A stretch of 60,255 bases of DNA, filler included, from Rhabdomonas costata (taxonomy: Eukaryota): assembly GCA_019059605.1 (NCBI GenBank). It is 13 parts of 13 records of this genome, joined end to end, with 100 filler letters (N's around TTAATTAATTAA, not from the genome) between each part and the next. Parts side by side here need not be neighbours in the genome. Positions count along the whole stretch, not along the records: positions 13,956 to 18,529 come from JAHMHO010000210.1; 12 more parts are not named here. The stretch is one strand, 5' to 3'. Below are positions 1 through 60,255 of this stretch, piece after piece. The position numbers were made by a program, and so were the translations under genes. The notes beneath the pieces are model-generated. The model worked only from the letters and a program-made list of their open reading frames with translations. It was not told where the DNA came from and searched no databases. The stretch's first letter is position 1. Each line of letters starts with the position of its first letter.

Positions 1-954
1 TCCCGAATGCCTTCGTCGGAGACAGAAGCCATGTCCACCTCCTCCGAGGAAGGAGACAGAGCCTCACCGCCGCCGGCAGACGGGGAAGTCTTCTTCTTCT
101 TGGAGCCCCATATCCAAGACATCCTTTAGGAGGAGGAGATTAACGTGCACGCGAGGGTGACAACAAACAAAGTAGTTCCACGGCAGGCACAAAGCAAACT
201 GGAGGAAGGAGAGTATGCCAAGGCACAAAGGTTCACAGAATCATAGGCAGACAAATTGAACAGAGGAAATGACAGCACCGCACGGCTTCCTGTCTGCACC
301 AGGATCCTCCTGAACAGGGCGGTTGGTGTGGCTCGACACGACGCGAATACAATAGATTCGCGGTTCGCGGTTCACGGTTGGTGAGAGGACGACCCATGAG
401 AAAGCTTGGGACTCAAGAGCGGTCAGTCCCACTGCAACCTTCTGGGCCTCGCTCGCCTACCTGCTCCCCCTGACCCCCTGAGTTCGGCCTGGGAGAGCTT
501 TGCCTCGTCCCACCCGAGGCGAAGCGCAACAAAGCCCTTGAAAAGCCATTCCTTCATTTTCAACACCTGTACGCCGTTATCTGGCAACATGGTTCCGAGA
601 TAAGAGCCTAAAGTCTTCAAAATATCACAAACCCTCAGATGTAATGGGCCACCTTCCACTGCATACTTACATTCGTTTTGCTTGGAGCCGGTCATCTCCG
701 GTAAGCACCGCACGCAGACATGTACAAGGAAGCAACTGCACACAAACAAACACGCACACGCACAACAGCGGCAGCTCCACATGCGCAGAAGTGGCATAAG
801 GAACAACATTCACCAAAACGCGCTCACGGCCTGACTTCTGACCGCTGCCAACGGCGCGGCCCACACAACCACAACAGCGCACGCCAAAAATTTACACCGC
901 ACGCCATACACGCACATGAAAAGTAAATCTGTGACTTCATCCCGAAGCACGAGG

Positions 955-3208
955 TTACCGCCCAGCCGACTCCTCAGCGATGATCCGCTCCAGCCTCTTC
1001 AGCTCGGCAAGCCGCTGGGAGATCTCCTGGCGAATCTTTACCTCATACTCCTTGGCCTTCCCAAGGGCCCGCATCTCCTCAAGGAACTCCTTCGTGGGAA
1101 CCACACACGCTTGGGTACCACGAGATGTGAGAATCATCTTGGGGGGGATGAGGTGTAACGGGTACCGGTGGAAAAAGCCGACTGAAATCTTTGCTAATTT
1201 AAGTCCAGGTTCATAAAGTGAGCCATCACCCCAGAGGAATAATTAAATATTCGATGCGCGGTGTAAGGGGGTCTGGGGGGGGGGAGGCCGCCTGCACCCC
1301 ATATATTGTTGACTTGCCCGCTGATGGGCCTTTGACGGGCGTGAACAAGTCTGACATAGGGAAATAAAAGAGACACCGAGAATGCGATGACCTCATAATT
1401 GCTGACCTCTTTTGACGGTTAATGAATCGAGTTTTGCGCTTGTAGTACTGCAATTTTGAGAACCGTCTTTTGCGTCCTTTTCATCATACAAGCCACCCGC
1501 GTGCTCAATCCCCCCCCCCCAAGCGAGTCGAAATGCAGAACCACATAACAGGCACAGTGAGGGAGGAGGAATTGGGGTGTAGAAAGGTTAACCTTGCGCT
1601 CGTCAATCTCTGCCATAATGCGGACGTACAGGGCCTTGGAGGTGAGCTGGGCAGGGGGAGAAGGGGGCCGCGGCTTGGGAGGAGTGGGAAGCTTCTCCGG
1701 GATCTCCCCGTTGTACTCCATCAGCAGCTGAAAGTTCTGCTTCTCCTACGTTTTGTGAAGGAGAGTGTGCCATGTGAGAGCATGTACAAAGAGGGGCTAG
1801 AAGGGGGCGGGGGAACGGAAACCACCACAACCCGACCGAAGACCCGACGCTTCCCACCTCAGCAGTAACAAAGCCATGTTTTCACGTCATAGTGTTTGCC
1901 CATTGGAGCACACGAAAGAGTTTTTTTAAAGTTTCTTTTTTTGAATTTTCACGTCCCAGTCTCACAATGCTTCGGGGTGAGGTGAATAATCATGCTCCGC
2001 TTCAACTAATGGGTTCCATTAACGGAGCTTGACCATCGACCCGCTTCTGATCCGTGGGCACAGAGGGGTCTACTGGAAAGGCTGACGGAGCCACCCAACA
2101 AACCTGTCAGTTCGTAAACCATTTGGCCTCTGTAACTTAGCCTATCTGTATCTGCACACAGCTGTGGCCAACCAAGCGACCAACCTCCCCTGCTTGCTTC
2201 AGCAACGGGGGCGGTGTGTGCGAGTGGGCGGGACCTCAGGAGAGATGTGCATCTTGCTGTCCGGCGGGGGGCTTGGGGGAGGCTGGCAGGCCATCTCCTC
2301 CGCAATAGCCGCCGCGGGCTTCTTCCCGCCGAACCGCAGCGGCATTCTGGAGACTCGGTTGCCCTCATCCACTGCGGAAGGCCTACCCCGCAGCTTGGGA
2401 ACGCTGACGTGCGCCTTCGACTTTGGAACCACCTGGAAATTGGAGAGGGGGGGAGGCGACATCTGCTGATCGTCTGCGGACAAGACAAAGACCCACGCGA
2501 CCGCGTTTGCGGGCCTGCACCAACCGACCTTTCGGCTGCCGCAGCTCTCCCACTAATCACAGTCATTAAACTTTCATTCTTTCGGTCACCAGGTATTGAT
2601 ATCCAAGGCAAAAACAAGCACTCGTAGCGTTGCTATATGTTTAGGTCAGAACGCAAGGGCGATGAAAGGTTCCCAGGTGGCAACACAAAGGGATTCGATT
2701 AGTTAGGTGCGAAGGCCAGCTCCTCGGACTGGCCTCCACGACCCACCGCTTCGCGGGCGGATGGGTTGGACGTTGGGCGATGCTCCGTTTAGCACTGCTA
2801 AACGTCCAAATCAGACAAAATTTTTGAGATTTTATTTTTTTTAGAACACGGGGGTCAGGTAAACTGTGTCAACTACCCAGCAAAATGGGGTCAGGTGTAT
2901 TGTTTTTCTTCCTCCGATGCGTTCGGACACATTCCTTACAGTGAATAAGAATGAATGAGCATAACGCGATTTTTTGAGCAATTCTTCGAAACATGAGTTT
3001 TTTAACGGAGAAGGTGAAGGGGAACTGAAATTGGTTCGAAACGGAGTCAAGTAGGAGAGCTTCAATGGTAAAACGCACACTGCGCAACCAACGGAGGAAG
3101 GCAACCTTTGGCTTTGGGTGGGCCTCAGCCTCTCGCTGCTTCCGCATCTCGGCCAGCCTCTTGGCAAGCTCAGGATCCAAAGTGCTGGGAGCAGAGGGCC
3201 GGTGATAC
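955..3208 (-). CDS. UPF0193/EVG1 (C22orf23)-like protein, 5'-partial; exons 3208-3106, 2432-2235, 1745-1593, 1089-955
   Basis: Phase-compatible GT-AG splicing gives ...EKQNFQLLMEYNGE...LYVRIMAEIDERK|EFLEEMRALGKAKEYEVKIRQEISQRLAELKRLER*. This matches the UPF0193 C-terminal pattern EIxERKEFLxxMxALGxxxxYxxxIxxEISQ. Confidence 0.75.
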
Positions 3209-4543
3209 CTAAATGGCCCGCCCAAAAGCAGAAGACTGAGAACTGCACACACTTCTGAAATCTGATACAACCAGTAGGAGTAGGGGGTAACATACACAGC
3301 TGGAAGAGGCATCTATTACTAATGAGGGAGCCAAGGCAGTACTCAGGGTACAGTGTACAGGGTACAGGGTACTTTTACTCTCGCTCACTTATTGCAAGTT
3401 TGGAAAAACAGCTTCACACAGCCTTTCCACAATTACGGCACCCCAAAACATCATTACAACTGTGTGTCCCCTGAAAATACGGAGGAGATAAAAAATCATC
3501 GAAAACAGAGAGTTATAAATGACTGTGCGAAATTCAGCTTCGTATTGCGACACATAGACAGTCGAAAAGCGTGGTGATCGGGTCCACTTCAGGTGGCAGA
3601 CATTCGCATCAGACAAGCAACAAACTCAGACAATCCCACATACAGCTTGTACAACGCATTCCCAGCTGGGGTTCCCCGGCCAAAGGCTTTGACTGCGTCG
3701 TCGGTCATCGGCTCGCTTTTTCACAAAAACAAAACCTCGCAAAATAGGAAGCAAGGGAGAGGACAAAGGTGAAAAACACTGGAACCGAAGGAGCAGAGTA
3801 CAAACAACGGATATGTCCCAGAAAAAGAATATATCAGAGGTCAGGACAATACCCCCTGGAGAACTGGAAAAGACCTGACCCCACACTTCAAAAAACAACG
3901 TTCAGTGCTGGGCCCATATTCCATATTCCGCTGCTACTAAGCATTAGGTGAGGATTCAAACACAATTCCCCATGGGTAGGAGCAAATCCAGCTGATCAGG
4001 TGTGCGTATGTATGTGTCAAGATGGCTACCTTCTCCGCGCGACGAAAAAAAATGTCACAAGCACGTGAGCAAAAGCCAACTAGCTGGGGTCACGCGCAGC
4101 GTACCTTGAAAACACGGGACTGTGGCCGCGAATGCTATGAACAGATTTTATTTGACTCCGCCAAGCAAGTAAGTACGCGCGTTACACGCCGCACAAAACG
4201 CACATTCGCGGGATGAAGACAACCGATTCAATTTGAGGACAATCCGCGACAGCATGCCACTCGATGTCAAGCTCATGACATCGCATTGCTTTTTCTCAGC
4301 CCTGCGCTCATAAGAAAAGAGCTTGCCGATGGCTATCCGCCCCGCACAGCTTGGCTCAGCCTTGGAACAGCTTCGGGCAAGGGGCCACCAGCACCTATTA
4401 CCCCGCATTGGGGGGCCGTTTTTTCACCTCCGCAATCGGGGTCTCACATACGGACGAGAGGTTCAGGCTTCTTGCCTGCCGCACAGCCTCCAGCAGAGCA
4501 GTGCCCTGCACCGAGTTCGCCTCTAGCACTGCGCCCTCGGCCC

Positions 4544-4643
4544 NNNNNNNNNNNNNNNNNNNNNNNNNNNNNNNNNNNNNNNNNNNNTTAATTAATTAAN
4601 NNNNNNNNNNNNNNNNNNNNNNNNNNNNNNNNNNNNNNNNNNN
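4544..4643. other. Artificial contig spacer 44N-TTAATTAATTAA-44N (also at 9214, 13856, 18530, 23172, 27831, 32468, 37104, 41736, 46356, 50985, 55610)
   Basis: The same 100-nt linker, with stops in all six frames, occurs 12 times at intervals of about 4.6 kb. Confidence 0.98.
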
Positions 4644-4890
4644 GTGGGTGGTGGGGTGCAAGGACCAGCGCGCAGCCGTTTCCTGTGCTTCGGCTTAAGC
4701 CCCATCTTACATTCGTCTCTGCTCAGACGTGATGGCGTGAAGGAACGGCTTTTTTTAAAAACGAAGAGCACTATGTGATATAATGCGCACCAATGGGCGT
4801 TGTTCTTGTGAACTGTCATCCTCTTCCAATTGTACACAAGTCCTTTACGGTTTCTTCGTCACGTTATGATTATTTTGCTGGTCACCTCAG

Positions 4891-5184
4891 ATCGCCCTCA
4901 CACTGCTCGGTCAGACGGTGATTTTTATCGTGGAGGTCAGCTCGGGCAAACTGCTGGGCTGCTCCGTGCTAGGGCAGAACGTGGTGGGCACCCCAGATCC
5001 CCATACAGGACAGGCTCTACCGATTCGGGCGGACCAAGTCAGCACCACAGTGGTTCGGGACTTGTCCCAGGCGGCGATGAGTGTAGACCCGGCCAAGGGT
5101 TGGGCAAGATTCGTCGACCCGAGCGCTGGCATTGACGTGCATGCCAGTGGTTACGACGCCCATGTCAGGGCCATCAATATGTCG
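4891..5184 (+). CDS. Internal exon of an unknown protein, possibly a Cache-like extracellular sensor region
   Basis: cctcag acceptor, 294-nt open frame IALTLLGQTVIFIVEVSSGKLLGCS...HVRAINMS, GTGCGC donor. IFIVExxSGxLLxxS only loosely resembles Cache-type sensors. Confidence 0.45.
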
Positions 5185-7780
5185 GTGCGCGTGGCGTTCA
5201 AGTTCTCTTTCCTAACCTTTTTCTCTAGAGGTTCCGTGACGGTTTTGTAGTTGTCAATCGTTGACACCCACAACACGTCTACGATGACAAGCGTACTCCC
5301 ATAGGAAAAATTGGGGTCTTCTTGACCCGAAGAGGGCCATTCTCCGTTCCCTTCTCTGTGGATGTCCTTTACATTGTTTCTGGAACGAACCAAAGAACGA
5401 GCATCGTGTTTGTGCTACCTTGCAATCTGTGTCTGCGAATCAGTCAGTGTTCCGAGTCACCACGTTTGGATCAGCTACGGTTTCTGTAACGAACGAATTG
5501 AGCAGCGAACGTAGTGTGGTGTGATGTGGTGTGGAAATCGGGCACAGGGCTTGTTTTTAGTGCGAAATAGCCGATGCTTCAAGACCTCGTGTTTTTGTAC
5601 CATACCTTCAGTTTGGGATAAATGGTTTGTTTCGCATCGGAAGGCAGGAAAAGACATTCGTCTCATTACCAGAGGCCCCGGGGGACCGGGTCATGGTACA
5701 GCACAGTTTTGGTGCCGTGGTGGGGTATATAGTCTGCAAAAACGTGTCCCTGGGGTGGGGTGAGAGGGTTCCGGAACACAAAGGACAAGTTTGTAATGTA
5801 AGCTGTGAAGAGGTCAAGGGGAAACTGGCGAAAATCAGTTTGCCTCACAAACTTTTGTTTCACCACAGAAGGCAGGAAGAGACACTCCCTATAACCAGAG
5901 GTCGGAAGTGAGCAGCAGCTCACTTTTCTGGGAACGCATCGTTATTGCAAACGAGGAAAACGGGGAAATTTGGGTGGAGGTGGGGGTACCGAACCTCTTG
6001 GCCTCTGAGGTTACCGACCATTTTCGACCTCGGAAGCACCGCTGCAGCCGTGGGTTGAAATCTGGCGAGCGACGGCAAAAACNNNNNNNNNNNNNNNNNN
6101 NNNNNNNNNNNNNNNNNNNNNNNNNNNNNNNNNNNNNNNNNNNNNNNNNNNNNNNNNNNNNNNNNNNNNNNNNNNNNNNNNNNNNNNNNNNNNNNNNNNN
6201 NNNNNNNNNNNNNNNNNNNNNNNNNNNNNNNNNNNNNNNNNNNNNNNNNNNNNNNNNNNNNNNNNNNNNNNNNNNNNNNNNNNNNNNNNNNNNNNNNNNN
6301 NNNNNNNNNNNNNNNNNNNNNNNNNNNNNNNNNNNNNNNNNNNNNNNNNNNNNNNNNNNNNNNNNNNNNNNNNNNNNNNNNNNNNNNNNNNNNNNNNNNN
6401 NNNNNNNNNNNNNNNNNNNNNNNNNNNNNNNNNNNNNNNNNNNNNNNNNNNNNNNNNNNNNNNNNNNNNNNNNNNNNNNNNNNNNNNNNNNNNNNNNNNN
6501 NNNNNNNNNNNNNNNNNNNNNNNNNNNNNNNNNNNNNNNNNNNNNNNNNNNNNNNNNNNNNNNNNNNNNNNNNNNNNNNNNNNNNNNNNNNNNNNNNNNN
6601 NNNNNNNNNNNNNNNNNNNNNNNNNNNNNNNNNNNNNNNNNNNNNNNNNNNNNNNNNNNNNNNNNNNNNNNNNNNNNNNNNNNNNNNNNNNNNNNNNNNN
6701 NNNNNNNNNNNNNNNNNNNNNNNNNNNNNNNNNNNNNNNNNNNNNNNNNNNNNNNNNNNNNNNNNNNNNNNNNNNNNNNNNNNNNNNNNNNNNNNNNNNN
6801 NNNNNNNNNNNNNNNNNNNNNNNNNNNNNNNNNNNNNNNNNNNNNNNNNNNNNNNNNNNNNNNNNNNNNNNNNNNNNNNNNNNNNNNNNNNNNNNNNNNN
6901 NNNNNNNNNNNNNNNNNNNNNNNNNNNNNNNNNNNNNNNNNNNNNNGTTTGAGGGGTGGAACACGCGTTGCACTTTCAGTGGAGTTTCTTCAGCACGCTC
7001 TTTTCGGACCACTCTAAGTGAGGACGCTTTTTTCAATCCACTATATAAGCACTGTGTAAAGCTAACTCCGCCATTTCTACCTCGAGTACCTGAATAGCTA
7101 CGGTATATCAATGGAGGACCTCAAGGTTGATGAGGTGAGCAAAATGACATAAGAGAAACCCAACGAGACTCGAATGAAAGTGCTCAACATGTACAGAAGT
7201 ACACACGCGAGTAGGACATCGTGGAAGGAAGGAAAAAAATGGAGGTGAGCCAGGGGTATTGAAGATAGACCCTCCAGCAGAGTTACGAGTCCTCGTGAAC
7301 TGGCACATCAGTCTTGGCATCGCTCGTCACAAAACAGGCACGGAGCGAGCGTCAAATACTTTGCCACGTCCTGCTCGAACTTCTGCTTAGTGAGGGCCTT
7401 CTGGATTTGCGCAAGCTTGCGCTGAGTTGCGATGGCGCGTTTCCGAAGGAACCGCACTTTGGCCTGAGGGAGCACGCAGGGAATCGAGGGAAGCAGCAAC
7501 CAATATACATACAACATACAGTAGTAAACTACTGATGCCCAGAAGAGAAGCGGGACGAGGCCAGACAATGGCAGAAGCCTGCCTGTGGCCCCATTGGTTG
7601 ACTCAGCCGCGCTACCCAATGAACGTGTACATGGGACAGCGAGGTGCAGCGTCCCAAAGAGTCGGTGTGCGTGTGGACGCTTCAAAAGTTCTCAGCAAGA
7701 TCTCTCTAACGACCTGAAGACCATCATGCAGGAAAATAGGAGGGCTAGGGTTGTATTTTTTTGCTAGGACGGAGGATGGG

Positions 7781-8662
7781 TCATGCCGGCGGGTTGTACG
7801 GGTCCCGGGGTTCCCCGGGGACCTCCTCCTCGTAGGTGCACTCCTCATTTTCCTGAATGCACAAGCAGGCAACATGGTAAGACGAGGACAAGGCATCGAA
7901 GAGGAGGAAGGAAAAACCACTGCCTTGGCATGCACCTCCCCAGCTTTCTTTTCTACCCGAATGACCTTTGCAAATCCTTGTCTCGAGCAATTCACCCAAA
8001 CACGGAATCAAGAGTCCCTTCCCACTGTAAATGCATTCTCAGGAACCAGAAACGACGCCAATCAAAGTGCAAGTGATGTGCTTTTCAATCAAATTTCCCA
8101 ACTCTTCATTTCATCGGTGCATTTCCACACAACAGAATGTATTTAGCATCGACAGGACAATGCAACAGCGAGCCATTCCATTGGTTTGAACCTTCAATGA
8201 AATGAATGTTCAATGAAAAACGAATTCAATGAAATTCAACGAAAAAGGCGGAGGCAAAGTTGGGATCGACTGCGACGATACATGATGTGAAAGGCCTCAC
8301 CATACCAAGCAACGGGTGCCATCGGAAAGACTTGTGACAGAGGATGACCCGTCCTCTCAGCTTGCACCACTTTGGGCAATTGTTTTTGACGCCCCCTCCC
8401 TGCCGCACAAGCGGGCTGGACCCGGAATCACTTCGCGGGCGCAATAACCCAAACAAACTATACACACACCAGGTAGTCGGCAAGGTCAAGCTCCTCGTCC
8501 GCGTGGCGGTTGTTCCGGAACCGGGGCAGGTTCCGGACATTCCTCCGGTGCTCCTTCATGGAGCGGGTGCGGGCGCGCATGTCACGCTCCGCGGTGGAGT
8601 GAGCCTTGCGGGACGGGTTGTACGACAGCGCGGCGTCGGGACGCTTCACCGCGGGCAGCGCA
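7781..8662 (-). CDS. Hypothetical protein, last two exons (8662-8470, 7852-7781)
   Basis: GC-rich open exons with AG acceptors and a GTGTGT donor in compatible phase: ...RNLPRFRNNRHADEELDLADYL|ENEECTYEEEVPGEPRDPYNPPA*. Confidence 0.45.
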
Positions 8663-9641
8663 CTGGGCCGCGAGGCGCGGAACGGTGCCGGGGGAAAGAG
8701 CTGCGAGCAACAGACGGTGCGGTGCGTATGGCTGTGAGGAGTTTCGTTGCACCGGGACTGGTGACAAAGAATATTTCAGGTGCTCTGGTCGGAGAGAACC
8801 AGAGAGCCCCTCCCCCAGCGGCCTCCTTGAAAGAAAGCTCACGAAGCGAGTTACCACTGAGAAAGCATAATCAGAAAGTCCATGAAACCTTGCGCCCCTC
8901 ATCTGAGCAAAGTCCAAGGCTCCTCACGTTTAAGTCAAATACCGAGAAAGTTCCCGAGTTCACGCGGAATAGGCAGCGGATCATAAATAGAAAATGGGTC
9001 TTGTGAAATATTGTCTGTTTGTGTGTGTGTGTGAGAGTGTGTGTGCTGGGTAGGGGGGGAGGGTGCCCGTACCAGGAACCAAGGTAATGATTACCGATTG
9101 GATCTTGGGTCAAAGACATTCTGGAATCCTCTGCTAATATCGTTGGAATCATGGTCCGTCTCTGACCACCACAGCATCCCAGAAAAAGGGTGAGCAAAAA
9201 TGAAAACAAAAACNNNNNNNNNNNNNNNNNNNNNNNNNNNNNNNNNNNNNNNNNNNNTTAATTAATTAANNNNNNNNNNNNNNNNNNNNNNNNNNNNNNN
9301 NNNNNNNNNNNNNGGGGTTGGTGTATTACGTGTATGTAAACAATCACACACTTCAGAAAGATCACCCCTTGTTACCAAGGGAAAATTTCAAGTTACCCGA
9401 TGCGCGTGCGCTTACCCCGTGCCCTTGGTACGGCGCAGAATATTACTCGCATTACTCGTATCGCTGTGGTTGCGAGGCAACGGGAAGGCGCAAAGAGGCG
9501 CAAGAGAGAATGCACCAGTCGTATCCAACGTCTTGGCTATTCTCATGGTCTTCAAATGTGGAAATTTTGCCAAGTCGCCCAACCGTGAGACGGTGCAGGT
9601 CTATAAGGGTTTAGTGATCATCCTCGTAACGAGTAGCTGGG

Positions 9642-9775
9642 GCTCCATGAGCGTAGCGAGTGGGGCATCTTGGCATTAGCAGGTATTACCCTTTTATAAC
9701 ATTAGCGGTTATTTCTCACTTCTTTTGGTACTGTATGGTACGTAGTGATGGGACGAGCGTAGCGAGGGCCATCAC
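9642..9775 (+). repeat. Two GAGCGTAGCGAG GNA-triloop hairpins (cores 9649-9660 and 9755-9766); likely part of a non-autonomous mobile element
   Basis: gctccat-GA-GC-GTA-GC-GA-gtggggc and gtgatgg-ga-c-GA-GC-GTA-GC-GA-g-gg-ccatcac. The same 12-mer occurs in reverse at 15664-15675 on another contig. Confidence 0.55.
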
Positions 9776-12498
9776 GAAGGGAGCATGCGCACCACACGAC
9801 CGGCAAGAAGTATGGTGGTAGAATTCGGACTTTCAAGTCTCTTTCAAGTCTCTTGATTTCTATTATTTATCTTCTATTATTCCCATTTTTCTGAATATTT
9901 CGCATTTTTTTTACCCATTTTGGCATGGCTCAACAATAATTGGTTTTGTTTCAACGCTGTAGGGACAAAATAGGGGTTGGCGGGGTTGGCACCCCCAAAA
10001 ACCTCTCTACTAAGGACGAGAAGGGCAAAGCCACTGCTGACGCACCCCAGGTTGTACATCAATTATCACTCACAAGTCACAGTAAACTGCAGTGGGGAAG
10101 CGGTTCTTTCCATCGCCATCGCTGATACCCACGTCAGGCTTCACGAAGCCATAATGACACCCTGTCCTCCGACTCACACATACGTACACACATGAACGCA
10201 AACATTGTATTGTGCACTTGGTAAGGTTGTATTTTCTGGTGAGGACTCAGGGTCCCCTTCCCCACTGGGCTCCCATCTTTCGATGGGGCATGGGTCTATC
10301 GGGCCACGTCCCCTTGTCGGCCCACGGTGTCATGTCCCTCCAGGCAACTTCCTTCTTCAGCGGCCCGCTTTGGCCGCGCCCTGGCGCTGGCCTCCGCACC
10401 TAAAACGAATGCTATCCCGCCCATCCGCCAAAGCCCAGACAAAACAATCCTACTGACCCAGCAATGTCCAGCAAACACAAAGAAAACATCAGAGAGAGGT
10501 AAAATGTCCACAACTACAGCAGAAGGCCCATAACACAAGAGAGAGACGGAGAGGGCCCAATGTTGGGAGGGGGAAAGGGCGTGGTGGGGGCAGGATTCCG
10601 AGGAAGCGGGACAAAAACAAACGGCCTCCCAGTGCAGTGCAGTGCAGTGGAGAGGTGAGCACAGCACCTTCCGCCCCATCGCAATGCATCAGAAGGGGCG
10701 AGGAGGGGAAAAAGACACACTCTGAGCCCACAGAAGAGGCTCAACCAACAAGCTCACCGTCAGTCGCTCCAGCACCCACACATCTCTATGATACATCTAC
10801 ACGCTCACGGCAACGCAACAAGCGGACATTGGGGCTGCGATCAATTTTGGGAAGAAAAGTTGGGAAGTAAACCCCCACTTCGGCCAGCGCAACTATGACG
10901 GAAGGATACGTGAGTGAGAGAGAAGGGAGAGGGGAATGCACAAGGGGGCCGGCGATGTACAGGTCCCACGACAGAAAAGAAGGTCACCTTGGTATGGTTC
11001 AACGGCCACCTGCCACACATACAGAGGGGGTTGGCAGGCGGGTGCCCAGCTGTTCTACAAAGTAGCCAGCCGGAAAGCCACGCCAAGGTACGGGTGAGCG
11101 TGGGGACGCGGGGTGGGGGGTGAGCAAGGGGAGAGCTTTGAACACACACTCAGAAAGACCGACAATGAGGTAGGGCAGAGGCAGCTTGGCAGAGGATGGG
11201 AAACCACAAACTAGGCCAGCCGGATTGAAAGTGGGCGTCCATATCATACAGAACAACAACCACAAACCTCTACTCCGTCAAAACGTCAAAACGTTAAGTA
11301 ACACCGTGGCCCACCGAGGTAAAAAAAAATCATTTGTGCCCATCGTTAGCCAGAGCACGCACGCACAAACCACGCACACAGACCCCGACTTCAGTACAAC
11401 AAGTCAATGGAGTGCGCAGAAAGCCGATAAGAGGAATCTGCCAGTGAGTGTGCTGGGAGATGATGCCACAGGAAATGTGAATGAGTTTGTAAAGCAAGAC
11501 AACAGCAATCGATTGGGCGCGGGGGGTGGGGGGCGAAAGGGAGCAGTGACCATGCAAAGAACCTCTCTCACCGCTCAGGACAAGGACAACCATAGGACAG
11601 CACAGACAGTATGATGAGCAGCAAGCAAACAAACAAAACGGAAGCGGAAGCACCCATCTCCATCAACCCGACTACCGCCCTGGCAACACGAATGGGGAGA
11701 GACCGAGAATCGGAAAACAGCAGTAGCTGAACAGTACAGAGAGGAAGGAGGGCTGTGGCATAATCCCTCCGTAAAATTTCGGGCCACAGAGAGCTTCCGT
11801 CTTTTGGCGCTCCCTAAGAAAGAAAAGGCACTCCCGGTTTCCCATTGGCGAGGGCGGAGGGAGAAGAGAATCTCGGAGTGGCTTCCACATGGACGGGAAA
11901 AAAGGAACGTTGAGGAGGGGGCGATGAAGAGAAATGACTGACAGGGCATCCCCAATGTAAAACCGTTCTCTCAACTCTCGCTGCTTAACCAGTTACAGCG
12001 GCGCAGCGGCGCCGAAGGTGCACCACAACTCAAGGCCGGGCGGTTGCGCAGGCATCGAGAAGACTGGAGGCTGCGGTCAGCAGGGTTCCTCGACCGAGGC
12101 CCTGATAAAAAAGGCCGAATGAAACACACTTTGTGGGCTGGTGGAAACCAACACCTCAGCACACCTGGTTCACATCCCTGCACGAACCCACATCTACCCT
12201 CCCCCAGCCCCCTAAAACGATAAAAAAAAAGCTGCAGCGCCCGTCACAATTCCTTTGACCGATTTGGGGGATTATATGAAAATTTTTAAAAACATCAAGT
12301 CTAAGAGCAGAGCAGTGTTGTATTCTGAGATTGCCCCCCCCCCAAAAAAAAACAGACTACATCGTAGATGCTACAGAAACTCCAACAGTTGAACGGTGAA
12401 AGTGGAAAAAAACCTGCACATCGAAATCGAAGCAAAACCCACCCAAAAATAATAAAATAAAACAATAGCACAGCCCCACCCCACACAGAAACACAGAC

Positions 12499-13855
12499 CC
12501 TCCGCAAGGCTCCTCTTCGGACGACTCTGAGGCCCGGACCCACTCCCCAAACTCGGGCTCCCTCGGGGGATCCTTCAGAAACCGTAGCCCCTGCAACCCT
12601 TCCAGCGCAGGGGCCGCCGTAGCCGTCTCCGCGGTGCCCTCCCCAACCTTTGAGGTGGTCCCTGCCGCCAGGAGGCACGCCGAGATGAACTCCCGGCACT
12701 GCTCCGAGACGGGGGCATCCGGTGAGGAGGGGGTGGTGCTCGGTGAGCTGGTGACTTCAGAACGAAGAAGGCTTCCCCAGTGGGCCATGGCCTCCGCAGC
12801 GGAGACGGCGGACCCATCGGGGAAGGTTGAGCTGTCAAAGGGCAGGGGAGGGGAAAAAGCATTGGCTCCGGTTCCGTGCCGTGCTCGCACACTTCCCTTG
12901 TAATCGTCGTCGTTTGAGTGGGTTGGTGGGGAAATTTGCGAACGGATTCAGGGCTGGTGTCGTGCGAAATTCGGACACCCCTCTCCCTGCACATGTATAA
13001 ACCTGAAGCAGGTTGGTGAGGATAGGTAAGGACGCGAAAACTTTGCTCCACAGCGCCTCCCTTGCTGAAAACCGCTTTACTGAGGTACCGCTTTAGTGAG
13101 GTAAGGTAACAATCAGGCACATGCCACCATAGAGTAAAAACCACTGGTCTCGTTTTCGGAAAGCCTTCTCCTTAAAACAGTATCGACAAACAACAACTCC
13201 CCCCGTTCCCAACCCCGCTGAAGGCGCTCGCTTCGGCCCAAACCATAGCTGCGGCAGCAGAGGTCCCGCATCCTCGAGGGTGGGCAACGCTCCGGGCTCC
13301 ATCACAAGCGCAGGGGCCCCAAGTGCACACTCCTGCGAGTACACGAGGGCACACAAGTGATTTGGAAGCGAGCGGTATGACCACCGGAACTGCCAATCAA
13401 GAATTCATTCCGCAGGGGTTCGGAAAGTTGAAAGGAAGAAAAAAGTGGTTTTTGCAGAGCCCATCTCCCACCAAAGCTCACAGCTCGTGTTAGAGTGGAA
13501 AATTTTACGGATTCGCTGTGCCAAGTTCCAAAATCTTCTCACATTCATAACTCCATTCAAAAAGCCTGCATGCAAATACCGCGCAGGTCATCCCAAGGCC
13601 CCACGCTCCCACCGAGAGCAGCTCCTTGTCAACGTCCCCTCCCAGCTCCTTCTCCTCCCCTTCCGCTTGTGCAGGCTCCGCAGCAGGCGGCAAGCTCAGC
13701 TTCGCACAGACCCCAAAGTCCGCCAGCTTCACCTGACCCTGCCGGTTCAGCAGAAGGTTCGACGGCTTGAGGTCCCGGTGAAGGATCCCCGTGTTGCGGA
13801 GGTGGATCAGCCCGGCTAGCACTTGCCCCATCATCGAGGACAGGATGCTCATCGG
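12499..13855 (-). CDS. STE7/MAP2K-like protein kinase C-lobe with degenerate activation segment; exons 13855-13580, 13332-13244, 12831-~12499; 5'-truncated
   Basis: HRDLKPSNLLLNRQGQVKLADFGV is intact. The spliced WGLGMTCA|ECALGAP and SEQCREFISACL match subdomains IX and XI of MAP2Ks. Confidence 0.8.
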
Positions 13856-16218
13856 NNNNNNNNNNNNNNNNNNNNNNNNNNNNNNNNNNNNNNNNNNNNT
13901 TAATTAATTAANNNNNNNNNNNNNNNNNNNNNNNNNNNNNNNNNNNNNNNNNNNNTGTGTTGTTGGAACCTGGTGTATGAAACCATACTCCCCACTACAT
14001 GCTGGTTGCACTCTAGCATCTAGGAAGAGCGTAGCAATTGTAAGTGTGGATGGAAGCATGGAAAAGGGGAACATGAGACAAGGAAGAGGAATGTACGTAG
14101 CGAGCGCAGCGAGCGGAGTCAGCGTAATATTACGAGCAAAGTGAGCGCAGAGACCGGAGTGATACACACAGCGACATCCTTTTCTTTAGCCCTCTGGTTA
14201 CAATTTCCATGCATCTATGCGTAGTAATACAAGAACATACACTCAAGACTATGGACTGAATCCAATCAATGATACGTGTGTTATGCCGTGCAGTAAACTT
14301 ATGTTCTCTGCTGTAATTGCCACACATTTGTAGAGTCATCAAGTATGTTAGAGCTAGTGTTCACGACACATAGTATCAGTCCTTGCGTGTACACCACATG
14401 TCTGACTAACTAAACCACATGTAGCCCTGGAAGGGAAGTCGTTCCACCGACCAACATGGTACTACCCAACATACATGTGTATCATTTCATAACCACATTA
14501 TAGTGTGTGGACAGGGAACTGAATCTTGTACATAACAGTGACGTTACAGTGATACTCACTACTGAACAACACAGAGTACATGACACGACCTCTTCCATGC
14601 AATTTATATAACCAACTGAGTGTAAATGGCCACAGCGTGTTAGCCCACAATAAAATATGGGACACGTTGTACAACCAGATCCACTGTAGCGGTTGATGTA
14701 GCAGCTTACCGGTTATTTTTCAATGCCCTCGACTACTGCTCAAATCTCAACAGTAGCTAACTGTACAACCACTACCACTCGCAGAAGTGACTCTAAGCCA
14801 TTGAGATGGACAGTGCAATGTTGTGATGCCACCATTGGCACCACTGACGCTGCAATCACAACCACCACATCATGTCAAGCACTGAAGCAACGGAAGTACG
14901 CCAATAGCTACTAATACATACTACCAATCTCTGCTAGTGACGACTTTAGCAATAATGCAGCGAATGGTTAACGTGGAAACTCCAGCCATCATGTGCAATG
15001 CTACGACAACAACCAAGGTTACGACAACCACAATCATCACATCAACGTAGCATGTATGCATGAAACAGTGTCACTCAGTGGTACGCTGTTTTCCACAACT
15101 TCCAGTTCCACATCCACAGAAGTGAAGAGTGCGTGTATAGTAGTTTCTAGAAAATCAACATCACACATATATTGGAATCATGGCCTGAGTTGTTGCAGAA
15201 GCGCGGTGATGACGCCAAAACAGCAGGGTGGTGGATGTTTACATGATGGCTACTTGGACGGTATTTTACACAATGATGTCAATCTCTCAGCCAGCCTCCA
15301 CTCAACCTTACTCACTCCAATGAGTAAGAGTGTGAGAGTGTGTGTAATTGTGAGTCTATCAAGCACAATACAAGATGCTGAGTGTGACGTGTGATGCTAC
15401 TCCGCTACAATAAGTGCACTTCTAATCAGCTTCATGCTGCCACACTTGCTACCTCTATGCATTCCTGACTCTGATAATGAGGCCAAGGGTGACAGAGAAA
15501 TGGTGGATACTCCCATTTTTGTAAAGCTATAGCTCCATTCCATACAGGCCGAAGCCTCATGTCATTCCGCTAGTAATGTTCAAATTCCCATTCGTGGTGT
15601 CCTGGGACCATAAACACCCAAGGGTGATGTGTATCGATACGCTTTGTACATGCTGCGCATCTCCTCGCTACGCTCTAAATGTCTTTACGTAGAAAGAAAA
15701 CTAAATGTTTCCGCGTCGCTGGTAACTACGTTCCTGGATCATTTTTGGTCACTCGTCGATGCTGCACATTTCCTCGTTCCTACTCCAACTCCATCTCGCT
15801 ACAATTGTGGTAGCTTTTGTGAAAACCATTCATACGTCCTCGCCGTGGTGACACTACATATGCAATTGTGGCTCTGAATAATTTTGGCACTAATACAATG
15901 ATTGTATTGCTTTGTGAATGGAAACTGTATGCGGAAAGTGATGATATATATGAGGATAGTGATAGATCATCATTTGAGGTTCAGAAATTTGCACTTACTC
16001 ACAGGAAGCCTGGATATACAGCAGTGGTGGAAACACGCAGCTCACAATATTGCATTTGCAATTCACGTGGTGCTGTAAACAAGATGATAGAGTGATTTTA
16101 ATGCATATTACTGACATGTGCATTGCATTTTACTATCATCTCCACACGTTTCATGAAGTGGTGATTTTGCTTACTGTTTTTACATGAGTGTGTGTCCATT
16201 TGCTCCTGCTGACGTTCA

Positions 16219-16830
16219 TTGAAGAAGAGCGTCAAAGTAAGTGCTGGAGATGGTGCTTCCTGTGAATGCTTGGAAACTCATCTGACAATGTTTCAAAAGT
16301 GTGCTCTTAACCAACAAGACGCAACTGTGGATAATATAGGCGGAAAAGACAAGAAAATTGAGGCTGACGAGACTGATGTGGGAAGAAAGATTAAAGGATA
16401 ACGTAGTCATGATTACACGATCCTTGGGAATGTTCGTAAAGTGATTGGCAGTGCAAATGGCCTGCTTTATTTGGAGGTTTTTGATAAGCTTCAGGATGAT
16501 TGCAATGAGCGCAGTTTTGGCCCACATAATATATTGGATGCCAGCTCTTTGTTTGACTACGTAAATTCTGGATTTCTCCTGCAGTGCAAAGACCTATATT
16601 GCACAGGCAAAGAAGCGCGGGCTGCTAGTCTCCTGTGTAGACCATGGCAATGGGGAGTACGTCCGCAAGTAACAATTGCGTGGCAATATGCGCACTGTGA
16701 GCACACAGGGCATTGATGACTAAAGTGTGGTTGGCTGCCAGATGTCGTGCAAATGCCGACCACGATATGTGGCGTAACACTATAGGCAACGCTGCCATTT
16801 TTGTAAAGATGTGTGATCATGTTCGTGACT
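16219..16830 (+). mobile_element. Decayed Merlin/IS1595 (ISXO2-like DDE) transposase remnant
   Basis: IGGKDKKIEADETDVGRKIKG*RSH matches GGxxxxVExDETxxGxRK. After a frameshift near 16570, FSCSAKTY...VDHGNGEYVRK*...VSTQGID matches SDxxxxY...VNHSxxEYV...HTNxIE. Internal stops are present and no TIRs were identified. Confidence 0.75.
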
Positions 16831-18242
16831 GACTTCGTATTAGTCTTTCATGGAGTTAGGGAGCCATGCCTACAAACCAAAGGAGCCTTCAGTGCGCGTT
16901 TGATGTTGTTAGGAAGCCTTCCAATGTGGCGTGGGAACCTACCATTTTTCTTTGTACTCTGCCAAAGTGATGTCATTCATTCATTACATCTAACGTATAC
17001 CTTTCTGCTCTTTCATTACAATCCAACACAGTTACACCACAATTTAATTCTGCCACAACAGCCAGTAGGTTGAATTAATTGTGCACAAATAATCTGATTT
17101 GATTGGCTGTGGAGCACGTTCCTCGCTCAATTATTTCATAATAAGAACCCACTTAAATCAACGTTATTCTTTACACTGCTTTTATTTACTGCGTGTCTTG
17201 CATTCAAAACTCTCACAAATTACACAACTGACAATTTAATCATCAGCCAAGAGTTAGAACTCACAGTGCTTTGGTTTTCAAAACAATCGAACGCTGGTTT
17301 TCAGTATGCACATGCCAGATTTGCTCAGACTCTCCACGGATGTCTGTCTACGCTGTTACAGTTATTAATTTTGTTCAATAAGACGTTTTGGTGTTTTTTT
17401 TAGTGGATAGTCTATGCGCATTATACAATTTATTGTTACTTCCAATTAAAACATCGACATCATCTGGTAATTTTTAATTCTTTGGCAGCACTTCTTGTTC
17501 CATTTCCAGTTGAATTCTTTTGATTTCTTGTTTACTTTGTTTCTGCCATGTTTTTTCCATCACAAGCTGTATAACATTTTATGAAGATGCGGAAATCTAT
17601 GTAGTTTTTAACGGGCTGTTCTAGGAAGCTAACATAATCGTGTTGTTTGTTTGTGTATTTATCTATAACTAAGCAGTATTTGATACACTTTCTTGTGTTG
17701 TCGTTCACACACCAGCATTCTTCTGTAGAATCATCTCCTGTACCCATACACTCTGTCACTGACAGTGGTATTGTGCCATTTTGACGCATACAACTCATTT
17801 ATGGAAACGACTCTATACAAAATTACACCGCAAATATTCTCTTCTGTCAATGCACTCATGCATGCTATGCTCCCTACATCTTCTTCGTCACATCCCAATG
17901 TCTCTAACCTAATACCAAAGCATTGTGTACACTATGGATCATACCACAAAGCTGATTTCATTGCGCAGACTTAGAACCATAATCTTAAGAAATCTACATT
18001 TAATAGCAACACGGGTGACAACTTGCACATAATATGGAAAACATTATGCACGACGTTAATTGAAGAATAAACGTTGTAACAAAAAAGAAAAAATGTAGTG
18101 AACAATACGTAGTAATAATGGTAGAAGTGCACAAACTATGATATCCATAAAACTTGTTGTAACTACAACATAAATACCAGTCAACAGGCACCAAGAACAA
18201 CGGTGAAGAGGTTATAGTGGTCACCCCGTTGGGTCTAAAATT

Positions 18243-18527
18243 AGAAACCGCTAGACACACCGAGGAGCCACACGCGACAAACAAAGGCTGATCCACAAGC
18301 ACCATACGCACCATACCCAACTCCAACGCACCACTACCCACCAACCGAGAATCCACACCGTTCAACTCCCACTACCATTGATGACCAACAACTGAAGCAA
18401 ATTCACCACGAAACGACGCCAGATCCACACCACCAGTCACCGCATACAAAGTAGCCATACCATGCACCAACCCCAAGCACAAAAACGCAACAGGCACCAC
18501 CGTCCACAACATCTCCAACACCGAATG
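18243..18527 (-). pseudogene. cox2: Mitochondrial-type cytochrome c oxidase subunit 2 fragment with one in-frame TAG (NUMT or mtDNA gene piece)
   Basis: 95 codons in one frame: HSVLEMLWTVVPVAFLCLGLVHGMATLYA...SVVGHQW*WELNGVDSRLVGSGALELGMVRMVLVDQPLFVACGSSVCLAVS. These match Cox2 LExxWTxxP, LY, GHQWYW and DS...G..R...VD at the expected spacing. Codons are strongly G/T-biased, unlike the nuclear exons. Confidence 0.85.
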
Positions 18528-19024
18528 CTNNNNNNNNNNNNNNNNNNNNNNNNNNNNNNNNNNNNNNNNNNNNTTAATTAATTAANNNNNNNNNNNNNNN
18601 NNNNNNNNNNNNNNNNNNNNNNNNNNNNNGGTTTTGGGTCGAATTTAACTTTTTTGGGGAGCCTCCTGGAGACTTCACAAGCTCACGAGGGAAGGCCGCG
18701 GTGCAGGAAAACATTCCAGGGGGAGGAGGGGTGCCTCAGGGTCAAAAAGAGCCCTTGAGCAAGGAGCGCCATAAAGGTTCAGAATTTACTTGCCTTGTTC
18801 TTTTTCCTGGAGAGGACTGAAATCGAATATTTGCCGCACTATACGTTATCCATTGCATCTTCGAATAGCTTCGTTATTGTTCATTAAATCACCAGCTAAT
18901 TCGTTCCTTCCAGTCGGGCAAATGAGCTCGAAAATAACCCGAGGAAAATGCCCAGTTTACTGATTTCCACTAAGTTTACAAAGCACGAGGCGACGGGATC
19001 TGCAAGGTTGCAGGGTCAACACAC

Positions 19025-20740
19025 CGTCAGCGCTGTTGTCCCAGTAGGCGCAGTAGCTGGAGTGGAAGCCCGCGCCCGTCTTCTGCATTAATATGACCGT
19101 CACTGAAAGACATGAAGGACAAGATACATTCAACAAGTGAGCGCGGGACGCGCAATTAAAGGAAGGCGAGCGGTGCAACCTTCAGAATTTGTACGCTCGC
19201 CAGAACTGACACCTCCAAAAAGCTTCACCGTCATTTGGGCAAACCTCACTTGTGCAGTTTTGGTTCACAACCACGTCTAGCATCTGGTATATAGCGTTCC
19301 TGCCTCAGATCAAGCAAGCACAGCTGGTTTTGTAACGCATCGCCTGTCCTCAACCTGAAGTGAGGGAAAATGACTGCGCTGATTCCAAAAGGTCTCCAGC
19401 GGCATAGGATCCGCACCTATGTATTTGAACGGCTTCTTCATCTCCGCCAGCCTCTTTAGGCAGTGTTCGATGATGTTGCTGGTCCACTGGTCGACCTTCT
19501 TGCCGTTCCACTGCACGCTGTTCAGGGTGGTCTTCATGCTCTGCAACCAAGTAATCACCGCCATTCAAGGAAGCAGCATGCCAGCAAATTTAGGAGAAAC
19601 AGCACAAACGCCCACATATTTTGGCACTACAAGTGATGGTAACCCACCACCAAGAAAACGTCAGCGATGAAGTTCCGTCGGTTCTTCCCAACATGGAGAG
19701 CCATCGGTTCGATTGTGCATTGCCACTGACTACCTCTCCTGTCCCATTTCCTTCCAACTGGGGCTGCATTCTGCTTGCATTCCAGGAAACTTGCAAAGCA
19801 CACTGTTGGGAGTGTGTGCATTCCCTTGTCTCACATGGACAGGTTCATTTGGGCAACCAGAAACTAAAAGCAAGAAAGCTGCGTCCTCGATTATGTACAA
19901 ACATACGGTTTACTTCACGGTTGCAGTGTACATTGTTGGTATGCGCAAGCTTAATTCTTATCGATTTTTTTTATTATGTGACATATGCGAGAATAAGATA
20001 ATGAACAGGGAACACGAAGTTCCATTTTTTTTGCACTCCACGAATAACCTCCAGAGACCCCTTGTGCGGCATTTCGGCTCAATAGGTCAGGCCTATAGGC
20101 CAGCTGAACCATAGCGTGCAATGGTACCCCTCACGGAACTCCTCAGAAAGCGTGCTTTTTGTGCTGCTTGTCCAATGATTGTCCCCGTTCTTTCTGGTAT
20201 CCATGGCGAAATTTGTTCTTCAGAATCAGTATTTAATGTCGATCACTGCATGGTTTGACGGAGGCAATGCTAACTAACTTAAAAGTCATTAACAGGCAAT
20301 AAAGAAAGAATAAAATTTCATGCGAACTTTACCTTTGCACGAGAGATAGATATTCGTAATTCGCCCATAATTTGCACAGCTTTCGCACATCCCCCAGCCA
20401 ACCAGTTAAACCTGTCCATAGCAAATCCACCCGAATCCGAACAGAACGTTTTTTCCAACAAGTTACAACCTACAGCGTTGTGGTTGCTGCACACTTTTTC
20501 AATTTCTTTTGTGATTCTTCGCCATCCATCGGCACAGGGGAAAGGAATATTGGTATAGTCTTCGGGCAGGCACGCCAAGAATACTACGTCGAATGCCCTA
20601 TGGCAAAGACGCCGAGAAAAAGTTTCACGGGGTCACTGCGAGAACCACACCTCATCAATGATCTCGTGGATCTTGTCGCTGTTTAGGGTGATCTCCTCAG
20701 AGTCTTCCCCCTCCCCCTCGGGTCCCTCCGCACCAGAGTG
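19025..20740 (-). CDS. Tctex-1 family dynein light chain; exons 20740-20651, 19540-19417, 19102-~19025; ends not resolved
   Basis: Spliced EITLNSDKIHEIIDE|SMKTTLNSVQWNGKKVDQWTSNIIEHCLKRLAEMKKPFKYIVTVILMQKTGAGFHSSYCAYWDNSADG contains the Tctex-1 hallmarks KPFKYIV, MQKxGAG and WDxxxDG. GT-AG phases are consistent. Confidence 0.92.
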
Positions 20741-21983
20741 CTGCAGAAAAAAGCCACTCAATTCCCACGCACGTTTTCGGTACGCCACTTAAAAGCATAG
20801 AAATGGTCCACCCAGCGATCCAGCTAGGTGTTGCGAACTTTCCTTTTACCGGAAGATGAGAAAGGTGATGGTGATGCACACAGGGTCGATATTGAAGGGA
20901 CATTAGCACCCTGTCTTTTCCCTTGGGCCCACAGAGTCCTTGATATTTTTTTTGTCCAGACAAAGGGCATACAAGCAACTGAAGACAAACCCCAGCTCAG
21001 AACTTAGGCAACGTCACCCAGTCAGAGAGAAGGCACGAGACGGTATACCTCAACACAGTCGTGGGGAAAAACGCAAGTGATCAAATCGGAGAGTTCAACG
21101 AGACAAAACGGGACCTTGGATGACGGCTGTCCCTTGGAGTCCACAAGGAATGCGTAGGAGCCCGCCATCTTTTCGTCCCTTTTAAGGATATACCGCAAGG
21201 GTTTGTGGCGAGAGAAGCACTGCTAGAATAAAAAGGCGTCTGTGGAACGGATGGGAAAGAGAAGAGAGCGGTGAGGGGGGGGGATGTTCCGAAACAGGCG
21301 CAGTACCCTCGCCGCTGGTGGAAACACAATTTCTAAATGCACTGCTGTGGCACGGGTGGGCTTGACGCCCAAATGTTCAGGCCGCTGATGAGGATAAGAA
21401 ATGGAATGGGGAGAGGATGTGAAGGCATTTGTTCGTGGGGTTTGCTTGCCGTACTTTACGGCTTGCACTCTGGATGAAGACCAAAGCTAGACACCAAACA
21501 ATTCATGTCTGCACTTGCAGGTGCCGGGTCTTCTGTAATCTCTTTCGCGGAATTTCGGCACACTGCCATAGAAAGAGATGAATCGCAGGACAAAATCGCA
21601 AAAAAGGTATCGGGTGACTACACTTTGCAGGGATAAGTGAATACTACGGCCACTTGGGGACTTTGAAAAGAAGATTGGGACCTTGGAAGCGGCGACACTT
21701 TGAAAACCCAGCTTGAGAGCACAAGCAATCAGCATCTGCTCATTCTCCAAGCCACACTTCTTTTACCGAAGGACCAGGTTAGACTGCATTCTCCATCCGT
21801 CGATGGAATTTTCCCGAAAATCACAAAATACTCTTTTTGTTTTGCGAGGCCCTGAAACGGGCTGAGAAGTATTACTCCGCTCTGATCTCCAGCCCAAAAC
21901 TAAAACCGGAGTCCGAGCAACCCGCAGGAGCGTCCGGCACACGCGAAGAAGCAAAAGTTATTACTGTGGTGTGGGGAAGTATC

Positions 21984-23130
21984 CTAAAACTGGAAAACCT
22001 CACCGCCACCGGAGGGAAGTGCTCCTCGAGGCGGTGCCCCAACCTGCCGGTCACGGGGAGCAGCAGCAGCAGCAGCAGCCTCCAAGGCTGCCTTGAATGT
22101 GGTGGGGTCATGGGCAGAAATGTGAAGGGCAGCGCGCTGCCTCCCATGGGCCCTCAGCTTCAGGGGGCAGCCAAGGATCTCCAGGGATTCCTTCCACATG
22201 GCCGTGCCTGCCTCGCGCTCCGAGGCGAACTCAACGACACCCCAGCCCAGGTCAGGAAAATATTCAGCCTTCTTCACTCCAGTGATGAGGCCTTGCAGGT
22301 GCCTGAAAACGATGTCCGACATCCGAGACGAGGATGCAGCAGGGTCTTGAGCGGGTGCCTGCCCAAAGCTCGCCCCCGGGGTGGCTGTCGCTGAAAACAC
22401 AGTGCGTGGAGAATCACAGTGCAACTTGTGCCCATAACTTAATAAGAACGCATTTCAAACAAACCAAAGCGGTGGAAAACACAAAAAGGTGAAGGCGGGA
22501 GGAGGGTAGCGGACAACAATCGCGACTGCAACTTGACCTGATATCAGAAAAAGGGCTGGGGATGGTATCGAGTGGTCAGGCTTACCCTGCCGTGCTGAAG
22601 TGGCGGAAGATGAAGGAAGAAAAACCCCCCGGGGGCAAAAAAGTCTTACCAGCTGGATTTGGAGCCGAAGTTCCTCGGGTTTCTCGATGAGCAAGGCACG
22701 GGACGCCCGCAAGCATCACTGCGGCGGCCTTTCCTGATACCATATAGGCTCTCTCCGAGCTGAAAAACAGAGCAACCGGGTGTGTCAGCCATGCATGGCA
22801 GCACAGCATCGCAATGCCCTCCCGAGCAAGGTCCTCCGCCACCTCAGTCTGCAGCAGCGCGTGCGGGTCCGTGCGAAAGAGCACTTCACGTGGGCGGCTT
22901 TTGGCCACCTCTGCGGCGAGGCGGTGCCCACGTATCGACGAAGGCGCATGGAGGACGGCTGCCGCGGCCTCCTGCGCAGATCCGAACCGGCCGAAGAGCA
23001 GTCGGGGACCGAGATAGCAGGAGACATGCTCAATCCTCGGGAACTGATGAATGAGAATGCTCCTCAGCACGTCGGAGTATCTAACCTCGAGCGGAACAGG
23101 GAACAGGGGCCTGGTCGTCACTGTGAGCAC
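21984..23130 (-). CDS. Putative divergent multi-RRM RNA-binding protein (partial, spliced)
   Basis: Two GC-rich open segments carry RNP1-like motifs followed by helix and strand: LLFGRFGSAQEAAAAV...IRGHRLAAEVAK and GWGVVEFASEREAGTAM...ILGCPLKL. Exon borders are uncertain. Confidence 0.55.
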
Positions 23131-23406
23131 AAAGAGATGCTTATTCAGCTCTCATTGTGCTCACACCCACANNNNNNNNNNNNNNNNNNNNNNNNNNNNN
23201 NNNNNNNNNNNNNNNTTAATTAATTAANNNNNNNNNNNNNNNNNNNNNNNNNNNNNNNNNNNNNNNNNNNNACTGAAGGCGAGGTTGTTTTATGATGTCA
23301 TTGTATACGGCACCTCACGCATGCTGGTCCAAGCAATACATTGGTGTCCCCTCGTTTGCTGACGTGCGAGTGGGGTTCCTGCTTCTGCACTGTGCCGTCC
23401 ACACAG

Positions 23407-25192
23407 GCTGGGGCCATCTCTACATCACCACGGAGCTGGGCACGAATGAGGGCTGGTGGGCTGCGGGCTTCCTGGAGGGCAGCCTGACCTCTCACCGCAT
23501 CTACGAGCACTACATCAGCTGGTATGATACGAAGTTTCCGAACGGGAGCACTCCCACAAGGCCCTCGAAGGCAGTGTGGAAGTTTATCCAGGACCAGTAC
23601 GAGTGGGCAGCCTCGCAGGCCGAGGAGCACAGCGCCAAGGGCTGCAATTACTGGACTCAGGTGGCGCGAATCCTGAGCTTTACCAACGGGGTTGCCGCAG
23701 GCCAGGCCTTCTTTGCCCCAGCGAAGGAGGCGCTGTCGTGGCTTGAGATGCTGCTGCTGCAGGCGAAGGCGATCTCAGCAACATCCAACACGCGGTGGAC
23801 TCAACTGGACTGGACTGGGATAATCTGTCCGATGAGGAGCACTTCCTGGAATGGCACAAGCGGGTGTCTTGCTCGGTGCTGTGGAAGGTGAACGACGCGC
23901 TGACCGACGTGATTGTGGCCCACAATACTTGGACGTCGTACCAGACCATGCTGCGGGTGATGAAGCACTATGACCTGGCTGGGCATCCCGATGCCAAGGC
24001 CCCAAATCAGACTGTGGGGCACTACAAGGCCCTTTTCAGCTCCTATCCTGGCACGGCGCAAAGTGTGGATGACTTCTACACACTTCCGCTGTCCCACCAG
24101 CAGCTGGTGGTGACAGAGACAACAAATAACATCTACAATAAGTCTCTGTTTGGCTCCGTCACCCCGAAGTCGCTTCTGTCATGGCAGAGCGTGATGGTGA
24201 GCAATGCGCTGGCCCGGAACTCGTCCGAGTGGACCCAGATCTTCGCGAAGCACTGCTCTGGCACCTACTCCAACCAGTGGATGGGTAAGGAGCAATTGGG
24301 AGGAAGGAGCTTTGGTTTTTGAAATGAAACCTGTGTGTGTTCGACCTTCCCTACTGAGGAATAAATCACGGGAAGAAATAAAGGTGAACTGTGGTGTGAG
24401 AGACGGAAAGGGGTGAATATGGGGATCTGGTGACTTTGCTCTACTGAGGGTAAGGTTTCGAAAGAAAGCGGGAGACACCGCCGAAAAATTGTAGGTTTAC
24501 TCTAAGTTTATTTATCAGCTAAGTGTTAATCTGGCTGTCTCTTCCCCCTACCTGCTCTGAGTGTTTGCAAGGCCGATTGAAGTCCTTGCCAGGGCTTCTA
24601 CCAAACCCTTAAATAAATGGTTTCAATAAATGGCAAAAAGTGATCCGAAGTTAGTTCTAAAACACTAGGCACATGTAGAGCAAGGAGAAAACTATCCTCT
24701 GATAACCGCGGCCTCCTTGATAATCCTGCACACGCACGCTCACACTGCTGGGATCCCGAGACCGCAACGGGCATCAGAAGGAGAACCCCTTTATTCACTT
24801 CCCATGCGCATCTGCCGAAAACTTCAAGTGTCAGGTAAAGTGTGAAAGCCCCTTGGGAGGCCGCTCCCCAGATTCCGTGCATATGCACCACGTCTTAAGA
24901 TGCGTCGAGTCCTGCCCGCGTAAACACAGAAATCCTGTGTTGTGACACGCTTTATCTTTCGTTTGAACTCATCTCTCCCATGAGCCCATGTATTCTCTGT
25001 TTCTTTACCGGTGATCAGTGGGGGACATGAAACTCTTCACCCCGGGTGAGGGCACGAAGCCCGGCTTCTTGCACATTATCGAGGTCTTGCCGGGATACAC
25101 CCACGCCGGGGACGTGACAGCCGTGATGGTGGCGCAGGGGAACTACTGGCCCAGCTACAACATCCCGTATTTCGTCGACATTTCACGGCTTT
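23407..25192 (+). CDS. Phospholipase B-like (PLBD, Ntn-hydrolase) with a 1-nt frameshift near 23765; exons 23407-24284 and 25019-gap
   Basis: Motifs GWGHLYI, AGFLEGSLT, GDL, SCSVLWK (nucleophile Cys), AHNTW, FSSYPG..S.DDFY, ETTN, SGTYSNQWM and YWPSYNIPYF occur in order. The GT-AG intron 24285-25018 is phase 1. Confidence 0.9.
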
Positions 25193-26468
25193 NNNNNNNN
25201 NNNNNNNNNNNNNNNNNNNNNNNNNNNNNNNNNNNNNNNNNNNNNNNNNNNNNNNNNNNNNNNNNNNNNNNNNNNNNNNNNNNNNNNNNNNNNNNNNNNN
25301 NNNNNNNNNNNNNNNNNNNNNNNNNNNNNNNNNNNNNNNNNNNNNNNNNNNNNNNNNNNNNNNNNNNNNNNNNNNNNNNNNNNNNNNNNNNNNNNNNNNN
25401 NNNNNNNNNNNNNNNNNNNNNNNNNNNNNNNNNNNNNNNNNNNNNNNNNNNNNNNNNNNNNNNNNNNNNNNNNNNNNNNNNNNNNNNNNNNNNNNNNNNN
25501 NNNNNNNNNNNNNNNNNNNNNNNNNNNNNNNNNNNNNNNNNNNNNNNNNNNNNNNNNNNNNNNNNNNNNNNNNNNNNNNNNNNNNNNNNNNNNNNNNNNN
25601 NNNNNNNNNNNNNNNNNNNNNNNNNNNNNNNNNNNNNNNNNNNNNNNNNNNNNNNNNNNNNNNNNNNNNNNNNNNNNNNNNNNNNNNNNNNNNNNNNNNN
25701 NNNNNNNNNNNNNNNNNNNNNNNNNNNNNNNNNNNNNNNNNNNNNNNNNNNNNNNNNNNNNNNNNNNNNNNNNNNNNNNNNNNNNNNNNNNNNNNNNNNN
25801 NNNNNNNNNNNNNNNNNNNNNNNNNNNNNNNNNNNNNNNNNNNNNNNNNNNNNNNNNNNNNNNNNNNNNNNNNNNNNNNNNNNNNNNNNNNNNNNNNNNN
25901 NNNNNNNNNNNNNNNNNNNNNNNNNNNNNNNNNNNNNNNNNNNNNNNNNNNNNNNNNNNNNNNNNNNNNNNNNNNNNNNNNNNNNNNNNNNNNNNNNNNN
26001 NNNNNNNNNNNNNTGTGGCATACAATGATTCTTCATTGTTTGCTTTGTTTTCCTGTATGCTGCACTCTGATTGTTACCGTTGCGGTACTTTGCCGGTGTT
26101 GGGTTGGAGTGGGGGGGGGCACCGTAGACGGTCCCTTTACATGCTCTGCATTCGAGACACGTACACCTTGAGGTTTTCAATAATGTCGGTGATGTCATGA
26201 ATTAAAGCCACACGCCGGTGCTCTGTCAAGGATATTTTGCGTTCCACACAAGGCTGAGAGCAGGTTTTATCGCAAACACAAGCCAACTCATGTACACATT
26301 CGCAAAAGTGCTTTGGAAACGGGCATTCGTTAAGCTGCGAACGGTAGGGTTTTTAGCGTGCCAGTCTGCAGCGAACGTTCCCCTTCTTAGCTATCATAGT
26401 ATCCTTTGTTGTCTTTGCTGGGTTTCTTTGTTGTCCCTTTGGTTTTTGTGTGTGTGGTGGGGGATTCG

Positions 26469-27830
26469 ATGGCCCTGGCGGCGCAGAAGGAGGCTGTGGT
26501 GGTGGTGCTTGACGTGGGCCAGGCTGTCGCCCGAATGGCTGACCCCTCAGCCTTCACAGAGGCCAGGCTGGCTGTGGTGAAGGTGATCCAGAACAAGATC
26601 CTCTTCAGTGCTCGGGACGAGGTGGGAGTGCTGCTGATAGGCACCAAGGTGCTCGTCACCGCCTCGCCGCCTCAGCCTTCTTTTTCTGCTCCCATCGCAC
26701 GCTCAAACCCACGCTCACACACTCACACACACTATCTCTCTTCTTCTTTCCTCCGCGCGTCACCTCTGAGGGCATGGAGGCTCAGCTCCCTTTCCGGAGC
26801 TGGTACCCTTGCTCGCCGCGTCTGTAGCACGTTGTGGGTGTCACGTCGAACCCGCAGGCTGCTACCGGAAAATCGGCACAGTGTGGAAGAGACAAAAATC
26901 CGAAAAGCCGCCGCCATAGGGGGTGCGAGGGTGGGGCCTTCTTGCCTCAGTTGTACGGTCAAAAAGACCCGACGCTTCGGTTTCAGCCTCCAAACGAGAG
27001 AATCGGTATTTGTCCCGGATTTCGCCACCTCTAACCCTAACCCTAACACCTATACGCGGGCCTGAATGGATGGATCATTCCGGACTTAGTGAGCTGCAAC
27101 GATGGAAGGAGACCGTCTGCCTCAGCAACTGCTGATCACGTACACAAATCATTCCTCTTTGGTCTTGGGAGTGGGGGAAAGAGATCCCAACGAGCTCCCC
27201 GCTCCTTAACATTGCCGATTACATTTTGCTTTGTTGCGACTTCTTGCCCGCGGAGCGTCGCTTATGACGAGGGCCCTTCCTCTGTCCTATTTCAAGGGCA
27301 CACGGAACTCGCTGGCGGAGCAGTTCCCGGGAGAGTACATGCATATCACGGTGCACCGCGGGCTGGAGCCCCCATCCGCCGGGCTGCTGCGCAGCCTGTC
27401 TGCAGTGAGCCCCGATGGGGGTGGCCCCGCGGACTTTCTGGACGCAACCCTGGTGGCCTGCGACATGCTGCACGCCCGCACCCGCGGGGGCCAGCTGAAG
27501 TTCCGGCGCAGGATCCTCATGGTGACCTATGCCGGGGACGAGCTGCACAATAAGGCGTGGCTGCCCTTCTCGAAACTTTTTTCGGGACTTGGACCTGTTT
27601 GGTTCAGCGCTAGTTTAGGTGTTAGCGTTTGGGTCAGGATTGCGGTTAGGCAATAGGCCTAGGCATTACCAAGATACTCTGTGTTCTACTGGAGTGGCGG
27701 CTCTTGTGCCCGCAGGGGGACCTGCGGACGGTGGTGTCCGTGCTGAGGCTGCAAGGGGTGGCTTTGGATGTGATTGGGATGGCCTTTGGGGATTGCCCTG
27801 AACTCACGGAGGAGGCGCTACAACCCAAAC
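26469..27830 (+). CDS. KU80: Ku80 N-terminal vWA domain; exons 26469-26648, 27297-27554, 27716-contig end
   Basis: MALAAQKEAVVVVLDVG...DEVGVLLIGTKGTRNSLA...YMHITVHRGL...ADFLDATLVACDML...RRILMVT parallels Ku80 (KAAVVLCMDVG, GTDGTDNPL, YQNITVHRHL, ADFLDALIV). Confidence 0.88.
27030..27047 (+). repeat. Short interstitial telomere-type (TAACCC)n tract in Ku80 intron 1
   Basis: The sequence reads ctaaccctaaccctaac. Confidence 0.6.
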
Positions 27831-28333
27831 NNNNNNNNNNNNNNNNNNNNNNNNNNNNNNNNNNNNNNNNNNNNTTAATTAATTAANNNNNNNNNNNNNN
27901 NNNNNNNNNNNNNNNNNNNNNNNNNNNNNNCATTCCGTAAGCCAAGGAGGTCATCTTGCCCAGTGCCACCATTTTGTCTGACGGATTACGCTCACGTTCG
28001 ACCTTCCGACGACGACCTCTGGGCTGCTTTGGAGACCTTGTCGTTGTAAGTTCTGCCTATGGTGCAAGGGGGGGGGGGCGTAAATGAAGTTATGCCGAAC
28101 AAAACTTCTCAAAGCTTTATCCCTAGATACTGCGTTGGCCCTTTTTGACGGTCGAACTCGAAGGAAGGCCAGGAAAACTCACCGAGTGAACTAGCAGCAA
28201 CATTACTCGAAAAAGCAGAGTTGAGGCGACTGCATATAAGGAGAGGGAACGAAGTTCTCTCGGGGCAACTCCACGAGACGGAAACGCTGCGGAGCCATTG
28301 CTTGAGAAAAAGATTGGCAATGCCAAGAATGGC

Positions 28334-31300
28334 TCATCCCATTCTCACCGCATCGAAGTCGGCATCCTCCAAATTCAGCCATTCGGGAACAACACGATCT
28401 GACAAAAACAGCACACTCAAAACAGAACTAGCAGCTATAAGTTTTGAAACGCCGCCAAGGTAACTCTTGCAGAGGTTTTCATAATGCTAAAAACAAGTTT
28501 TTGGCAAAAAGAATGGCAGGTTGAAAGGCAGAACTTGCGCCACGATGCGCCACCACCCCAAGTTTTGTGCGGCATGGTGTTGCATATGTTTCTCCGCGCA
28601 ACCTCAACTCACAACCGCATTTTCGGCAGCAAAAAAGGGCGGTGAAAAAATGGATTCTTCCTGGTGGTATTATGTTTCTTTTTGATTTGTTCTTTGTGCC
28701 ATCCCTTTATGCCATCCCTTTGTGCTATCCCTATCTTTGACTTTTGTGTGATGACACATGCCAAATTATAAACGTTTAGCACTGGTTTTAGCTTATAGGA
28801 TCTATGGTCGGGCTTTGACGGACCAGTGGGTCAATTTTATTTTTAGCACATGAGGCAAGGCCGCACCGAGGCCAGAGCGGGTTGGGACATTCTCTGGGGT
28901 GGGGGATGCTTCTTTGGCTTGAAACCGTTTAACCAAACGCAAAGCGGCTGAACGGGCCATTTTTGGCAAAAGTTATTTTAGGGCACGGGGGTTACGTAAA
29001 GTGTGTTGCCTAATTCGTATTCGGATAATAAGTTAACCCCTCTCCAGGTTTATGAGCCCCAAACATTCGTGTCATTGAGATAACAAATGCCTGGCAAAAT
29101 GGTGAAACCTAGGAGGAAAACCACGCCACTGCACACCGTTTTTGACGAGAAGAGCAATCAAAGCTGGCAGAAAGTCCTGGTCCACAGAGGAGACGAAGGA
29201 TAGGGCAACGCCAGGCCGGCCTGCTCGGGACACACGGCCCACACGGTGCACAAAGTCACGGATGGACTTCGGCAGGTCGTAGTTTACAACCATTCGCAGG
29301 TCGGGAAAATCTGACAATTGACGTACACACTCCGAGAGAACAAGAGAAGCCAACGTTTTGGACAAAAAGGCTGAAAGCCTCCTGCCTCCTGGTTCAGAGA
29401 ATGCGTTTTTCCAATCACAGAGGACAAAGTCATCGGGGCTCCAACGACAACCACCCTACCTACCCAAGCACACACATGAAACTGGTGTCTGAGGTGTGGC
29501 ACCATACGCGGCGAGCTTGCATGTGCAGTGTGGTTGATAGTATACAAGTACGTGTGAGCGACGGGAAACCCGGGGCACGAGAAAAGGAGCGGCGGGCACC
29601 CGGTCACACACATACGGCGCATTTGACCAAAGTGAATTTTTCCGGGGAGGACTCCAGGTCCACTTCCACCCTGGGCTCCCACCTCTTGAGGGGACATCGG
29701 ACCTCACAACCTTGTCGGTCCACGATGTCTTGTCGCGTAGGGTTGGCGTACCCCATGTGACCCCGATCCAGAGTGTACGCGGGGCCCGATTGGCGCGTTT
29801 AGAAATCTGTTGTGGGTTCCAAACCTCGCGCTCGTACACAAACATGAGACTGGTGTATGGCACGTACGCGCGCACGCGCGCGCGCACACACACACACGCA
29901 CACACACACACACGCACACCCAGGCCACGGGCCTCCCCAGTGGTCACTAGCACGCGGATGTGCCCCTGCGCGAACTCCCTTGCGGTAAGCTGCCTCTGGC
30001 TGCAACCGGGGCCCGCCCAGAGGCCATTCAGAGCGGCCGCCCCGCCAGCGCCCACCACCCTGCGGTAGGCGTCGCTGTTCAGGTCGTTTACCACCGATCG
30101 GGCGGAGGTCCGGTCCTTGGTGAACACTGCGTGGGTTGTGGGAGCCCAGTAGGGACTTTGACACGGGCACAGAGCAGCATACACGAGACAAGACCGGCAT
30201 ACAATGGCAAGCAAGAGTGCAGAAATACCTAAGAGCTGATCGGTGGGAGACTTGCACAGCAGGGCGAGAAGGGTGAAGAACTTCTCAGGTTCTTGCACTT
30301 GCTTGAAGCACAATCTCAACCCAGGCGGAAGCTGAAGGGTGAATTCCTGGAAGTGAAGGGAAAGCCACCCCCAGGGCAACAGCAGCAGGTTCGATGCTGT
30401 CCGCGCGGTCGATGCTTCCGTGATTTTTGAATTTGTGTGGGTATTTGCGTGTGACGGTCGGCTCATGGCAGTTTTGCTGAAAGCAGCCAAGCTAAGGCAA
30501 AAGGAAATAAGGAGAACAGGCCCACCAGGTCAAAATTCTGCGCTCAAAACGCACAAAGTGAGCGGACAGTGTACCTGGGGACATAACCCCCCATAGAACA
30601 CCGTTGATGGTGATGGGCGAAAATCTAAAAGTCGCTGCTATTCCCCGTGTCAATCTTTGGTTCTCTGAATTACTATAAGAAACAGTTTGACCAAATCGAA
30701 CGTGTGAGGCAAGATTAGTTCAGAGGTGGAGGCCAGCCCCCCGCGGCGCGTCTGAGGAAGGGGTGCAGACGCTTCAACGTGTGGCGATGTACGTCAAAAT
30801 GTTCGGGGACCTCTAGGTTCGACATTCTAAGACATACCAACATTATACTCCCCAAAAAGTGCGCAAGGCAGGAAGTCTCACAGACCTTGAAGACTCCCAA
30901 GAGGGTGGGTGGTGGCTTGCCCAGTGAGCTCATTTCTGTAGTGGCCGACACGAAAGCGGTGACGACCGAAGCTGAGAGGGAAGCATACCGCCGGATATGC
31001 TCAAAACTGTGCAAAAACGATATAAAGATATAACCGGATTAAGAGAAGTGCGGAAGACCATCGCTTTTGCTGGAGGGAAAGACCTTGCGGATGTGGAGGG
31101 AAGCAAAAATTGCGGAAACAACCCACCGTAACCTCTCTGCCGTCCCCCTCCCCCTCCGTCGTGCTCAAAACAGAACCCCTACCGCCCAAAGGAAAGGAAA
31201 AGGTAATGCCTCCATTGCGTCTCAAGCCTCTGGAGTTGGCCCGGAGAAGAAGGCTTCGAACACAATGCTTGGCGTTGCTCAGCAGGCAGTCCGCCTCATC

Positions 31301-32339
31301 CAAAACAATCAGCCTGCACCCCCCCTTACCATTACTCACATCCTCCACAAACATCCTTCCCCAAGATTGTCTGGTTGCCATTGGGAAGGACGGAAACAGA
31401 AACAAGGAAAGCAGCTCTATACACAAAATTTGGTAGGGAGACTGTGACAATCAAAGCGATGAAAAACATTTGGATGCGACGTCTTTTACCCACCTTTTAG
31501 AATCACCATGTGATACAATATCCTATCTGGCTTTATCTCACTCAATCTCAAAGAACCTAAAAAACCCAAATATCCCTTTACTCTTTGCTAACCAAAAAGA
31601 AAAACACGTGCGCCGCAAGAAAGGCAGAGGGTATTCCCACCGAGTGTGGGTGTGGAAACGGGGCGGAACAGCACCGTAGGCTGCGCCTGGAGAAGATGGA
31701 CATATCCAGTGCCTCCCGCAGGATGACCTCAGTCAGGACAACCACACCGACGCTCGGAGCAGTATGAGCGCGGGTAAACCGGGAGAGCTTCTCCGCGGAG
31801 AGGTTCCAGAACGGGCAGGGAAGCCCATGTACCAACTACCGCACCCCCGCACTCACCCCACTTCAGCCCCATAAAACGACACCTCCCGGAGTGAACGGCA
31901 GTGAGACCAGCTCGCGAGCCACGGTTGAAACCCAAGAGACCAAAAAGCAGTCAGAAATATGGCATTTGGAGAGACCCGCCTGGGGGGGGGATGTCAACCA
32001 GCACCTTAGCACCTTATCTTCCGAAGTCCGAAGTATCTAACTTCCGGCGTATTCCACGAAGCATGGCACATGTGAAGACAACCAGTAAAGGACAAACACT
32101 CGTCGAATGAGGTTGCCGTATAAAATGTTCTTCTTTCGATTAGAAGAGACTACGAGTGTACCAGCAGAATGATACAGAACATCACGAACTTTCCCTGAAG
32201 TCAATAAAAACAGTCACACAGGGACCCGCCCCTTTGCAAGGGACCTCGTTTCCCCACCGCGCCACTTGCTCTGCCAGTTCATCGCTGGGGACGAGGACCA
32301 GCGCTATGGGCTCACAATTGGGACCACGCTGCGGAAGCC
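28334..32339 (-). CDS. Divergent DEAD-box RNA helicase, 5'-truncated; exons 32339-32245, ~31791-31675, 31313-~31266, 31006-30921, 30624-30575, 30346-30229, 30126-29920, 29310-29137, 28398-28334
   Basis: Motifs in order: Ia PIALVLVPSDELAEQ, II LIVLDEAD, III VSAT, IV LLVFTK, V TTGEARGLD, VVNYDLP, VI FVHRVGRVSRAG, then C-terminal VPEWL. Confidence 0.88.
29866..29919. repeat. (CG)n/(CA)n alternating purine-pyrimidine microsatellite at the 5' end of a helicase intron
   Basis: acgcgcgcacgcgcgcgcgcacacacacacacgcacacacacacacacgcacac lies directly at the GT donor (29919). Confidence 0.9.
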
Positions 32340-32958
32340 CTGGACCAAACCCAATGCACAACCCACAAATACGTTCGCCCTGCTTCCGGACCTAATATAT
32401 ATTCTGTCGATTTGTCATTGCATTGATCGAAGTAGTGTACGGGCAGTAAGGTACCCAAAAACACCACNNNNNNNNNNNNNNNNNNNNNNNNNNNNNNNNN
32501 NNNNNNNNNNNTTAATTAATTAANNNNNNNNNNNNNNNNNNNNNNNNNNNNNNNNNNNNNNNNNNNNGGTGTTGTGGTTGGCTTTCAGAGGTGGCGTTTC
32601 ACAGGAACAGCGGTGCCATGTATTATTTGAGGGAAGAAATGACTTCAAGTATTTTGTGGACTTTCAATTGACAAAGCCGCAGCTGACGATGAACTTTTCC
32701 ACCAGAAAACGCGTCGGGGTCTGTTCTATCTCGCTGGACCTGTCAGTGCCCCTTGGCCATTGCCTTCGCTAAGATTTATAGCTGTTGTTGTGAGGTTGCA
32801 AAAACCCTTCGAATAACCCGAGCAGCTTGTGACCTGTTTTTTTTGCCTTACACACACGCTGCGAACTGTAAGGAAGCTTTCTTCCTTACAGTTCCTGTCT
32901 TCCCGACGAGGCGCATGATGGGTTGTCCTGTGCCCCTCCATCGCCTCTTGAATAATAG

Positions 32959-35091
32959 GAAGTACCTTTATTGGCTGCTTTGCGGACAACACCGACGCGG
33001 GCAGCACGAGGGACATCCCCAACCCGAACACTGGCTCCACCCCCGCGACGTGCATCGCAGCGTGCAAGGCCGCAGGGTATACGTATGCGGCATTGCAGTG
33101 GGCTGAGGAGTGCTGGTGTGGGCCCTCCTACGGGTCTTATGGAGTTTCACAGCGATGTAACTTCTATTGCTTAGCCGACGCCAGTCAAAACTGCGGAGGC
33201 TGGGCCTCCAACGTCGTGTACCTCACCACTGCCGCCAGCAGTATGCCGCCCAATTCCTGTGGGCTGTGTTGCGCTGTTTGTATGGATCTTCTGTGGTGTG
33301 TGGCATCAGGTGCGCTTTTTAGTGGATTGTGGAATTTTCGAAGATTTTGAGGTTGTAGGAGCGTTTCTTTGCTACCCCGAGCCTTGACTTGTGTGAATGC
33401 CTGCATGAGGATTTGTTTCCAGTGCTTCTCTGCTCCAGTGCGTTGTTGCCTGTGCGTTTTTGCCAGTGCGTCGGCTCGGTCTGTGCGAACTGGTGGGTCT
33501 GTATGCCTGCTGATGTTCCCTCCTCAGGGTTGTGGTGGTATGCATGAAAAAAGGACTGCGACCGCTATCGGAAACATCGGCAGTAGAGATAGTGGGGTGG
33601 AGTGCTGATGCGGTCCGGGCGATCGCTCATTGCTCGAGTATAAGGGACGCAAGGAACAAGCCTAGAACAGGACTGTACGACACAAGGGCACATGACCAAA
33701 GCTTGTGGGCCGAAACCAGGTGATGAACATCTGGGAAGGATGCGTAAGTTCTCTGCAAAACGTGATTGATTTTCGATACATTGAAGCAAGGAATGGAGCA
33801 AACAAAAGAGGCACGAATACAGTGATCGACAGAGTTCTTAAAGGACTGAATCCCACATGATTTGTCAATTATTACAATTCTTTTGCGTTGTAGGTAAGCA
33901 CCAAAAAACCTTCAAATTGGGGCAGAGAGAACAAAACACAACAATCAGAACAAAGCGAATGGGACCACCAGTCTCTGGTTCTGAAGGGAAGACCAACAAT
34001 CGAAGGCACGCCAATTTTTGCGGTGGGAAAAACGGTGCAGACTCCGTGAGTCGTGAGTGTCATGGAAGTGACCTCGCCAAACTCGTCGTCAAGACATTTT
34101 GCGTTTGGATATGACAAGAAATGAAAGATCTTGGCGATATGTTGAGTTTTCAGCAACATGTAACGTTTGTGATGGATGCACGACAGATCCGTCCTGCGTG
34201 GCAACCGCTGCTCCGGTGGGGTATGTCGGCGACTGCACTGCTGGCACGACCTGCACCCCCACTCCAGCCATAGCCTGCGCCTCCGGGTACTACCGTTTGC
34301 CCGGATGGAGCGCATCGGGTGCCCAATGCGTGATCAATGGAGGATCCTTTTCCTACTTCGGATGTGGTGTGCCACCTGAGTGTTTTTTTTGTCAAAGTTT
34401 TCGGTTTTGCATATTCTTTTGAAGTAAAAACGTGCACTTTGTTCTCACCAAAGCCTGTATTGTGCACTGAGCTGCCTCGAACATGTGCCAAGGATGTGCC
34501 CTCGATCAAAGCGGAAGCAGAAGGATGTGCCCTCACCACCCTGTGCTGATGTTGTGTGCCGGTCTTTGAACACTGGACAATGATTCCGTTCCCTCACCAC
34601 CCTGTTGCAGAGCAGAAGCTGATTGCACCGCTTGGCCGCTGCGTTCGGGTCTGCGGTTATATGCAGAACGCATAAACTCAAAGGCGAAAAAAGAGAGCGT
34701 CAGCTGCATTACACTCCGGGAACTTAGGCATACAAGAAGAGGATATAAGGTCTGCATCAAGGCAGGTAAAACCAAACCAAACCAAAGCGATTGCCTTTTA
34801 TCGTTGCCCCTTTTCCACCAGGAAGTAATTACATCGGCTGCTTCACTGGAGAGGCCTCCCAACTGCCCTTCCAGGCGGCGATATCTGCAGTGACGCCAAC
34901 TTCATGCTCCTCTCGTTGTCTGGCGCTGGGGTTCCGGTACTCTGGGGTCCAGCAGGGCTCGCAGTGCTGGTGCGGAAACGCCTTTAGCAGAAATGGGTTT
35001 TCCAAGACGTTGTGCACCACGCCGTGCACCGCGGACTCGGGTCAGATCTGCGGAGGTTCCAGCGATGCGATGTCGGTTTACCTTACCAAAG
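32959..35091 (+). CDS. Extracellular protein with two WSC carbohydrate-binding domains and a Cys-rich module; exons 32959-33240, 34154-34366, 34822-35091
   Basis: FIGCFAD...TPATCIAACKAAGYTYAALQWAEECWCG...C...C...CGG...VY and YIGCF...TPTSCSSRCLALGFRYSGVQQGSQCWCGN...CTTPCTADSGQICGG...VY both show the 8-Cys WSC pattern. Confidence 0.9.
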
Positions 35092-35807
35092 GTGTGCATC
35101 TCATCTCCGTTCGACAGCGCTTCGTCGATGGACCCCTTTTTCTAATGATGGGGTTTGACAGCTCTTGCGTAAGATGCTTGTCCCCGCCGAGAGGAACACC
35201 GAGAGAGGGAGCTACACACTTGGTCTTGAAATGAGAGTAATTGGGGTAAGGGTGGTCACTTTACGCAGCTCGAATCCATTCAAAACACCTTCTCCTTTGC
35301 GGGTCCCAGCACACCTGTTGTTTCTTCCATTACAATATAAGGCTATTCCACCCGGAAACAGAGAGATTAGTCTGTAACAAGTCTTTTTACCCTGTTTTTA
35401 TGTCGCTGGTCTCAAAAATGTAGTGTACTTGGAGATGACCGCAGTCCGTAGTTCCGTAGTTGAGGGTTTGGCCTGGGAGGCAAAATACGGTATGGAAACG
35501 AGCTTTGCGCGCCGAAGGCGCGGGGATTTATAGGAGTGAATCTCCAGCCCTTTCAGACCTTTAGGTACACAGTATACAGTACAAAGGCGAAGTTTCGCCC
35601 TAAAGAACAGTCTTTTTGAAGGTGACATTGGTGTGTTGCTGGTGCACGGCGTGCACCTTCAACATCAGGCGACACATTGACTGCCCTGTTTTAGCACCGC
35701 TCAGCCCTACATCCAGTGCTTGACCTGCAAAGGTCTCAGTTTACGGTGGAGCCCATTATGAATTTGCGATCTGACTATGGAATTTCTCTTTTTGTTTTCT
35801 TTACAAG

Positions 35808-36670
35808 GGCAAAGCGGGGTGGTGGTATTCATTCGTGTTGGCGCTGTCTTCCCCAATGACAGTGAGCACGCTGATCAGGGAAGGTATGGAGTCGAGTAAA
35901 TGCACATACTCTAGCGACATAGTTCTCCTGCGGTGCCCCTTGCAGGAGTTGCCTTTGTGGCCGCTAGTGCGGTCAAGGTGATGACAGCGCTTCTGTCGTT
36001 GGTGGTGAGGTTGCGGGAGCGGGGCAGCGGAGGGCCGGAGCAGGATCCGGAGGAGCTCTTCCTGCGCAGCGGCGTTGCAGATAAGGTGTGTCTGAAGTGG
36101 TTTGTGCAACTCCTGCTGAGCCTGAGTCGACTGTGCGGTCGGGGGCATTTCTCAATGGTTTTATCACCGCCCCTTGCTCAAGTCGGACTGGTGGTGAAAG
36201 GAAAATATGAATCTAGGGCTAGGGTTCCAAGACCCAGAGCCTGCCGCTCTGTGGTGTCGTGCAGTTTGAGTTGGTTTTGGGAGGTCTTAGAGAGAACCTG
36301 TCCCGTTCGGGGTAACAGGAAACTCTGACCCCAAGGACCGACCACGCAGCGTTTCGGGATGCCTGTTGTACATACAAAGACCCCAGGCCTGCTTCGGCTG
36401 AGTCCTTCTCGGTGAGAATCTTTCAAAGAATATCAATTCCAGTGCTGCATTTGTGCGGAGTTAGAATGTTTTTGTTTACTATAAGGCTGAGTTAAAGCAG
36501 ACTTGACCTCCAAAGTATTCAGTCGTAGCAAGATTTGGGGCTCGGGAGTTAATGGGGAGAAGCGGCGCAGCACTGCACGGGGGCCTGTGCAGGTGGCGGA
36601 GGCGTGTGTGAGGTTGGAGCTGCGGCGAAAGGAAGGCCTGCTGCTGTCCAGTCTTCTGCAATTCCTGGAG
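35808..36670 (+). CDS. Hypothetical helical protein; exons 35808-35883, 35946-36085, 36593-36670
   Basis: Three phase-compatible GT-AG exons with a Leu-rich helical translation (DPEELFLRSGVADK|VAEACVRLELRRKEGLLLSSLLQFLE). Any link to the WSC exons is unknown. Confidence 0.45.
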
Positions 36671-37203
36671 GTCTGCCTTCTTGCAACTCCGATCGTGTTG
36701 AGAAGGCTTTTGGTTTCATTTCTGTGCGCATACAAGCATTGCCTGTCTCAAGAACCTCCTCAGTTTTTTTCCGCCCAGAACCAGGTTTTCAAACCAGCTC
36801 ACGTCCCCCACTGGATGTTATTTCGGTCGCTTTCTGTTGCGATCCGATAGGGTTGGTATATTTTAGGTAAACGATATAAATGGGGTACAACCCCCCACCG
36901 AAAAAAAAGAAATTGACCAGATTGCTAAACGTTATTACACCGTGAAATCTTTTCTCAACCTTATGTCGATTATGATTGTTTTACCGCTTATCGCTCCCCT
37001 ACCCCATTCATTGTACCCCCGACAACACCTGAGTCTCTGGCACTTGAGAACCCGAACTTACACCTCTGCCCCTCCCTCCTTGTCTTTGTCCTGCCCAACA
37101 CCCNNNNNNNNNNNNNNNNNNNNNNNNNNNNNNNNNNNNNNNNNNNNTTAATTAATTAANNNNNNNNNNNNNNNNNNNNNNNNNNNNNNNNNNNNNNNNN
37201 NNN

Positions 37204-37343
37204 TTGGTTCTGGGTAGCGCACGGCCCATTGATCAACGAGCAATAATATCAGGATTCTCTTCTTGCTGCGATAGCGCTTTTCGAGATGAGAATCCTGATA
37301 TTATTGTTCGTTGATCAATGGGCCGTGCGCTACCCAGAACCAA
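37204..37343. repeat. Contig-terminal inverted repeat (56-bp arms, one mismatch)
   Basis: 37204-37259 is the reverse complement of 37288-37343. Confidence 0.9.
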
Positions 37344-39128
37344 GCAAAAAAACACATAAATGAAGTGAGAACATGCACAGAGAGAACAGTGTGAGGGATC
37401 AAACAGCTGTGCGGAAGAGGCGGCAAGAATGACATCAATGCCTTGACATTTTCTGAAGGTAATCATTAACCGCTCGGAGGGCAATGGGGACCATGAGGGA
37501 AGGAGGGTCCACGGCACCCGAGAAGGGACGAGCCCTCAGATCTATGAGCGCCTGAAATTTGAATTGATTGTTTGATGAGATGTTTCCTTCACATTGACCC
37601 CTTCACCAAACCATACGGGCAGCGACCGACGCGAATGCGGCGCACGTTTACCAAAATGCTGTGAAGGCCGAAGCAGTCAACTGACTTCACACCCCATCCT
37701 TTTCTTAACCTCACATGGCTTGGAGCGCACAGTGATTCTTAGGGAGGCCGGGATGGTCCAGAAGCACTTTACTGCACAATGGCAAAACAAAGCTGTTGTT
37801 GCGCTGAAGCCGGGGTGCAGGGCTGAGAACCGCACAGTACGGTGGGGGTCCTCACAAAAGGTTTAGAGGTGCTTATCGGAAGAAAAGCCCTCCAGCGAGT
37901 TAAACCTCTCCCACAACCTCCTCTTCCGCTGGCTTTCAGTCTCGGACGTACCAGGGAGGGATAAGTCGGGGAAAAACTTCACCCTCAGTGTTCGGCCCGA
38001 GGAAACACAACAGGACTATATTCCTTTGTCGACCTCTTATACCCAGGGTTATTGAACAGCCATGGCATCCCAAAAACAAGCCCGCGACAACCTCATCGGT
38101 CCTCCCACAAAGAAGGCACAGAAGGCGACCAGAGAGAGGCAGAGAGAGATCACACAGCGTGGTCCTACCCAGCTCTACCAAGGCTGGTTCTTCGGCAGAG
38201 ACCCAACAGGAAGGAAGTAGTTCCACGTGGCAGAGAAGTGGTGTTGGTGGTGAGCCTGATGATACGTAGAGTATTCGGGTCGGATAGTTAACACCTTCCA
38301 CCTTCTTGAAGTACTTCGGCACCGCTCTGATTTCCTAGGTATCACCAACTCCATTTTACTGCTTAGTCTTGAACGTCGCCAATGCGGGCTAAAATGACAT
38401 GTAAGGGCAAAAAATAAATACGCATGCACACGTTTGGAGCACCTAAAAGCCTTTCAAAAATGGGGCTACCTGGGTGAAAATGTACCTTCCCAAATCGACC
38501 TACGTTTGTATTTCGCATGCCTGGGATGCCGAAAAAACGCCTTTTTCGCGGTTTTCTCGCGCTTTTAGGCTCGATCTGTCCATTTTTCTCGTCTTCTAGT
38601 CCTTCTAATGCCGCCTTACACCCCTCCCTCTGCAAAGGAAACCCGGGGCGCCGGAGCCGGGGGGGATAAGAAACTCGTCCAGTGTGTGCGCTTTATTTTT
38701 GATGGATCGGGCGGAACGCGGCGACGTGACGTGGATATACCTGCAAACGTATGCAATTTGCGGATCTCATCCCTGCTGCTCCTTTGCATCAGAAGAACTA
38801 CAACTACGCCCATATCATGAGGACCATGAATAAGCTCCGTATAAACCCGCGCAAGCACACTTAGGGTGGGCCACATTTACCCAATCCCCCAATTCCCTTT
38901 CCAATAGAAACCCCCCAACAAAAATCGTACACATTCAATTTCCTGAAACGTGAGGTCTCCAAGAGAGCCAAAAAAACACAACATGCAAAGGCACCGGGAC
39001 ACAGATTTTGCCAAACACAACTCGCGATCCAACACAATCTGAACAAAAGGAAGCACCCTATAGCCTCCACATTCGGAACCGCACGGCGGTGAATAGTACA
39101 GCTGCAACCTTGTCGAAAAAACGCGGTT

Positions 39129-41720
39129 CTACTCCGCTGGGCGGATGGCCTGACCAGTCTTAAGTAAAGATGGGGCCAGCGAATTTTCCGAAAGCACAAT
39201 CCCCCGGACTTCCACTTCGGATTCCAAGTTCCAGAGCTGGATCGTCTTGTCAAAGCTTCCGCTCACAACGCGACTCCCGTCGGGGCTAACCCCCACCGCA
39301 ATCACATAGCTCATGTGGCCAGAGAGGGTTCGCTCCAGCACCCCGGTTTGCAGATTCCAAACTTTGACCGTGCTGTCGGCACTTCCGCTAACCACGCGAT
39401 TTCCGTCGGAACTAATCGCTACCGCAAAGACCATGTGAGTGTGTGCAGTGAGGGTCCGCTCTTGTTGGCCGGACTGCAAGTTCCAGATCCCAATTGTGTT
39501 GTCGGCAGTTCCGCTCACAACATACTTCCCGTTTGGGCTAAATGCGACAGCGAGGATGTCCTCGGTTTTGCCTGTAAGAGTTTGTTCCTCCTTCCCACTC
39601 ACCAAATTCCACACCTTGATTGTGCCTTTCCGACCACCACTGGCAAGCCGGGTCCCGTTGAAGCTAATGGTGAGCGGAATGAAGTCACCCGCGTTGCCAC
39701 TGAGGGTTCGCTCCAACCTTCCAGACCGCAGGTTCCAAATCTTAATGATGCCATCGGCACTTCCGCTGACAAGGCGGTTCGCGTCCGGGCTAATGACAAC
39801 CGCTCTGACGTCGCTTTTGTGGCCAGTGAGGGTGCGCACCACCTTCCCCGTAAGCAGGTTCCAAACCTTGACCGTGCCGTCGTCACTTCCGCTCACAAGG
39901 CGACTCCCGTTGGGGCTTATTGCCACCGCTCTAACCCAGCCCGTGTGACCTGTAAGGGTGCGCTCCAACTTCCCGGACTCTAGGTTCCACAGCTTGATTG
40001 TCTTGTCCCAACTTCCACTCGCGAGAAGATTACCGTCGGGGCTGATCGATACCGAAAATACCCAGCCGGTGTGACCACGCAGAGGTTCCTCACCACAAAA
40101 CAGTCCCCCAAGGGATGCCTCTCGAAGGTCCACGTCCACGAGCCGAGGGTGAGTCAAGACAGCATATCGAAGGTCCACCCCCCACCAGCAGCTCTCCATG
40201 ACTTGCAGGCCATCCAAGTGCGCGCCAGCGAAGCGGCACCCAGTGAGGTCCCATCCTCGGATCTCGTGCCCCGCCGCAGCTATCAGCGTCATCGCGTTGG
40301 CCGCAGCACGGCAACGCCGGCCCTCCGCCGTGCTATCCCAAAGACTCGCCGAGCTCTCCTCACCGCAGGACTGGTGCGTGTCCCCTCGCGTTGCTTCCAC
40401 AATACCTCGCAGGGCCGCCACCCAGCTCTGCTGGTCCTCTACGGGGCAATGCGCATGCAGGTCCCGCACAAAGCCTCGCACCGCGGGAAGACTGCCCAGG
40501 TCTAGCCCACCACTGCAGAGCTCCTCCGTCAGCGCCTGGGGCTGCCTCAGCAGGAGCTGCGCAGCAAAGAATTCCTGCAGGCTGAGGTGCGAGAACGACA
40601 CCAGGGCCTTCATCTCTCGCAGCCGACCCATACGCATTGGGGAGCTCAGCAGAAGCCCATCCACAAGCCCTCTCTCCTCCGCACTCTCCGGCCCTTCGCT
40701 GGAGTCTTTGAGGGAAGAGAGGCACGCTCTCAGGTGACGCCGGAAAATCTTCCGCACGGCTTCCATGGGCAGGTGGGTCTCTCGGCGGACGCTCAGCTGC
40801 AGAGCCACCTCTTGGCAGGAGCTCAGCACAACGGACACAGCTGAAGTTCCTTCGTGCGGGAACTTCGGAACGTAACTCAGGCGGACTGCCACCTCTCCCT
40901 TCACTTGACCCCCCAAAACAATGCGGTACACCTCTCCACGATTCAGAGCCTGCTGCCGCGGCTTCTCGAACTCCTGCAGCTCTGCCTCGGAGGCAGTGCA
41001 CAGCATGGCGGCCAACACCGGCGTCGCGGTGAGCTCCCGGAGCTTAGGGAGACTCTGCACGCGAGGCACAAGTTTGGAAGCTCTGGCATGCGCTTCCGAT
41101 GCAGCACAGGCCCGTGCGTTCTCGTTGTACCGGGAGACGACCTCCTGACGGGCTGCTCTCATTTCTCGCAGCATCACCGCGTTGTTTTTCTTTCCTTTCC
41201 GGGAATGGTGCAGCCCCTTCTCAATCATTTCGTGAGCTTCGGCGGCTTGGCGGGGCTTCAGCTTTTCCTTTCCCAGGGCTTCTTCAAAAGCCAAGCGTGT
41301 CATCGAAGAATGGGCTAACAGGCGGAAGTCTTCCTCGGAAAAGGGCTTCACCCAATGTTCTGTAGCTGCGGCGCGGGACCCAAGCACTTCGCTCACTTCG
41401 GGCACCGCCTCGGGGCGCGAGGTCACCACAACCCATCGCAGAGCTGGCCCAACCACTCGCCAAAGCAAGTCCACCAGCCCTCCACCGGCAATCACGGTGT
41501 CTCGAATGCTGGGCATGACTTCGTCCCATGAGTCGCAGATCAGCACAATGCTTTGCTCCTCAGCAACGCCAAAGTCCTCTCCGCTCAAACCCAGGGAAGA
41601 CCGGTAGAACCGACTCAAGCCGGCATCCATATCCTTCAGGTCCTCACCAAGCAAGGGCAGAGACAAAAAGATGACCTGAAGACCCGGGACGGAGAGGAGG
41701 TTGTGCTGAAGCAGAAGCAC
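39129..41720 (-). CDS. NACHT-type STAND NTPase + pentapeptide-like linker + 7 WD40 repeats (NLR-like), intronless, 5'-truncated
   Basis: 863-aa open frame: Walker B LICDSWDE, VVVTSRPE, TPVLAAMLC, winged-helix FSHLSLQEFFAA, AAANAMTL, pentapeptide-like DLTGCRFAGAHLDG/DLREASL, and seven 42-aa repeats ending in WN (~40083-39229). Confidence 0.9.
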   Translation of the reverse strand: MLLLQHNLLSVPGLQVIFLSLPLLGEDLKDMDAGLSRFYRSSLGLSGEDFGVAEEQSIVLICDSWDEVMPSIRDTVIAGGGLVDLLWRVVGPALRWVVVTSRPEAVPEVSEVLGSRAAATEHWVKPFSEEDFRLLAHSSMTRLAFEEALGKEKLKPRQAAEAHEMIEKGLHHSRKGKKNNAVMLREMRAARQEVVSRYNENARACAASEAHARASKLVPRVQSLPKLRELTATPVLAAMLCTASEAELQEFEKPRQQALNRGEVYRIVLGGQVKGEVAVRLSYVPKFPHEGTSAVSVVLSSCQEVALQLSVRRETHLPMEAVRKIFRRHLRACLSSLKDSSEGPESAEERGLVDGLLLSSPMRMGRLREMKALVSFSHLSLQEFFAAQLLLRQPQALTEELCSGGLDLGSLPAVRGFVRDLHAHCPVEDQQSWVAALRGIVEATRGDTHQSCGEESSASLWDSTAEGRRCRAAANAMTLIAAAGHEIRGWDLTGCRFAGAHLDGLQVMESCWWGVDLRYAVLTHPRLVDVDLREASLGGLFCGEEPLRGHTGWVFSVSISPDGNLLASGSWDKTIKLWNLESGKLERTLTGHTGWVRAVAISPNGSRLVSGSDDGTVKVWNLLTGKVVRTLTGHKSDVRAVVISPDANRLVSGSADGIIKIWNLRSGRLERTLSGNAGDFIPLTISFNGTRLASGGRKGTIKVWNLVSGKEEQTLTGKTEDILAVAFSPNGKYVVSGTADNTIGIWNLQSGQQERTLTAHTHMVFAVAISSDGNRVVSGSADSTVKVWNLQTGVLERTLSGHMSYVIAVGVSPDGSRVVSGSFDKTIQLWNLESEVEVRGIVLSENSLAPSLLKTGQAIRPAE

Positions 41721-41837
41721 CCCCCAAACACACCANNNNNNNNNNNNNNNNNNNNNNNNNNNNNNNNNNNNNNNNNNNNTTAATTAATTAANNNNNNNNN
41801 NNNNNNNNNNNNNNNNNNNNNNNNNNNNNNNNNNNTT

Positions 41838-42039
41838 TGTTGGGGACATTAAAAAAGGCGTTCATTTTTCAAACCATAACGGGCGGCACTACGTTCTGGG
41901 ACCATTGCAGCTCACCACGCTGGCCTCCCGAATCAACGTGAAGCCTGGGAACCTCTCTGAAAGGTATCCTTTTCTCCAGTTTTCGCCGTGCTGCCCGTTA
42001 TGGTTTGAAAAATGAACGCCTTTTTTAATGTCCCAAACA
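41838..42039. repeat. Contig-terminal inverted repeat (~52-bp arms, ~100-bp spacer)
   Basis: gggacattaaaaaaggcgttcatttttcaaaccataacgggc pairs with gcccgttatggtttgaaaaatgaacgccttttttaatgtccc. Confidence 0.9.
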
Positions 42040-43712
42040 TCCTCACGCAATTTCCTGGTTTCCGGTGTGCTGACTGCACTGCGGTTGCCAAGTGAGTGGC
42101 CTTACGCTGCTGCTTTTCGCAGAAAGAAGTTTTCGTTCCTGGCCAGCCGGCTGCTGATTCTGACGCAGTTCATGCTACGCGCTGGATTCCGGGACTCTAT
42201 GGATCCCAGCGTGCTGCCTCTGTTTGTTCTGAAGGAGGCCGCAGAGGCCCCAGGCGTGTGTGTGAGGTTCGCAATGTCTATCGGATGTTGCTTGGGGTCC
42301 TCCAAGCGGAGGTTGAGGTGTGAAGGTTCCCAGATGCGCGGGGGGCCCCATTTGAATTGAACACAGACGCAGACGCCTTTAACAACACTCGACACCCTTC
42401 ATCGTAATGGCGCTTTGAGCACTAACAGTTGGCGCCTCCCTTGCCCGCCGCACCGTGATGCATGCACTCGTTTGCACGTGCTCGTGGTCTTTTACTCCCA
42501 ATTTCTTGACAGGTGGTCCTTGTTCGTTTTTTTAGAGAACGGTTCGTGGGGTTCTTTTTTTCTTGTGGGGGAAGCACCAGGCCAGTTTTTGAATCTCGGA
42601 CAGGTGTAGGGTTTTCATTGCGCATGCTGCGTACAAAGGGGCGTACCCAGAAGCTCTTCTTCATGGGCTGCTGACGGCTCTGCTGCTGTTTTCCCCTTCG
42701 CTGGGTTTTGGCTGAAGGCATTCTCCGCGGGCGGGATGTGCTGGCTGGCCTGTGTGCTGCAGCTCATCGCGAGGCGGGGTGCCGCCACACATACGGGGAT
42801 TAGGGCTGCCGCTGGTATTTTTGGGCTTTAGCAAGTTCCTGTTTTGCCATTTTATGGTTCGGGTTGGACCTCTTAGGCGTTTTTCTGGAGCTTTGCGGTG
42901 AAAGTGCTGATGATGGGGTGCACGCTATTGTTTATGAGACCGTTCCTTTGTGCGGATACATAGTTTCGGGTAAAATGCACAAATATTGTTGTTTATGTGT
43001 ACTTCTTCTTGCTGTCGACAGGGGTAGGATGCAACTCCAGCGGTTGCACAAAAATTTGGCTGCTCCATATGTCTTACAATCCGTACAATTGTGGATGCGT
43101 GGCCCAAGTCGGAAACGGGTGGAGCAGGGCGATGGAGGGGATACGTCCCCTGTCACATTACCCGTCGATTCAGAAAAACCTGACTGACTCGAAAAGATTT
43201 GAAGTGTCGATTTATCGAAACTGATGTTTCGGGAATCGAATTGTTGGTTAATCGCTCGAATCCGCGCGATTTATCGCGCTTATTATCAATGGGAACCAAG
43301 GTTATGAAAGGAAACTTTGATTGTGCAAAAAATACTTAGAAAGTTTTGCTCGATTTATTCGAGAGAATATTTTGCCCTTACCTGCCAAGTTGGCGCATAA
43401 GTACGACCTGTAGCCCCTCCTATACGACACGAAATTGCACATTGACCGCGCACCAAATCCTGACACTCGGCGGGGGAGGGGGCCACGGACTACTTCTCGA
43501 TCAACAACCGACACACGCATTGGGACACCGCCCGAGTCCGATTTTAAGCGCCGCGGAGCGTTCTCAGCAACATGTCGTACATGTATATCAATGACCAAAT
43601 ACCTAAATAATACCGGGCAGAGTGCTCATCACTCAATTCGTTTATGCCTCCGTCCCAATCCGCAGACGGTTGTAGTAGTGTCCTGGTGGGTCTCACTTGT
43701 CTCACTTATCAG

Positions 43713-44631
43713 GTGAGGACCTCACGGTGTTGGCATGCGGGCTTGCCCTGCGGGTGATCTCCCAGGTAGCCCTTCCAGAGCCCACCCCACAGGACCTTCG
43801 GGAGATCCTGGCGTGGATCCTGGCGCTTCCCCCCGACGGCGGCTGGCCCTCGGCGGAGCTCACACTGGCGCTGACCGACCTGGTGCGGCAGGGCGTGAAT
43901 GTGGCTATGGCGAACCCGGTGAAGGCGCTCACACCCAGCGAGGTTTGTGAGGCATCCCCTCCCCACAAACAAACGGCCGCTGATCAAGGTACGAGCACCT
44001 TTTCCTGACTCGTTGTGTCTGTGGCTGAGGGGGAGGGAAATTGAAGGAATGTGAAGGAGGAGGAAATGATATTGCTGCCCGTTTTTCGAACTCGCAGGGA
44101 CTACCACCGCTGCTTCAGAGGCTGCTGCAGGCGCAGGAGCCCGGGAAGACCCGGGAGGCAGGGGAGAAGCTGAGGGCCCTTGCCGACCAGGGGCTTCGAG
44201 AGAACCCAGGGTGTGACGTTCTTGCCGTGCTCTTCTTTGGGGGAGGGTTGGGAGGGTGGTAGTGCTTCTTACAAATTTCTGTTTTGCGGCTGTTGCGGGC
44301 TCCAGTCTTTCACTTTCGCACCATCAGCAGAAGGTCTCAGACCTAGAGAGAGGGAAGGGCCCATGGAACACTCACGCACAGTGAGGCCTTCAGTCGATGA
44401 CGCACACTTACCTTCACGCAAAGGGTGGAGGCTATGATCGGTGCCACGCTGGCATTTGTGGAGAGGTGGAGGGGCCGGAAGTACCTGCTGCCTCCCCAGG
44501 CGCCGGCGGCGACTTGCCCTGCGCCGGCCATGAAAGCCCCGGTCTCCGCCTGGAAAGATGGAGCTGTGGTGCAGCGAGGTGGTGCTGCTGGAGAGGACGC
44601 TTCCTCGTCTTTGGCACGGGAAGATATGAAG
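43713..44631 (+). CDS. Hypothetical protein; exons 43713-43942, 44098-44210, 44424-44631 (gene probably extends both ways)
   Basis: GC-rich, phase-compatible GT-AG exons (DLREILAWILALPPDGGWPSAEL...; GLPPLLQRLLQAQ...). No family was recognised. Confidence 0.55.
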
Positions 44632-47478
44632 GTCCGTTGAGCAGGGCGAGCTTGAAATTTCTGTATCTTGCTCACACACCAGCTTTCCTTTGGACTATTT
44701 CTTTTTTTTTGAACGCAACACCTTCGCACCTCCATCTATCTATTTTTCGGCTTCCTTGTCTCATGGATCCTTGGACGATGAAGCTGTTGCTACTAGTCAA
44801 GTTAACCTGCTATTACCCATGAAAACGTGTAGTTTTCTATCCATAGTACGGGTATACAGTGGAACCCATGGGAACTCACGGGAGAAAAGGGAAGTCTGCA
44901 GTGCTGGATGCTACCGCTCTGCTGTGTTGTTCCGCGAGCTAATCTTTTTGAAAAAAAAACCTGTCCCGCCCCCGGCTTTCCATTTCAGTGTTCTTGTGGT
45001 TCGAGCATGGGCTGTTGGGTGCATGGGATACCAGGGTCTATGCAGTTCGCCCATGGGGTACGATCGAATTGTATTAGGGTCAAGAAAACGGTTCTGCATT
45101 GGCTTTCTGGGGGGTCTGCATTTTCGCGGTTGCAAAGTGACACAGTGAGGAAGGGTGGATCTGACTGTGTTAGGTGGATGCGCACCGCGCTTTTACAATC
45201 GAACTGCTGCAAGTGCGTTGGCTTTGTGTTTTGAACACCCTCAGACTTTGTCTACACCCTGCCCTCGCTGATGCCCTGGATCGCGTACTACCGCGCCAAG
45301 CTCGTAGGCGGGACCAGTCCAAAGCGGCAGCTTCTGCTTGCACCTGGGGTCAGTGCTCCGGAGGGGCACCTCCCCGCACACGCACAGCACTTCTAAACCA
45401 ACCGCCACCACCTTTCCTCTTTTTGGTTTTCGCTTCTCCTACTGTTTTTTTTGTTGAAACTCCCCCAGTGTGGTTTCTAACTTTTCTATCTATTTCACGG
45501 TTAAGCGCGACTCACTGGCGCTCACTGGCTACGCCCTCCTTGACGTTTGATAGTCTCTCTTCGTTCCTTGTGGGTGGAGGGACAAAGGGATGGCTGTCGG
45601 AACCCTTGGGAAAGGGGAAGAGGAGCAATCGGGGGGTCCTCAGGCCGTATCCAAGGCGTTTCCCTCCCCGGAGCCCCCGCCGCGGCCAAACTCCCGTGGG
45701 GCCTCTGAGGTTGCCATCGCGCCCCCAAAGGTCGAGGGCCTGGGCTTGAGCCACCCAGCAGTGGCTATCTGTTTCTTGTTGCGTGTTTCTTGTTTTTGGT
45801 TTGCTTGTGTATGTTTGCTTGGCTCCAGCGTGTTCCGGTCTCCTTCCCTTGTTCCTGCGACAAGTAAAATGATGCTGCTTGACCGAAAGAATGACCTGCT
45901 GGTCCTCTTTTGAAAATGAAAATTGAAAGGTGGAACGGAGGCCAAGTGCATGTCCATTTCCTGTTGTGTTCCTTCGGTTTTGTTCATCTGGGCGCGGTTT
46001 TTGCCGCGGTTATTCAATTTCCCCTTTACCAGGGCACATTGTTGCCTTCCCGAATCCGACACTCGAATCCGCGGTGAAGCAACCTTTCTGTCTGCTGCAC
46101 GGGGCTTTCGTTCCGCCGCTGATCGTGGAACATGGTAATCGGGTGGGCAGAGGCCGTGGTGGCCGGTCACATGTATCCTCGCATGCATGACGAGCGGCAG
46201 TTGCGGGTTGGGGTTAGAGGTGAGGGGCGCCTGTTCAGGTGCCCACCACCTTTGGGGAGGTCTTGGAGGTTGCCCTGGAGGAGCTCGCCATGGGGCGGCT
46301 GCTGTGTGGGGTGCACCTTCTGCTGGAGGCCTCCAGGCGAAGGTGCACCCCCACANNNNNNNNNNNNNNNNNNNNNNNNNNNNNNNNNNNNNNNNNNNNT
46401 TAATTAATTAANNNNNNNNNNNNNNNNNNNNNNNNNNNNNNNNNNNNNNNNNNNNGGGTGGTGGTTCCGCTCAGTATGCATCCATTCGCAGGTTTCAGCT
46501 TTTTTTTCGCAGGTTTTGCGTTCTGTAGCTTTTTGTCACGATTGTATTTTCCCCCGCGCTTTTGTTTGCTCTCTTCTTGGGTCACCTTTTCACCCTTATA
46601 AGGTCGTTTTTTAGCTTTGCGGTTTTGTGGCTGACCTTGGAGCTGCTTTTTTTGTGCTGATCTGACTTTTGGTTCTTTGACTGAAAATGAGACCCAACCA
46701 ACCTAGGGTGCTTAGACATTCTGGGGGAAAGGCGATATGAGGCGAGGGACCAGGAGGCGCAGTATTTCCCCTTTCAAAAACCAACCTAATTTGGCCCGCT
46801 TCGGCTTCGCCCCTCTTCGCAAATTTAATAAATATTGGGCAGCTGAAAAATCCACGAGAACAAACGCGTCTATAAAAACTGCGCCATCATCTCCCGAACC
46901 CGGTCGTTGGAAGGGGCTCCACCCGAATTCGTGCATCACAAGCACATCGCCAAAAGGCTTAGGGAAGAGTGGTAGAGTATAAGATCCACTATATTTCACG
47001 CCTCCGCTTCCGAGAGAGGGAGACGTGAAGCATTTTCTGAAAAAGTGGATACGGGAGGTGTGTCTTTCTCTATAGTTTTCGCCTTGGTAATATCTTGCTC
47101 TGAGGCAGATAGTAATCTTGAGCGGGCGAGGTGCAGTCCGCAATAACAGAATGCACCTTCGTAATTGCCGATTACACTTCCATTCCCATCCAAACAGTTC
47201 ACATGATTCAAACGTTGGCAGGGGGTCAGCACGAAATACCAATGGCACATTCCAGGGGTCTTAAGCTGGCTCGTGAATATGTAATGTAGTTTCTCTTGGA
47301 AGGGATACCCGAATTCTCGAAACGAAGTCAAAGCGCATTTTGCGCCCCCACTGCATGTGGAAATCTTCGATGTTCCGCCAGCACCAGCAATCGCGGGCTG
47401 GTGTGCGCCCTGCACGAGCAGGGAAGTAACTGGGGCAATCCCATCCGCTTCCGAGGAGGGCTCCACAGCCACTCATAT

Positions 47479-48603
47479 TCATGCCTTGCGTTCGTAGATG
47501 TACACCTCGGAAGTGCCCCAAGAGCAGTCCAGCCCAATATCTCGCACAAGAGCCAGGTTTTCGAGCACCACGCACCCCGAGCCCTCTCTGAACTTCTGCA
47601 GGGTCAGAAGTAATCTTACCTTCCCTAACAGGCAACAAATGGTGTGTGAGTACTGTTATTTTGCTGATACAAACATCGAAATAATTCAAGATAGGAACGC
47701 AGGAGCCATGCGTACACGTTCACACACCCAACGAGTTCACTTTGCGAGCCACTGCTTGCATGGTGCTGAAGCTGAATGTTACGGAGGCTAGGAAGATAAC
47801 TGTGACATCGGACAGATCAGCCTGCCCCACCCCAACCCGCAAAACAGGAAACCCCACAAAATGCGAGGTGAAAACATCCAAGCAAAAACCAAAACGACAC
47901 CGTCAAAAAATCACCCTCGATGATTTCCAAGCGCCTTTCTGCAGGTCTCCGTATTTTTTCCGCTGCAGCCTTGGCCTTGACGCATCGATTGTGCGAGAGT
48001 TCAATTCCTGAAGAAACATACCAAAATGCATACCGAAAGTATTCATAATAACATCAGAGTTCTGCATATGACTCGAGCAGCTCAAATTGTCCAAAACTCC
48101 AACACTCTGGAATCACATCTCACGATCTCCTGGTTCCGCATAGCTTTCCTTGCTTTTTTTCTTCGAGCAATTGCTGCTGCTTGTGTGCTGCTTTTCCGTC
48201 CTACTTTAGAAATAAACCACACGGAAACTACCTTTCACTGCGCACGCTTGCCCGTCAAGAAAAACTTGCAGGCAAAGCCGCCCAACGCCACAGCCCAAAT
48301 CGCAGAAAACGTCTTCCGGAGTCAACTTAAGGATATTCTCCAGCAAATATGAGCACCCTGTTCGCGAGCGAAGGACGATGGCAACAAATGATCAAAGCCA
48401 AACGCGACTTTTCAGTGCAGTTGAAATGAAAGTGCAGCATTGGGTTTGGGCATATACAAAGCCTCCCTTTTTCATTTGGTGTCCAGAAAATAGACATGTG
48501 CGAGGAGATACCAACCGGGGTCACCTCTCCGTAGGTTCCCTCGTGGCCTCCACTGGCAAAGTCAGCAACGTCAGAGGCCGAAAGTGCCTCCCCTCCAACA
48601 TCC
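47479..48603 (-). CDS. DOT1-like class I SAM-dependent methyltransferase; exons 48603-48512, 48357-48232, 48007-47901, 47821-47728, 47624-47479; 5' exons unresolved
   Basis: Spliced GTYGEVTPVGCSYLLENILKLTPEDVFCDLGCGVGRLCLQ...GIELS...IIEGDFLTADLSDVTVIFLASVTF...DCSWGTSEVYIYERKA* has the YGE, DxFxDLGxGxG, GIE, GDF, VIF and SW..Y.Y motifs of the DOT1 fold. All introns are GT-AG and in phase. Confidence 0.85.
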
Positions 48604-50889
48604 CTGAATTCAGGCAGCATCCCCACACACAGAACGGACCTGATCTCCTTTGCCTCCTCACATTAAGACGCCCTTAGAATCGTCCACAAACAAACCAAAA
48701 AACCATACGAGAGCGAACGGTAGAGCTGCTCGATGTACTCCAAGGAAGGAGGAAGGAATGATCCTGCCTCGATCATCGAAAGGGTACAAAAAGACCGGAA
48801 AGAAAGCAACCGATACCCTTAATTTCAAAGAACACTCACCTTCAACCTCCTCGGCTTGGAAGCTCCGGCCAAGAATCGGATTCCTCGGGCGAAAGCACCC
48901 TCACCTTCTCCCTCCAAACACCTTCTGAATTGCATGGAACGGAACAGTTGGGAGGGTCTAAAATCCCGTTGTAAGTCTAACACCTGGTCCGATGCATTTT
49001 TGGGAGGGTGGGGGTAAAGGGTGAGGTGCAAAGCTATCCACCATCCACCCGAAAACCTCCTTCACGTGTGCAACTATGAGAGAAAGGCTGCTACTTAAGA
49101 TCTGTGACTGCTGTAAATGCGGTTATACCAACGTCTAACAAGCCATCTATGTTTTAGTAGAGATGCCAAAATGTCTTCCCACTTGCCCCCAGCTGTGCAT
49201 GACCGAACTACTTCAGCCATAAAGCTTGACGCAAACCCTTTTTGCAAGCCATCATCTGCAACGAAGGCATTAACTCTTGCAAGGCAAACGAGAAGCGAAG
49301 CAGCCCCCCCCCCCTCTCGCTCTTCTCGTTGTAAACGTTTGTAAAGAGTTTTGTCAGCAGGTAAAAAACGAAGCCTGAGCCACAGGTTTTCCGCTGCGAG
49401 GGTTGCACACAAAATAACAGATTGGAAGGGAATGGGACAAAACAAACCACACCACTCAAACTAATGCGAAAAGGGCATGCCAAGCATGTTCCCAAAACAG
49501 CACAAACAGAACCCGTTCAGGGAACACCAAGTGAACCGTAACCACTGAACCAAAACACAGGGCGGATGAAAAACCCAAGGTGAGCAACGTTTGTGACAAA
49601 AGTCCGACGGTGGTAGTGGAAGGTCGTGTTCCAGGGTTTCAAGAAAACCGCACACGTCACACAAAGGTCTGCGAAGCACGCTACCGAGGCAGAGGACAAG
49701 GCCCCTGAATACCGTGAGGGATGCTTCACAAAAAAGCGGACCTGTGCAGACGTCATCACCTTTCTTTCTCACTCTCTCGCTCTCTAGCCCTCGACAACGA
49801 ATCTTCCGAAGTACAACTGGGCGTGGAAAAACACTGAGCGGAGACGATTCCCCGAAGCCACGCATCACAAAGGGAACGACAAGGACACAGGCAATCCGAA
49901 GGTTGAAATGATGTGGTGTGGTGTGGTGTGGCAACGAGTAGTACACAAAAGAGGACATCAAAGGATGCCGTGTCACAGACACGTGCGACAAAAAAGCGCT
50001 CTCAGCGGAAGAGAGCTGAGGCGAGAGGTACAGCCCCTCCAGAATGGTCCACACGTGTAACGCGTGCGTTCCGTGTTGGTGTGTCAGTTGTGCGAGTTTG
50101 CGGCAGGGAGGGGAGGGGGCGCAAGAACGGACGGCCGCACAACCACTGGCATCGGCGGGCTGTTCCCGTATTTACCCCGTTCATCGTACTTGGGCTCGTT
50201 AGGTTGTCAGTGTTCCCCTAAACATGAAAATTCTTGATGCATCCTTACGCTGAGCATCGGGCCTCCGACCTTCAAAGCGCCCCCGTAAGTTTGCGGAAAG
50301 CGCGGTGGTAGAAGGGGATGCAAAAAAGCACGGTGAGAGTTTTAGGGCTCAAATCAAACATAACTGAGGACAAAACTGCAGAACTGTAGGAGTCCGACCC
50401 CGAGCCCGCTGATGCCGAGCCACCAGGCACAAAAACAAACACACAAATTCACACGCACGCGCGGATGCGTATTACAAAGCGTATAGACTCCAGCCTGAAC
50501 CTGCATGATCACTCTGGCAGGTCACTGCCATGCAGCCCTGAAGGCAGAGAAAGTGAGCTCTGAGAGAAGTAAAGCAAAAGCGCTGGATTGACACACAAAA
50601 TCAACCAAGTTCCCACCCCATCATCAGATGTGCACCAGAAGTTGCATCTTATGGACATCATCAAAACAGCGAACAACCGGACCCCACCGACCCACTCACC
50701 TTCCTTCGTTCTCTGGGAGAGGCATGCAGGATATAACCTGCGTTTCCACAAAAAATGATAACCATTTCCAACTGTAACTTAAAATTACGATTGCGAAAAA
50801 AAAAAAAGAGGGGGGAATAGGCCATTTTTCGTTGTAAGCTCAAAAGAGGGCGTCTGTGCGTGCAAAGCCAGTCTCAACGGACTGAAGCG

Positions 50890-50984
50890 TTTGTTGTAAA
50901 CTTTTCAAAGCACACCAAAAAAAAGAACTGCAATATCATGCATTTCTTTTTTTTGGTGTGCTTTGAAAAGTTTACAACCAACAC
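50890..50984. repeat. Contig-terminal inverted repeat (~40-bp arms)
   Basis: ttgtaaacttttcaaagcacaccaaaaaaaagaa...tgca pairs with tgca...ttcttttttttggtgtgctttgaaaagtttacaa. Confidence 0.88.
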
Positions 50985-51088
50985 NNNNNNNNNNNNNNNN
51001 NNNNNNNNNNNNNNNNNNNNNNNNNNNNTTAATTAATTAANNNNNNNNNNNNNNNNNNNNNNNNNNNNNNNNNNNNNNNNNNNNGTGG

Positions 51089-51306
51089 TTTTTAATCGTT
51101 CCATACTGGTGCCACAGCACAAGCACTCCTGTGTTCGTTTGCTCGTTTGCTGTTCAGACCATTTACGAATGTGCAAGTCACGATAATTCAAAGTACACAA
51201 ACTGAATCATGTCAAAACGTGCACATTCGTAAATGGTCTGAACAGCAAACGAGCAAACGAACACAGGAGTGCTTGTGCTGTGGCACCAGTATGGAACGAT
51301 TAAAAA
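51089..51306. repeat. Contig-terminal inverted repeat (~87-bp perfect arms)
   Basis: 51089-51175 is the reverse complement of 51220-51306. Confidence 0.92.
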
Positions 51307-51382
51307 ACAATGCTAATGAACGCAATACGGAACAGGAGAGCGGTTATGGGGACGATAAGAGGGAATGGATGCCGAAGCACAC

Positions 51383-54300
51383 CTTGGTTCAAGACGTTCT
51401 GAGTGTAGCAGTTGTACGTGTTCAGCGCCCATGTTTGTGGCTTGCAGTTGTTTGGAGTGGCTAAGTTGGTCACTCGGAGGGTAATCTGAGAGAATTGGCA
51501 GAAGCAACGTAGTGAATCAGAAAGAAGTGGGTGAAAGTCGACATCGACAAATGTGGGACAGGGGTTCTTGAAGCGTCTGCAGCACCAAAAGCTAACGCGC
51601 GAGAAATCTGAAGGATATAAACAGTTGTTATGCTTTGTCTCTGTTTTCTGAAACAAGAGCACATAAAAAGACACATGCGGGGCGAGGGATGAGGGGTAAC
51701 ACACGCACAAACGCAAACAAGCCAAGGGCAACAAGTCAGATAAACCAAAGCCAGAGCCCAAGCACGCACCGCGGTAGACTCGGTGGGGAAGATGTTCAGC
51801 CCCTCTCTCCACTTCAGGGTGACGGTCTGCGTCACGGGGTCGGTGATTGTGGCCATAGGCTGGCCGTACAACACGTCGTTCTGGTCCACCACCGTGTTGG
51901 AGCCCAGATGGCCCTGCCGCGGAACCCAGGTCACGTTCGCCTGCGTGGGCCCTCCAGCGTTGAACAGAAACCCTGTAGAGACGGCGAGCAGGAAGCAAGA
52001 GGCAATCAACTCTTTCGGCACTCTTTCTGGGGATATGGGAAGGGACGGATAAATACAGGTGAGGGTGTCTCAGAACACCTATAAAAAATATGCAACCACG
52101 CCCGGCCTGGAACTGTGTTACGGTTCGCTAGTGCACCCTACCTACGAGCCTCGGCACGAACTGGATCACACGTTTCAAAAGGGGTCAAGTGACGTGGAAG
52201 GCTGTAAAGAAATCGAAGAAGGAATAGATGATAAAAACAGAAAACACCATTCTTGGACAGAAAACTCACAGACTCATCGGCGATACAAAAACATAGACAT
52301 ACTTATTCAGAAGTAACCCGTTTTACAGACGCATATAATTACACATACCAAAACAGACGAATGAAGACAACCACATCGAAAGAAAAAAACCAAATATTAA
52401 CTCATAGCTGACCTTTAAAAATAACTAAATAAAATAACTTTTAGTTAACCTTTAAAAGGAAATATGTGGAAAATCCGCCAGGAAAAGGGGGGCACCTCTA
52501 GGACATTTCTGCCATTCCATAGCCAAAGTTGAAGTGTGCACAGTACTTTAACCGTCTCTGTGACGTGCACAGCGTGTGAGCACTTTCCAACAAAACAACT
52601 GCTCGGCCACCAGCTGTGGGATCGAGGTGCGAGAAAGACACACATACACACCAGCAGGAAAAGTGATGACAATGGTGTTCCCAATGGCCTGCAACTTCTC
52701 CAGAGTGAGCTGAATCTGGGCGAACACCCCGCTTTGAGCCCTTACGGCGTTGCCACCGTTGGGTCCGAGCAGAAGGACCTGAAGGAACCATCCGCCAACA
52801 TCATGAGCATTCCACTCGTGCGGTTACCAACATCATTCCATGGGCTGCACAGCGGGGCAATGCAACCGCCGCTGCGTTTCTTTCAGCAGCCCCAGTGGCC
52901 CCTTGTCCGTGAATGAAAATAAAGCATGATACATCGGAAATCTGGCTCACCATCGCCCAATTTTTTTTCTCATGTCCCATCCGTGGACGAATGATCAAAA
53001 CCCGGAAATACGCTCTCCTCAGAATCGACAGAAGTTGCCTTGACGCCTCCGCAGGAACCAAGGGAACCAGCGGAGACACACATGCGAGAGCGGAAGAGGG
53101 GATAGTTACCTGCACCGCGGCGTGGATCCACAGCCGCATCGTGGCATTGGGGTAAGGGTAGGGCATGACGGCAGGTGCGGTGAAGTTTGTGAATTCCCAT
53201 GCGGGCACGCGGTGGACCACACCACCGATCACCTTCTCCCCGGCGGCACCCCCACCTGCAAAGTATTGGACGGAGTCCGCCCACCAAGAAGGATTGCAAT
53301 GCCCAGCAACACCCAAGCAACTGATAATGAGAGCAGACAGCATTTGGGGACACGGTCGCGCAAGCATGCACCCAAAACTTCCATGTTAACAGTCAGTGGG
53401 CTAGGTAATTTCTAATCTACGTAGAGTGGTGCAGAAAAGGACGAAGGAGAAAAAACATAATGCTTTACAACGCCTGAAAGTGGAGAGAAGTTGATTAAGC
53501 AATGCGAAATGCGAGCAGGTGGTGAGATACTTGCGTTCATCACCCAGTTTAATAGTAAACTACTTTCGAAGTTCCTGCACTGCAATAACGTTGTGTCTAC
53601 AATGCGTGCTTCTGCAGAGGGCAACAGGGAGAAGCCACATCAATGGACCAGCATTATTTCAGGCAAGGTCCTGGCATGTTTCTTTCGTTCCGCAGGGCAA
53701 GCAGTTTGGCAGATTCAACCGTATTCAACACCCGCGAAGTTCCGCGATGACGATCACAGCAGGCAGTAACCGCGACCAGTTTTCAGGCAACAACCACATC
53801 ATTATGCAAGCGATGCCAGCATGCATCCACGGAAAAATGGAATTGAACGCTGCACGCTCAGGGCGGACCAGGCTGACTGGACTGCTGCCCCAACACCAAG
53901 TTGGCAAAGTAGGGTTGGTCCACCTCCGTGCCAGCATCCCACAGCACGAGCTTGTCTGTCTTCTCACCGTAGCTGAAGACCACAAAGAAACCAGCGGAAA
54001 AAGCTATTGAAACGAAGTGCTTAAGAAGGGGAAGAGGGAGCTTGCCTGTTGGTTCGTCAAAAACGAAAAGATGAAGTACGCGGGAGTTGTTTCGGTGGCG
54101 AAAAGTCCAATGCAACCAGTGTGGCATTGAGTCTCTGGGGTCAAGGGTGTAAAGGACGTCTGTCGACATCCTTTGACAGGCAGTTGGCAATGTCAAATCT
54201 AGCCGTACTTGGGCTGCAGCCCCGTGAAGAACGGGATGCTCCAGGTGGGTGGCGCAATGAAGCGGTCGTTGGACTTAACCAGCTGCGTCACGAAAGTGAG

Positions 54301-55313
54301 GAAGTCGGTCTGACCTGCCAACACCTGCAGCAGAAGCGCAAAGACGCCCACAGCAGGCACAGCAGGCCCACAGCACTCCCCCCAAAAGCACGAGCAGTTG
54401 TAAGCTGGGCATCCCCTTGAACACCAGGTCAGGTGTAATCCTACGAAGGACACTTCTCCTCATTTTTCCTCCTACATCATGACTCCACGCCATGATTGCC
54501 ATCGAATCAATCCTTTGGGTGTTGGGGTGTTCATTTGGTGAACAATCGCAGCACAACCAGGAGAGAGAGAGAGGCACTGCCATAGGGTTGCGTTGGGGTC
54601 AAAATCGGTTGAGTCACATTTAAAATACGGAGAGTAACTTTCTACCTTCACCATCTTCTTCACCCTTCCAGCTTTTGCGATGTGCTTGTGTGACATTTCC
54701 ATGGGCTCCTTAAAAGTGCGGATAAATCATATGCATTGCTGAGCGAAACGAGGGGGACCTGAAAGTCGAATGTTTGCCCCTTAGTCGAAGGAGAAGTGTA
54801 CAGGTCGTAGGAAGTGATTACCCCGTAGTCCTTGACCACTGCCCATCAAACAGAAAAAGAAAGAAAATGGCTTTCTGCATATGACGATCGCCACGTCCCT
54901 TAGACATCTTTTTCTCCAAAGGAAATAAGAGTTCGCGCAAGAGAGGACATTCCGAGTCACGCCGAAACAGGGCTACTCGAAGCTCGACTTTAACCGTGGG
55001 CAGAGTTACATCCCTCGTGGACATCGGAGCCGTGGACTGTGACAAAAACCTTCGACAATGGTGCGATGATGTCAATTCCACTCCCTCCAATCCCCGCCTC
55101 TCCAAAGCAAAGGTAACCATGAAATAGCTCAGAGACCAGCTACATAAACCGGGATGTTTGGAGGTGTCTGAAAAGCAGTTCACGGCAGTCAGCACTCACA
55201 ACCATCCACGCGGGCATACGTCCAATGCTCTTGTGACCCTTCAGCTCTCCCAGGAGAACGTCGGGGATGCCCTCCTCGGCAAAAAGAGCCAGCCCCGGGC
55301 TGGCAGGCTCGCC
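51383..55313 (-). CDS. Spondin_N-domain protein, multi-exon, partial
   Basis: Exons encode GEPASPGLALFAEEG (55313-55203), LTFVTQLVKSNDRFIA (~54324-54206), LVLWDAGTEVDQP (~53975-53870) and GGVVHRV. These match spondin motifs GxxASxGLxxxAExG, MxxxSNDxF and WDAGTE. Further exons lie at ~52780-52655, 51972-51770 and 51485-51383. Confidence 0.75.
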
Positions 55314-55959
55314 CTGTGCGCAACAGCAGAGGGTAGAGACGTGGGGCAAGAGGAGCTTAGAGGTATAACAGGGCCCTTACCCTTGTGCCCTTTATCTCAC
55401 TCCTTCTCCTTACCTCCACATCGATCTTGCACCTTCGCACTAGGCTTCATGCTGTAAGGGCATTTTGGATACGAGTCCATCACAACACAACAGAAGCTCG
55501 TGATATTGTCCAGTGTTCAAAGTCCGGCACACAACATCAGCACAGTTCAATTTTTTTTTCACAAATCCAACACTCACAGCTTCACAGGAGAAAGCGTGTT
55601 AGTGTGCTGNNNNNNNNNNNNNNNNNNNNNNNNNNNNNNNNNNNNNNNNNNNNTTAATTAATTAANNNNNNNNNNNNNNNNNNNNNNNNNNNNNNNNNNN
55701 NNNNNNNNNGTGGGGTGTGGTTTATTATTCTATACTTCTCTTGAAGGGACAAGTGCAGTGCCACGGGACCAGCGCATGCGCCACTAAGCAAGAACTCCTG
55801 GGTCAGACGCTGATTTTGGACAGGTTCATGGGATATGGAGCAGTGCGGTGGCAGGTGTCTCCTCCAGGTGGCCGCCCAACGGCAGCTAGCACAGCACCAG
55901 CGTCATTGCCTCCTCACGACACCCCTGCATCTGGGGCCCAAATCTTGCTTTCCGCTTAG

Positions 55960-58067
55960 ACCTCTCTGGAACTGAGGAGATTTGTCGATGCGGCGCGAGG
56001 TTTTGGGTTGATGGTCGTCGTACCAGGTCGCCAACTCTCCGACTACGCGTCCTCCTCGCCAGTCTCGGCCTCTGTGACCCCAAAGCATCCCAGCGGGTCT
56101 CCAATGCCAACACAGCCCGCCGATTCCTCTCTGTTCTCGGTGTACAAGTTCCACTGCGCTCGAGCGCAGATCAAGCCCAACTCGGGGCTGCTCAAGCTGG
56201 TGTCTGTGTATGTGTGTGTTTGTGTGTTTACGCGCGCGTGTTAGTGTGTTAGAAGCTGGACCATGGGTTGCGAGGGAATGATCAATGCTGTGTCGTTGTT
56301 ACCCTGTGGGTGGCGGTCATTATTATATATTATATTTGCAACTCGGCGATACATGCCAAATTGTAAGTGTTCAATGTATGTGGTTGGTTGCTGACTGCTG
56401 GGGGAAAAAACCCGCTACTGCATATTTGTAGTGCATTGCAAGCAGATGTTCTCATTGTTCGCTTAGCTTCCCAAGGAGCCCGGTAAGTTTATCACGGAGA
56501 TCAACATGGACTACAACTACATAGGTTTTGCTGCCAATCCTTCTCCTGATCTCCCGCCTGCCCTCAGCGTGCCCTGTTTATTGGTCTGTTTGATCAATTC
56601 TTTGTGTCTGTTGTCTGTATGAACGGCCCCCATTCAAGAAGTTGAATGTTGATGTTGTTGAAGAAGCCAAGTCGCGATCTGGGTAACGCAAACGAATCGA
56701 AGTCGGAATCAATTGCAAGGAGCTTGCCGGTAGCTGGCCTCTGCCAGCAAATTGTGCTGTCACCTTCCCTCAACCTCTGGACCTTTCTCTTCTGAACTGC
56801 CCTCTCTCGACCGCTTCGCAGGAGTCAAAGGGCTGCAGCCCTTGCTGGAAATCCTCCGCCTGAACCGGGGGCTGAGGGTTCTCAATCTAAAGTATGGTTC
56901 CCCACGCTCCTCCTCTCTCCTGTGATAACAGCTCCTCGTCGCAATCTGCTCACCCCCGTGTTTTTTGCTGAGCCAACTGTTTTAGATCGCGACTTCCCGC
57001 ACGTCTTAGCAAATCCGGATTTCCATCGAAAGAATAAGGAAGCATCGCTTTTTCCACCACATGGGTTGAGTCACATTCCCCGTCCTACACACATTCTTTT
57101 GCCACCAGAGACAACAACTTGGAGAACTCGGAGGTCAAGGCTCTGGGTATGTCCTATCTGCACCCCTACGATCCCACGCTGGCCATGCGCTGCTCCGCTG
57201 ACTGCAAAAGTCCTGCAGGAGCTTCCATGCATAACACACTTGCCCATGAAGAGGGTGGTAAGGTTATCGTCGGACTACGCCGTCGGAACGACCATTCGAG
57301 TTTTACCACCTTCGTCATCGATCCCCCGGCACATTCCATTTTTATGAGTTTAACTACTTTCCTGCCGAGGTCACTGAGCGAGGGCGCATCCTATGTTTGC
57401 AGGGAACTGAACCCTCTTCTCTTTAATCCCTCAGCCCAAGTGCTGGTGGACTCTCCGGAGAACAACCTACAGGTGCTGGACCTGAGCAACAACCCAATCT
57501 CCCTGGCTGGAGGCTCGGTGTGAATACGTGTGGGCATGAGAGAGAGAGAGAGAGAGTTTTGAACTGTGTTTCGCCTTTTCTCTTCTTCCTGGATCGACGC
57601 AAAATGGGAATTCAACCCTGTTCGCAAAGTACTCTTTTCCAATGCAGATTCGTAAAGAGCAACTGCAAATGCAAAACAGAGTAAAGAGAAAAACACTAAC
57701 TTTTACTTTTTCCGTTCAGGTTTTGGTGGAACTTCTCGGAAAGAAGCGCTCCATTGTTGAGGTGCAACCCCCCTCCCGCCAACCCACCCAACCACGTGAT
57801 ACATACAGTGCGGCCGATGTTTTCCACGGACCCATTTTACAAGTCTGTACCCTGCACACTGGGAGCGATTGGCCTGACGTTCAGACAGTTGAGTTGGTTG
57901 GCTTCTTTGGAGGGTGACGTGTATTTCAGCGGCATCGCTGATCTTGACCCCCACAGGTTAAACTTGCGGGGACGCTGATTCAGCCAAAGATTCTGGAGAA
58001 GATCGAGGAGCTGGCGGGGCTCAACCGGGCCTTCAATGCCCGGCCCAGTGTCACTGCCCTCGATTGA
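55960..58067 (+). CDS. Leucine-rich repeat (RNI-like) protein C-terminus; exons ~55960-56199, 56467-56524, 56822-56891, 57109-57146, 57435-57517, 57720-57761, 57957-58067
   Basis: Spliced YKFHCARAQIKPNSGLLKLLPKEPGKFITEINMDYNYIGVKGLQPLLEILRLNRGLRVLNLKDNNLENSEVKALAQVLVDSPENNLQVLDLSNNPISLAGGSVLVELL...*. All six introns are GT-AG and in phase. Confidence 0.88.
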
Positions 58068-58856
58068 TTAGCCCGACAACCCCCAGCCCCACCCCGTCCC
58101 TTTCAAGCTGCTTTCTCAACGATGTCTGTTTTTATTGCTTTGTTCCGCCTCACGGGGCGGCCGTCGTTGAAGGTCCTCGTGAGGTGGCGAGTGCAGCCGG
58201 TGTACATTTCTGGTCATTTGTTTCTTCTGTTTTGTGTGTGTCTGGCTGGATGACTGACTGACTGACTAGTTGCATGTGCGTGCTCTGGCCATGGCTGCGA
58301 ACCAGTGATATCGTTTGACGTTCGCCGTCGTGTCCGTTTGAAGGCATCCTTCAGCACTCTTCTACCTCATCCCGAACCAAACATACAAACCTCATTGGAT
58401 TTTGAAGCACACCCACCCGCCTACCTACTCCCCATTTACCCATCATAAAGCCATTGATGAACTCTGTAGATGTAACTTCTCGCTTTGGCATCACCTGCTG
58501 AGACCCGTTGCCTTTTGTCCCGTCCCTGCTGCGGTAGCAGGTGCGAGGGCGGCATTATTCCGTTGTATGGCATAACTAATCGGGTTATCGGGCAAAAATC
58601 AACACATCCACAAGGCACCCTGTCTTCGGGCCCTGCGTTGAATAATCGCCAGCACCCGCCCACAGAACAACACGACTGTCACACATCATTGCACGGTCGT
58701 TTGTATTGTTTGTTGTGTGTAATGTCGGCGCTCTTTCGGTGTTTTCTTGTTAATTAGCTGTATTCGGTTGAAGAAGGCTGTCCAAGGGTTGTGGTGTTGG
58801 TTGTACATCGCGAGTTCTGGTGTTGGGTGGCGTGGTCTTGGGCGGCGCCCGGAGAG

Positions 58857-59493
58857 ATGGCGTCGTCGGTGAAGAGTCTGGAGAGGCTCCTCGCGCCCGA
58901 AGTGACGTACGATGACCTCCCTGTGCTGAGTAAGGCCTACGCGACGTATTGCTTGGGCTCCGTGTGGGACGAAGTGGTCGCAGACGCGTACCGGTAGGGC
59001 GAGGAGAGACGCGCGCGCGTGCATTTCCAGGATGAGTTTGTGAGATAATCGGCATCGGTTTCAATATGCCTGCTTCCTGGAACGGTGCCTTGCGGTTCTG
59101 TCACCACCGTAAGTTGGTCGTGGTAAAAGCCAACTTTCACAGCCAGTTGGCAGGGTGGTCGCTGAACTACCTTCCGACCAAAGCAGCACATTGTTTATTC
59201 TTAGGGAAAATGGTATGAAAACCGTCTCCTTCATTCACCGCATCAGCTCACATTCACCTTCGCTTTCGTTGTGCAAATGTCAAGTGTTTTAATGGAGAAT
59301 TGATAACGATGCCATCGTCGCCCCGTTTATAGCCTTTGCGAGTTGATCATCGTCCCCATAAGGATTTCTGCCCCTTCCTCTGTGTGTCAGCTAAAGTGTT
59401 GTTCTGGAGTTTCAGTTTCAGGTGATTTTTATGCTTCTTCATTCCTCACAGCATTGACAAGCCCATCGAGGAGGGCAGCGCCTCCCAGACAAA
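58857..59493 (+). CDS. Hypothetical protein, first two exons (58857-58993, 59451-59493)
   Basis: ATG-initiated MASSVKSLERLLAPEVTYDDLPVLSKAYATYCLGSVWDEVVADAYR is joined by a phase-2 GT-AG intron to IDKPIEEGSASQTK. Confidence 0.45.
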
Positions 59494-60175
59494 GGTTTCC
59501 GCGGTCACCGCCCCTGGAACGGACCACCAAAAATGGTAGAGATGCCACTTCTATTATCTGACGGAGGACGGGTGGCATGGAAGGCGACTCTAACCACTCT
59601 AAGAGAATCGGAGGCAAGCGTGGCGTGCCTTATTGCGGGACGTGGTCGGTTTTCAGGTGATTGCCGTCGATCGAACGAGCGAACGAAAGCCCATCCTCGA
59701 CGCCGCAAACTGAACTGTCATTCAACTCCTTGCCAGTGTTTCTAGCTGCCGTGGTTGGCTTTCTGTTGTTTAGACAGCCAAGATACAGCAACGATTTATA
59801 AAAGAGGAAGAGAGAAGATGGAAAAGAAGCCGACGGGATGGGCAGAGACGCCACCAAATCTGGGCCCCCCGACCAGAGCCCCCTCACAGCGCAATGAAGG
59901 TCATAAACGGTCGAATGCACGCGGACGAATGGAGAATGAGACAGGCGTGTGGGTGTGGCAAAGAAGGCACGACGAACGAATGACCCAGAAGCACACGGAG
60001 GCACACGCACGGGTTGGCGTCCATTACGTACACCGCGGAGACTGCAGTCCTGAGGTCGGCCCAGTAGTCCCCCCACCACCGCACCCCCAGGGGGTGGGGC
60101 AGCCGTAGCATGGGCCCAGGCCGCGGAGGAGGCGCGAACCGCTGGTTCTCCGTCAAGGCAGACTGCAGGACGCTG

Positions 60176-60255
60176 ACAACCACAACCACAACCACAACCA
60201 CAACCACAACCACAACCACAACCACAACCACAACCACAACCACAACCACAACCCA
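60176..60255. repeat. (CACAAC)n hexamer microsatellite, about 13 copies, running to the window end
   Basis: The tandem repeat is directly visible. Confidence 0.95.

Follow-up and report, generated by a model that had tools for sequence, protein, structure and literature searches.

The window, a stretch of 60,255 nucleotides from Rhabdomonas costata, carries on its minus strand 95 codons that, on comparison with homologous proteins, represent a fragment of COX2 and not the whole of COX2. The single TAG codon of this piece is located at the tyrosine of the conserved GHQWYW motif, where it reads as a sense codon for tyrosine that is common to a clade, and not as a nonsense mutation. We judge the truncated copy to have about an even chance of being a non-functional gene fragment of the Euglena type that resides on a recombinant mitochondrial DNA molecule.

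The cox2 piece and the contig that carries it

The window is composed of 13 contigs of ~4.5–4.6 kb each, which are chained via 12 identical linkers (N44 + TTAATTAATTAA + N44). Two longer runs of N are additionally present within contigs (6083–6946 and 25193–26013). The DNA outside positions 13956–18529 derives from other contigs and is therefore uninformative on the cox2 locus. As a practical warning, unrelated contigs are strung together in this record, and arguments from neighbourhood that reach across a linker are therefore invalid. The features of the contig and of the piece are the following:

13956–18529: contig carrying the cox2 piece (4574 bp), bounded by linkers
4544–4643, 9214–9313, 13856–13955, 18530–18629 and eight more: artificial linkers that join unrelated contigs, spaced ~4.6 kb apart
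18530–18629: linker 3′ of the cox2-bearing contig (N44 + TTAATTAATTAA + N44)
18243–18527, minus strand: truncated cox2 copy (95 codons) that spans the second membrane helix (HSVLEMLWTVVP) and GHQWYW and stops just ahead of the first CuA ligand segment
18372–18374, minus strand: TAG codon at the conserved tyrosine of GHQWYW, read as tyrosine, the sole stop in the translation
18444–18446, minus strand: ordinary tyrosine codon TAT (ATLYAV), column 75 of the codon alignment

We infer that the cox2-bearing contig is NODE_259_length_4574_cov_20.9373, the last cox2 row in Table S7 of PMC8219788, where it is entered with a tblastn match to Euglena gracilis Cox2 (E 9e-10); length and cox2 match both agree, and three further contigs of the window share their lengths with NODE_264, NODE_266 and NODE_267 (4559, 4543 and 4542 bp). 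The first-pass annotation had favoured a nuclear location for the piece on account of a nearby Merlin relic. However, no Merlin/IS1595-type transposase was found in the 76 ORFs of 33–84 aa on the contig, nor, window-wide, in 247 ORFs (246 of at least 85 aa together with an 868-aa ORF). The argument for a nuclear location thus falls away, since other contigs lie beyond 13955 and 18530, no transposase relic is found on the contig and the contig is atypical both in composition and in published coverage.

Elsewhere in the window, the 868-aa open frame (39132–41735, minus strand) reaches the contig end, with its C-terminal half formed by consecutive WD40 repeats (E 1.7e-77); for its N-terminal half, no family was found among the 25 best matches listed. 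Two overlapping frames on the plus strand (23277–23888 and 23747–24319) match positions 11–133 and 133–295 of the Phospholipase B profile, respectively, and look like a nuclear gene that either contains a short intron or changes frame. Their contig (4559 bp), taken as NODE_264, has spliced transcripts in Table S2 (PMC8219788). Another contig bears two plus-strand ORFs (32952–33347 and 34770–35231), each with a complete WSC carbohydrate-binding domain (E ~1e-16).

Translation of the minus strand from 18527 to 18243 yields 95 residues with no frameshift, HSVLEMLWTVVP...VVGHQW*WELNG...LVDQPLFVACGSSVCLAVS, and thereby confirms the initial description of 95 codons of Cox2 in which the sole stop is TAG at 18374–18372 (GHQW-stop-W). 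The coding strand had also been described as G/T-rich, and indeed comprises 112 G and 107 T in 285 bases (77% G+T). The one normal tyrosine codon that had been pointed out, TAT, is likewise present at 18446–18444, and the tryptophan codon in the piece is TGG. The best solved relative is the COX2 chain 8iuf_C2 (196 aa; E 1.5e-12, aligned residues 53–136), followed in rank by ordinary mitochondrial and bacterial COX2 chains, and the best matches in a large protein collection are environmental Cox2 sequences with 67–76% identity, among them P0001 (76%, E 3e-37). On the basis of these two pairwise E-values, homology to Cox2 far beyond chance can be regarded as confirmed. The score against the Pfam COX2 family (PF00116) remains below the cut-off (17.1 versus 22 bits) and covers only the first half of the profile (positions 5–60 of 120), as is to be expected of a fragment.

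Two features of COX2 are present in the piece, namely the second membrane helix with its LE(x)xWTxxP motif, where HSVLEMLWTVVP aligns with 8iuf_C2 from residue 53 onward and with all relatives, and the aromatic GHQWYW motif that marks the start of the outer domain, here as GHQW-TAG-W with TAG read as tyrosine. The CuA ligand motif, which we take to consist of the histidine of DVxH followed by CxExCxxxHxxM, is seen in the relatives as DVIHC...CAELCGSGHGFM. Both the DVxH histidine and the later segment are absent from the piece, and nothing like the latter was found downstream. Each of the 23 columns invariant among 7 aligned sequences is retained in the piece, which contains no TAA. Searches for proteins of longer, similar and shorter length returned other species only, with no identical copy of the piece among them.

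The cox2 piece adjoins the end of the contig at 18529, and the front of the gene is missing because the contig ends there, not for a biological reason. Thus, the initial view of the piece as isolated stands for the 3′ side, where the break is real, but not for the 5′ side, where the isolation is that of a contig end. Cox2 similarity probably runs to the last contig base, 18529, and the last two contig bases, which read AG before CAT, would fit a TAG at the Tyr/Phe column that precedes HSVLEM in the relatives.

Reading of TAG as tyrosine

A mitochondrial code in which UAG specifies tyrosine and UGA specifies tryptophan has been proposed for Rhabdomonas costata by Soukal et al. 2021 (Sci Rep 11:13070; PMC8219788). 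Many UAG codons were reported at conserved tyrosine positions in cox1, cox2, cob and nad4, together with a complete cox2 that displays no sign of RNA editing or introns (PMC8219788). As regards the decoding machinery, unusual Tyr-tRNA synthetases are noted (PMC8219788). In the literature from 2019 on, the 2021 paper was the only relevant one for UAG=Tyr in euglenid mitochondria among the matches listed. The reassignment is therefore already known for Rhabdomonas costata, having been published in 2021, and nothing new follows for the code itself.

A metagenome scan retrieved nine cox2 loci (L001–L009) with 64–77% identity to the piece, which collapse to four lineages (L001/L002, L003/L004, L005–L007 and L008/L009). 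The 71 further metagenome loci that were kept are distant matches with ~29–37% identity and were left out of the comparison. The codon-attached cox2 alignment of the window with the nine loci comprises 206 columns, 10 of which contain TAG; eight of these have TAT or TAC in other lineages, and two are variable sites. At the GHQW-Y-W column, TAG is found in the window, in L003/L004 and in L008/L009, which amounts to two of the four related lineages, with TAT in L001/L002 and TAC in L005–L007. ORF P0012 of a further relative terminates exactly at GHQW. The first-pass annotation had suggested tabulating codons at conserved tyrosine columns, and this exercise, run on cox2 of the nine related loci, reveals that TAG recurs at tyrosine columns.

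Given that eight of the 10 TAG columns pair with TAT/TAC, that two of the four lineages use TAG at this site and that the code has been published, the TAG does not represent a nonsense mutation. Of the three readings offered initially, that of a mitochondrial code with UAG=Tyr was therefore correct for this codon, in agreement with both the published proposal (PMC8219788) and the eight TAG columns that align with TAT/TAC. The reading as a NUMT with one nonsense mutation fails with respect to the mutation, and survives, as an unlikely alternative that is weighed below, with respect to a recent and undecayed NUMT.

In the contigs of L003 (1–2835) and L004 (2–3754), as well as those of L001, L002 and L009, one frame of the G+T-rich strand is free of TAA over the whole contig, extending up to 3.75 kb. 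The ends of genes therefore cannot be read from stops. The flanks of cox2 in the relatives also contain TAG and TGA codons. What the present comparison adds is that UAG=Tyr is shared by four uncultured metagenome relatives, such that the reassignment marks a clade and not only one species.

The break and the remainder of the contig

The 3′ side of the piece and the rest of the contig comprise three features:

18240–18245, minus strand: breakpoint, where Cox2 similarity stops after TCT (Ser, 18245–18243) and the next codon, AAT, belongs to unrelated sequence
18000–18242, minus strand: in-frame T-rich tail from the ORF listing, 80 codons followed by TAA (18002–18000)
13956–18242, no strand assigned: gene-less, A+T-richer remainder (GC 0.416), a composition outlier among the window contigs

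In nine of nine related loci, representing the four lineages, cox2 is continuous across the break point. These loci run on as ...SVCLGVSS(A/V)DVIHCYSVP...CAELCGSGHGFMPCG, whereas the window instead reads ...SVCLAVS followed directly by NFRPNG, and the piece stops one residue short of the DV(I)H copper-ligand segment. The first reading had noted that similarity ends abruptly before this segment, and this proves accurate: the relatives continue into DVIH, and the 443 bases past the break score at or below the mean of shuffles when compared with the 3′ cox2 halves of eight relatives, the observed score being reached by 97–197 of 200 shuffles. A short match in MAFFT, considered as residual cox2 after the break, was rejected by local alignment against shuffles. 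When the contig was searched with tblastn and blastn against the mitochondrial contigs of the relatives, only 18240–18527 was matched, and nothing resembling the cox2 flanks of the relatives was found elsewhere on the contig. The junction displays no special DNA fold or hairpin (z −0.08), and no motif resembling an amplification primer or adaptor was found there, although this is a weak check.

The in-frame tail of 80 codons is probably a meaningless read-through. No relative was found at E ≤ 0.001 in a search of 1.84 billion representatives, and the lack of stops is only slightly unusual, with 220 of 5000 shuffles (4.4%) being free of stops over the same length, or 21% when TAA is taken as the only stop. 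Elsewhere on the contig, 2.8% of windows of 80 codons are stop-free.

Past the break, the GC content falls from 0.52 to 0.34–0.46 and the G+T skew vanishes. The mitochondrial contigs of the relatives are nearly uniform in GC along 2.8–6.4 kb, mostly with a G+T-rich strand, as exemplified by L003/L004 (G+T 0.64–0.82 over 2.8–3.8 kb) and L006 (GC 0.59–0.68 over 6.4 kb). The remainder is also distinct from the 12 other window contigs in its GC content (0.416 versus 0.494–0.556), in its TpA observed/expected ratio (0.79 versus 0.49–0.61) and in its 4-mer distance to these contigs, which at 0.055 is approximately twice that among the 12 contigs themselves (0.026–0.031). The longest ORF of the remainder is shorter than that of any of the 12 other contigs.

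With the standard code, neither the 10 ORFs of 85 aa or more nor the 76 ORFs of 33–84 aa on the contig contained a Pfam family above its cut-off, and with TAA as the sole stop, 27 ORFs returned COX2 but no other mitochondrial gene. An Rfam scan of the contig gave two chance-level matches and no rRNA piece. Repeats on the contig are restricted to short chance-like pairs, none of which is shared with other window contigs, and the remainder as a whole has no similarity to these contigs. In the visible flank, neither nuclear genes nor spliced transcripts nor shared repeats were found.

The k-mer coverage listed in Table S7 for NODE_259, presumably the contig in question, is 20.9 (PMC8219788). The cox2 piece constitutes 6% of the contig and therefore cannot raise the mean coverage alone. 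For six intron-bearing contigs of this size, the coverages are 4.2–8.0, i.e. ~3–5-fold below 20.9 (Table S2, PMC8219788), and, by a hand count in the sampled part of this table, only one of about 78 intron-bearing contigs reaches 20.9. NODE_259 is absent from the spliced-transcript table (PMC8219788). The comparison of read depth with nuclear contigs, as advised in the first-pass annotation and made here with published values, thus speaks against a nuclear location (20.9 versus 4.2–8.0; PMC8219788). Unlike ordinary nuclear DNA, the whole contig looks multi-copy, and it is an outlier in both coverage and composition.

Coverage is, however, unreliable in the Rhabdomonas costata assembly, given that coverage is as low as 1.58 for the contig curated as complete cox2, with several partial cox2 contigs at 8–38 (Table S7, PMC8219788). 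The source DNA was obtained from sorted or microdissected cells with a PCR-based whole-genome amplification (WGA) kit, and the assembly comprises 143,763 contigs with an N50 of 1194 (PMC8219788). PCR amplification from few cells renders coverage uneven and chimeras plausible. Twelve contigs match Cox2 in Table S7, several of them long enough to hold the whole gene, with matches of only partial strength (PMC8219788). The same table contains a few contigs with cox1 or nad matches at a coverage of 0.14–0.22, which may be prey or contaminant DNA (PMC8219788).

Origin of the truncated copy and known systems

The best explanation for these observations would be a gene fragment in mitochondrial DNA. 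Under the mitochondrial code proposed for Rhabdomonas costata, with UAG for tyrosine and UGA for tryptophan, the TAG at GHQW-Y-W is a normal sense codon, and the 285-base stretch is a faithful, yet incomplete, copy of the middle of cox2, which on its 5′ side is cut by the end of the contig. On its 3′ side, the copy is joined to unrelated, gene-less and A+T-richer DNA one residue before DV(I)H, with the junction presumably created by recombination and the contig itself presumably mitochondrial. The piece would yield no working Cox2, this being provided by a full-length cox2 elsewhere in the assembly. Consistent with such a fragment, the piece is undecayed, having no frameshift, no TAA and all of its conserved columns, and the contig coverage of 20.9 together with the atypical composition of the remainder fits non-coding mitochondrial DNA. 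Arguing against it are the abrupt change of GC and G+T skew at the break, unlike the mitochondrial contigs of the relatives, and the lack on the contig of any other mitochondrial gene, rRNA piece, repeat or cox2 flank of the relatives, as well as the amplified nature of the source DNA, with its uneven coverage and potential for chimeras.

ORF P0004 of a relative (438 aa, on four contigs, the longest being 10.8 kb) starts with ~31 residues of the second helix of cox2. This start is 87% identical to L008/L009 (22–31 residues aligned per locus) and is followed by unrelated Gly/Val/Ala-rich sequence. P0004 represents a second isolated cox2 piece in the clade, which agrees with a fragment-rich mitochondrial DNA. 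If the 12 cox2 contexts of Table S7 (PMC8219788) are real, then the fragment-strewn, recombining mitochondrial DNA of Euglena gracilis would be an older euglenid trait. The piece itself is an ordinary by-product, either of fragment-rich euglenid mitochondrial DNA or of a fragmented, amplified assembly.

There is some possibility, albeit a doubtful one, that the junction at 18243 is absent from the cell and arose as a chimera during amplification or assembly, in which a true continuous cox2 became joined to unrelated DNA. The use of WGA-amplified DNA from few cells and the fragmentation of the assembly (143,763 contigs, N50 1194; PMC8219788) would favour such an event, as would a contig that enters cox2 by 285 bases only and then stops, a shift of composition that coincides exactly with the break and a piece that is perfectly intact, as expected of a real gene. 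However, a partner acquired by chance would have to be an outlier in both coverage (20.9 versus 4–8) and composition, and the 12 cox2-bearing contigs (PMC8219788) are many for chimeras alone. The junction also lacks adaptor-like sequence, although this is a weak check.

A nuclear origin appears unlikely, even in the form of a recent NUMT, that is, an undecayed mitochondrial cox2 insert in an A+T-rich, gene-poor nuclear region, with its TAG inherited from the mitochondrial code. Such an insert would account for the sharp composition boundary at the break and for a flank that has no mitochondrial feature, resembles eukaryotic non-coding DNA and gives no ORF family matches. Yet this flank differs from the 12 other window contigs in GC, TpA and 4-mers, and the coverage of the contig is ~3–5-fold that of intron-bearing contigs of the same size (PMC8219788). 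The piece exhibits no frameshift and no TAA and has lost no conserved residue, no Merlin relic, as invoked in favour of a nuclear context, was found, and a single junction is visible, the other side being the contig end, such that insertion cannot be shown. Thus, the piece resembles NUMTs in being an isolated piece of a mitochondrial gene that adjoins DNA without mitochondrial features, but differs from them in showing no decay, in having one visible junction and in a flank whose composition and coverage set it apart from the nuclear contigs at hand.

It is highly improbable that the piece is functional, as a diplonemid-like module joined at the RNA level or as a cox2a-like half with an expressed frame of 175 codons (Cox2 plus the 80-codon tail): the break does coincide with a domain boundary, immediately ahead of the CuA-binding segment, another 80 codons follow without a stop, as in only 4.4% of shuffles, and the coverage is 20.9 compared with 1.58 for the contig curated as full-length cox2 (PMC8219788), but cox2 is continuous at the break point in nine of nine related loci, a complete cox2 with no editing or introns has been reported (PMC8219788), the tail has no relatives (none among 1.84 billion) and a composition unlike G+T-rich coding DNA, and 21% of shuffles are open with TAA as the only stop. 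The continuity in the relatives and the complete cox2 reported to lack editing (PMC8219788) also leave the earlier suggestion of a module in need of trans-splicing or editing unsupported. There is similarly very little chance that pieces are the dominant genomic form of cox2, with the front piece at a coverage of 20.9 versus 1.58 for the continuous contig, and are expressed in a chimeric or cox2a-like form or joined as RNA; dominant cox2 pieces would then represent an early stage of diplonemid-type gene fragmentation.

The mitochondrial gene modules of diplonemids are trans-spliced and U-appended (PMC4700960). The likeness to them lies in the euglenozoan host and in a gene piece that stands alone in DNA, whereas cox2 is continuous in the relatives and, according to PMC8219788, in Rhabdomonas costata. 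The contig revealed neither a repeat nor a diplonemid-like cassette or constant-region architecture. Split cox2a/cox2b is known in chlorophycean algae and alveolates, where it consists of two conserved, expressed genes with extensions. As in this split, the break here separates a membrane-anchored front from a CuA-binding back part, but no relatives of the tail were found, and cox2 has been reported as a continuous gene (PMC8219788).

For the preferred reading, a non-functional fragment in mitochondrial DNA, the point of comparison is Euglena gracilis, the mitochondrial DNA of which is made up of heterogeneous linear molecules with a modal size of ~4 kb in which full-length genes are accompanied by numerous short, non-functional pieces of genes (PMC4700960). 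As here, the fragments in E. gracilis are truncated gene copies located beside unrelated sequence (Dobakova et al. 2015, PMC4700960, also citing Spencer and Gray 2011). A piece of ~4.6 kb with a full-length cox2 elsewhere (PMC8219788) is like the arrangement in E. gracilis (PMC4700960), the mitochondrial location being a presumption in the present case. This contrasts with base composition, as the coding DNA here has a GC content of ~52% and is G+T-rich, whereas the mitochondrial DNA of E. gracilis is A+T-rich (PMC4700960).

With respect to the code, the sponge Clathrina clathrus and some labyrinthulids, which are unrelated lineages, have likewise changed UAG from stop to tyrosine in their mitochondria (as cited in PMC8219788). 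In C. clathrus, UAG=Tyr is also combined with UGA=Trp, but CGN is changed there as well (PMC8219788), and nothing suggests a change of CGN here. The piece conforms to the published code of Rhabdomonas costata in having UAG at a conserved tyrosine of cox2, and its TGG tryptophan codon is allowed by that code. While PMC8219788 curated four other contigs and does not discuss this one, the comparison made here extends the same codon use to four environmental lineages.
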